A stretch of DNA of 63,668 nucleotides, counting the filler, from Rhabdomonas costata (taxonomy: Eukaryota): NCBI GenBank assembly GCA_019059605.1. It is 56 parts of 56 records of this genome, joined end to end, with 100 filler letters (N's around TTAATTAATTAA, not from the genome) between each part and the next. Parts side by side here need not be neighbours in the genome. Positions count along the whole stretch, not along the records: positions 2,281 to 3,320 come from JAHMHO010031963.1; 55 more parts are not named here. One strand, given 5' to 3'. The notes under the pieces are model-generated. The model was not told where the DNA came from. It searched no databases and saw only the letters and a list, made by a program, of their open reading frames with translations. A program made the position numbers and the translations under genes. Shown piece after piece: positions 1 to 63,668 of this stretch; the first letter of the stretch is position 1; the number at the start of each line of letters is the position of its first letter.

Positions 1-78
1 GTTTGTGTGCCATTTCCCCAGCGACTCGCTCGCTCGTTGTCAGTGCTGCTTGCTCCTCCTGCAACTTTTTGCAGAGGA

Positions 79-483
79 GGGGGTGGATCCGGAGTTGGCC
101 GCGGCCGCGATGAGCGCCTTGAAAACTATTGAGGCATGTGAATGGCACCAGAACCCCCCTCGCCCCACTTTTGAGCACGCAAGCTGCACGCTCTGAAGTG
201 CCCTCGGTATTCTCTTGTTGGGAACCTTGTCTTTTGGACTTTATGCTGGTGGCCAACCCTCTCCGTTCTTGGACAAAAAGCAACGTACTTTGGACGCTAC
301 CATTCCTGCTCTCTGACGTTCAGGAGTCCCGCACACTTTTTCCCAGGACAAGATTGGAGACATCCGCTCCAAGTACGAGGCCACAGCGCTGTCCCCCTTG
401 AACACCCCGGGCAAGGACGTGAAGGACATCCAAGAGGCTCGGAAGATCTTCGATGAGCTTCTACTGCAGCAGATGATGAAAGT
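79..483 (+). CDS. Two exons (~79-133 and 347-~483) of an uncharacterised protein, joined across a probable GC-AG intron
   Basis: EEGVDPELAAAAMSALKTIE is followed by gcatgt; after ttttcccag the same frame resumes with DKIGDIRSKYEATALSPLNTPGKDVKDIQEARKIFDELLLQQMMK. Codons are GC-ending. Confidence 0.5.
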
Positions 484-830
484 TGGTTTGTATTTGTGTG
501 GTGGGTGGTTTGCCGAGGAATGCTTCTCACCGGACGCCGGGGCACGTTGGGTCGCAGTTTTGGAGAGGGCAGGATTCGCGGGCTTTGTTTTAGATGCTTC
601 CTGCTTCCTTGCCCTTTCCAGTCGGCGGCAGAAATTGGCACGAGTCAATAAAAGTAATTTTTGTGATTATTATCAGTGCCGGTAACACAATTGGCTCAGT
701 TGGACCACCTGAACGTCCATAATACTACATTACGTGGCCCTGTGCACAAGGTGCCAACGCTGAGCAGCAGGACGTTGTGCATCACTTTTTTCTTTGCCAC
801 TGTTGGTCTGCGATCAGTGAGCTTGAGACA

Positions 831-1036
831 GGAAAAAACCAACAAAATCAAATGCATTTCATATAAAAGACCATAGAAAACATTTAGATATTAATGTATG
901 TTACACTCTAAAAGAGCGTTGGTGGCAAAATTCCTAGCATGCAACCAAGTGCAATAATTAACGTAACATACATTAATATCTAAATGTTTTCTATGGTCTT
1001 TTATATGAAATGCATTTGATTCTGTTAGTTTTTTCC
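831..1036. repeat. AT-rich inverted repeat (~74-bp arms, ~58-nt spacer); MITE-like element or amplification fold-back
   Basis: 831-904 is the reverse complement of 963-1036 with two transitions. Confidence 0.85.
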
Positions 1037-1040
1037 CCCC

Positions 1041-1140
1041 NNNNNNNNNNNNNNNNNNNNNNNNNNNNNNNNNNNNNNNNNNNNTTAATTAATTAANNNN
1101 NNNNNNNNNNNNNNNNNNNNNNNNNNNNNNNNNNNNNNNN
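1041..1140. other. Artificial contig-joining spacer (44 N + TTAATTAATTAA + 44 N); first of 55 such spacers, about one per 1140 nt
   Basis: The same self-complementary 12-mer, with stops in all six frames, sits in every N run. The intervening contigs are near-uniform at ~1039-1040 nt. Confidence 0.98.
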
Positions 1141-2059
1141 TGTGGTGTGGTATGCTCTTCGCGGGTCTGTGTGGGGTGCTGCAAGTTATCCGGTCTCGGG
1201 TCACCTCGAAATTGTCCTGGCCGATGTCGGGTGATTGCCAAGGTGAGCAACAGAAAGAGAGCTATGTTTGGTTTGGTTTAAGGAGCAGCTGCGGGAAATA
1301 GCGCGTGGGTTGATACTGCACTGACCAACGATAGAAGATCAAACTTGTGAGTTTAGTTTGAGAGTGATCATGATTTGGAAAAGGGGTTCCAATTCTCTCA
1401 ACCTACAGACGCTTTGCAAAAGGGGTTGATGCCTCCGTGTCAACGCTTCGCAGATGAACGGGCTGCCATACCTGCGCCGAAATCGCTTGCACGGTCATCA
1501 GATAGCCCGCCACACCCCCCATCGACGTCGCCGTGGTGTAGCTCAGGTAGCGCATCCACCCCCCCTGCTTGGGGTCGTACAGCGCCTGGGAAAGGGTACG
1601 GACTATGGTGTCCCTGGAAGAGGTGGCATTGATCTGGCTCCATGCCCCACTTGGGGTGCTCCCGGTATTGACAGAGTCTGGAACGCTAGTGGAGGTGGCC
1701 AACAGGTGCCCCGAAAGGGCATGCACCAGGAAGACAACCGTACCCGGGAAAAGCGGTGAGGAAACCTGAGGCAGGGCAGAAACATGAGTGGACCTGTCTC
1801 AGGTTTTGGGGACCGCACGTTCACCGTTCACGTGGAAATTTATCGTTTTGTATGAGAAGAATGGCAATATGTTGCAAGCCCCATGTGAATAACTCTGGGA
1901 GGATCATCATATGTGAATAAGGATGTGTGGAACCCCGAGGAACGGCGCTGCGCAATCAAGCGAGAGCAACCAAGTACGAAACCTAACCGATCCGGTAGTC
2001 TTGTCTTAGAACCTGCTGGTAACAAACTCTGAATAGCAAAGTTTAGGAAGCATAGTGGA

Positions 2060-2100
2060 TTATCATTATCATCGTCGTCATCATCATCATTATCATCATC
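2060..2100. repeat. Imperfect (ATC/GTC)n microsatellite
   Basis: tatcattatcatcgtcgtcatcatcatcattatcatcatc. Confidence 0.8.
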
Positions 2101-2638
2101 TAATGGCGAAAACATCCGGGGACACCGCTTCCAGATCCCACATCGTATACCGTAGCCTCTCAGGATACAAACCACCACAANNNNNNNNNNNNNNNNNNNN
2201 NNNNNNNNNNNNNNNNNNNNNNNNTTAATTAATTAANNNNNNNNNNNNNNNNNNNNNNNNNNNNNNNNNNNNNNNNNNNNACTTCTGCCTCCGACGTCCG
2301 ATCACTCCAACGGCTCAGCTCTTCTAGCTGAATGATTCTTACCACAAGAAAGCTTAATTTTATACGATTCGAACTTCCAATTCTCTTTACGAAAAGCTTA
2401 CACCATGCGAAACAAAACACGGCATTCCACCTCCACAATAACTTTGTCCACCGCTCAAATTCCCGCTGCGACAACACGAACGCCAAAGAAAAAAGAACGC
2501 AGTTCATTAGCGAAGTTCTCTATCCTGATCCACATGAAAGGTAACAACACACAGCAGCAAAGACAACTCAACTCAGCTCTTCGTCCAACACTACGAAATC
2601 TTCTGCTATATAATACGAAATTCTGCGAAGTTCCTTCT

Positions 2639-3133
2639 TCACAAACGACCATCACCAACTACATACAAAAACAACGTAGTCCACTGAGGCCTCGGCCTCA
2701 GACGACCATCATCTGTGAGGTATAACCTCCCTTTCCATTCCACACCTCGCAAGGTAATTGCCTTCAACAACTTAAACCACTGTGCTGACACCCAGTTAGG
2801 CGTCACCAGTAGCACCCTTAACCTTTCCATACGAATCTTTTCCAACACCAGTGGAATAAGGCTCCACGGTGGGTTCGCATACAAACACACTTCAGGACTC
2901 AACACATATGCGAACGCATTCCACCTTAACGCTTCCTCGTCATCCTCTTCCGGGGTGAAATACCTTGGAAGCTGATGATACCTTCTCGACGCAAACAAGT
3001 CCACACACGGTACGACTAACATTTTGCTACACATAGCCATGAAGATGGTTGATTCCACCTTCATCTCCTCCTCCGGCCCGAAATCTGGGAAAGGAATCCA
3101 TCCTTCAATTCTGTTACGGACCCCGCTCCGCAC
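2639..3133 (-). CDS. DNA N6-adenine methyltransferase of the DIRS-retrotransposon/phage Dam-like type; intronless
   Basis: Motifs VDLFAS..HQLPRYF, NAF, LYANPPWSLIPLVLEKI..E..VLLVTPNW....WF resemble the MT domain of DIRS1-type elements; NPPW is the N6-adenine catalytic motif IV. Confidence 0.8.
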   Translation of the reverse strand: MRSGVRNRIEGWIPFPDFGPEEEMKVESTIFMAMCSKMLVVPCVDLFASRRYHQLPRYFTPEEDDEEALRWNAFAYVLSPEVCLYANPPWSLIPLVLEKIRMERLRVLLVTPNWVSAQWFKLLKAITLRGVEWKGRLYLTDDGRLRPRPQWTTLFLYVVGDGRL

Positions 3134-3250
3134 GGGAATCCGCGGGGGCTGCTCCGCACGGCCCCCTGCCCACTCCGCATGGCTTCACACCAACGGCGGA
3201 CGGGAACCAGGAGCCAAGACGGGCTACTCGTCTTGGCGTGGCCGCCCCGG

Positions 3251-3320
3251 CCGGGTCCGGGAATCGAACCCGCGACCTTGCAGCCACGAGCCCGGCCCCC
3301 AGACCACTCAGACATAAGAC
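3251..3320 (-). ncRNA. tRNA-derived (His-like) pseudo-tRNA or SINE head with Pol III box A and box B
   Basis: Minus strand reads GTCTGAGTGGTCT (box A/D-loop), TCGTGGC (GTG anticodon-like loop), then GCGGGTTCGATTCCCG (T-arm/box B). The anticodon and acceptor stems pair poorly, so it is not a functional tRNA. Confidence 0.6.
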
Positions 3321-3555
3321 NNNNNNNNNNNNNNNNNNNNNNNNNNNNNNNNNNNNNNNNNNNNTTAATTAATTAANNNNNNNNNNNNNNNNNNNNNNNN
3401 NNNNNNNNNNNNNNNNNNNNGCTACTGAGTGTTGTGGGCCGTGGGCTTTGCGCAAATTATGCAAATTATGCTGTGGGTTGGCCGCGCAGTCCTCTGCGGT
3501 GCTTTCGTGCCCATGACTCATACGCATGTTTTTACTGTGTGCTTGCTATGCACAG

Positions 3556-3697
3556 GTAAGGCATGAATTGGGTAGTTATATTTTCTCACCTCCCTTATTC
3601 CATCTTTTCTTGGCTCTGTTGACTCATTTCCCATCCATCTCTTTCTTTTGATGCAAATATTTACTAACGATTAGTCCGCTTTGTTTTCCTTTTGCAG
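3556..3697 (+). other. Canonical spliceosomal intron with a TACTAAC branch point
   Basis: CAG|GTAAGG donor, TACTAAC at 3662-3668, pyrimidine tract and TTTGCAG acceptor. The flanking exons are not recognisable. Confidence 0.55.
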
Positions 3698-5535
3698 GTC
3701 ACCTTCCAAATCGGTTGCCCCTTTTTCTTCTAGGTTGCCCACAGGGTGCCTCTGGGCTGCTTTCACACAGCTCCAACTTTCTGCTCGGAGACGGGAGTTG
3801 CGTGCGAGGTGTGTTTGTGCAGGGATTCAGGCAGTGAAGCGTGTTTTTTTTTCTCGCATTCTTTTTTAAATTACTCCGGCGACAAGTGCTTTGCAATTCC
3901 CACCATTCTTCACGCATTTTCAGGATTCAGCTCGTGCGTCACCTTCGGGTCTTCGCAGTGTGTCATTTCCATTTGCACCTGCATTTGTGACCCTTGTTTC
4001 ACGGGTAAGTTCTGCACTGAGAAGGATACCACCATTGTTCAGTGCAGGTAGTCGGTCTGCTAAGCCACAGTGGAAGGGCATCGTACGCGGGCCATTCTCG
4101 CCTTCGTCCTGCTCTGCCGATGTACATAACTATTCTCAAGAGCCGCGAGGCTCTCACGTATGTGTCCCGTTTGTGTTTTGACCTCTTGGGACAGCTTGAC
4201 GGTGTCATATGTGCACGAGTGTAAAATTTTGATGGCAAACCAATTCTCCAAGCCGGCACTTATGTCATTCCGGGGCGCAACGTTAGGAGAAACTTGACAT
4301 TGCTGTGTTCTCGTGCCCTCCTGGTTTGTAAAGTGACCTCAACAACGTCATTCCGTGTCGATTTAGTTGCGGCGTCCCCTTTGCCGCGAAACGTAAACTC
4401 CTTCATCCGGCGAATCATTCACCGCACCCGCACCGCCACACTGTGCACAGCACGGCGCTTNNNNNNNNNNNNNNNNNNNNNNNNNNNNNNNNNNNNNNNN
4501 NNNNTTAATTAATTAANNNNNNNNNNNNNNNNNNNNNNNNNNNNNNNNNNNNNNNNNNNNGGGTGGGGGGGGTTGTAGACACTCATCTCTGGCCAGAGAC
4601 GGGTGTCGGTGCCCAGAGAGGCTTTTGCGGTGCTGCCGCTGTCGCTGTATTCGTTTTCTGGTGTCACGAAGTTTTGGGTGATATGGGGATGTGGTGGGAG
4701 TGAACGTTGAAGCATGTGGAGCGAGCGGACGCGCGGGCGCAATCCATCCCCCAAGCACGGTTTGTCGCCCAATGCCTCTGCAGAGCGAGGATGAAGCGCT
4801 GCTGGTCGAGTACTTCGGTGTGCTCTCCCTGAGGCTGCTGACACGGCTGACCGAGCGCCTCGGTTTGCGCCCCCCCCCCGTCCCCCTTTATGCCAAAGCT
4901 AGACACACCTTACCGTAGATTGCGATACGCAACCAAACGGCCCGTATTTCTTTTTGTTGCTGCTCTGCTCGATCTTTCGCTGTGCACATGAGCTTCCCAC
5001 TTCGGCGGTAGTAAAGCCACCAGATGACCATTACGATGTGTCGACTTTTCAAAAACACATCCCGATTCCACTCCACAGCGCCCATGACTCTGAAAACCCT
5101 ATCTACGCTCCCAACTTTCCAGAGCTTGGAACGGAGCTCAACTTCTCTGCCGATGAGATCATCGACATCATCCAAGGTGCGCACCTCTGTCCCTCTCCTT
5201 GCCAGAAAATCGGCACTTTCGGGACATCCCCTGCTTTCGTCTCGCTGCCGATTCTCTGTTAGCTGTCTTCTATCCCGTTGCCTGATCAGTTCTTGTGCCC
5301 ATTCCTCAAAAACACCACACCGTGTCCGCCTGGTTTACCAGTGGCGGGTGCGTGAAGTGGATGCGCATCTGGATTCATATGAATGTTAGGCGTTACTTTA
5401 GAATTGTACCCACCTCTGTCTTCAGGTTCTTTTTTGAGATGCTTACGCTTTATGATCTTTTGGAAATGTGAGCACATCCGAGACGGCTACTTTCAGTGAC
5501 ATGTGTTATTGGCTTCTTTGACGTTACCTTTGGGG

Positions 5536-5600
5536 GTTAGCGTTAGCGTTAGCGTTAGCGTTAGCGTTAGCGTTAGCGTTAGCGTTAGCGTTAGCGTTAG
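5536..5600 (+). repeat. (TTAGCG)n tandem array running to the contig end; telomere-like
   Basis: About 11 perfect GTTAGC units, with the G/T-rich strand pointing to the contig end. Confidence 0.9.
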
Positions 5601-5700
5601 NNNNNNNNNNNNNNNNNNNNNNNNNNNNNNNNNNNNNNNNNNNNTTAATTAATTAANNNNNNNNNNNNNNNNNNNNNNNNNNNNNNNNNNNNNNNNNNNN

Positions 5701-6543
5701 GTTTTTTTGTCGACAACCGGGCCGCCGTCCCACACAGTCCAGGGCAAGGTGATTGTATCGGGTGTGCTCTCGTTTTGCGCATTGAAGGCCAACAAGTGGG
5801 TTGGGTCAGCGGATCCGAGGGTTAGGGAGACGATCCATCCGAGCGCAGGGTCGAAGAACAAGAACCTGGCGCCTGGGGGCCGAATCCGGAGGTAGTACGG
5901 CCTGTCTCCGTACATCCCGCTCACGAGGTATAGGCCTTGGGCCTGGGCGGTGGCATTTGCCATGGAGCCGCTCATCGAAATGTTGCAAGCGGAACCTTGG
6001 TTCAAAACAATAAACAAGGGAAGAACGAAAAAAAAAGGAAGAACCGCTGGAAAAAAAGGGTTCTAATGGCTCTGAAGTGAACAGTGTTTCCTAAATATTG
6101 CCCGGAGCAGTCGTAAATGAAGAAAACCGACTATACGCATCGGAACAGTCCAGCACCTCCCCCCAACCCAAAACCAATCGTGCTTCACGAGAACAGGCTC
6201 ACCAAACACGACATCACTCCGCTCAAAGCGCCCCACTACACCGACTACCTGAGGTCACTTGCTCGGGCTCCGACTGAACCGCCGGAAACAGGCCCCGAAT
6301 AAAAAATGCATCCGTTGGAAGGGGCTCCCGCCTTGGCTGAAAAACACCGGAATAACCGGAATGATGAAGGCGCTTCTCCAACTCACACAAAAACACACCT
6401 AATGAGTTGTTTCCGATCGCTTGTCCTTGGGGAAGAAGCGATGAGGTGTGAAAGGGCTTTTCCTCCGCCAAGCCCACGGCCAGCCAGGAAGGCAATACAA
6501 GAAGTAAGAACAAAAGGGGCATTAGTCCAGCCGGGCGAAGCAT
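5701..6543 (-). CDS. Secreted/surface protein: signal-peptide exon 6543-6399 plus exon 5995-5701 (3' partial)
   Basis: MLRPAGLMPLLFLLLVLPSWLAVG is a hydrophobic signal. A phase-1 GT..AG intron joins NNSL-G-SACNISMSGS..GLYLVSGMYGDRPYYL..FLFFDPALGWIV. Confidence 0.6.
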
Positions 6544-6840
6544 GACGAGTAGCAAATACTGGCAAGTGTGCGGATGAGCGGGCTAAGAGAAGTTTCCGAA
6601 AGCCGAGGTGTTTCGGTCATAAAAAGAAAAATTCGCGCACAGGAAGCTGGGGTAGAAGGAGCACAAAATCGGCGATAACGTTCATAAAACTTGAAACAGA
6701 CTTTCTTTTAGAAAGCACAGTTTCTGGACGACACCAACCCNNNNNNNNNNNNNNNNNNNNNNNNNNNNNNNNNNNNNNNNNNNNTTAATTAATTAANNNN
6801 NNNNNNNNNNNNNNNNNNNNNNNNNNNNNNNNNNNNNNNN

Positions 6841-7833
<993 letters not shown>

Positions 7834-8084
7834 GTCTCTCAACCTTAAACCACACACAACATACACGCATACACACACAANNNNNNNNNNNNNNNNNNNN
7901 NNNNNNNNNNNNNNNNNNNNNNNNTTAATTAATTAANNNNNNNNNNNNNNNNNNNNNNNNNNNNNNNNNNNNNNNNNNNNGGTTGTGTGTTGTACAAGAT
8001 GTACTAATTAGCAAGAGGAAGCACTTTCCTCTGGCAACATCCCCACTGGATTTAAAACTCGCGTCTAGTAAATGATTATTTCGC

Positions 8085-8960
8085 TCCATTGGAACACTGG
8101 ATGTGCTCTACCTATCAGCTCCTTTGGTATATCAAGAACAAAAGTCGTGTCAGCAATCTTCTTTACAATTGTAACTGGTCCTAAGACTTTCTGCATCAGC
8201 ATCCTTGATGATCTCCAAACCTTCCTACGTAGTGCTTCCTCTTGCTAATTAGTACATCTTGTACAACACACGACTGGTAATCCGCTCTCTTCAGATTCTA
8301 GCACGCTGCTTCCTTTAGGTTCTATTTATCAAACGCTTCTCTAACCTGCTTCAACGCAGCTTTTATCTTCTTTACCTGGTAACGCACTGGTTCAATTTTA
8401 GCTACTGGCCATGGCTGTGGGGTTTCAGGAAGATCCCACCATAACACAGGGTGGTACCCATAATTGAGGTAACAATTGCTGTACTCAGTGTTGGCAATTG
8501 TGGTCAGCACCACAAATTCTATCCCACGATGTACCTGATTTCGCGCACATTAACGTCCGAAACACTTGTTTCATTGTTTGTTTTGTTCTTTCTGCCTGAC
8601 CGTTCGTCTGAGTATGGTACGGCAACGAACTCCTCGACTGTAAATCCAGAAATGCCATTAGCTCTTTCCAAAACAACTACACGAAGATCGGATCTATATC
8701 ACTCACAATGCTCTTCGGCAACCCATGATATCTAACTATTTCTCACCAAAAGAACTCCGCTCTATCATAAGCATTCATCGTATTGTGGCATACGATCAAC
8801 ACTACCATCTTGGCAGCTCTATCAGTCACCGTCAAAATCTCATTTACCACTTGACCACCTCCAGAGAACTTCCATTGCCCCTCTGGAATTTTGACCAAGT
8901 CATGGAAGTTGACTCATACTTGTTCACTGGAACCTCTAGCAGCATTGCAACGTTGACATA
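8085..8960 (-). mobile_element. Decayed Ty3/Gypsy LTR-retrotransposon integrase
   Basis: FWKELMAFL..SLPYHTQTNGQAERTKQT (rve core), YLNYGYHP, and a downstream GP..I..FVLDIP....HPVF GPY/F-like motif. Frameshifts and stops interrupt it. Confidence 0.85.
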
Positions 8961-9179
8961 TATCACAAGTCCGCACATACTCTTTCACATTTCTATTGAT
9001 TTTCTTAAACACAAAAACCCNNNNNNNNNNNNNNNNNNNNNNNNNNNNNNNNNNNNNNNNNNNNTTAATTAATTAANNNNNNNNNNNNNNNNNNNNNNNN
9101 NNNNNNNNNNNNNNNNNNNNTGTGTGGGAAGGAGGGAGGCAAAAGAAGACAGATGCGTTGCAGTTGGCAAGCCCCCCCG

Positions 9180-10159
9180 TCACCTCCTCACAATCGAGTA
9201 CAAGAGGCGTACCCACAGTGACACCACGGTGACAGCGGCGACCAGCAGCACTGCCACCACGACCTTCCGCAGCACCGCTGCGGGGCGCAGGGCCTCGGTG
9301 ATCCGCAGCACGGAGAGCCCCCCGCTCTTCGCGGTGAAGACCGAAAGCAGGCACAGCGCCAAGCACAGGCTCAGCCCGGCGGCGAACAGGACGTGAGGGC
9401 CCGAGGTGAGGTGGTTCACGATAGGCCGGAGGATGCGGCAGTCGATGAAGTTCAGCTGAGTAGAAAGTCGGCGAAAAAGGAGCACACGCCCCCTCCACCT
9501 CGCCTCTCGAGAGTAACCTTCACAACAGAAGGTTGGAGTTTCCAGGAATATCGCTCCTCACCACAACTCTGCCGACTCGACCTTGGCACTCACAGGAACC
9601 ACTTCTGTGAAGAGGTTTGTTTTCTGATCGAGCGCAAAGCCCAGGAGGCCCTCTCTGCGTTGAACGGGCCAGGGTTTGGGGTTCTCGGAGGATCTCCGAG
9701 AATATGTACAGGCGTGTGTCCCGGCCCGCGGACAAGGCTCGATAAACAGCTTCGGGATTTCCAAGATAAAGAAGCGCCGACTCCGCAACTATGTTTCCGT
9801 CATAAGTCAAAAGTTTGGGGTAAGCAGCCAGCGGAGCGACAATATTCCAGCGAAGCCAATCAACACGAGGAAAAAAGATGAGGTTAACAAAAGCAGACCA
9901 CATGAGTGTCCGCCTTGTTCCACAGCAGTCCGCCGGTCTCGAAGCGGACCCAACCGCCCTCCCTCTGGCACGGCAGAGGGCTGCAGCTGTGGCAGGCGTA
10001 GAACTTCTTCGCAGGAAACCGCCCCACAATGGGGAGGTTCTCCCAGTACACCGGAATCACCACCTGAGGTCCACTCCCGAAGATCACGCGGAGGTGGTTG
10101 CTGAAGTGGTAGTACCACCGCCACCGCCGGTACTGCAGCATCCGGAACACGGACTCCCA
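9180..10159 (-). CDS. Two exons (10159-~9898 and 9456-9180) of an unknown membrane protein
   Basis: GC-ending codons; a phase-0 GT..AG join gives KADTHV|LNFIDCRILRP; two hydrophobic segments lie near the C-terminus. Confidence 0.5.
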
Positions 10160-12537
10160 NNNNNNNNNNNNNNNNNNNNNNNNNNNNNNNNNNNNNNNNN
10201 NNNTTAATTAATTAANNNNNNNNNNNNNNNNNNNNNNNNNNNNNNNNNNNNNNNNNNNNTAGAGAAACTGGCGGACAGCCTGGGCTCTTTGGAGAAGCAT
10301 TTTGAGACGTCCAGCGGGGTGGTGGGCGCTGGGGCGCCACGGCCGCTGAGCTATGGGCAGCTCTGGGAGGCTCGGTGGCGGGCTGGGCGGGCCCCTCTGG
10401 AAGACACTATTAGCGCAGAGGTTTTTGTGGAAGAGAAAGAAATGGAGTCTGTGTTTGTGTACGTGTGTGTGTGTGTGTGGTTGCAGAAAGGCGTCCGCAT
10501 TAACAAGTCATCTGAACCCAACTCAAAGGTTCGTCGATTAACGAGTCGTTCGTGCCAAGGGGACGTATGTTCCCATCCAGACATGTACTGGCTCCCCTTG
10601 TTGTGTTGTGTGGCTGGGCCAGAGTTCCCTTCATCATCACGCCCAGCGAAACTAGCGTGCTGGACCGAATATTGGTGGATTCGAGCAGATTTCAGGGCTT
10701 CACAGAATCCGTGCGGAGTCTACCCTTTATACTCAAGTCAGTCTCTCTGTGTGTGTACTTTTTGTTTTGAGGTAGTTTTTTTTCGGCGGGGGGGGGGGGG
10801 GTGCTTCGCGCACTGGTTCCTGGTGTTTTTAGTGTTTTGCGATGCCTGCTCAGGACTTGCATCTCTCGCTGCTGGAGGGGCCTGGGCTGGAGGCTTGCGA
10901 TGGAGCTGCCCTGGAGCCTCTGTTGAACTCTTGGCAACTTCAAGGTGCTCTGAATCGCCTCCCTTCTCACTTCTGTTCCTCCCCCCACCCCACTTCCCAT
11001 TCCATCCGCTCAACCCAGACGTTACCATTCAGGATCCATTCAGGATCCTTGCCACTGGAGCCTTTATTACCTTCACTGTTCATGGTTCCCTCTAGCTCTT
11101 CAGTTTTGGGGGTGCCCCAAGTTGGAACCCCCCCGCATAAAGTCTTTTTGGGGGAGGACCCTCCCTCTTCAGCGCAATTTATGGACCACAGGAAGACGTT
11201 CTAGGTGGCGATGCACCTATCCCTTTATTCCAGCAGAATATTTGCAGAGGGTTAGGCCGCAATGCACGTGACCCCCCACACCAAACACACCCACCACNNN
11301 NNNNNNNNNNNNNNNNNNNNNNNNNNNNNNNNNNNNNNNNNTTAATTAATTAANNNNNNNNNNNNNNNNNNNNNNNNNNNNNNNNNNNNNNNNNNNNTAG
11401 CACCGCTATAAACTTTTCAACACACTTCCACCTGGCGTGCTGCAGCGGCGGACACCCCCTTTTTCTGTGGTGGTTGCTCTTTCGTCTCACCCGAAGCAAA
11501 GAGCAAAAGGGGACGTCTTGAGTAGAAACAAAACCTGCACATGGAAAGCGTCTTGTGCGGCCGGTTTCTGTCCCGGGTCCACACACAACAATGGTACAAA
11601 ACACTGGTCAGCCTTCCCCGCCCAACCGACTTACATGCTCCTACTACTGCTCACAGTCACCGCCTCAAGGCGGGAGCACCTACTCAGTTTACCCGCGTTT
11701 GCTGGAGGCCGGGTGTTGGTAGCGTTGGTATTCCTGGTTCTTGTGTTAGCGTTCCTGCCTCTTGTGTTAGTGGTGCTGTTGCGTTGGATGACGGGTTGAT
11801 GGTTCCTGGCTCTGGAGGTCTGAGGGAGGTTGGTGATGTTAGCGTAGGGTTAGTGCATGTTGGTATCCGTGTCTCTGGTGCTTCTTTTGTGTGTTCCTGT
11901 TTCTGGAGTGGGGGTTCTGGGGCTGAGGATGTTGGAGGGGTGATATGGTGAAGTAGTGAGGATGTAGGGTTAGAGTGTGTATTCCTACCAGGTGTATTCC
12001 TCTGAACTCATGGAGGGGTTTCTACCTGCGGTGCCTTTTACTCCTTCTACGGGCATGCCTCCTACGTCGGCATGCCCTCCGATGCCTTCAAGTGATGTTG
12101 GAGTGAAAGCGTAAGGGGGTAATTCCACTCCCTGAGTTGAAGTGTAGATGTAATGTGTATGGGTGGGGCTCGAAGGACTGAGAGACCCGACAAGTGAATG
12201 TAAGAAGAGGCCTCCGGCCACGCTCTCGCTACGCTTCGGTCCACTGTGTGTCCCTCGCTACGCTCGTAATGTGTTAGTGTATGGTAACACAAGAACCAGG
12301 AATACCAACGCTACCAACACGCATCAAGGAACCAGGAACACCACTACCACCTTCAGAACCAGAAACGCAGGAGCCATCAACACCACCAGGAATACCACCA
12401 GCAACCAACACTCCAGAAACGCTAACACACAAACACANNNNNNNNNNNNNNNNNNNNNNNNNNNNNNNNNNNNNNNNNNNNTTAATTAATTAANNNNNNN
12501 NNNNNNNNNNNNNNNNNNNNNNNNNNNNNNNNNNNNN

Positions 12538-13253
12538 TTGTTTGGGTGGAGGTGGGCATGGTGCAGGCCTCTCCCCAGCAGGTGCTTGATCTGCTGTGGA
12601 ACTGTGCGGAGCGGCCGAAGTGGGATGCGCTGTGCGAGGAGCGTCGCGTGTTACTGCAGGTGCCCTCACTTGCCCCACTTGCTTCTACTTCCTCTTCCCC
12701 ACGAGCCTGGCCTGGGCAGGGAAGGGAACTGTTCAGTTTCTCAGACTTTTACTCCAGGAATCAGGGAATGCAAACCTCCTGCCCTCCGCTTCCAAGAATT
12801 GACAGCAGTTGATTCTGAGTTGATACTTCAGAATGTGTATGTCCATGAATCACATACTGGCACAAAGCGGACTCATGCATATTTAATCAAACGCCTGTCT
12901 GTCCACGGTTCGAATATTCGATGGATTGATTCAACTCTTCGACCCCGGTGTAAGGCCTTATTTTCACAGATCCCAAAACAATGAACCTTTCCAAATATTG
13001 TTCTGTTTGCAAGGGTTCTTGGCCACCGAAAGCAGCTCGCTCTCATCCCCACCTCCTCGCGTCTTCTTCCACCGGAACTTTGTAAAGGTGGATCGGTGCA
13101 CCATGCTCGTTCACAACAAGCTGAAGAAGCCGGGGCTGGTGACCGCACCGCGGGACTTTTTTGCCCTCATGACTTATCGAGTCAGCCCCAGCGGAGGGAT
13201 TGTGCTGCTCACTAAGTCGGTGGTGGATGATGACCTGTGCCCCCCTCAGCCAG
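12538..13253 (+). CDS. START (lipid-transfer) domain protein; exons 12538-12659 and 13088-13253
   Basis: LLWNCAERPKWDALCEE..|VDRCTMLVH..VTAPRDFFALM..GIVLLTKSV..CPP shows the R.KWD and PRDF START motifs. Confidence 0.8.
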
Positions 13254-15953
13254 GTCTCTTTCCCTTCTCTCCTCCAAAGCAAATAAAGCAGGTGATAAAA
13301 TCCCTTTCTTCCTTGCGTTCCACGAACACTGAAAATGATCCGTTGCACGGAATCAGAGATCCCCCGTGTGCACTATTCTAGAACTCAATAACAAGAACCT
13401 GGGCGCCACCAAATCTCCCTAGCCCGAGGAAATCTTCTAGAAGTAAACTCAGACGTGCACCACGACGCATGGCTGAGTTAACCCTATCTTTGCGTACCCT
13501 GCTCCACAATCAGCCGGTCACAGAATCCACGATCGGCTTCAAAAATCAACACAACCACCGAATTACCCAACAAACCNNNNNNNNNNNNNNNNNNNNNNNN
13601 NNNNNNNNNNNNNNNNNNNNTTAATTAATTAANNNNNNNNNNNNNNNNNNNNNNNNNNNNNNNNNNNNNNNNNNNNGGTTGGGGCACGTGGGGTGCTCCC
13701 TTCTGCAGCCGTGCCGCGGTATCCGCAAGTCTCCGCAGAAGGGAGCACCCCACGTGCCCCAAGCCCATCAGGAAGATGTGGAGGGTGCGCCCCTGGGAAG
13801 AAAATGCACACCCGTGTGATTGCGCGTGCTCGCGTGAATGTGCGTTGGGGGTGCATAATGCGTCTGAGCTGTTCCTTTACACCGCGCATGGTGCTTGTAA
13901 CAGTGAGCTACCAGGATTTTCCCCATCTAGCTTCCAGGAGGCTCAAAACGCCCTCCGCTCCATCAAGTTCCATCAACCACACGCCCTGAACCCAACTGCG
14001 TGCCTTTTCCGCCTGTGAATCTGTTTCGAAAGGCTGTCGTTGTCGCAGTTGAGGTGGGTCACAAAATTCAATTGTGTGGATGCGTGGATGTGGGATAAGG
14101 GGGGACCACCATGGCTGGTGAAGACATCTCTCAGTTCAGGTTTCGCGCTTAAAGTCGTTAACGAGATTTGTGTCAGTTTACCTTCCATTGGTTTTGCTCT
14201 GCAATATCTGCTTGCTGTTGTGCTGGTAAGCGCAAGCTTCTGGCACCCGGGACACCGGGAAACGAAAGCGGGAAACGAACAAAGGGACCAAGGGACGAAT
14301 AAAGCGATGAAAAAAGGGAAAAAAACACAGAGGGAGAACTTTTGGTCCGAAGAAGACGTCGTGGATCACGTTCAGGGTCCTCTTCTCGTCTTCCGACCGA
14401 ACAACAATGGAAATATTCCTCTCCGAAGAGCCCTGTCAGAAGGAAAAAGGCCACCCGCAGGCGAGTTCTTGCAACAATTAAGTGAACTGGTTTTCGCCTG
14501 AATGACTGCAGGAGTGAGCTCGCATGCAAGCACCCTAGTGCTGACGTGGGAACCAAAAAAGAAAAAGCAGAGTACATATACACTAAGAAGCAAACGGGAC
14601 CAGAAAGAGATTCAGGCAAATGAAACCAATAAAGGGGAGAGGGAGAGGGAGGGGACCAACAGAATAAAAGTCAGGATGTGTCGAATAACCCCCCCCCCCA
14701 AGTGAAGTGATGGGTNNNNNNNNNNNNNNNNNNNNNNNNNNNNNNNNNNNNNNNNNNNNTTAATTAATTAANNNNNNNNNNNNNNNNNNNNNNNNNNNNN
14801 NNNNNNNNNNNNNNNGGGGTTTGGTGCGAAGGTGGCGGGGGCACAGGCGAGGTCATGCCAAAATGGGAGACCATCTGCCCTGGACCGGGAACCCCTGTAA
14901 ACAATCCTCCCAGAAGCACACAAACTCTGAGCTGCGTGTGAAGGGTACTGTACCCTGGTAACCTGGTACGGATACTGTCAGGCACCGGCTCGAATCCATG
15001 TCAGATCTAACGCGCTAGTCTCCATTAGGCCTTAGGCTGAAGGCAACCCTGGCCCCACCTCAAACAAGACTTCCCCTGAGGAACATGGGGGCAAAAGTTG
15101 CCAGAAGATGACCGGAGTCTCGAGCACTTAAGACTTAAGGTGTTGACTGAGAAAGGTGTGTCTCTCCCCCGCAATCACGTGGCATTCTTCGGTCGCCAAT
15201 TTACATGGCTCCTTAGCAACTGCACTGCTTTCCAGAAGCGCAAAGAACAGCAGAGACAAACAAAAGGAGTGGGGAATCAAAAAGTAAACCATCCCCCACA
15301 AAAACGTAAAACAAACTTGTATCAACACATCAGGAATCAAAGGGTAGAGAACGTTAATGCATGTATTCACCACACAAAAATTGATTTGCAGTTCGCGGCC
15401 ACTGCAAATCACTTTCTGTGCGGCGAATGCAACCCCAGGATTTCAATATATCAAAATTAGTCCGTCGACCTAGACTTATAGGTCGCCGGGGGGGGGGTGT
15501 GAATAGCAAGCTCTGATTTTGTAAAACGTTTCTTATCATGTCAACTTTTGGGCCCTGTCGTCCAAATGCTGGACAGAACACTGTGCTCATATCCATTTCT
15601 TCGTCCATCCAGGCGTCTTTGCGATTAGACCCCACACAGCACTTAGCACACAGGCCCGCCTCCGCCCTTCTACAGTTGGATATCCGTACGATATCTGCCT
15701 TCCTCCTCCGGTCTTCCAGGTACACTTGTTGCCTTTACCCCTTTTAAATCACACCACGTTCACACATTCACGGCGCGTGTTCTCTGCTTTCTTCTTCTTC
15801 ACATTTTCCCTCTATGATCACTTGACCTCTATGCATTCTCCACCAGGCGCTTTNNNNNNNNNNNNNNNNNNNNNNNNNNNNNNNNNNNNNNNNNNNNTTA
15901 ATTAATTAANNNNNNNNNNNNNNNNNNNNNNNNNNNNNNNNNNNNNNNNNNNN

Positions 15954-16315
15954 GTGGGTTGTGGCAAAGAGGACAGCCACTGTAGGACTCCGCTGGAGCT
16001 GCTCTGCAGAGCTCTCTGCCACAGGTCCAACCTAAGCGCAGCGATCTCTCGGGACATCCACTGGTTGGCTTTGGCCAGAACCGCGGTGGAGCCGTAGATA
16101 GCAGCGCACTTCAGAAGCTTCACCCTTTCCTCGGGGAGAAGGTATCCGAGGTCCGGGCAGCGCCGGGCCAGGTACAGAACAGTGTGCTCTCCCCCGCTGC
16201 GCAGCGAGAGGGCGACCTGAAGAGCGGACTTCCCGTCACACTCCCTGGCAACTAGAAGCTCGCTGTCCGGCATCCGGCAACACAGCAGCTGCACAACGCC
16301 CTCGTTGTCGGGCAC
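15954..16315 (-). CDS. Ankyrin-repeat-like protein exon
   Basis: A TTTGCAG acceptor precedes VVQLL..RECDGKSALQVAL..GEHTVLYL..LLKCAAIYGSTAVL. Confidence 0.6.
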
Positions 16316-16555
16316 CTGCAAAGAACAGCAGCGTTCAACAGTATATGCCCTCAAGCAAGTTCTGCACCACAGTGCACACCGTGTCAAAAACGAATCGTGT
16401 GAGGAAAAACTTCAGCATGCTTTTCCTGGTCTGTTGCACGTTTTGTCGAGCTAGTGTTCCTTGCGTTAGGCTTGGTTTGTGTTCTGTTCTCGGGGACAAA
16501 AAAGTTTCCGAAGGAAACTCAATATTTTATAGCCATCGGTATAAAAATTCCGGCT

Positions 16556-16774
16556 AAGTGAAAAAATTTCCCCAAGGGAAAAAATTTCCCCCAAGTCCCA
16601 CGTGGAGGCGAAACAGGAGTCCCCTGAGACTCCAATAGAAGATTTTGCAGGGAGTTAGGTGGCGATGCAGATGTCCCCTGGATCTCCCATCCGCTGCATC
16701 TTCTGTGATGTGTTGGAGCCTTCTTCCTCAGTGGTTGGGGGAAATTTTCTCCTTGGGGGAAATTTTTTCACTTA
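16556..16774. mobile_element. MITE-like element with ~40-bp inverted termini and 1.5 copies of a ~54-bp internal repeat
   Basis: taagtgaaaaaatttccccaagggaaaaaatttcccccaa is nearly the reverse complement of 16735-16774. The internal segment 16602-16682 matches the repeat at 27810-27998. Confidence 0.7.
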
Positions 16775-17529
16775 CCCAAAATATCTATAGCACCCATATG
16801 AAATATTTTGAACTTACAAAGATTTTATAGCGTCGCCATAAAAAATTTTAATGAAAGAATTTATAGCATTGCAAAACGAATGTGCTGCCGGAAGGCGTGT
16901 GCCGCCCCAACCCCCTGCGAGACCAACTAAACTCACCTCGGGGACTCTGTTCGGAGACTCACCTGGGATCTTGCGCCCAAGGCCCAACCCACNNNNNNNN
17001 NNNNNNNNNNNNNNNNNNNNNNNNNNNNNNNNNNNNTTAATTAATTAANNNNNNNNNNNNNNNNNNNNNNNNNNNNNNNNNNNNNNNNNNNNGGTTGTGT
17101 GGGAAATGGGATGAATGGAAAAAATTAGGAAAACGCTTTGCTAAGGTGTCCTTTTTTGGATGTAATTCTGAGTGTTTATACGTTTTGGACTGCCTCACGA
17201 TATGACGTGTGTGAATTTTTGGAATTGTCGTTGCGAGACGGTGGTAGGCAAATGGGGCCAGATTATTTTTGGGTGGAGGACAGTCGGTGGCGCTGCCGGA
17301 GAGGTCTAGCGGGTTGGGACGTTTGATGTGTTCGATGCGGCGGGCATTGCTCCCTTTTTTGTACTGCTTAACGACCGAACGGGTCAGTTTTTTTTGGGCG
17401 TACTGTAGGGTATTTATACTGTTTTCATGCGACTAGACAGACATAATATTATGGGAGTTAGAAAAGTGATGACCGTTGCTTACCATTTCATAAAACGGTC
17501 GATTTCACACACTCACTCACACTCTCTAG

Positions 17530-17660
17530 AAGCTTTGCTGCGGCCGCCCCCTACACGTTGGAGGAGGAGCTTCTGATCGCGGAAGTTGTTCCTGTGGTGC
17601 ACTACACCATGGGTGGGCTCAGGATTGCCACAGATACCGCAGTCATCGCAGACTCAGGAG
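17530..17660 (+). CDS. FAD-dependent fumarate reductase/flavocytochrome c-type flavoprotein exon
   Basis: AEVVPVVHYTMGGLRI contains the HYTMGG motif and is bounded by TAG| and |GTAG. Confidence 0.8.
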
Positions 17661-17757
17661 GTAGCCGAAAATTGCTGGGGGTTTGTATGCAGGGTAATGT
17701 CCTGGCTTCTGCTTTCCCTTCTTTGTGTGCGCCATGGGGCACAAGACAGGGGACAGA

Positions 17758-17857
17758 CACCGGCCAAGGGCGAAAGGTTAGGAAACCCCTGACCCCAAGG
17801 TCCGGCCACGCAGTGTTTCAGCAGGCCTGCTGTATATAGCAAAGACCCCAGGCCTGC
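17758..17857 (+). repeat. Dispersed ~100-bp repeat, copy 1
   Basis: Aligns over its whole length with 43363-43462. Confidence 0.85.
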
Positions 17858-18565
17858 ACTGCCCTCTCTCTGTTCGTGACCTTTCTTTTTGCTCTCTCCC
17901 TTTTATGTGACTGCTGCACTCCTTCGCTGAAACCGAGACTGGCCGCGCGCGGAATGTTTTTGTTCGTGTTGAAACTGCGCAGTATAATGGATTGAAATAG
18001 TATCCATTATTGCTATTCCAGTATTGCTACTACAGGAAGCGCGGAGCACGGAAAGAAGACAATCACACGTCTTGGCATTGACAGAGGTCAAGACAAATTG
18101 GATGAGAGGGAAAAGAGCAGAGAGTAGATACNNNNNNNNNNNNNNNNNNNNNNNNNNNNNNNNNNNNNNNNNNNNTTAATTAATTAANNNNNNNNNNNNN
18201 NNNNNNNNNNNNNNNNNNNNNNNNNNNNNNNGGGGGGTTGGTGTGGATGCGTGGGAGAGGTTTTCTGAAAATGCTAGGCTGTTTTGTACCCAATTCAGTT
18301 TGAAGGTCGCGAGAATGTGCTGGGGGTACTGATGGAGGTTGGTTTACTGAGTGATGTTCGTCCAAAGGAGCCGAAAGGCCTCCTTCTTTTGGCTATGCCC
18401 GGAGAGCTTTTTTTCGTGAGTGGGGGGGGGGGCGCTTAGACTCTCCACAGTCATGCTTGCCGCTACAGTTTTGGTCGTGCGCGTGATTCGTTTTTCTGTT
18501 TGGTTGTGTTGATTCCTGGAACCACACGTTAGCTGAAATCATTCCGCAAATGTCACGTTTTGTAG

Positions 18566-18645
18566 GACCACAGTGAGTATCTGGACCCGGAGGAGTTCAA
18601 GAAGGTGGTCCAGCGGCACCCTTTTCTGGTGGAGTTGAACTCAAG
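18566..18645 (+). CDS. EF-hand exon (calcineurin-B/NCS-like)
   Basis: TTTGTAG|DHSEYLDPEEFKKVVQRHPFLV..|GT. Confidence 0.55.
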
Positions 18646-19698
18646 GTTCAGTTTTTTTCACCCGTTCTTTGCGCCTTATCTTTGGGAGTGGTATGTTGCT
18701 CATGATTTTGTTCAGCCTCCCAGGCGTCGAGAGTAAGAAGGGGTGGAAAGCAAGCCGCGTGCTTCGGCTAAGCTCTCTTCTCAATTAGTTAACGAAGGGC
18801 AGTGGAAAACTGCAGCAGAGCCTCCAAGTCTTAGCAGGGGCTGTTTTTTTTGTATTCGGTGTTCGTTGAGGATTTAACTAATCTGCGGCGCTTCGGCTTC
18901 AACTCCCGAACGAGGGAGAGAAAGTTCTTCGTCGTTCAACTAGTTATGTTGAACGATGTCAGAGAATGGTGTCGTTACCCGAATCGCGTTCATTTTTTTG
19001 AATTGGGATGGTTTGGGATTGTCGCGTGCCCGAAGTTTTCAACTTTTAGGACTTTGCAAAATTGTTTTGGTTTAATAAGCTGTTTGTTTGTTTGTTTGTT
19101 AAGAGAGGAGCCTATTTATAGAAAAAGACGTGCAAGAAACTGTCACTATAATAGCCTCACCAGGAGACCAGGAGAGGCTATTATAGTGACAGTTTCTTGC
19201 ACGTCTTTTTCTATAAATAGGCTCCTCTCTTAACAAACAAACAAACAAACAGCTTATTAAACCACAACCCNNNNNNNNNNNNNNNNNNNNNNNNNNNNNN
19301 NNNNNNNNNNNNNNTTAATTAATTAANNNNNNNNNNNNNNNNNNNNNNNNNNNNNNNNNNNNNNNNNNNNTTTTTTTGGTGTGACGGCTTTTTTCCCGAG
19401 ACCGTGAGAAGAACCCTCCACTCTTGGATCGTGCTCCGGACCTTCTCATCATGTGGGCCGGATGGCGGGCTTTTGGCTCACCGGACGACCTGTCGCGGCG
19501 CTGTGGTCTGCTCATAGCGACATTGGATTGAAGAATCGTTGAATTCTGGAGAATTTAACTACAATGTTCAAAATCGGGCTGAATCGCTTCTGCCGTAAAG
19601 AAAATGTCCCCTGTTCTCCCTGCTGCGATACCCCAGTGCGCAATGCCGCACTCCGTCGGCGTTCTCCCCAACCTTTTTCGCTTTCTCCCCTCTTGCAG

Positions 19699-19822
19699 GC
19701 AATGTGTGAAGGGCGAATCGTGTGCCTTCGTGCACGAGCTAATGCCCTGCCCCAGCGGGGACGCCTGCCCTAACTTCACCAAATGCGCCTACGCACACCC
19801 AGCGGAGGGGCTTGGGGTGTAA
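19699..19822 (+). CDS. CCCH zinc-finger protein, terminal exon
   Basis: A pyrimidine tract and TTGCAG precede QCVKGESCAFVH..CPSGDACPNFTKCAYAHP..stop. Confidence 0.65.
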
Positions 19823-21650
19823 GCCGGTCGGGGGAAATGCTTTCCGTTTCCCTTTCCCTCCAATCTACTGACAATTTCTCGCCCGACGTGGAGTCGGCAA
19901 GAAAATGAATCCAATGTGCTTCCATTCCAGTCCGTCGTCCATCTCACATCAGTGCTTCAATTAGTTCTATGGTGTGTATCGACCTGCGAATTCAATCCGC
20001 CGCTGACGCTCGTTCCAATTTGCTTTCTGGTCCACGAATTCTTCCTCGACAGCTTACGTCAATGCTTGTTTACCGCCGAGCTTCAGATGGCAGAGTTTTT
20101 CGTCACAGAAATGACGTCTCTGCCGTCCGTCCATGAATGGAGGAACCAGTTTTCTTGCGGGTCAGGGAATTTGTAAATTAGAATGTGAAAATTTAGAATG
20201 AGAATTGGAATGAGAATTCCGAATGGGTGCGCCTTACCAATTTGGGTAGGTCCGGTGCACACTCCGGTGAACTCCGGTGCTATGGCTGCTTTCCGTTGTG
20301 TTGTTGTGTGAGGTTCGCGAGCCTCTTGCTCTCGCAGATTTGTAGTACATCTACAGTCAAGCAGGTGAGTTCGCATGAAGACTACATCCCATACCCAACA
20401 CAACACACCNNNNNNNNNNNNNNNNNNNNNNNNNNNNNNNNNNNNNNNNNNNNTTAATTAATTAANNNNNNNNNNNNNNNNNNNNNNNNNNNNNNNNNNN
20501 NNNNNNNNNTGTGTGGGTGAGTGTGTGTGTGTATGGCTCAACGAATGTTGAGCGATACACACACACACTCACTCACTCACTCACTCACACAAAGCGAGGA
20601 AGCCCATTGGTACATCGCAAATCCCGTGGTTCACTGAAGTCGGCCTGAAACTTCCTATTTTTGAGCGCATATAAGGGCTGCGGCTGTCCGATAGGTGCCA
20701 CCTTCGGGGAAAAGTGTGGCAGAAGCAACGCATCGCTGGCTCAAAATGGGCGGCGGCAAGGAGGCATACCGAGGGCCTGAAGAACGTGGCCAATCCCAAA
20801 CCCCGCAGAGACAAGACGAGCCGCCGAGGTCGGGAAGGTGGCCAGCTGAAAAATAGAAAACCGTTGAAGGGCAGAGGCGAGAATAGTCCGAGCCTTGGTA
20901 GCATCCCTCAACATCAACATCAATTCTGGAAGGAGTATTTTGAGGTGCGGTGAACTGTTGTTTCGAGACCACGGCCCTCCCATTCCCCAGCCTTTACGTG
21001 TGACCGAAATGCGACTCACGAGAACCGGACCCCCACGGCTGCCCTGCTGTGATGAGGTGACCTTGCTCTTACACCTTCCCGTGTGTGTGTGTGTGTGTGC
21101 GTGTGCGTATTTGGAAGTGGGCGTGGGTGCGGGTTTGCGGGCGGTTGGCGGACCTTGTCTTCTTCCCACTCCGGGCCGCAGTCCAAGGCGATGAGCTTCT
21201 CTTTTCCATCGTAGAAGGTTCGGAAGCAGTCGGCGTTTTGGAGAATCTCTCCAAAGTAAATAACAAAACCATTCACCTGAGTACCCGGGTGGAGGGAAGG
21301 AGCAGAGTGAAGGGGATGCAAAATCCCAGGAAATGGGAATGCATTAACGTATCGTTTCATGGCTTTAAGGACTTTTTTCAAAGCTTTTATTTAAAGTCAA
21401 ACCTGCAAAAAAAAAACCCGTAAAAGTCGAAGGAACATCTTTACCTTCAAAACACCGACACCACCTCAACATTCACACGTCCATTCATCTGCTAAACCAA
21501 AGCAGTGCGAAAGGAAGGATTGCAAAAAGAAATTCCACACACCACACANNNNNNNNNNNNNNNNNNNNNNNNNNNNNNNNNNNNNNNNNNNNTTAATTAA
21601 TTAANNNNNNNNNNNNNNNNNNNNNNNNNNNNNNNNNNNNNNNNNNNNGT

Positions 21651-22687
21651 AATGAAGCAGATGCTAACTGTTTTGAAGAGCGTCTTGCTATAGCAAGATC
21701 TTTGCCGGAAACAACTAAAGTAGGTGTAAGAGGAATTATTAGTGTGCTACAAGCTGGTTTGAGTAAAGCTGAGGAGTTTTTTTATAAATTGTTTGCGGGT
21801 GGCCCTATGGAACAAGAACATAGCACTACCAATAATGCATGTATGGAGTTAGTTGGTTATTATTTACCTTATATCCAATGGATTTATCCACATAATGTTT
21901 CTCACCATCATCACCACCATCACCATCATCATGGTCATTCAGAGGTACCACAGGATTGTCCTGGTACACCACCAGAAGAGCCGTCTAGTGTTTATGCGGA
22001 TACTTTTATGCCATTGGAACGTAGTTTAGCTAGTAATGGTGGGTCGCAGCATAGTGGACGAAATTATTTTCAAAAACTAGAGCTTCTTAATAAGAGAATG
22101 CAAGTAATGCAGGCTTTTACCGTAGGAGTACCAGATTTAGCTCAACCTGAATATTGTTGGATGTTTAAAGAGATGGAGGTACCAAGTTTAGAAAAACAAT
22201 GTATCGATTATGAAGTCGATAAAATCTTAGAATTTGCTGCAAAGCTGGAGGATAGCGATCCTATTAAAAATTTGCCATATTTGATGTTATTATCAGATTG
22301 TGAATTTGTAAGTGATTTTAAAAGTAGGAGGTTATGCCAAGTTAAAATAGAGCAACGCCAACAACTTAAGTGTAAACCCTAGGAATATCCGTCCTTAAAT
22401 GATGCTATACTCAATAGCAAGTTACAAAAATAGCTTGCTATGTATATGCATCGTTATCATAAATCTCCAAAATCTACATTTGATCTTAAACCCCAGTTTT
22501 CACCGTTATTATTTTCTTTTATTAGTAAGTACCAATTTAGCCAAGATAATTTAAATCAAATTAATAGTAATGGGGTAACTCCTTTAACTGTTGCTATTGA
22601 TGAGAACCAAGAGGAGATAGTTAAAGAATTGTTGTTGTTACAAGTAAACCCATTTATTGAGAATTTACACGGTAATACCCCACAACC
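21651..22687 (+). CDS. His10-containing protein with a C-terminal ankyrin repeat on an AT-rich contig; probable 126-nt intron at 22308-22433
   Basis: One frame spans the contig except for TAG at 22380 and 22431. A phase-0 GTAAGT...TAG intron removes both and gives LSDCEF|LAMYMHRY. NSNGVTPLTVAIDENQEEIVKELL..NLHGNTP is ankyrin-like. Confidence 0.7.
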
Positions 22688-22787
22688 NNNNNNNNNNNNN
22701 NNNNNNNNNNNNNNNNNNNNNNNNNNNNNNNTTAATTAATTAANNNNNNNNNNNNNNNNNNNNNNNNNNNNNNNNNNNNNNNNNNNN

Positions 22788-23826
22788 GGTGGGGGTGCGG
22801 AAGAGGTTTCGGAATTGATTGAGTCGATTCCCCACGGGGTGGTGCTGGAGGATGTTCTCGGCGGACTTTTTGTGCTGGTCTCCTCCGCCGCTTACCCCCG
22901 CACTCTGCCCGCGCCCGCGAGCTACCACTTCCCGCTGAATACCAAGGCCCCGGCCGACGTGATCGTGGAGCACGGCAACCCGGCGTGGCTCTCCAACCTG
23001 GCGTGCGATGCCAGGCCCTACCTGTACTCCGTGCACCCCTCGAACGCCTTCCTAACCACCTCCTCGCTGGCCTCCGCGCTGTACCTGCTGCTCCTGCACC
23101 TACTGGGGCGGCACTTCCCTGCGGCCTTCCGCACCATCGACGCCTGCGTGTCCGACATCCGAATGAGCAGTGAGGAGGCCCAGCTGTGGGCCCAGCTCAA
23201 GACCGTTCCCACGGACTGCCACCCGGACTCTGCAGCATGTCGTCTCAAGCTCTACACCACCACCCGGGCCTGCCAGAGCACTATGCCCTACCCCTGGAAT
23301 GTCACAGAGGAGTTGCAGCTGTACATTCTCAAGCTGCCTCACGTCTCCGCGGCGTGCCGGCTTGACCCTTTGGCGGAGGCCCAGCTGGCGAAGCTGCTTC
23401 CTCCAGAGACTTCTTGCCTTTGGTTTCTGAAGCAGAGACAGCTGCTGCGGGACTCGCTGCTGGCGTGCGAGCTGGACGTGGAGGTGGCCACCGTCCCCGT
23501 GCTCTCGCCTCCCGAGTTTGTGCGGCAGATGGGCTTCACCCCTCTGCCCGACGTCACCGAGGGCATCGACACTACGCTGACCTCCAAGCGCCTGGACACG
23601 TGGACCCTGAAGCTTGCGCGGCCCGCGGCCCCGCTGAAGGGCGAGGCGGCGCTGAAGTTCCTGGGGGAGGCACTGCGGAGTGGGCTGTGCCTGCAAGGGA
23701 ACTCCGACCAGGTGGGGTTCCTGTTCCTGTATGAGCTCTTCACCGGGGCCATCGACGTGGCAGTGCTGCCCTCGGACAACTCCCACACCTGGGCCGCCCT
23801 GCTCACCCGCTTGCTGCCCCCCAACC
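22788..23826 (+). CDS. Internal part of a very large conserved protist protein (DUF3638/DUF3645-associated type, tentative)
   Basis: The frame is open across the contig with strong GC3 bias. Motifs YLYSVHPSNAFL..SLASALYLLLL and DCHPDSAACRLKL were recalled from that family. Confidence 0.55.
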
Positions 23827-24120
23827 NNNNNNNNNNNNNNNNNNNNNNNNNNNNNNNNNNNNNNNNNNNNTTAATTAATTAANNNNNNNNNNNNNNNNNN
23901 NNNNNNNNNNNNNNNNNNNNNNNNNNGGGGTTTTGCCCTTTCCAAAGTGAGAACTCACGAGCACTTTGTATTGCTGGATAAAATAGGCAGTGCTGTTGCC
24001 TTTACTGGATCTAGTCCGCGGTGGAATATCTACGCTTCCAGCTTATCCCCGCCGAAAGCAAATTTCTCTTTCCCTTGATATCCGGATAGTTTCGAATAGG
24101 TGTCTCTTCTTTCTTCACAG

Positions 24121-24296
24121 GTAATGTTAGATGCGCTGTCCAGGCTGGGATGCGCGCGGTTTGAATGGAAGGATGATGCCCGCACGCTGGTCGTCGAGGG
24201 CGGCGGGGGGGCGATGCATGTGCCATCGGCTCCCCTTCACCTGGGCAACTCTGGCACGGCGTCGCGGTTCCTCACCACTCTGTGCACTTTGGCACG
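24121..24296 (+). CDS. EPSP synthase domain exon, pentafunctional AROM-like
   Basis: [47 protein letters not shown] contains LGNxGTAxRFL. The W.D...LVVEG spacing resembles fungal AROM. AG and GT borders are present. Confidence 0.85.
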
Positions 24297-26699
24297 GTGT
24301 GTACACCGCCGGGAAATTCACCCATGATAGTCGATTGCCGTAGTCCTGGACTGCGTTGATTACGGATTACTGTTAGATTAATTTCGTCTTTTTGCCAGCG
24401 TACAACGGAATTTCCCCGAAATTAGGGTTTGATTGCCAATTTCTGGTTGCTAGATTACCGACAACCGAAGAGCCAAACTGACCGAAAACTTATCTATTCT
24501 CGATTACCCTCGATTACCATGACTCCTCGTCATCCCTTGCCACGTAAGTCCACAGGGAGCAAGTTCTGCAGATTTGAAGGGCGCGATTGAGAGAAGGTGA
24601 CCAGACATCTTTCTTCCCTGAGCAGTTTTTCGGCAGTGTGGGTGTTTGTGACTGTTCTGGGCTTCTGAGCTCAGTATACTCTTGGCCGAAATGTTCAGCA
24701 GCACCGCTTGGATCCAAAATAATCCCAACGAGACCAGACAGGTTCTACGTCTCGGTGGCAACGGGGGTCGTTGCGGTTGCAAAGGCGCAAATGACCCAAC
24801 AACACAAAGAACAAAGGCACAGAAGAAAGAGGGAAACGTTGGAAGAGACTTCTGGATTTTAAGGCATCAATGCAAAAAAAAACGATGCATTGTGGTAAAT
24901 CGCGCGGCCAAGTAGAGTCAAACAACCTCTGTTGCTCACATTGTGGTCCTGCAAAACCCAAAAACNNNNNNNNNNNNNNNNNNNNNNNNNNNNNNNNNNN
25001 NNNNNNNNNTTAATTAATTAANNNNNNNNNNNNNNNNNNNNNNNNNNNNNNNNNNNNNNNNNNNNGGGTGGTTGGAGGGGGAAGTGCCCGACTGAGCCAG
25101 GGTGTGGATGGGTTATTCGTGGTTGAATGCTGTCCGCATGTCTGGGCACATTCGATGCTTCCCTGGAATAATGAAAAAGCGAACCCCAAAAAGGAAACGA
25201 ATAAAAAACGGCTCAAAACCTGAGTTGTCGATTGCTCACAGAAAATAAAAAACGAACCCACATAAACACCAACCAGTTTGCCATACGCTCCGGAGCGGTT
25301 GCAAACTGGAACAGAAAAAAATCATAAAAAAATGTTCCTTCACAATCACTGCATTTCCCTCAACATCCCTTTATCACTCGGCAAACCTGGGGTTGGGTCG
25401 TTGGGTCCCGGAACAAATACAAAATCTGAGAGATGAAAGCACCGGCAGAATACACAGCAGGCGAAAATAAATGAAGAGTAAAAACAGCGAAAACGGAGGT
25501 GAGGGTGTGACAGAGCTACTACCTGCCCCTCCCCGAAGTCACAATCCACGATTTTCCGAGAGCATTTTTTTTTCGGACATTTCAACCCAACAGAGATCGC
25601 CTATCAATCGAAATTGTCTCCTCATGACCCCGAACAAGGGCAAGGCCCCGCTTGTCGAACGTCGGAGCGAATAACCGCACTTGGGAATGCACTTGCACAA
25701 TTCGGAAACTTTGGAACAAGTCACATCTATGCCTGGAGTCCCCGATTGGTATTGGAAGCTGCTTTGGTCGAGCTTTTCGGATGCATGAGTGGGTGGATGG
25801 GAGGTTGTTTTAACCCCGGCAGGTGGGAGTGTCGGGGTGTCAGCACGAGCGTGTAGGAACGCGCAGCGCAGTGCAAGAAGCACGCACGGGCTTTGGAGGC
25901 CAGCTCAGGGAACTCCGCGAGGACCTCTGCCAGGCGGTCAAACCCCATAGTGTACCTGGTCCGGTCCGACTGAGAGAACTGGTGGCTGAAGGTGCTGGCG
26001 TTGCCTGCGCACCATCCACACACCGCCATCCCTGACGGGCCTGCACCTGCACCTCGCAACATAGCGTTTGCCCAAAAGCAAACGAAAATCATTTCACACC
26101 CAACNNNNNNNNNNNNNNNNNNNNNNNNNNNNNNNNNNNNNNNNNNNNTTAATTAATTAANNNNNNNNNNNNNNNNNNNNNNNNNNNNNNNNNNNNNNNN
26201 NNNNCCCGTGCTGCACGACAGGGTTGTGGCGGTGAGGGGTGGGTCCATGAGCATCACCATCACCACCATGAACGGCATCCAGAACAAACACACCGAAAAC
26301 GCAAAGAAGAAGTAGTACTCGTACGGTCGCTCGGTATTATTTCTTGCCGCGGCCCACCATTGGAAGAAAGACAGAAACGCATATCATCGCCCAGTTTTCC
26401 GAGTGACTCTCGATGAAGATCCTGTATTCACCGGTCTGAGGAAGATCATTTGGCTTCGTGTCCCAAGAAGCCACCAGAAGCCCGGAGATGCTTGAAGGTG
26501 CTTGGAAGGAACTATTTTGACGTTTGCGAGCAGTCGTTGGTTAAGGCATCATCTACTCAACACCGTGTAATCTTCCAGCCGTGTATCACTGTGGTGCGGC
26601 ACGTCCATTGACTGATATTGTTCCTTGCGAATGTCGAATTTCCTATGGGATATGGGATGTGGGAAATATCAGACGGTACAATATCGGAATATTGTAGAC

Positions 26700-27140
26700 G
26701 GCACAATGCCGGTAGATGATTGTCTTCTATAGAATGCGGGTGCCTTAAGGTTCAGGAATTGCGCGCGCAGATTGCGGAGTGTTGACTAAGGAGTTCAAGT
26801 CATAGGACGCGCGCTGTAATGCAAACTGGTGATTTTAGTTCTTGAACCCAGCTGCAATTGTAACCTCTGGTTGCCGATGTAAAAGGTGCCGGTACCACAG
26901 TAGGTTGCTTGAGGAGACCAACCCAATGCAACACATGAGTTTGCTCAGAGCTCGTGCGGTTGCTCATTGCCGCATTGCTTTGAAGTCCACCAAATTACAG
27001 TAAATCCAGTGACAGGACCGCGTGCCTTTGCTTGTGTCGAGGAAAACTGGAAAATTTATATCACCTTAGAGTCACCGGATTATTTTCTCAAGCGTTCTAA
27101 GTTCTTCGGCGTCTACCTCGATAAGAACATCTGCTGGGGA
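26700..27140 (+). mobile_element. Highly decayed non-LTR retrotransposon reverse-transcriptase relic (tentative)
   Basis: VDDCLL at ~26712 and KFFGVYLDKNICW at 27099-27137 resemble the YADD and KFLGV.ID..L.W motifs. Many stops are present. Confidence 0.35.
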
Positions 27141-27343
27141 TTTTTTAGCTTCGCAACTTATTGATTTAGAAATCCTGGCATGGATGCCGTTGTTCATTTT
27201 TTATCAAGTTTAAGAAATCTATCGACGTGTCGCCCACCACCCCNNNNNNNNNNNNNNNNNNNNNNNNNNNNNNNNNNNNNNNNNNNNTTAATTAATTAAN
27301 NNNNNNNNNNNNNNNNNNNNNNNNNNNNNNNNNNNNNNNNNNN

Positions 27344-27474
27344 GGGGGGTGTGGCCGGGGCAGTGATGTACCCAGCCACCGCAGAGGCAGCGACCACTGC
27401 GGGGGAGCCCAGGAAGCACTTCGAGCTGGGGTGCCCCATCCTTCCCTTGAAGTTGCGATTGGTGGCGGAGATGC
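27344..27474 (-). CDS. Homoaconitase (LYS4-type, aconitase family) exon
   Basis: [57 protein letters not shown] is the homoaconitase form, whereas fungal LEU1 has STSNRNFEGRQG. Confidence 0.8.
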
Positions 27475-27809
27475 CTGAAAAATGCACATGCACATATTCA
27501 TCAATAATTTGTTCCTTCGTTCGCTCACACATTCAGTCACACTCACTTAATGTTGAGACTCTTTGACGCCCTGGGGACTAAGAAAGAGGGGGAAATGATT
27601 CTGGGGAGGGATGCCCATACAATGGGTATTATCGCCATTATACATTAACATCATTACACTATAATATCATTACTCTATATTATACTATAACGATATTATA
27701 GGGTAAAATACCACTGTGCGCCTCGTGTAATGAAATTATAGAATAATATCATTATATAATAATGGCTGTAATACCCCATTATAGCTACAATACACATTGT
27801 GCATCCGAA

Positions 27810-27998
27810 GTTAGAAGGCGATGCACGCGCAACCTGGGGATTCCCATGGAAGCTTTCGCAAGAGGGTCAGGAGGCGACGCACGTGTACCCTGGGACTCCA
27901 ATAGAAACGTCTGCAGGGGGTTAGGAGGCGACGCACGCGCTACCTGGAATTCAATAGAAGGTTTGCAGGGGGGTAGGAGGCGATGCAGATGTTCCCTG
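27810..27998 (+). repeat. Tandem array of 3.5 x ~54-bp units inside AT-rich inverted flanks
   Basis: Units start at ~27810, 27866, 27920 and 27972 with consensus GTTAGGAGGCGAYGCACG..CCTGGGA.TCCAATAGAAG.TTTGCAGGGG. Confidence 0.85.
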
Positions 27999-29630
27999 CG
28001 GCCCTCCGCGTCCCAAGATTTTAGGTTTTTACGGGGGGAAAGATTTATTTCAATTATGGGGTATTATAGCCATTATACTAAATATCAATATACTATAATG
28101 ATACTATCCTAAAATAATTTTTATGAATAATACCACTATACGGGCTATATAATACCATTATAGTATAATGATATTATTTTTAAACGATGAAAAGACCTCC
28201 ACACAAGTCCAGTGTTCAAAGTCCGGCGCACACAACAGCCGCACAGATGCAAAGAGAAGAGAACGTGAGTGCGGGAAAACAGTGCAGTTTGAAGGGAGGA
28301 ACAATAACAAAAGCTTTCAAGCAGTCAATGAAGGAAGACACTGGTGAAACATGACAACAGCAGCAACTACCGCACCCAACCCNNNNNNNNNNNNNNNNNN
28401 NNNNNNNNNNNNNNNNNNNNNNNNNNTTAATTAATTAANNNNNNNNNNNNNNNNNNNNNNNNNNNNNNNNNNNNNNNNNNNNGGTGTTGTGTCATCTAAC
28501 TTTAGTGATTGAATTCTGGGCAATCATGCGCGCCGAGGCAACGCATTTTTGTACAGAAGCCTGAGACACGTGGGAGCAGGCGGAGGGTCTTGGCCTGTTG
28601 TCTAGAGGGCCGGCACCCCACATCCGACAAGTGCTATGGGACCCTCCGAACGAGCACCAGGCAGCCCGCGTCTTAGGTTACGGGCAGCTTTTCTTTCCAT
28701 CATCGCTCTCCTTCACTGGTGCGTGTGTGGATTGAATTGTGCGGGGGGGGGGTCACTGCATTCCCATTCGCGTTCGGTTGCAATTTGCAATTGGTGAGAG
28801 CTGCGTTTCCTTGAGATCCCACAGAAAAAGAGTGGCCACAAGGCAAAGACGTTTCTGCGCTAAGCTGGGGACCAGTTATGGGCTTCGTACTTCGGACTCA
28901 TGGAATTCTGGTTCTCGGGGCGCAGTGGGGACCAGCGCCGCGAAGCGAGCAGAAGTCACCCTCCGTGGTCGGTGGGCCGAAAGAGAACACCTTGTGGTTC
29001 ACTCGTCAGCGGAATGCCGCTGTTTAGAAACCCCCTAGTCTGCAGCTGCTTGAGTGTTCCCCAGTTGCATGGGTTTAAACTCGACTCGAGGAGACTCCAG
29101 GATCGGTAAAAATAAAGCGAGCGTTTGGCACGAGGCGAAGGAAAACAAGGTCAACCACACACGGAAGAATTCAGCCATCTTGCTTCCTTCCCCCACGCTC
29201 CTGAACAACGGCGGGAAACAAAAGCACACTCCAATCACAGCAGTGTCGCAGTATCATCGCCTTCTCTTTCGCCTCGTCGCCGTCGCCTTCTCCCCCATTT
29301 ACAGTCAACAGCGGAAAACCGAGGGAGGAAAAAGAAGATAAAAAATTCCACGCCTTTTTTTAACCCCCATTCTTGGCGAGGTTGGCACACTTCCCCGACC
29401 TCTACTTTCTACTTCATACTCCCAGCGACCCACCAAAACTACATCATCAACATCAAAACAATATACTGCCGTCCCCCTCATTCAGGAACGACGGATGGCT
29501 AAAATTTGGGACCCAACCACANNNNNNNNNNNNNNNNNNNNNNNNNNNNNNNNNNNNNNNNNNNNTTAATTAATTAANNNNNNNNNNNNNNNNNNNNNNN
29601 NNNNNNNNNNNNNNNNNNNNNGGTGTGTGG

Positions 29631-29706
29631 GTGTGAGTGTGAGTGTGAGTGTGAGTGTGAGTGTGAGTGTGAGTGTGAGTGTGAGTGTGAGTGTGAGTGT
29701 GAGTGT
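29631..29706. repeat. (GAGTGT)n hexamer microsatellite, intronic
   Basis: About 12 perfect units. Confidence 0.95.
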
Positions 29707-29729
29707 GTGTCAAGGACGCGTCCAGACAC

Positions 29730-30251
29730 CTGGGCAAGCCTGAGACAGGCAAAAAAGGGGGCCAGCAGGGAGTTCGGGTGCTGCAGGAGGTGCTGGTACA
29801 GGTCCTGGAGGATGTCCATCAGGGTGAGAAACTCCGTCTTCAGGATCTGCGTGCACGCATGCCAACACACCATTGGTGGGGGCAAGGCAAGGATGATGCC
29901 ACACCACAAATTCGACCGCTGTGGGCGGGTCTCTTCTCTGCTGGTCTCTCTCTGTCCTCGGTGCAAAGCAGTGTGTTTAGTCAGGAGGTTAGCCTCCTTC
30001 GAGTTATCAACAGCTCTGAAGAAACACGCAAAATCTGCGCAACGAAGAGAAAGAAAGGGGAGAGGATGAACCAACCCAAGGCATGGGGTTTCCCGGACCA
30101 CCAGCAACCGCAGACACACGCCGAGGGATAATTATGGGCGGGGACCGTTTTCAGCAGAAAGCTTCCCCCACGGGACTTCAGGAACTGGCCCTGGCGGCCA
30201 CCACCAGGCTTCAGCGCGTGCGAGTCGTCCAGGTCCCACTCCCAAAGATAT
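29730..30251 (-). CDS. Phosphatidylinositol phosphate kinase (PIP5K domain); exons 30251-30146 and 29846-29730
   Basis: Spliced product KPGGGRQGQFLKSRGGSFLLKT|ILKTEFLTLMDILQDLYQHLLQHPNSLLAPFF matches the PIPK G-loop, IIKT..E and Y.H....P.SLL motifs. Confidence 0.8.
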
Positions 30252-30989
30252 CTGAGAACCCCACCAAAGATATCGGAGATTCCCCCGTCTTCACCCATGC
30301 ACCGTCCGACCGAGGGAAAGTCAGTCAGACAAAAATGCAGATCGAGTGAACCCGATGGCTGATCTGGAGGCAATAAGTTGGCGAGGAGGAGCTGATATGG
30401 ACATATGGACCATTCCGGCGACCGCGTCATCGCTGGAAGTTTGATTACGGATAAATTTTCCTGCACCTCCACCAGTATAAACACGGAAAACCGGTGCTTT
30501 GCGTCCAACGTCCTTTAGCGGCTAACTCGAAGAGAAAGCATGCTATTGCCCATCATCGTTGCTCAGGAAGTGCACCTTATCATTTGGCTGGTGGCCCACA
30601 CAAAACCAGGACTTTATATTCCAAATCCTTTCAATTGTAGTGAACTAGGTACAGCAAACCGNNNNNNNNNNNNNNNNNNNNNNNNNNNNNNNNNNNNNNN
30701 NNNNNTTAATTAATTAANNNNNNNNNNNNNNNNNNNNNNNNNNNNNNNNNNNNNNNNNNNNGTTGTGTGGTGCCCGTATAGCTGTTTTTCTGGCTGATAT
30801 GTCCAAATCGAAACCTTCCCGCAGTCTCGATTTGGACATATCAGCCAGAAAAACAGCTATACGGGCACCACAGTCGCAGGCATTCCTGGAAGTCACCGCC
30901 CTGATTAAACGCAGTTACTGGATGTGGATGAGTCCACTCTCTGGCTGTCATTTCTGGACATACGGAACCAGGACATTAAACAGTATCGC

Positions 30990-31080
30990 CACCATTGATT
31001 GCTATGCGGACGTGCGGATGTCACACATGATTGCCTACACATCATGGACGTGTGCCAACACCACAACTCGTGGCTACTGA
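30990..31080 (+). mobile_element. Possible LINE ORF2 C-terminal CCHC zinc-knuckle relic
   Basis: *LLCGRADVTHDCLHIMDVC resembles C..CG......H....C. Confidence 0.3.
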
Positions 31081-34000
31081 CACCGCGCTGCTGGTAGCAG
31101 ATAATGGCGCTGAAGAAGTGGATGACACCAGGCTGGATGCTCTCAATGGTGGAAGCGCGGAATCTGAAGGCGGAGGTCTCTGATGTGCAGCAGCCCGTGC
31201 CCAAAGATGTCACCATCATGCACGCAATACACACCAATTTCAGACACAGACAAGCCATTATTTAGCCGTACCTGACTCCCAAGTACCCAGTGTTACCACA
31301 CAGCAGATTGACATGACACCAGCCGCCAAGACCGACAACAGCCAAGACATCACCACCAATCAACCGCATTACCGTTACCTTCACATAGGTGCCGTGTCAC
31401 GTCAACTGCAAGTACGCAACCCGTCCTACAGAACCACTCCATACACACGCACATACACCCAAACATACGCATCCATAACAGTCGCGTAACAACGTTAGCA
31501 GAACCATCACAATACGCACTTGTTTAGCACATCTACACGTATCCACAAGCTTCACACATGTCAGGCGTTACTATCCTAACGGAGGTGCATACCTCGTAAA
31601 AAAATCAATCACAAGTAATAGGTTCTAACCTCTTGGATGTGTTTAGAATTCTCACTAACGTAGTATTCGTTTGTTTGTGCTCAATGTCAAAGATAAGAGC
31701 ACTCAAAGGCCGTCATTTTATCGGTGGAGGCAGAGTAGGCGCCTAAAAAAGAGAAAACAAGTTACAAAAATGAATATGCGGTGTCTCATGTCAGGCAAAG
31801 NNNNNNNNNNNNNNNNNNNNNNNNNNNNNNNNNNNNNNNNNNNNTTAATTAATTAANNNNNNNNNNNNNNNNNNNNNNNNNNNNNNNNNNNNNNNNNNNN
31901 GTTGGTGGTTGGATTCTTAGGATGTACACGTTAAGATGTTGAGTGTCGCTGCGCCTCCTGTTTGTTGCTTTCCATGTCAAGATACCTTTCCTGTCATAAA
32001 GTCTTCGATGCCCATGTCCAAGTCGGTCAAAACGTCATCGGTATTGTCCGTGCCCCTGGACCGCGAGAAAAGCAGATGGGAGGAGGAAACTTTTCAGAAA
32101 AGTTCGCGCTGACCGGTCGATCGGTTTGGAGCATGCTGCGCATCCCAGGAACGCACCCACCAGGAGGCGCAGCGACACTCAACATCTTAACGTGTACATC
32201 CTAAGAATCCATCCACTGACGTATAACAACATCATGGGTTAAAGTTGCAAGGTGTACATAACCTGACTTTGTGCATGTCAAAGACATTTTCGCTAAGCTT
32301 ATCATCGGTGCACAGCAATGGCTAAGACATTAAGGAAAGCCCTCGACCTACCCCAGTGACATTCTGCCGAAGCAGAGCAGCGCCGTTCGGGCGCGCGACG
32401 GGAGCCGAGCTGGGAGCTCAGCAACGCAAGATAAACGAGGAATTTCACAACAAAGGTCGACTACTTTTGCCTCAAAAGCCAACGACTCACGCCCATGGGT
32501 TTGCTCACCATCTGGAGCTGGTCTCACCTGACTTAGCACCACGCACACTCTGGCTCCCAATCGGTGGTACTAACACTCAGCGTTCCCCAAACAACACCAA
32601 AAGTCAACAGTTAATAGTCCCTTGCCCAGCCTACCAAACTCTCATACGCAATCCTGTAACCAATGAAACTAGAACCAACACATTTCCGGACCAAGCATCA
32701 CCCTGGCCTCGCTCATCCCACTACTGCTTGACCCCAATCAGTGACCTCACGGAGAGCACAATCCACTTCACCGTGGGATCCACGGACAGGAAGTACGCCG
32801 GGCTGTGCAGGCCTCGCTGGTAGCTGCGCTCCACCAGGTTGGCCACTGCAACCTCTGTGATCTCCCTCACAAGCTGCACGGTTTCTGGGTCTGCGGGACG
32901 GTACTGCACCATACGATCTTCCGCAGCCTACACAAACCCNNNNNNNNNNNNNNNNNNNNNNNNNNNNNNNNNNNNNNNNNNNNTTAATTAATTAANNNNN
33001 NNNNNNNNNNNNNNNNNNNNNNNNNNNNNNNNNNNNNNNTGTTTCAAGTACAAAACGACCGCAAACCTGCATGCTAGGGCGTTGGCCTTCTTCCCTCTGG
33101 GTATGCAGTCACAGCCCTACCATCCCTCATGCTCATCAACCCGTATCGACCGACATCCCAGCGCCAAGGAGGGTCATCAATGCGTACAGCAACGTCAGTG
33201 CCCTTAATTGAGCCATGCCTTTCAAGTCCGGAAAAAGGGAGTGCACATGGAGGTGAGAGCTAATTTTCACCACCATCGGCATATAGTTGCCGACTGTTGA
33301 GAATGATGGAAGTTGATACAGAGGTGTCGGTTCACTTTCCAGCCTGCTCGTATTGCGCCACAATATCGTTGCCCACCTGGCCCACCGTGCACAGCCGCAG
33401 CCTCTTTGCCTCGGAAATGGTGGACGCGAGCGAGGGCCCTGTGGGCCACTTCTTTGCCGTAGGCCCCAGCAAGGTGCTTCCGTAGTACACTGCGAGGCGC
33501 GGCGCGAAGGAGCGCGCCTCATGCTCTCCAAGATTGCAACACCCCGCAAAAAAAAAGGGACGCAAACGAAATTCACTCTCTAACTCCTGGGGTGAAAGAT
33601 CAACTTGAACCCCTTCTTGCATCTGCGTCTGTGTCTTTGTGTCTGGTGCGGTTAATTCGTTTTCAACGAGCTCGCAGAGATTGAGGACCGGGAGTGCGAC
33701 TACCCGAGCTTTCAAAAAAAAAGTAAGCCCCCGATTAAAAACCATTCTTGACGCTTAACCAGCGAGCACCCCATCCGGATACACAAAGAATTCTGCGGCA
33801 AGTGGTAACCAACTCTTCGGATTCGGGTTGACACAGACGGGGAAAAATGGACGCAACGAAAATTCATTCCAGAAATCGTGGGGACAACGAAACCTTTTTG
33901 CTGGACAAGGACTGCTGGTAACTGGTCCGCAGAAGAGAAGAAATGGCTGGAGTTTAGATTCATACAAAAGGTGTGCAAACCTACTAGACGGTCCACCAGC

Positions 34001-36070
34001 CCCTCAGCCAGAAGGCTACCGTGGAGGCTTGCACCACCCTCGACCATAACCTGAGAGGGAGAGATCGAAAAAAAAACANNNNNNNNNNNNNNNNNNNNNN
34101 NNNNNNNNNNNNNNNNNNNNNNTTAATTAATTAANNNNNNNNNNNNNNNNNNNNNNNNNNNNNNNNNNNNNNNNNNNNTTTGTGGTGGGGAAAATGGGGG
34201 AAAGGGGTACCCGCGAGACGGTATGATGGGGTGGGTGGGTGTTTGTGTGGGATCAGTTCCGGGCTGTGTTATGTGTGTGTCGCCACGTGCAGTCCCACGC
34301 TTAGGCGCGTGGGTTCGGTTAGACCGCTGGGGGTCTCTCTGTACCCCCTCATACGTCTGCTCGCCTTTGGGTCCTGTTCCAAGGCTCACGCGGGCGGACG
34401 AGTGAGCGAAGAGATCAACTTGGACTCTGATCCCATGGTCAGCCTTATTCTACGCTATGTCTTCTTCGTGCCCCTGACCCCGCTTCTTTCCCGTTTTTAG
34501 TGTTGTGCAACATTCTGAAATGAGGGGGCCCAGTGTACCTTCTTGATAGTCCCCCCCTGTTAGGCGATGCACCGTGTGTTCTACGGCAAGTTTACTGCAG
34601 TGTCTTCTGCTTTTCCGTAACACCCTGCACTCCAGTCAAGATGTTATCAGTGAATTTAAACTCATCGCACCTCTTCCGTCATCGGAAAGTTTCCAGAGGA
34701 AACCCCGGTGCTCATGGATATTGAAGAAGAGCGGAAAAGCTCCCCCAGAATTCCTGGAAGGAGCAAAGCTCTCAGAAGGGGGGATGTGCACTACGGATTG
34801 ACTTCCGGGAGGAAGGTCTTTATCATAAGGATACTTGTCGCATCGTTGTAAATATATAAAGCTTAGCATTCTTCTTTCGATCTCTGGGGCAGCAGTGTGA
34901 AAAGGCAGAAGATTAGTCCCGTCGCATTATTGGTGGGTGTGATTTTCAATGCGAAGGTCCCCATTCTGTTCCCATATTCCGACTGGTTTTTGTGCTGTGC
35001 GGCCCTCGGCGGCGGCTGACTGTTTGAAACCTCGGCTTTTTCTCTCGCGGTTTTTTTCTACTCTAATGGACCATTTCTACTCAATGGAAGTCTTCAAAGC
35101 GAAGCGACACGTTCTATTCTCTTTCTTCCTCTCCAGCAGCTCTGTGTTTGCATTCTCGGTTCGTTCGAGGGGCCCAGAATCCGAAAGGTAAAGGACTAAA
35201 AACCTCTACACCAAAACNNNNNNNNNNNNNNNNNNNNNNNNNNNNNNNNNNNNNNNNNNNNTTAATTAATTAANNNNNNNNNNNNNNNNNNNNNNNNNNN
35301 NNNNNNNNNNNNNNNNNGTGTTGGGTGTGGTTGGGGGGGGTGGGGGCGTGCTCCTCTCTTGTGCTCCGCGGCGGCCCAAGACAACGAGGAAGCAAGACCC
35401 ATTATTACCCGAAACCTCTCCTTCGACTTGCGAACTTTGAAATCCTTTGAACACTTTGAAAAACTTCTTTTCCCCACTCCACCCCCTTGGGCATATGCCA
35501 TACCACCTCCCCTTGAACGAATGCCATTTTCAGTGAATGCCATTTTCAGTCGATACTCTGTCCTTGAGTGGGGGTACGCAGGGGAACAGTGTGCCCCCAG
35601 GATAATTGGGATCTGCCTCAGTAGGGATATTTCAAGATATTTGATGCGATCACTCGATACTGGATGGTTTGGTCCATCCCTTGTTTTCTTCCTCTTTATT
35701 TCCAGGAAAAGTGCATTCACTTCAAAATGAAGTATGCATAGCAAGCCAAATAACCTTAGCAGAAATCCGGGTAGGAAAAATGGCGTTCGTCCATAGGGGA
35801 GGGGGGGAGGTTAAGAACGTGCATCGCCCCTTTGACGCCCTCAGAATTGAATGATCATACTAACTACCATTATGCCAACTTTTGAACCCTTGAGATGCGA
35901 GATAATGAAAACCGCTTCACCGTGCTAATGCACAGTACGCTGAGGGGATTAGCCTTTCCACTCTTCAAAACCATGGTAGCGCCTCAAAGGATGGGAGAGA
36001 AATGTGTCCTCTCTCTCCGGTGGGTATGAGGTTTGTTCTGTTTGGATTGCTCGCCCTCGCTCCCTAACAG

Positions 36071-36249
36071 TGCTGATTATGCTGGTGTTCATGGCGGTGG
36101 AGTTCTTATTCATCATCCCCATTCACGTGCTCTCGGCGTACCTCATTGGGCTGTGGATCGCGAAGCGCCATGAGCTCCGTGTGATCGTGTCGCCTATTGC
36201 CATCCTGTGGTTCCCCATCCTGGCCCGGGGCTTGTTCTACACCGGCCTG
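36071..36249 (+). CDS. Multi-pass membrane protein exon, PrsW-protease-like (tentative)
   Basis: TAACAG|..FIIPIHVLSAYLIGLWIAKR..ILWFPILARGLFY|GT is hydrophobic with a P.H....G...A pattern. Confidence 0.45.
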
Positions 36250-39200
36250 GTGCCTTTTGCGTTTGCCCTGGAGTGTTGCTGGTTTGACCTCAAGACGAGA
36301 AGAAATGGTTGGATGACTAGGCGTTTCATTTTGCGAGTAATTTGTGTACCCCGCTGNNNNNNNNNNNNNNNNNNNNNNNNNNNNNNNNNNNNNNNNNNNN
36401 TTAATTAATTAANNNNNNNNNNNNNNNNNNNNNNNNNNNNNNNNNNNNNNNNNNNNGGTGGTGAAAAAGCCCATTTCGGTCAATAGTGTTCTTTTTTTGG
36501 TGGATTTTTTATTTTGGGGCTTTGCTTGGAAAATCTAAATCACGCTTCCGCTGTACAATGCTTGCGGCTGCGGAAGTCAGATAGCCTTTGCAGAGAGGGA
36601 CCCACTGCCGCTGGTCGCTTCATAGTGTTCTTTGCAAGCGAGTGACATGTGAAGCAAAGAATAGCAGAGTGCATCTACAGTGGGAAGCAATCGGGAGCAG
36701 AAAGGGGTCAACGAAGTGCCACAAAGTTTCTTTCGCGGGTTTTTATACATCCCTAAGTCAAAAAATTAAACAGCGCTATGGGGCCTTCCGTGCGAGCACC
36801 CAGCTCCCAATAAAGGTTGCGGGTATCTTAGGTTAGGGGAAGCTTTACTTTCTATTGCTCTCCTTCAAGTGTGTATTGTGTGTGTGTTGCGCATTGCGCG
36901 CTGGCTGTTGCATGGTTGACTGGTTGACTGGTTGTTGGTGCCACTGTGGACTGACTGGTGCACGCGCTGTTGGCCGAGGGTGCTCGCGAGAGGTGCCGTT
37001 GGAGCGAACGGTGTCGTGGGGAACCGAAACCGGCCGAACGTTCCACATCTGGAAACATACCTTCAGCCCCACGGGTCCCGGGCCAATGTTGCGCAGCTGC
37101 TACCCGCATTGCTCCACACACACACACACAAGCTTCTACCCTCCCGGGGCCACCGAATCCCGCCACCGCCCCCCAATTCACAACTCAACACGCAACGCCA
37201 TTCTCGGGGTGCTTTCCAGCCCCCAATACCCTTCCAGCAGCCCGACCCACACACCCACACCCACACCGAGGGTCCAGCACCGCCAGCAGCAGCAGGCAGA
37301 TGCAGATGCAGGGGCATCCGGGTGGGCATCCTGCGCATCGCCAACCTCACGCACGACCGCACGCAGACGCTGCCTCTGCTTCATTCTCAGGTTGTGCGCG
37401 TTCCCACCCACGCCCTGTGCCTCATCATGCGCTTCCATCGGGAAGGGTGCAGCAGCAGCAGCAGCAGCACAAACCCCNNNNNNNNNNNNNNNNNNNNNNN
37501 NNNNNNNNNNNNNNNNNNNNNTTAATTAATTAANNNNNNNNNNNNNNNNNNNNNNNNNNNNNNNNNNNNNNNNNNNNCTAGTGGCGAAGAGAGAAAGCGT
37601 GGGAAACCAAAGAGAATTATGGCAAGGCCTCAGACAATGGATGGTCGACAGAAATAAATGGCTCCGCAAGAAAATAGTGAAATAGGACTCATCGTGTCAC
37701 CACCGTTCACCATTCCTGACACCAGAGTCAGCACGCCTGCTCCCTCGCGCTCCCCCTCACTCTCTCCCCTTCCCCTGATTGTACGCATTCCCTCCCTCTT
37801 GTTTAGCTGCTCTCTTGCCCGCCTCATTGAACACACCTCTGGACACTGTCGTGCCCAACAGGGGAGAAACCCCCGTTTTCCTTTTGGAACTCGTTTACTA
37901 ACGTCTGCTAACCAACTAAGTAACTAAGTAACTAACGTCTGACTCCGCGGCATCTATTGTTTGAACTTGAAGAGGGGCGATCAGAATTAAATTTTTGCCA
38001 TTCACCTTCTCATTTCCTGACGATCGTGTTGGTGCTGTACTAAACATAGCTGGCTCTGTGAAATTCTTGGGGGACTCGCAGGTGGGGCGGAGATGCAGAC
38101 CGCCGCGCTGGGCCGCGACCTACACGCCCTTGTGCTGGTGGTGCAGGCCCTGGCGCAGGGCCAGGCCCCCGAGGCGGTTGTGCTGGAGAGCGAGGCCGGG
38201 CGCGAGGTGCAACGCCAGCTCGACGCCATTCTCAGAATGAAGGCTGCCTTGGAGCAGGAGAGCTCCTCCAGGCAGGGTGCGGTTGCGCTGTCAAGTTTTT
38301 TCTTGCAATCGAAAGCGGCGGCGACGGCTCAACCAGATGCAGACACAAAAGAGGGGGTACGTGCAAAAGCGACATTTTGGGCCATGAATTAATCTTTGCC
38401 GGCCCGCTATTGCTTTCATGTCTTTTGAATCAATGCACAGTTTTGTGCTTTTTTTCGTTTAAGTTCGTCCTAGGATCCTATGTTCCTCCTAGGATTTGTC
38501 TTTAGGATATCGAGGGAGAATTTTCGCTTTTCATTTTCAGTTGCAATTGCTTTTTTTGCTTTTTGCAATTTTTCCTCGGCCCTCTCCCCAGAGCAGTCCG
38601 CCTACCCAACACCACCNNNNNNNNNNNNNNNNNNNNNNNNNNNNNNNNNNNNNNNNNNNNTTAATTAATTAANNNNNNNNNNNNNNNNNNNNNNNNNNNN
38701 NNNNNNNNNNNNNNNNTGTGTTGTGGATCGCTCTTCATTTCCTTTTTTTCAAAGAAAAAGGAAAAGAAGAGCAACAGAAATCAATTGCACAGAGAGCATT
38801 CGTGCTTCTTAAAAAGATGTATTGATCCCACCCCCTAGGACAGGGGGGAGGGGGTGTGACAATATTCGCACCAGCTCATGGAATTCAGGACGTCAAGAAT
38901 TGGAACGTGGGTGCAATTGTGGGTGACTAATGGGTTACCATTAACGCGGTTCTGTGAAATTTGGACGACTGTGTCCGCAGGCGCTGGCAGAGTCCGTGAC
39001 ATTAACATCCCAATCATGTCATCTATTCCAGTACGTCGATAAACGACGCTTCTGTTCTGACTTTGTGCTTGCATTGCAACAGCAGAAAAGAAGCCGCTCC
39101 ATGGAAGCAAACCCAAGCGTTGTCGTTGCAGGAAATCCAGAAGTACTAAACTCACGATAAGGGTTCTAACTTTCGCTAAATCAAAGTCGGTACCACTTTG

Positions 39201-41057
39201 CTGCAATGGTTTGGAAACTTTCTGTGATGAATCTATACTTGAACCCACACGTCAAAAAGAATAAAATCAGCTGAACACAAACATCGCCAGATCGTGCTTC
39301 AAATCTCCACCCCCCATAGCATAAAAACCGGTAACCCCTTCTAGCACGCATCCATTGCTAGTTTCCCCACACGTCTGAAAGCACCACGCTAATCAGGAGC
39401 CAATGGATTAATCCGCGTCAAGTGCCAAGACTATTGCGGGTGCGGCCTTTCAAGTCCAAGCACTGTGATGATGGCGCCCCTGGTCCCAGCGTGGTGCGTT
39501 TGAGGCCGCCTAGCCCGTGGGCATTGGTGCGCAGAAACCGCAAAACCCCCCATTCCAACAACAGCTTCTCCAGTATATCCCATTCCTGCCCTTGAAACAA
39601 AAGATGCGCCGAAACCGCGTATAAAACAGCGCCTTTTTGCCGACAAGTTTTTTCCACTTGTTTTGCATAACGTGACGTGCCCGAAAATGAGGCCGCTCCT
39701 TCCCTTACTTTTTGTCTTGCCGACTTCCGTCCCGCATATTGAATTCAAACCCAACNNNNNNNNNNNNNNNNNNNNNNNNNNNNNNNNNNNNNNNNNNNNT
39801 TAATTAATTAANNNNNNNNNNNNNNNNNNNNNNNNNNNNNNNNNNNNNNNNNNNNTGTGGCTCCGGTGCTGGTGGTGTGTCTCAAGTGGTATTGCCTTCT
39901 GGTGCGTTGCTTTCCTACATATCTTCGAGGGATTGGTGCGTGCTATAATGCGGCTTGGGGCGATAATTGAGGGTGCTTGCGGATGGGTGGATATGTGTAG
40001 TGCCTAAAGAATTGTGTTGGGGGGTACGCAGGTTCGAGCCTCGAAAGAACGTAAAGACTCAGACGCTTTATTACAGCGTGTATCGGACGAATTTGTCAGC
40101 GCCGTTTGCCGTCTCTCTGTTGTAGGCTCAACCCTGAAACAGGAATTTTTCAGAGTTGTCAGAACACACGTTCTGGCGAAGCAGCACAAAATGTAACGCA
40201 ACAGAAATACTTCTGTCAACATCGTGAACTGCTCATCACTCTCACTTCGGGAGATGGCTTGGGAGTCCCTTTTGATTGGAATCTGTTCGGAAATTTCCAA
40301 AAGCTATGCTCACGTTTTTGTACTTGCCTCCACTTGATACTCTGATTGATACTTCACTTCCGGTGTGTCCGATTTAGGTGGAAGTTCCCAAGGAATTTCT
40401 GGCAGACTGGGACCTCCTTGAGGCTGATGAGGGTGTGGAGCCCCGGCAGCTGACCTGCTCCACGATTTTGGAGGTCACCTACCCCCCCTCCCTACATTGC
40501 CCTTTGGTACCTCATCACACAGGACTCCTGAGGTGACAGACGTGACGTCTTTTTCATGTCCGTAGTCACCACATTGTCCTTTTTTAATGTTGGGCGTAAA
40601 TTCTTTGCATCCTCCTGAGTGCGGAAAAAACACTTTCAAACGACTGACGAAATTGTGGGAACAAATCAACTGGTGGCCAAGAAAATTTGAAACGAAATGG
40701 GAAGTGACGCAGATCTGGATGTGTCCCTCCTCCACTGGCTGGTTCTGCAATAGGCGCCGTCTTCGGGTCAGAGCTGCAACTACGACGGGATTTTCGCCTC
40801 CGCCGGTCGCCGCGAGCTGTTTCCCTCCCCTTGAGCAGCCCCCCTGGGGACTCTGTCCGCATAAATTACCGACGCGTTTGCTTTCACCTCCGCCNNNNNN
40901 NNNNNNNNNNNNNNNNNNNNNNNNNNNNNNNNNNNNNNTTAATTAATTAANNNNNNNNNNNNNNNNNNNNNNNNNNNNNNNNNNNNNNNNNNNNGGTGGT
41001 GTTGCACGCAGTCGAGCAGACCCTTGCCCAATTGCGTGCATCGCCCTCCCGCGAAGT

Positions 41058-41083
41058 CTACTACTACTACTACTACTACTACT
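41058..41083. repeat. (CTA)n microsatellite
   Basis: About 8-9 units. Confidence 0.9.
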
Positions 41084-41212
41084 AGAATGGAGGTATGCGC
41101 ATCTCCTCCTGACCTCCTCAACTACTATTCGTATCTGCCAAGTTTTTTTTGGGGGCAAAATCGGAATTACACCACAGAAAAAGGGGGAATCGGGGGAGGA
41201 GGGAAGGCGCAC

Positions 41213-41688
41213 GTCTGAGCAAGTCCCGTGCTTGTTGCATGGCTTGCACGCACCGCCCGGGCACTGTTGGGTGCACGAGCGGCCGTAGTACCCAGTCTGG
41301 CAGAGGCTGCAGTCCGAGCCGCTCCAGTAGCTAAGACAAAAGAGGTGTAGGTGTGTGTGTTGTGTGTGCGTGCACGACGTGCGCTAAAGGTATCCAAAAA
41401 CATTGACAACAGAGACAATGTTTTCATGTTTGAGGTTTTGGTGGGCAGTGCTCAGTGCTCAGTGTGGATGCAAGGTGAGTACTTCGTAGGATGGTGCCAA
41501 AACAAACAGCCGCCCTTCCCCCTTTCCCCCAATGGCGTTGAGGCGAAAAGAACATCGCCCCACGAACTCACAGCCACCCCCTCCCCTGTTGTGGCCAGCA
41601 TACCCGCTTGCGAGGGTGCTGGAGCACTGGCACCGTGGAGAGGATGCCCCGGAGGGGAGCATGCAGGTGCCCTTGGCGTTGCACAAGC
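41213..41688 (-). CDS. EGF/laminin-like cysteine-rich repeat protein; exons 41688-41604 and 41330-41213
   Basis: Spliced product LCNAKGTC..RCQC..SG|YWSGSDCSLCQTGYYGRSCTQQCPGG..PCNKHGTCSD, with GT-AG junctions in phase. Confidence 0.85.
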
Positions 41689-42205
41689 CTACGTTTAGAA
41701 CACATGCCCCGAGAACCCCGACGGGGACGCGTGCGCGAGCCTACTGCAACCTTTGCCGACGGACTCCCTCCTCCATCCATCTCAAGAAGGTGAATCACCC
41801 GTGAGTCCAAAAAAAGAGCGAGGCAGCAGGTCAAAAGAAAGGGCTGAATTCGCCACTCAGCAGCTCGGCAACCCAAAACTCCATAAAAATGGCACAGATT
41901 CACCCACAGCACAGAAAATAATCCTGAATCTGCTCTCGAAGTGAGACAAAAAAGTATGAAAGCGACTTGTCAGACGGGACGGCACAGTCGTAAAAAAAGT
42001 GTCAAGTGGAAATTTACCCACACANNNNNNNNNNNNNNNNNNNNNNNNNNNNNNNNNNNNNNNNNNNNTTAATTAATTAANNNNNNNNNNNNNNNNNNNN
42101 NNNNNNNNNNNNNNNNNNNNNNNNTTGTTTGGGGGAGTTCTGGATATCTACATTTCCGCCACCATCCTCCGCGGTGGCGGAAATGTAGATATCCAGAACT
42201 CCCCC

Positions 42206-42505
42206 AGACGATACGCGCAGGCGATTTACCTCGCAGTAAGCGTGAGAGTTCAACCGGGAACGAATGCACCCATAGGGTTTGCACTCCAGGACGCAGCTAA
42301 GGTCAGCAAAAACCCCAAGGCTGCGGGGAAGGCTAGAGCCCGGAAAGGCATCAAACAACTTCTGCACAGCCTCGCCACCGTCTCGAAGCAGAGAGTGGAT
42401 GGACCGGCAAGTCGCACCAAGCCGAAAGACGTCTTCAATCTCGCAGAAGCAAACCACAACGCAAAGCACGTCGTGGCCGAGGTTGATCAGCGCAGTCGAA
42501 GGCAT
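42206..42505 (-). CDS. F-box-like protein N-terminus
   Basis: MPSTALINLGHDVLCVVVCFCEIEDVFRLGATCRSIHSLL fits the F-box consensus L..LP.D.L..I..FL...D...L...C+. Confidence 0.65.
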
Positions 42506-43362
42506 CGAAAGTGACCAGTACAATGCAAACGATGTGACGAGGACCAGATTAAGATGAGAAAAGTGATCACGAGAAACTGGACGAAGAAGACAAATAACAA
42601 AATGGGGACAAGGTGGGGGGGGGGGCGTGGCCCCCATAATGGGGACATGGTGACATTAAACTTTTCAAAGTCGAATTTTTTTATGTGGCGACACTGTAAA
42701 CACTGCTGTGAACTATTGGGTCATGTTAATGGTGGTGAGTTTAATTGTCTCGCAGGGGTGTGGGTTAGGGGCGGTGCGCAGGTCCCCAACGTGAGTTTAT
42801 TTGGGCTCGGGTATATGGGCGCTGCACGTGTCACGGTAGTACATTTTTCTGCAATGTTATAGTGCAATTTCGCAATATTGTTTTTGAGAGTACCAAAACA
42901 AAAAATTTATAGCAATCGCCATTTTGAGGGGAAATTCTTAAATCACTGCCCCCACCGTTTGCACTGCCTTCTATCCAAGGCAACGCCTCCTAAAACCACA
43001 AACTGTATAATGGAGTCCCTTAGGGAAGGTGCCTCGCCTCCTGGGCATCGTGCTGGGGGGGGCTCCACCATGGTCGTTAACGAACAGTAATCCTTACTTT
43101 CCAGGGTGGACAATAGCCGGAGTCAACAATATGAAGTGGGGCAATGGCTGGCGTAGAGGGGGANNNNNNNNNNNNNNNNNNNNNNNNNNNNNNNNNNNNN
43201 NNNNNNNTTAATTAATTAANNNNNNNNNNNNNNNNNNNNNNNNNNNNNNNNNNNNNNNNNNNNTCGTTGTAAAGTACGTTGTGGGTGCTGTCGTAAACCC
43301 TCCGCTGCGTGGGGCAAGAAGCGGCGCAAAAGGGTTACGAAAGAGCCGCCAAGGGGCACCGT

Positions 43363-43462
43363 CACCGGCCGAGGGTGAAAGGTCGGGACTATCCTGACCC
43401 CAAGGAGCGGCCACGCAGCGTTTCGGGAGGCCTGCTGTATATACAAAAGACCCCAGGCCTGC
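43363..43462 (+). repeat. Dispersed ~100-bp repeat, copy 2
   Basis: Aligns with 17758-17857. Confidence 0.85.
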
Positions 43463-43676
43463 TTCGGCTTAGCCCTCACTCTATAAGAGCAGTACCTATT
43501 CATCTTTCATTATTTCTAATTTTAGTGGAGTTTGCAAAATGTCGTCCTCTGCGTGGTGAAGTCTGTTCCGTTTTTGGTGCGCTGGTTGGGCGTGGCCGGC
43601 AATGCCCCCCACTGCCTTGATCGCTTCCCACTCACCACAGTCCTTATTGGATCCTTCGGAGAAGCCCAGCCAGACC

Positions 43677-44303
43677 ATGTCCGAGGTGTTGGCTACTTTG
43701 GAGCTGAGCAGCGCGGACAAGTACTACGTGTGCCACTGCTGCCAGAACTTCACAAGGTGTACATCATCAGTTCGCTCTTCTGTCTCACAGAGTTTTCCTC
43801 AGCCCACGGCGGTGATTTTTGTGCGTGTCAGTGCAGCGAAGCCCTGCAGGGGAGAATCTTCTGGCTTGGTTGGTTGGGATCCCGGTGACGAATACTTAAT
43901 GGTTTGCACGTACCATATTACTCTTTTGCTTTTGCGACCTTTTCTTCGCAGTGACCTTGCGGCTCATTTCGAGGATGAGCGCCACCCCTTCACTCGGGCC
44001 TGCCCCGACCGCACCTGCGGCTGCGGCTGTGGCACTTCCCACCCCCAAAGCTCTGCGGCCCACCCCTCGCAGCACCACCCCAACGCTGCGGCTGAGTCTT
44101 CGTCAGCTTGCACGGCCCCTGCCACCACTGTCACTGCCTCGGAGAGCTCCGCTGTTCCTGCTGCTTCCGCAGAGGCGCTGGACAAGTTCGCCACGGAGTC
44201 GGAAGAGACTATGTGGGAGCACTTCCTGCGCGCCCACCGCATGCCTGCTGCTTCCACCACTGCCCGCGACCGTTCTGCAGAGAGGTTGCCGGGGATGACG
44301 GCG
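43677..44303 (+). CDS. C2H2-type zinc-finger protein; exons 43677-43756 and 43952-44303
   Basis: Spliced product YYVCHCCQNFTS|DLAAHFEDERH. Confidence 0.55.
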
Positions 44304-44403
44304 NNNNNNNNNNNNNNNNNNNNNNNNNNNNNNNNNNNNNNNNNNNNTTAATTAATTAANNNNNNNNNNNNNNNNNNNNNNNNNNNNNNNNNNNNNNNNN
44401 NNN

Positions 44404-45442
44404 TTGTGTGTTGTCTCTGCGCGGTGGTGCGCCATGGCCCACCTCCACTTCGTGTGCGGCTTGGAGACGCTTCCCACACTGCAACTGTCTCAGCTGGCAT
44501 CGGCTGCCCGAAGTGCCACCATCCATCTCGCTGCAGAGGTCTCGGTCGAGGCGCTGCGGGACCTGTTCAGTGTAAAATCCCTCCACCGTGTTCAGCTGCT
44601 GCTGCGTTCGGTGCGTGACCTGGAGAAGCCGGGGTGGTATCCCGTGCTCTCCGCGTTGGCCTTCAAAGAGAGCCTACTTGACCTCTCGGTGTCTCAAATG
44701 GAGGTCTCCTCTCCTGGGTTTGTGTGAAGCCTGTTGGACGCTTGTGCTGCGCCACGGCTGAGTCGGATTTCCCTGCACTTGGAGAGCGATGCGGTGGACG
44801 ACGAAGCCCTCCAGCGGCTTGGATGCGCGCTCCCATGCACCCTTCAGAATCTATCCCTTGGGCTGCCCAACAACCCAGGGGCTGCCGGGGCTGGTATCGC
44901 TGGCCTCCAGAGGGCGACCTCCCACCTGACGGCTTTTTCTCTTAACCTTAGTCTCCTGGCGGGGCAACGCCAAAGCTGTATTTCAGAGGTTGTCACTCTG
45001 GTGTCAACAATGTCGGAGTTGCGAGTGCTGCAGCTTAATCTTGTGGCGAATGCCGTCACCCCAGACGCCGCCAGGAGCCTCGCGAGCCTGTGTCAGCTTC
45101 CTCGCCTTTGTTGCGTCCAACTCGAGCTGTTTTCGAACGAGATTGGGGACGAAGGGGCCCTAGAATTGGTCAAGGGGCTTGTCTTGGCATCGGCCCGCCT
45201 CAAAAGGCTCACACTTGGCTTGGGTAGGAATGGACTGACTGACGATGTGGTGTGTTCTCTATCGGAGCTGAGAGCTATGGTCTCGCTGAAGCTCGACCTT
45301 TACCAAAACATGCTGAGCAGTGCCGCAGCGGTCTCCTTAGCTGAGGCGTTGCTCACGGGCACGACGCTAACAAGCCTGCACTTGGATTTGAGGGGAAACT
45401 TTCTGAGTGAGAGTGCAGAGCACCAGTTGATGGCCTACAAAC
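44404..45442 (+). pseudogene. Intronless RNI-like leucine-rich-repeat gene with one in-frame TGA (44725-44727)
   Basis: Repeats include LQLNLVANAV, LELFSNEIGDEGA, LGLGRNGLTD and LHLDLRGNFL. ORFs 44404-44727 and 44734 onward share one frame. Confidence 0.7.
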
Positions 45443-45698
45443 NNNNNNNNNNNNNNNNNNNNNNNNNNNNNNNNNNNNNNNNNNNNTTAATTAATTAANN
45501 NNNNNNNNNNNNNNNNNNNNNNNNNNNNNNNNNNNNNNNNNNGGTGGGGTGTGCCAGTTTTTGTTGTTGTTGGGGGGGTGCTATCGATGTCTTCTGATGG
45601 ATGCGTGTGGTGAAATTGGGCCTTTGGATTACAGTATGCCGGATTCTTGAAGCTGTAGGGTTGGGAGTGGGGGTGGAGTTGGATGGTGGGGGGTGCAG

Positions 45699-46211
45699 GC
45701 TGCGAAGTACGATGACTGGCAGCACACCCTGCTGGAGTGGAAGCAGGCCAACCCTGCGCTGGGGGCCAGCCTGGACGCTTTCGTGCGCGGCCACGTCCCG
45801 AACGACCTGTGCCAGATGATCCCACTTTTCGGGCCCGAGGACAAGCTGGCCACCCGTAAGGCCGGCGCTGAGATTCTGGCGACGATCTCGGCGGCGGTGC
45901 CCAATTTCATCACGGGCAGCGCCGACTTGGCCTCCAGCTGCATGAACGTGATCGAGTTCGCGGGGCATTTTTCAGCCTCGGACTACAGCGGCCGCAACCT
46001 GCACTTCGGGGTCAGGGAGCACGGGATGGCGGGGATCCTCAACGGCATTGCATACGACGGGATCTTCCGCCCCAGCGGCTCCACGTTCATGGTTTTCTCG
46101 GATTACTGCCGGGCCTCCATCCGGGTCGCGGCGCTGTCGCAGCTGCCCACGATATTCATCTTCACCCATGACAGCGTGGGGGTGGGGGAGGATGGCCCCA
46201 CCCACCAGCCG
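45699..46211 (+). CDS. TKT: Transketolase exon (pyrimidine-binding domain)
   Basis: Motifs LATRKA, GSADLASS, GRNLHFGVREHGM, TFMVFSDY and FTHDSVGVGEDGPTHQP, with TGCAG| and |GT borders. Confidence 0.95.
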
Positions 46212-46477
46212 GTCTTTGTGTGTGTATGTGTGTATGGCAGGGTGCAGGTCTCGTTCAATGGCTTGGGCACCCGAATCCCGACTTAGTGGATCTCTCTCCT
46301 ACGACTCATTCTTCTCTCTTCCTCTCTTTGAAAATCCCTCCATCTCTACCACAGCCCCCATCATCGCGTATCTCAGAGACCGGACAGAACCCAACCCCAC
46401 ATTCCGATTTCAGATGGGAAGAGTCAGTCCCAGGAAAAGCTGACTTTAACCCCACAGTTGCAAATAACCCGACGAAG

Positions 46478-46540
46478 AGCTTTCAAGGCAGGCGGAGATG
46501 GTGCCTTGCTGATGATGAAATCCGCCAGGGTCGAAACGCC
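46478..46540 (+). ncRNA. Type III hammerhead ribozyme-like motif, probably degenerate
   Basis: Stem I CAAGGCA/TGCCTTG directly precedes CTGATGA, followed by an imperfect stem II and GAAAC. Stem III has a mismatch next to the core. Confidence 0.55.
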
Positions 46541-48283
46541 AGCCGGTGCGTGTTGAAACGGGGTTCGAAACGGCAGTCACTNNNNNNNNNNNNNNNNNNN
46601 NNNNNNNNNNNNNNNNNNNNNNNNNTTAATTAATTAANNNNNNNNNNNNNNNNNNNNNNNNNNNNNNNNNNNNNNNNNNNNTTGTGTGTGTTGCAGTGGT
46701 TGGCGTTGGTCCTTTCTCGATGCCCGCGAATTTTTGAGAGACTTGCGCCATCCCCCCCTTTATATTTTGCTCAGCAAAGTGCCCCCTTTTCTGCCCTTCC
46801 CTGCGCCTCCAGACGCCTGTTCCATTTGTTTGCCTGCTCGCCTCTACTTCCTCTCTTAGATTCTGTGTTGAACTTCGTGCGGCATGTTCTTCGCGGATAC
46901 TGGTCGGCCAAAATAAGGCAAAACGACCCCTCCGGACCGCCCGACACCTGGTTTACCACGCAAAAGGGCCTCTTATGCAGAGGGAAATGGGAAAGGCTCG
47001 CAGTAACTTGCAAGCTGCCAAAAGGCGGGGTGGGATACGCATAGGCCGTAAGCTGCAACTAGTTTTTATAGCCATGTCTCAGCTTATATCAAACGGGAAC
47101 ATTAAGTCAAAAGTGATTGCGGATGAGCTGCAATCTTTCAAAGAAGAGGAAATTATTCCTTATCTAATCAAGTGCTCCCGTTGCATACACATTGCAAATT
47201 GGATCTGGGACTATAATAAGGTCCTTTGCTGCAACAACTGATGTTTTTCATCTCTCTCTGTCTCTTTCCAACCAGCATCTATTCTTTTTGTTGAAACATG
47301 TCACTGCCTCTTATGGGCTCGCCGATGAAGGATCCCAACACCGTCTTGCAGCACATCCTGGCTGCTGTGGAGCAGATCAAAGCTTCCCAGCAGTACCTTC
47401 AGCAGAGTCACATCGCGCTTCAGACGCAGTTATCTGCCGCCAAGCTCGACCTTGAGACTAAGTTCGCCGCCCTCACACTTTCTCTCGCCCCAAAGGTTCC
47501 CCACACTCTTCCCGAAACCATCTCCTCGGCCGCCCTGGAGCCTCTCATCTTGCCCACCCCCATCACTCCGATCAGGACCGCCTGTACGCGAAGGTCCGGC
47601 AGTTCGCTCAGTCACTCGTCACCTCCGACGTCGATGGCAGCCTTCTGCCGTCCGCCTATACCCAGCTTTTGGTCAGGATTGCTGACTCTGCGGAGGCGGT
47701 TTCTGTTGCCCCCACCCAACNNNNNNNNNNNNNNNNNNNNNNNNNNNNNNNNNNNNNNNNNNNNTTAATTAATTAANNNNNNNNNNNNNNNNNNNNNNNN
47801 NNNNNNNNNNNNNNNNNNNNTTGTGTGGATAAGGTCTCGAAACAGGTGAGCTCCCAGCACTACCTGCCTGAATAATCACACGTGCTGACCCCTCCTGGAA
47901 ACAACCGGAACAGCTGACTTTCGCTCACCCACAAACCTTCCAAGTTCCTCATGTTACAATGGCACCACCACCATGCGCAAGCCTCCATCCTTCAGAAGTC
48001 CGCACGAGAGTATTGGGAAACATGTTGTGTGGCTTAGGGTTACTATCCTTTCTTACAGACACGTGCAATCCCGTGTCGTTCCGGCTACAGCGTCTCTTCA
48101 TGAGTGCCACTGCAAGCCGGCTTTCGTTCGCTCGAGCAATGGTAATCTGTTTTCGAGTACAACGGGGAAGCACGGAACAGGAAAACCAGCCACCTCGGCA
48201 TTCATGCAAAAAGAAGGCCGGCACCTTTTAGGAAAGCGAGCACGCGGTGATGGAAGGATGGGAGGAGGGAGGGAGGTACGTAC

Positions 48284-48352
48284 AGTCCAGGGTCTTCTCC
48301 TTCACGGTGGTCTTCTCCACCTTGTCCCCCAGCTTGACCTGGACCCACATGT
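48284..48352 (-). CDS. C2-domain exon
   Basis: CTGCAG|DMWVQVKLGDKVEKTTVKEKTLD|GT resembles DPYV.V.LG....KT.V...TLNP. Confidence 0.65.
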
Positions 48353-50381
48353 CTGCAGGATAAAAAAGGAGCAAATTGCTACGTCTCTGCCCCGGCGTGG
48401 AAAACTTCTGTGAACTAATCCACTCCGAAACTGGCCGCTGCGCAAGCCGTACACGAATCAGCCCCCCCCACAAAAAAGTCGAGTGCAGAAGACTAGTGCA
48501 AGTTTATAGTGGGCAAATTTTTTGTCAGAGGCATTTCTGTTGATTTGAACTGATTTTCGGACAACAGCCACTTTTGAGACAGCACCAAAGGAAAGACAGT
48601 TGGGAGCATGGCCGGAGCGTGCAAGAGAGAAAGTTAGAAGGAAATTCCCCGCGGAATGCGTTTTCGAACACGAGGCATATCAGGGGGGGGGTGCATTTCT
48701 GGACTGTTTTCCGAGCTATGAGAGGTTCGATGCATATACGTGCATCTCAGAGATTGGCCTAACTCTTTTGCTTGTCGGACGGAACAAGTCCCAGCGAAGG
48801 GCGACATCTAAGTTGACAGAACAAACAAAGAAAGCTCATCAAGTATTTGCCCAAACAAANNNNNNNNNNNNNNNNNNNNNNNNNNNNNNNNNNNNNNNNN
48901 NNNTTAATTAATTAANNNNNNNNNNNNNNNNNNNNNNNNNNNNNNNNNNNNNNNNNNNNGGGGTGTTTGAATGGTGTGAGAATTCACTGAGTTTGTGGGA
49001 GGCCAATGTTCGAAATGTTCTGAGGACACCTTACTGTCCATCTCCCCGTTTTGATGGTGTGTCGTTAGAGACATGGGTTCGAGAAGAAATCCGACCACTC
49101 CTCCTTTTCCGAGGTTTGCAGTTAAACCACAGGAAATTTGGGTTAAGGGGATTCTTTTGCTTAAGTTAATGAATATCTCTGGGTCTCTTTGTACCCTGTC
49201 CCACGGAGTGCTCCCCCCTTCACCCAATTCCTGTGTCGCCACACCCCATTCCGGTCTTTTCTATTAATTTGACAAAAAATGTCGTTCCCAACCACGGCTA
49301 TGCTTGTCATTCGTCCGTCATCCCCAGCCACGTTTTGTGGGATCTTTCGTCACCTTGGTGTTCAGCAGTAAGGAGCAAAAACAACGCCCCCGTCCCCGTG
49401 GTCGCCCTGCAACCCCTGCAAAACCAATTCGCTTTGGGGACACGTGCATCCCCTCTTCCCTTACACCTGAGCTCCTGAGATCTTGAGCCTTCAAATGTCT
49501 TTTTGCCTCATTCGCGACTTCGCTGAAACCCACCCTGGGGTACGCAACCGTGGTCAACAACCGGGGATCTGTGAAATTCACCAAATTCCCACCCCCACCC
49601 CAGCAGAAAACGCTCTAAGATCTCGAGACATAACCTTCTCGAGACTTGCTTGGGTATTCACCATTCCCTGAAGTGTGGTGATGTTGTTGAGATGTCTCGA
49701 GACATAATTGACCATTTGCCTGCCCCGGGTAGTCTAATTCTCGACCTGTCAACAGGTTCCAACCACGATGGCACAGACTTCTTCTCGCATTGGTCTCCTT
49801 CCTTCCCTGCTCCCTGTGGTTCCGTGAAGTTCCTGATTTTTTCATTCCTCTTTCCTTGCACGTATTTTCTTTTCGTTTCTCATTTTTCCTTTGCTTCTCT
49901 TGGATGCTGACCGTGGCTCCGTCGTCCTCGGACCGCTGCCAGCAGCTTCCCAGCGCCCGCCTGGACACCCAGCGCTCCAGTGCCTCCCACCACCCACCNN
50001 NNNNNNNNNNNNNNNNNNNNNNNNNNNNNNNNNNNNNNNNNNTTAATTAATTAANNNNNNNNNNNNNNNNNNNNNNNNNNNNNNNNNNNNNNNNNNNNGG
50101 GTTTGTGGGCCTCTCTGAGCGTGAGTTCCCCAGCCGTTCACCAATCTTCTTAGGATGGATCTCTCATGCATTCCATAAGAATTTCAAAGAGACTGTAACT
50201 TAATTTGCATGTTCTGTTCTGTGAAAAGAAAGAGGTTTTTGAAACGTCGCGGCACTCGTCACAGCAGTTCAGGCAACAGACACAACGGTCGTACACAAAA
50301 GAGGAACGGAACCGGGCAACGGCAGGGACCACGCTGCTGCTCGTGCTTCACCCCTTTTTTGTTTGGGTCTTTTCTGGTCAG

Positions 50382-50634
50382 GCGCGATTGCTTTGGCTGA
50401 CGTGATCAAAACCACTCTGGGTCCCCGAGGAATGGACAAAATTCTTCAGGTCTTGTTGCCCCTGCAAATTGAAATTCTGGTTGTTAGCATTAGCGAAATC
50501 GTGTGAGCGGTACCGCCTTTGGTTGCGGGTGCAGAGCGACAGTGGAAGGGATCGCGGGATGACGATCACCAACGATGGTGCCACGATTCTGAAGAGCATC
50601 TGGATGGACAACCCGGCAGGGAAGATCCTCATCG
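50382..50634 (+). CDS. CCT2: T-complex protein 1 subunit beta; exons 50382-50449 and 50535-50634
   Basis: GAIALADVIKTTLGPRGMDKILQ|SDSGRDRGMTITNDGATILKSIWMDNPAGKILI. Confidence 0.92.
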
Positions 50635-53529
50635 GTACATATGCTGAGCACGCTGTGTTGGCTTCCTTGGTCTCGTTGATCCCTCTTGTTTTTTTATTTT
50701 TAAGCCGTATGCACCTTGGTGGCTCCAATCCTGCTTTTTCTTAAGTCTCAATCTCCGCTTCTTTCCCCAGTAGGGTATCGACAGCACCCACAACACATAT
50801 ACAAAAATCCAGCCCAGGCAAGGACCGAAGATCCTGGGCCTTTTTCCACTGTACAAATTAGCAAAAGGCCGTAGTTAAGCAACGGAATTAGAGCCCAAAA
50901 TACCACCACTCACCCACGGGTGAGTGCTTTCGTTCATTCGTTCATGCCACCTCCCGATGTCTTTTTTTTCTGTTTGCTGTGTTTATTGTTCATTGTTTGC
51001 ATGTGGACTAATCATTTATCAATTATCATTTATACCATAACTCACTCCTTATTTCGCAGATGGAGTCAAGATAAGCTGAGAAGTGAGTTATGGTATAAAT
51101 GATAATTGATAAATGATTAGTCCACATACAAACAAACNNNNNNNNNNNNNNNNNNNNNNNNNNNNNNNNNNNNNNNNNNNNTTAATTAATTAANNNNNNN
51201 NNNNNNNNNNNNNNNNNNNNNNNNNNNNNNNNNNNNNGTTGGTGGGGGAGGTGTGGGTGTGGGTGGTTGGGTAGCTGGTTGGGTGGCGAGACTTACCGAG
51301 CTGGCTGTGGCGCGGCACAGACCACGAGGCGGTATGCTGCAGAACAAACAGCAAAGAGCGTAGAGCAAGGGAGCAGATTTGCACCAGCTTACCCCACTTT
51401 CTGAAACGCACTCCCCTCCGTTGCCCCATATACACGTACAACTGCGGAGTTACGTTGGTGTCTCATCCCCAAAGACAAAAACGGCCCCAGGGCGGAGTGT
51501 TTTGATCGCTTTCATCATTTCGGTCCAAAGCCGTCAAGACACCGGGCACAGTGGGAATGGCAAATGAGCAATGAAGACAGTGACAGCAAAGGACAAGACA
51601 ACGGACAGTTCCCAGCGCTGAGCAGCTTTCTGCAAGTCTCACATGGCTCAATCTCAGGAAAACGTTCCCACATGACAGGACAAAGGGAAAAAGAGAACCG
51701 GTGACCCCTCTGCCGCTCACACCGCACTGTGGTGGTGGTGGCATGTGGCTCCCCAACAGGCACCGGGAGGGGTGGGGATGAGGGAGCTCGAAAATCATAC
51801 CGGCAGCAGAGTAGGGGTCGTGAACAAACCGCAGTTGCATTGTGAAAATCGAAAACAGAGAGGGACAGAGAACTAACGCGGTAAACAGCTGGTGGCGACA
51901 GGCGGGAACCAGCAAACAAAAAAGCTCTGTAAATGCACGGCGAAGGACGGGAGGCATCGACCGAAACACAAACGGAAATATGACTTTTGGTATTGGGTGC
52001 GGGTAAGCGGGTGGTGAGGATAAAATGAGCCCTGCCTTTCCACAGCGAAGGGTTAGGGGTTGGTTGGCCCCGAAAGGAGTAGTGAGCTCTTCCAGAGCGA
52101 AAAAGGGTCGTAGCAGTTGTTCTCTCACTTTTTTTTTACAGAGCCTGCCTGCCCACACGAAGGAAAACGCCCCGGGACAGCAATAGGCACTGTCCCAACA
52201 GTACAAATAATGGGACAGCAAAGGAGTCCAAACGCACGTCTCCTAGTTGACCGGTAGGAAGGGGCCCCACAAAACANNNNNNNNNNNNNNNNNNNNNNNN
52301 NNNNNNNNNNNNNNNNNNNNTTAATTAATTAANNNNNNNNNNNNNNNNNNNNNNNNNNNNNNNNNNNNNNNNNNNNTTTTGGTTGGCTCCTAATGATGCT
52401 GTACACTTCTGACGAATCCTCCATGCTGTTCTCACAGCGGACTTTTCATTCGACACAGTTATTTCTAGAACAGCATGGAGGATTCGTCAGAAGTGTACAG
52501 CATCATTAGGAGCTAACCAAAACAATTTTGATCGTTCTGTCCAAATCCAGTGCGCTGCAGCGGCCGAGTAAGAGCCGGATCGGCAATCGTCGACTCGTCA
52601 GCTGTGAAAACCGACCTTCCACAAAAGGATCAGCTCCTTCAGGGGTACAGAACATGGCAAGACAAACAGCACAGCACAGGGCACAAGGTACGTACTGGTT
52701 GGCAAGATGTGAAAGAAACATGAACTCGGCAGAATCTACGTACGAAGTGGAATTGCCCCCCTTTCCTTCTCAGCTGTTCACCGCCTGCGGAGTGATTGTT
52801 ATCCGCCTTCACCTACCGCCGCCTCAGACCACGTCGAGTCTGATGACGCGGTGTGGCGCCACGAGACAGGGGACGGGACGGGGGGAAGGGAAGCGGGCGC
52901 ATCCATCGCGCTCACGTCAGGCGGGAATGGGCACATTCCCGCTGGGCAATCCACGAAGCATCCACACTCTCTCAAATGTATGCGTGTTTATGCGCACGCG
53001 CGCGAGTGAGTACTGGAACATACAGATGAGCGGTGAGCGGTATGCTCATCATTTGGACACAAACATTTCTTACAGTGGGGCAGTCATACCCCGGAGCGCC
53101 TACCCACTCCCGCGGCATTCCCCCTTGCAGCGCACCTCTCTCACCCAGCCTGTCAATCGACGTCGCGCGCGGAAGGTAACCCACATGCACGTGCACGAAG
53201 GGTACAGAAGCCCTGGTGAAGAGAGAAGGTCTCAAGGATTGCCCCCCACAGGGCACAGGAACGCGTGGGGATGGGAAAGGGCACTGTAAGAAATGCAACA
53301 ATGGCAAGACAAAAGCAATATAGCGCAGGCAAAAGGGGGACTTGATGAGGACAGAAAAGAGAGAAACAAGCAGCGAAACAAAACAGGAGGGCGCAAGAAT
53401 TGGGGAACAACACAANNNNNNNNNNNNNNNNNNNNNNNNNNNNNNNNNNNNNNNNNNNNTTAATTAATTAANNNNNNNNNNNNNNNNNNNNNNNNNNNNN
53501 NNNNNNNNNNNNNNNTTTTTGGGTATCAG

Positions 53530-54437
53530 CCTTGCAGGAGCGTCTCGTTGCAGAGCAGTTCGCCAGGGATGACCCCGCACGCCTTCGCCAGCCTTTGCAC
53601 CAGCGGGTACCGCTCGGGATGCACCGCGGTGGCGTCCAAAGGATTGGCCCCGCCATGCACCCGAAGGAACCCTGCGGCCTGCTCGAAGGTCTTCCGCCCG
53701 ACATGCTTCACCTTCCGCAGCTGTGCGCAGGGAGTGCGGGAAGGGCTTGCTGTCACGGGCAATTAACAGTCCTTTAATTTTGGTAAACGCGGTGAGAACA
53801 CTGTAGGGAAGCCGTGCGTCAGTGAGCGCGGGTGTGGAAGTAAAACTAATTAAATCTTCACACAGTGGTGTGGTGTAGGACCCTGTGATGTTCATTACCA
53901 CCATGTTGGTGCTCCAGTGTTCCAGGTGAGCATACTAAGCAGAAATCAGCGTCGACCAGAGAACTCGCTTTGCAGGGTTGCCCTGTAGTGGGTTTTAGAT
54001 TCACTCAGTGTTGGCATCCTCCTTGATAAGTTTTTTTCTGTCCTTCTGTATAACTCATTCCTGTCATGAGTGCTTATTTTTCTGTGGTGGTTGCTCTTTC
54101 ATCTCACCCGATATATTCTGTGTTTACTGTGAGGGTGGGTGGGAGAGAGAAGGAATCTTCAGATGGACGAAGCAAAATCAGCCAAAACAACAATTGGCCA
54201 CTGTATTGCAACCGCCTGACACCAACCACTTGAGTCCACGTGACTGTGTTTCCGTGCGGAAGCAGGTGGATGGGCAAGAACAGCTACGGGAAGTGAGGAA
54301 ACTAGACCAGGAAAGAAAAGAAAGGCACATGAGGTGAGCACAATCCCAGCACCTCGTCCCTGGAGGGGAAAGGACCGTTCTGGTCCCTGTGCTCCACAAT
54401 GCTTCGGGCGCGGAGCGCGTTGAGCCCTCCCACAAAC
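53530..54437 (-). CDS. Tex/SRBD1-family protein, HhH region; exons 54437-54353 and 53720-~53530
   Basis: Spliced product FVGGLNALRARSIVEHRDQNGPFPSRDE|LRKVKHVGRKTFEQAAGFLRV..NPLDATAVHPERY. Confidence 0.9.
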
Positions 54438-54890
54438 CTGAGACCCCCCACATAAATTCCTGAGCAGATCGGTTTGCGAGGGTCGAAAAACAGAGACATA
54501 GTTTCTCTCCCTGGGTTAAGGTGTGCAAGGAGGGGGGGGGACTTCCACAATTTCNNNNNNNNNNNNNNNNNNNNNNNNNNNNNNNNNNNNNNNNNNNNTT
54601 AATTAATTAANNNNNNNNNNNNNNNNNNNNNNNNNNNNNNNNNNNNNNNNNNNNGTTTGTGTTGAACGAGGAAGTACTAATAAACGCAGAGCAGAGGTCT
54701 GCAGTTCCTCACAGAACAATCTCAGTCACCCGTCCAGTGAGGAACTGCAGACCTCCGCTCTGCGTTTATTAGTACTTCCTCGTTCAACAGAAATCCACGG
54801 ACAAATACCGCCCCCCTGAAGTGAAAAAAAAAGGGGGGGGGCGGTTAACGTCCTGTCGTAGCCACAACCGGGGTGAGTGGTAGGGCATAC

Positions 54891-55469
54891 TGCGTGCACT
54901 GGTCGTTGGTGGTGGAGACGAAGGCCGCGGAGGAGCCGATCTGGTGCAGCAGGTCCCCCCCGTGATGGATGGCCAAGCCCACGAACATCGTCTTCGGCTG
55001 GTTCAGCGCCACCTGCAAATCCATGCAAGGGGTGCCAAGGGAAAACAGAAAGGCGCCAGGAGACCAAGTAATCACGTAAAATCATGACTTGAGAATTTGC
55101 GGCTCCCCATGATCAACCGGTCCAACGGGCATCGAAAGGAGCATCACGAGGCTAAACGAAGAAAAAAGGAGAAAGCCCAACGTCACTCTAACTCCACGTC
55201 CCATGTAATATTCCGTTGGTGGACAGCGGGTGCATCGGTTGATGACGCTAAGGCCCCGCTGCAGTGCAGAGCACAACCCCCCACAGCGCGCCGCCAGCCT
55301 TCACGTTCATCTGCAGCAGGATCTTGTTTGCCTTCTGCAGCACCCGCGCGGGCTCGCCCACCAGTGTGCTGTGCTGCACGAACTGACTGGGCACCCCAAC
55401 GGTGCAGGTCAGGAATTGCTTCAGCTCGATGTAGGGCACGTCCCGCTGCCTCACCACCACCATGATGAA
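54891..55469 (-). CDS. Piwi/Argonaute MID-PIWI region; exons 55469-55278 and 55012-54891
   Basis: YIELKQ..VGVPSQFV..KILLQMNVKAGGALWG|VALNQPKTMFVGLAIHHG..SSAAFVST. Confidence 0.9.
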
Positions 55470-55805
55470 CTGGGGAGGGGGCTTCATACTGGGGATCTAA
55501 CGAGCAAAGCAGTCAACGATAAGCTCCCTTCAGATAAAGCCTGCACATCAACGAGCCGAGCGGGTGCAGTCAACTGCTCCCTTGATGAGCAACACATTCC
55601 ACGAGTTCGGTCCTTCGCATCAATCCAAGTCTTCTTTATGACTCGAAAGCAAGGTTGCCACTACGTCTGGCCACATTATTTCACCCAAAACAANNNNNNN
55701 NNNNNNNNNNNNNNNNNNNNNNNNNNNNNNNNNNNNNTTAATTAATTAANNNNNNNNNNNNNNNNNNNNNNNNNNNNNNNNNNNNNNNNNNNNGTGGTTT
55801 GTGAG

Positions 55806-56649
55806 CTACCTGCCAGGTTTTGCATTCTTGGCTCCTGGCTCTATTTTATAGGGTTATGTGTGTCTCAGTTTGTTTCCGCCAGCAGCCGATATCCGATGGA
55901 CTCTTTTGTCCCAGCCACTTCTGAGAAAACCGAAAACGACACAGGAATGCAGTTTTCGGAAGTTTCTGCACTCCGGACGGTAAAAAAGCCGCGTCTATTG
56001 TAAGCATTGCTAGCAGATCAAAAAATGGACAAATACAGAAAACGTCAGATGAGGCAAAAAATATCGGTCCAGCAGCCCGTTCTGGATTGCCGGTAGTGCA
56101 GAAGAGCTCGGGTTTTCCCCGTTAGCAAGCACCGACGCATGTGTGATCAGTACTAAAAGAAATAAGGAGCAGAAGTTTAAAAAGCCCACTGAAAGATTGA
56201 GGAAACAATCTGCGGCTATGGACTCTTTTGTCCCCCCGCCCTCCGTTAATCACTTTTGCGTAACGGCGCTATTAATGCCATGAATAATGCTCGCTATTCA
56301 GCCATGCACATAGAAGTGTTTTCAATCACCTTTCTCCTCTACCATCTCACAGGAGCCTTTCGCAGGCAAAACATAGCTAAAGAGAGAGCAACCTGACACA
56401 AGCGCATGATAAATTGTACCCAGCACCAGGCGTAAACCGCTTACATGCAATCACGGAACCCCGTTGGGTGCCAAATAGGTCCGTTCCAAAATTTTTGCTT
56501 CTCGCAAATGGCGTTTGCTATTTACAGGGGTGAATAGCTGGGGGGACAAAAGAGTCCATCGGATATCGGCTGCTGGCAGAAACGAACTGAGACACACATA
56601 ACCCTATAAAATAGATCCAGGAGCCAAGAGTGCAAAACCTGGCAGGTAG
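55806..56649. repeat. Diverged ~107-bp inverted repeat pair with a third partial copy at 56218-56237
   Basis: 55806-55912 matches the reverse complement of 56543-56649 with four substitutions. Confidence 0.85.
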
Positions 56650-59600
56650 ATCAAAAAGTAACACCTCAACTTCGCTGCACAAAAGTGTGGTCAGAACATC
56701 CACAGCAGCCAGCTGAAAAAAGACAATGCCAAGATGCCAATCACCACGGCTACAGCACTCTAAAATAACGCTGTCCATGTGCCAAAGAATTCAGACAAAG
56801 CAGAACATCCATCCCACCAAACCCCAAAAACANNNNNNNNNNNNNNNNNNNNNNNNNNNNNNNNNNNNNNNNNNNNTTAATTAATTAANNNNNNNNNNNN
56901 NNNNNNNNNNNNNNNNNNNNNNNNNNNNNNNNGTTGGGTGGTTAAAGAACTCTTCTCCTCCAGAGCGCTGGCTTCTTGCTGAAGGAGAAGAGTTCTTTAA
57001 CTCCCTACCAATATCATCTGGATAGGCAAACTGATCGAATACTCTCCACTCCCTCTGATTTACAATCCATCTTCCACTCTTTCGAAACTGTTCTCTTCGC
57101 TGACAACACTTTTTCTTCTCCATGTATCGCGTCTGCGCTTTCTCCGCGTTATCGGCCTCTTTCAATGGCTCTCCCTCCCATCTTTTAAATTGTCCATATT
57201 TCTTGCCACTATATATCACCTTGTAAAGAGGAAAACGCTTCCTCGTTGCTTTCCACTTCCACTTTGGCCTCCATTGCTCAAGTGCTTTATCCTCGTGCAC
57301 CTCACTTCGTTTTTTTACTTCTCCTCCATATCCACTTTCCTTGCCACCCATATTTGTCGACGACGCCCACGATCCTCCTTCCTCCTTTCTTTTGCATTGG
57401 CACAAACCAGCACTCTCGTGTGCTGACCTCAGTTGTGGCGAAGAGATTGTTCAAAAGCCAAAACAAGACCGATATCTATATTTTCTACTGTATACGACAC
57501 GCTGGCCTGCAGAATTTTAGTCAGCTGTGCCTCATAACGGACTCCACTGCCGCGTATCACGCCACATTAAGTAGCCGCGCTTCCACTAGTCTCCCTGTCT
57601 TCCTTCGTCTCCTGCGCAGAATCTGACGCACGACTCACCAGCTGAGGCTCTCAAGCGCCCCACACCCTTGCACCAAAATGCCGCTGACTTTGCCTCTAGT
57701 TTGCACCAGCTACATCCAACTTTCGTGTGGTTGGGTTTGTGCGACATCTCAGCTCTCACTAAACCATTCCGCCACTCCGCTGTCATGGCAGCGTTCTTCT
57801 CACAAACACACTTTTTAGTAAGTTTGGTTTTTGGTTGTGAAATTGAAAACAGTTGTGTACGTTTCATCCAGTTGCCTTCTTCTGGGCCCGTAAAACAAAA
57901 GTTTCCGAAGGAAACTGACGTTTTCACGATGTACATTCTTTCTCATCACGTTCCTAGACATTATTTTTCTTNNNNNNNNNNNNNNNNNNNNNNNNNNNNN
58001 NNNNNNNNNNNNNNNTTAATTAATTAANNNNNNNNNNNNNNNNNNNNNNNNNNNNNNNNNNNNNNNNNNNNGGTTGGTGGGTTCGTTGTACCCCTTCCTC
58101 GGCCCCGACCGTGGCTCCACCCGCAGCAGCAACAGTGGCAGCGGTAGCGGGAGCTGCGCGCACAGCCTTAGCAGCGGTAAGACGTCCTCTGCTGGACCTT
58201 CTCCCATCGCACCACAAATGGATGGCTGTGGTCCTTCTCTTGCTGTGCGCGGGAAACCCGGGCTATCTACTCAGCCACAGCCAGGTTCGTTCCTCACGAG
58301 ATGAGTGCTCTATTGGACGAGTCTTCCCCAGAAAAAAGTAACACTGGCCAGTGCACGAATTATGTGTGTGTGTGACCAAACAGGTTTTCTGGTGGTCGAT
58401 ATTGTGTCCCTCTCCTTGTAATGCGACAGGGCAACGTGAATTGATGCTCACTAGCTTGTTTGTTTTTTTGTGTTCTGCCAGTTTTGTTTGTGTGCAACTT
58501 GACATTCAACGGACAGGCGCTGTGCCTTGTATTTTTCCCCTGGCATCTGCTGGTAACGAACGGGCTTTGTTGCCCCTGCATTTTATTTTGTGTTTTCGTG
58601 TGCCCGTGCACCTGTATGGTGGCTCATTTTTAGTGTTTGGCGTCATGGTTCTCCCTCGTTTGCTTGTGTCGTGCTCAGCAACCATTGACCTTGGCGGTGC
58701 ATCGGAACTCGTGCAGCCGCCCATATACACAGCCAGTCATCCCCTCCACGCCGATTTACCAAGGCTTCCCTCGCCCGAGGACCATGACAGGCTCAGGAGT
58801 GCTTCTGCTTGTGCTCCAGCTGCCGTGGCAGAGGTCGTCCCTAGCGGCTCCTCTCTGCCGCTCTTCCCTGCGACAGCTGCTGAGCCTCTCGGGGCGTACT
58901 GGGTCACTGGTAGGGCGGAAGACGGGGACAGCATGCGCGCCCTCAACCCCACGAGTGTCTCCTCGGTCAGCAGCAAGGCCAGTGAGGTAGCTTGTCAGGA
59001 TGAAAAGTGCCTGTGTGTGGCTGTTTTTTATGATAAATTTGCGTTGGTGAATTGATTGCAGTTGGCGCTAGTGCATTTATGCCCCCCCCGTCTTCCGCCC
59101 TACCAACCACNNNNNNNNNNNNNNNNNNNNNNNNNNNNNNNNNNNNNNNNNNNNTTAATTAATTAANNNNNNNNNNNNNNNNNNNNNNNNNNNNNNNNNN
59201 NNNNNNNNNNAACCAGGCGACCGAGGGTCCAACCCCACGAAGCTCCGAACCATAGCCGACCCGACCCGACCCCTTGAAGGCTAACGATCCTACACCCGAA
59301 GTGCGCCTAAGCGCCGAGATTCGACCCCCGCGACCCAGGAAGAAGGGAGAAGCCAGCAGAGGACACAGTGGGCCACACAAGCGTAGCGCCACGCACGCAG
59401 CAAGACCGAAAGCGCACAAGATAGATGGTGCACTAACCATGGCTCCCTTTTTGGTTGTTTCAATCGGCCCGCTCTTTGTGGTGTTTTCATCCGCCCGTAA
59501 CATCGAGAAATATGGAAAGGTTACAACACCCACTGCTTTCGAGGAGGCTTGCCATTGGACCCGTCGGAAGCTTTTTGAGCAGCGCAGTGGGGCATAGGTC

Positions 59601-60351
59601 GTTTGGGACGCTTCCCATTCAAGTTTTTCATCTGACAGAAAAGCCTACCGAAACGGTAAAAAAAGGTTCTCAAACCCACGAAGACTGAAGCACGCCAAAA
59701 AGCATTGGAGAGCCCACGACCAGCGCTGCAGGCGGTGCTGCATGAAGTCCAAAGCGATGGGTGGTGGAGGCCCAGCGGAGGAAAAAGAAGAAGCGCAAGG
59801 CACACAAGTCACGGCAAAACAAAACATGCAACTACGGAGACGCAGACAGATGGGATAAGAGAAAAGCAAAACGACCACCGGGGGAAACACCAGGATCACA
59901 CAGCACACCCTACACCCTAGAGCCTGCCCATCCTTTTCCATTCCTCACCTTAATGTACAACCCCGAGCGTGGCTCCCACCCAATATACAGCGGCCCCGGG
60001 GACACAGCAATTCCTCGATTCTATTCTAATACACAAAAGGAGACAACAGGCAGTGGAGAAAAAGAGCAAGAAGGAATGATGGCGCAAAGTTTTGAAGTGA
60101 AAAAAGGCGTTGGCAGATGCAGAGGGAAGGACAGCAAACACCGACGAATCGAGAGAGCGAAAGGCACAGAGAGGCAGGCGGAAAGCGGAGAAGGATAGAA
60201 GAGATGGGGTAGCACGGCACGGCAAAAAAACCCATTGAGAAAATTGACGGCNNNNNNNNNNNNNNNNNNNNNNNNNNNNNNNNNNNNNNNNNNNNTTAAT
60301 TAATTAANNNNNNNNNNNNNNNNNNNNNNNNNNNNNNNNNNNNNNNNNNNN

Positions 60352-61197
60352 GTTTTTTGGTCTCTCGGTTCTCCTTCGACGTCTCCGCGCCGGTGGTAAG
60401 GAGCCTTTCGGGATGGCTCTCGTGCACGGCAATGGTGGAGGACGGGGACTGTGCCCGTCGGGACGCCGTGTCAAACATGCTGAGGTACGTTGGGGCCAGT
60501 GTGCTCACCCGAGGTGACCCTGAGGTCGTCCCGGATGTGGTGTTTGCCATCCCAGAGCTGCTGGACACCAAACGAGTGTTGCAGTGGAGGCAGCGGGGAA
60601 GTGCGGTCTGCCTCCTTGTCCCTCACTCTCAGCCCAGCAAAAATATCAGTGGGGGAAATTCAAAGATGCTCAGGTCTCCAGTGGACGTTGCGGAGCTGCG
60701 GGCATGCCTGAAGGCCCTTGCCCTGCCACCGGGCGCTGCGACACCCTCCTCAGGCTACATTCCTGCCGCGGCGTCGGACAGCAAAGCTGAACCTCGAGTT
60801 TTGCTCGCCGAGGACAACAAAGTCAACCACACGCTGCTTCTCAGGTACAGTGCCGGTGTTATCTGGCTTGTCTTGCGGAGATTTTCTCGCTGCTATAGAA
60901 GGATAGTTGCCTGTTTCCACACCAGGAACGCGTTATTTTTGGTTATGGTTTTTCTCCTTTTCCTTTGGCTTGCTTTCTGTGTTTCTGTGGAGGAACTGGT
61001 TAAACATTGGCAGTTCAGGTTTTGTTCGCGTGATCCCCACGCATGTTGAACTCGTTCGAAAGCGCGTGGCCTTTTTTCCAGCCAGATATTTTTCTCTTCC
61101 CCCGCTGGTTTGATAGGCAGCTCACCGACATGGGAGTGACCAACATCGACAGCGCGTACAACGGCTTGGAAGCCGTGGAGTTCACCCAGCGCCGCAG
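60352..61197 (+). CDS. Hybrid histidine-kinase-type protein, receiver domain; exons 60352-60844 and 61117-61197
   Basis: PRVLLAEDNKVNHTLLLR|QLTDMGVTNIDSAYNGLEAVE, preceded by a degenerate receiver ending in PV...L. Confidence 0.85.
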
Positions 61198-61647
61198 GTG
61201 TCTGCGGGGGGGGGGTGACGGGAGTGCCGAAAGACGAGATTCCTAACTACCATTTTGGGTGATCTTTGTTCCAGCTACATCCATCTTCTGCTGTTGTGCT
61301 GCGGTTAAGACACGATGAGATTACAATGGGCGCCCGGCCTTGGGCTTGACTTTGTCCCTATTGCCTCCTCGTGCATATACACCCCCCACANNNNNNNNNN
61401 NNNNNNNNNNNNNNNNNNNNNNNNNNNNNNNNNNTTAATTAATTAANNNNNNNNNNNNNNNNNNNNNNNNNNNNNNNNNNNNNNNNNNNNGTGTTTTTTT
61501 GATCTCGTCAACTTGCTTTTATCAACTTACTTTCTCAACAAAAAAATGATCCAACTCCACGTTCCAGTACCGAAAGCCTTTTTTGTTAATCTGATAAACC
61601 CAGATAAACCCAGTGTTAAAACCTCAAATTTGCACACTGCTGTCAGC

Positions 61648-61784
61648 GAAGGGTACCTGCATGCACAGGAGGGTGCCCAGCACGTAAAAGGTGCAGTAAG
61701 CCACGTAAAGCCGATGAGTATAGCGCCCCATTACAAGGAAAGTGAGGACGTACACGGGGAGAAGATTGATGATGAAAATGTAAC
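61648..61784 (-). CDS. STT3: Oligosaccharyltransferase catalytic subunit exon
   Basis: GYIFIINLLPVYVL..MGRYTHRLYVAYCTFYVLGTLLCMQVPF. Confidence 0.92.
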
Positions 61785-62629
61785 CTGAGAAGGAGGAATG
61801 TTGTCTCATGAAATACCTCACACCACCGTACCACTGTGAAAATAGCAACAACCGTCATCCATCATCCAATCGAATCCCGGGACCGAGAGGGCCCCCGGCG
61901 CCGGAGAATATCCCAGAAACGTACTTCTAACTGAAGCACATCCGTCAAAAGAACGGCGTTTTCAATGCACAGTGTGGCACCAACTCCTCCCTCTCCTTTC
62001 CTCCTCAGGTCAGGTGCACAGATGATAGACTTCGTGTCTCTCCGCAGCTATCCAGGCACCAACCATGTGCGCGCTTCTTGCTGTTTTGTTTCTGGAATTT
62101 TGGTCTTGAAGGATACCCGGTATTTTATGCATTGGTTTTAGGGAACCCAAGACACGTGAAAACCGCAAAAAAAAAAATGCTTGGAATGGAGGCACAAGGA
62201 ACCTCCCCAAGCGTTCACCATGTAGTAGTACGCCAGAACCGCCCAGAAGCACCAAAACATCGAGCCCGTGTTCACAGCCTTGACGAAGTAGTAAAACGTC
62301 AATATCAGGGCAAAAATCGCAACTCCCTCATTATCATATGAACCCGCAACAGAGCGAGAAATGTAGCCTGTTCAAAGCAAGAAAGTTGTATATGCTTTCG
62401 CAAACAAAAATTTAAGCGCAACACCAAACTAATTAGTCGTACCGGGAACAATGGCGATGAGAGCTGCAGCGACAAGTCCTGTCTTTCTGTCTCGTACCTC
62501 CTTTCCGAAAAAATAAGCCACCACCCACCNNNNNNNNNNNNNNNNNNNNNNNNNNNNNNNNNNNNNNNNNNNNTTAATTAATTAANNNNNNNNNNNNNNN
62601 NNNNNNNNNNNNNNNNNNNNNNNNNNNNN

Positions 62630-62783
62630 TGTGGGGGGGGCGGCAATTGTGGAGCGGAAGAGAGGGGGCTTTGACGACCTCATTGCGCAGCTCGAGGCGA
62701 AGTACGCCTCGACTGAGGACAAGCAGGCGACCAAGAAGTGCCCGCCGGCGGCAGAAAAGAAGAAGAAGAGGAAGGCCAAGTGA
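62630..62783 (+). CDS. C-terminus resembling a DNAJC9-type co-chaperone
   Basis: FDDLIAQLEAKY followed by a Lys-rich tail and a stop. Confidence 0.5.
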
Positions 62784-63668
62784 GAAGCAATGGTGCCATT
62801 TCTGCATATTCCACTCATCTACTCATGACTGTATGAGTTGTATTCTCAGCCTTGCATCCGATTTTATCCTGCGTCTGTTTTCTACATGCTTCCCAGCCTC
62901 GTGTACTGCCTTTGCGTCTCCTCTTTAGCCCATTCTCCCTTCCTGCACTACTCGATGTGTTTGTGAACACGTCCTTCTGACCCAGTTTTTCCTTTCTTTT
63001 TGTTGTGTGTTCGTTCAATCAGAAGAGTGAAAGAACCTGTAATATATGCAAACATCTTCCTGCCTAATCTCATTAAAAATGCTGGTAAATATTCTTCAGG
63101 TGCAGCACTATTTTCACCATTTTTAGAAATTTTGTTGTGGTTTCAGAGATTACTATCTTGATCAATGTCATGTGCAGCAGATTTCTCGCTGTTGATTGAG
63201 AGTGAACTTTCTTTGGAAGAGGTAGTTTTGTAATGGCGTGGTCATCACATGGCTCTATGAGGACTGCGTCCAATCCTGGCCCTTATTCGGTTCCCCGACG
63301 CAGAAGCGCACCCACATCCAAGTGGCACGACGCAAGCAGCGGTGGCTATCATCAGCTACCATCGACAAACATTCTGCCACTCGCAGCGGTCCTCACCCTC
63401 ATTTCAGTTTCCTCCCATTTGCCCTTGCACCCGCCGCTCTCTCACTCTCTCTCTCAGGTGTTTTGTTCCATGGCCAGAACTTTGCGGTCCTTCTCTCTTT
63501 GCCGCACTTGAGCTTTATGTGATTCGCTTCTGTGTTTAAGCAAGCATGGAGCTGGACGTCCGCGTCCAGGACTTGCAGTTTGAGGGCACGCTTCGGGAGT
63601 ACTTCTGCGGATCGCTGCGAAAGGTCCTCCCCCATCCCCACCTTTTCCCCCGCATGCTTACACCTCGA

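Follow-up and report, generated by a model that had tools for sequence, protein, structure and literature searches.

A Dam-like methyltransferase domain next to a tRNA-like sequence in Rhabdomonas costata, probably the severed 3' end of an LTR retrotransposon

The feature described here lies on the minus strand of a single contig of Rhabdomonas costata (JAHMHO010031963.1, assembly GCA_019059605.1) and consists of a GC-rich, tRNA-like head, an open reading frame (ORF) coding for a Dam-like adenine methyltransferase (MT) domain, and a non-coding tail (Table 1). The window, that is the whole analysed stretch of 63,668 nucleotides, is composed of 56 contigs of 1,021–1,041 bp each, which are set end to end and are not contiguous. 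The contigs are separated by linkers of the form N50-TTAATTAATTAA-N50, one of which stands on each side of the contig at 2281–3320, and their individual GC content lies between 36% and 66%. An apparent "architecture" arises where such concatenated 1-kb contigs are taken as continuous sequence. The tRNA-like head reaches the contig edge at position 3320, where its 5' end is cut, and the sequence available 5' of the MT domain on this contig amounts to 200 nt only; no similarity to reverse transcriptase (RT) or RNase H was found in these 200 nt (3320–3121). Since the contig stops within the head and just 200 nt lie upstream of the domain, the descriptions of the methylase as "stand-alone" and not preceded by RNase H, given in the first-pass annotation, are not observable facts. 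The individual elements named there, i.e. box A and box B, the hairpin, the three TGCGGAG repeats, the in-frame TGA, and the DLFAS and NPPW motifs, were all recovered where they had been placed.

Table 1. Features of the methyltransferase contig and of the related integrase fragment, in positions of the window
Feature	Position	Strand	Remarks
Contig with the entire feature	2281–3320		1,040 bp; single unplaced contig
tRNA-like module, truncated by contig end	3251–3320	-	A and B boxes, no cloverleaf called
Box A-like sequence TGTCTGAGTGG	3314–3304	-	10/11 positions of the consensus
Box B GGTTCGATTCC	3270–3260	-	exact, 11/11
Perfect 9-bp hairpin GCCAAGACG-N7-CGTCTTGGC	3237–3213	-	7-nt loop
TGA in the MT frame	3187–3185	-	
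Three 14-nt GC-rich motif copies with TGCGGAG	3182–3122	-	spacing 21 and 26 nt
Breakpoint	3121–3125	-	GC step, homology start, half of conserved block absent
ORF, stop to stop	3184–2642	-	181 codons
MT domain, Dam-like adenine-N6	3121–2642	-	160 codons, without stop or frameshift
DLFAS motif	3001–2987	-	
NPPW motif	2875–2864	-	
TTTTT run within the ORF	2671–2667	-	26 nt before the ORF stop; pol III terminator-type signal
TGA stop, end of pol/MT frame	2641–2639	-	
Non-coding 3' region of the element	2638–2281	-	358 nt; C-poor, G+T-rich like the MT part
Decayed integrase and SH3 fragment	8014–9012	-	contig 7981–9020; tblastn with P0001

The box A-like sequence of the head was scored against the consensus TRGCNNAGTGG. 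The two boxes are in the sense orientation and are separated by 44 nt (start to start), which corresponds to the spacing in tRNA. Box B by itself is not significant (1 observed vs 0.44 expected, with at least one occurrence in 35 of 100 shuffles). The joint chance expectation for a box A with no more than one mismatch and an exact box B at a distance of 44 nt is ~0.0009 per window, and at this tRNA spacing such a value makes a tRNA-derived origin of the head likely. With respect to secondary structure, no tRNA gene was called in the head by ARAGORN, neither with the default nor with three relaxed settings, and the sole Rfam match in the head is an 18-nt, T-arm-like match to tmRNA (10.1 bits, E 0.11); at gathering thresholds, Rfam gave no matches over the entire stretch. 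The acceptor and anticodon stems are unpaired, as judged by eye from the sequence, and the minimum-energy fold of the head is a long hairpin (z -2.18). The tRNA-like module proposed earlier is thus retained as far as the A and B boxes and their tRNA spacing are concerned, and is not retained as a tRNA structure, with 0 genes in ARAGORN and only 10.1 bits in Rfam.

The perfect hairpin located downstream of the boxes carries little weight, since 14 perfect 9-bp stems with loops of 3–10 nt are present at ~10 sites across the stretch and the hairpin is therefore not above background. The TGCGGAG sequences of the three motif copies start at positions 3179, 3158, and 3132; copies 2 and 3 of the 14-nt family share 86% identity with the reference copy, and the last copy abuts the junction with the MT part. 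Inside the head, the MT frame contains three stops (the TGA listed in Table 1 and two further upstream), and two sense frames out of the three can be read through it without a stop. In a blastn comparison with the other 55 contigs no copy of the head was found (the output comprised the self match and three short chance matches), nor was there one of the junction or of a close MT, and neither a tail nor a target-site duplication was seen on the contig. A scan of metagenome contigs for the combination of box B and the hairpin gave 0 matches, as did searches with a 26-nt stretch of the head, both in genome contigs and in viral contigs. The 85-aa ORF of the head, compared with the protein collection, gave 13 candidates, none of them with E<=10. 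These negative results hold for the 55 contigs and the collections named, and carry little weight as to the rest of the genome. In general, the head (3320–3121) probably represents a repeat of SINE-like or tRNA-derived nature, unrelated to the MT part. The possibility that it represents a primer-binding site was considered and rejected: such sites are antisense and 12–18 nt long, whereas the tRNA-like sequence spans ~70 nt and runs in the sense direction on the MT strand.

The MT domain occupies the greater part of the stop-to-stop ORF, and the chance of 160 stop-free codons is ~8e-5 at the composition of the MT. The first in-frame ATG is found at position 3064, inside the conserved N-terminal motif P.FG.EE.V, at a place where the relatives have Val. 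The domain possesses the respective residue at 13 of the 13 invariant columns of alignment A1 (with the MT itself counted in). The protein search yielded 2,407 representatives at E<=1e-3, including 134 at E<=1e-10. The closest matches show 58% identity in the representative search and 56–58% in the near-length search, and no protein more than 58% identical to the MT was found in either of them. The homology to pol proteins, together with the NPPW and DLFAS motifs, confirms the original reading of this region as a retrotransposon-type Dam-like adenine methyltransferase domain, and its description as an uninterrupted ORF (181 codons, without a stop or frameshift in the domain) was likewise correct. 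In respect to the Pfam profiles, the full 181-aa ORF matches no family, and the 160-aa core matches Dam (PF05869) with 13.6 bits and E 0.054, i.e. below the gathering cut-off of 28.1 bits; the profile check suggested in the first-pass annotation hence gave a Dam match on the core, but one under the cut-off. In alignment A1, a Pfam Dam match at E<=1 is obtained for 10 of the 15 members, and the cut-off is passed by more distant relatives (P0004 with 39 bits and P0101 with 33.8 bits).

The domain was modeled with AlphaFold2 (pLDDT 90.6). The nearest solved structure is that of PCIF1, a cap-adenosine-N6 methyltransferase (Foldseek E 8e-5, TM 0.64), which in VIA-align gives Z of 11.4 and rmsd of 3.5 for 146 aligned residues. 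The rRNA adenine methyltransferases come next in the structure comparison (Z ~9); for T4 Dam the values are Z 8.4 and rmsd 3.0 (111 residues aligned), and for E. coli Dam Z 7.9 and rmsd 3.8 (119 residues aligned). As modeled, the fold is that of a class I SAM-dependent adenine-N6 methyltransferase, and it does not distinguish between a DNA and an RNA substrate.

Among the relatives, P0001 (875 aa) consists of an integrase (H2C2 and rve) with SH3, a ~230-residue acidic linker, and a C-terminal MT, which can be aligned to the present MT without gaps over 156 residues with 58% identity (pairwise BLASTP E 9e-61). In P0002 (1,763 aa) the order is protease (PR), RT, RNase H (RH), and integrase (IN), then a linker and the MT, with 44% identity (BLASTP E 8e-36). 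The metagenome locus L007 encodes a 557-aa gag and, after it, a pol of 2,295 aa which comprises PR, RT, RNase H, IN, and SH3 and ends in an MT; no LTRs were found inside the 11.8 kb covered at this locus. The linkers preceding the MT in the relatives are long and unconserved, the one of P0156 being rich in Gly, Ala, Pro, and Ser. Sorted by Pfam architecture, 26 relatives show four placements of the MT: after integrase (7 relatives), after RT-RNase H, which is DIRS-like (16), after protease (2), and between RNase H and integrase (1).

A maximum-likelihood tree was calculated for 38 MT domains, namely the 26 classified ones, 11 short close matches, and the MT at 3121–2642, with the remaining matches of the representative search left out. 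The MT falls within a clade of 19 rows (support 100/97), which is made up of the MT itself, the full set of 7 post-integrase rows, and the 11 fragments, and excludes all 16 RT-RH-MT rows, both PR-MT rows, and the one RH-MT-IN row. The sister of the MT in the tree is P0157 (fork support of 94/72). The designation "DIRS-type", used when the sequence was first described, has to be withdrawn, as every clade member of known architecture (7/7) carries the MT after the integrase and the RT-RNaseH-MT rows are all (16/16) outside the clade.

An irregularity of the pol frame is observed at two of the related metagenome loci. In L001 an open stretch of 210 codons runs into a single TAA (632–634), after which the frame is open again through the MT; L003 shows the same arrangement with 142 codons and a single TAG (429–431). 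These in-frame stops precede the start of the MT homology by 12 codons in L001 and by 5 codons in L003. From the sequence, they may be due to chance or may be the mark of a readthrough-controlled or separate MT product. A conserved third ORF after pol was also considered and discarded, the ORFs downstream of the MT in L007 and L003 being unrelated.

On the contig under study, the BLASTP homology to P0001 begins at residue 22 of the ORF, which corresponds to position 3121, and in a tblastx comparison with 18 related loci no match touches 3320–3120. The head has a GC content of 72%, against 48% for the MT part and 43% for the tail, with a step of 24 points at the junction, and the MT part and the tail have a common C-poor, G+T-rich composition. 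Just upstream of the junction point, P0001, P0156, P0021, and L001 keep a block of the form ED.[FY][GV]EV.L, and in the MAFFT alignment a 9-column gap is present in the sequence of the stretch exactly at this block. P0157, the tree sister, is likewise without it, so that the argument of a cut block rests on four of the five closest relatives extending so far. The second half of the pre-domain segment is retained at the junction (VRNRIEGWIPFP vs VLKKLERHLPLP) while the first half is absent; thus the break is not at a natural domain boundary. Judged from these sequence comparisons, the junction between the head and the MT looks secondary. The MT domain on this contig is severed from the rest of pol, as had been considered at the outset, with the homology beginning only at 3121.

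A second trace of related elements, a decayed fragment of integrase and SH3, is present on another contig of the window. It shows 52–55% identity to residues 132–479 of P0001, and over its ~335 codons the frame changes twice and is interrupted by 6 stops. The two contigs (2281–3320 and 7981–9020) are separate pieces with no physical link in the data. The presence of a P0001-like integrase indicates that the genome carries P0001-like elements with the MT placed after the integrase. The contrast between the intact frame of the MT and the decayed integrase implies either a young MT copy or constraint acting on the domain.

The locus is, with good probability, the severed 3' end of a DAM-LTR retrotransposon which adjoins an unrelated tRNA-derived repeat, the two having been joined secondarily. 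The minus strand of 3120–2281 would represent the 3' end of a "DAM-LTR" element, an LTR retrotransposon of Ty3/gypsy type, with the Dam-like MT as the last 160 codons of pol, followed by the stop codon and the 358-nt non-coding tail, in which no LTR could be delimited (single copy). In the intact relatives the MT is preceded by protease, RT, RNase H, integrase, SH3, and a long linker, and in intact elements it is predicted to act within Pol on adenine of the element's nucleic acid. The junction might have been formed via nested insertion, rearrangement, template switch in reverse transcription, or short-read mis-join. The unit is most likely an ordinary fragment, neither a designed gene nor a mobile cassette, and the scenario which the first-pass annotation itself had set against its proposal, namely a SINE-like sequence inside a retrotransposon copy, is close to this explanation. 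Counter to it stand the shared orientation of the head and the MT, the 160-codon MT frame without a stop, the absence of the upstream block in the tree sister P0157 as well, and the Pfam Dam score of the MT, which is below the cut-off.

An assembly artefact, i.e. a chimera of the GC-rich tRNA-like repeat and the DAM-LTR 3' end, would be a special case of the severed-end explanation, and is rather unlikely. It would agree with the nature of the contig, which is one of 56 unplaced ~1-kb pieces (typically repeats), with the sharp step of base composition at 3121, and with the published suggestion that, in one lineage, chimeric DAM elements may stem from assembly artefacts, among other sources (10.64898/2026.05.21.726589). 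The repeated motif at the junction measures, however, 10–14 nt, which is judged too short to mislead an assembler, and nothing positive was found in favour of a mis-join. The head could also be a frameshifted, GC-rich pol linker of the same element, resembling tRNA by chance. The long and unconserved linkers of the relatives (Gly/Ala/Pro/Ser-rich in P0156), the two open sense frames, and the rejection of the head by the tRNA programs are all in line with such an origin, but we regard it as very improbable in view of the joint expectation for the two boxes (~0.0009 per window), the 24-point jump of GC content at the junction, and the absence of the conserved pre-MT motif in the MT frame, the only frame formally checked.

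A real stand-alone or mobile methylase with a tRNA-derived promoter or retroposition signal, or a host-domesticated domain, is equally hard to credit, even with an intact ORF, all family-invariant residues in place, the A and B boxes at tRNA spacing and in sense orientation, and the single stops before the MT in L001 and L003, in keeping with which the domain may sometimes be a separate or conditional product. RNA polymerase III is terminated by T runs, and its transcripts are normally untranslated; the terminator-type T5 run lies inside the ORF, before the stop codon, which makes pol III expression of the ORF unlikely. Also speaking against such a methylase are the three MT-frame stops between the head and the domain, the first ATG (3064), which truncates the conserved N-terminal motif, the absence of the upstream half of the conserved block at the junction, and the lack of further copies in the other 55 contigs and, in the two protein searches, of any protein more than 58% identical. 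The "tRNA-promoter-headed mobile cassette" put forward in the first-pass annotation is accordingly abandoned, given that the contig ends in the head, the T5 run lies in the ORF, the block is cut, and the ATG is inside the motif. There is a slight chance that the severed MT has been kept as a working, separately expressed unit, as a putative domesticated gene or non-autonomous tRNA-headed retroposon; the intact MT frame, the decayed integrase, and the stops in L001 and L003 together give a hint of a separate or readthrough-controlled methylase in this lineage. Should the junction prove to recur and to be expressed, an escape of this methylase from its retrotransposon would be on record for the first time, which would bear on the manipulation of 6mA-marked chromatin by mobile elements.

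Compared with known systems, the severed retrotransposon end with its tRNA-like neighbour shares single traits with several of them. Template-switch chimeric retrocopies, such as U6-L1, carry a small pol III RNA at their 5' side, fused to the 3' portion of a retroelement, and are made by the LINE reverse transcriptase and end with poly(A). The likeness consists in a sense small-RNA-like head that immediately precedes the 3' end of a 5'-truncated retroelement, whereas neither LINE reverse transcriptase origin nor poly(A) is seen on the contig at 2281–3320. With tRNA-derived SINEs the head has in common the A and B boxes at tRNA spacing, the T-arm-like stem, and a GC-rich body downstream; it differs in having no detected cloverleaf and a 5' end cut by the contig edge.

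DIRS1-like elements are described as having RT, RNase H, and MT in pol and, in addition, a tyrosine recombinase (PMC3266345). Their MT is homologous to the one described here (BLASTP against P0004, which contains RT and Dam, gives E 8e-15), and DLFAS and NPPW are common to both, whereas the MT at 3121–2642 is placed outside 16 of 16 RT-RH-MT rows. INT1 of the Chlamydomonas mating-type locus, as it is presented in 10.1101/2022.06.16.496473, is similarly a retrotransposon remnant in which the MT is kept and RT lost, but it is derived from DIRS and has retained RNase H and the tyrosine recombinase.

The closest parallels are found in the account of Dam-like domains in Ty3/gypsy LTR elements ("DAM-LTRs"), a bioRxiv preprint of May 2026, which distinguishes at least four independent lineages and a mixed one (10.64898/2026.05.21.726589). 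According to the same account, 46.1% of eukaryotic DAM proteins are without TE features, and orphan DAM-only sequences are ascribed to fragmentation, incomplete assembly, and nested insertions; DAM representatives expressed in dam-deficient E. coli gave no rise of 6mA, and RNA-DNA intermediates are proposed as the DAM substrate (10.64898/2026.05.21.726589). The words SINE and tRNA are absent from its main text. Since DAM-bearing LTR elements and orphan DAM-only remnants are both reported there, the architecture, first thought to be undescribed, is not new in this respect. The present fragment adds one more to the LTR elements with a Dam-like methyltransferase, a class described in 2026, and as found it matters little. 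It resembles the DAM-LTRs in its MT domain, in the clustering with the post-integrase Ty3/gypsy MTs, and in the NPP motif with flanking aromatics (10.64898/2026.05.21.726589), and differs from them in that the contig comprises only the final 160 codons together with the 3' tail, without RT or integrase and without an LTR that could be delimited. With the orphan DAM sequences of that work it shares a DAM domain without a TE domain in the ORF or contig; unlike them, it has a tRNA-like sequence as its upstream neighbour. The fragment thus fits the "orphan DAM" class, and its placement with the post-integrase elements fits DAM-LTR.

A decayed integrase and SH3 fragment (see the table) lies on a different contig from the Dam-like methyltransferase domain, and matches residues 132-479 of P0001, the 875-residue relative with a C-terminal methyltransferase domain, with 52-55% identity. 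The fragment is interrupted by six in-frame stops and two frame changes. Its similarity to P0001 indicates that the same kind of Ty3/gypsy retrotransposon, with a pol ending in the methyltransferase domain, is present in this genome.

Coordinates of the integrase fragment and of the stop codons ahead of the methyltransferase domain
Feature	Location	Strand	Remark
Decayed integrase + SH3 fragment	contig 7981-9020, matches 8014-9012	minus	similarity to P0001
Single in-frame stop TAA	L001 632-634		12 codons ahead of methyltransferase homology start
Single in-frame stop TAG	L003 429-431		5 codons ahead of methyltransferase homology start

The whole window consists of 56 contigs of ~1,040 bp chained via N/TTAATTAATTAA linkers, and any feature that crosses or touches a linker is an artefact of the concatenation. 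The GC content of the 56 contigs ranges from 36% to 66%. On a contig with 59% GC, an open frame (45651-46283, plus strand) resembles the pyrimidine-binding domain of transketolase; its closest atlas clusters are bacterial, an affinity that may reflect a contaminant or a mixed assembly. No other contig in the window is as strongly strand-skewed as the one carrying the methyltransferase domain, and the domain together with its non-coding tail (2281-3120, minus strand) is strongly C-poor (15%) and rich in G+T (61%).

In the two related metagenome copies, L001 and L003, the pol frame contains exactly one stop and is open on either side of it. These stops ahead of the methyltransferase domain could correspond to programmed readthrough, to a separate product, or to chance. 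The position of the domain within pol also varies among the methyltransferase-bearing relatives: in P0096 and P0139 it immediately follows the protease, while in P0101 it is placed after RNase H and before the integrase. The methyltransferase domain has been relocated within pol several times.

The solved structures nearest to the model of 2642-3121 are RNA adenine-N6 methyltransferases, ahead of the DNA Dam enzymes, with Z scores of 11.4 for PCIF1, ~9 for KsgA, DIMT1 and Erm, and ~8 for the DNA Dam enzymes. This ranking leaves RNA, or an RNA-DNA hybrid, as open a candidate substrate as DNA.
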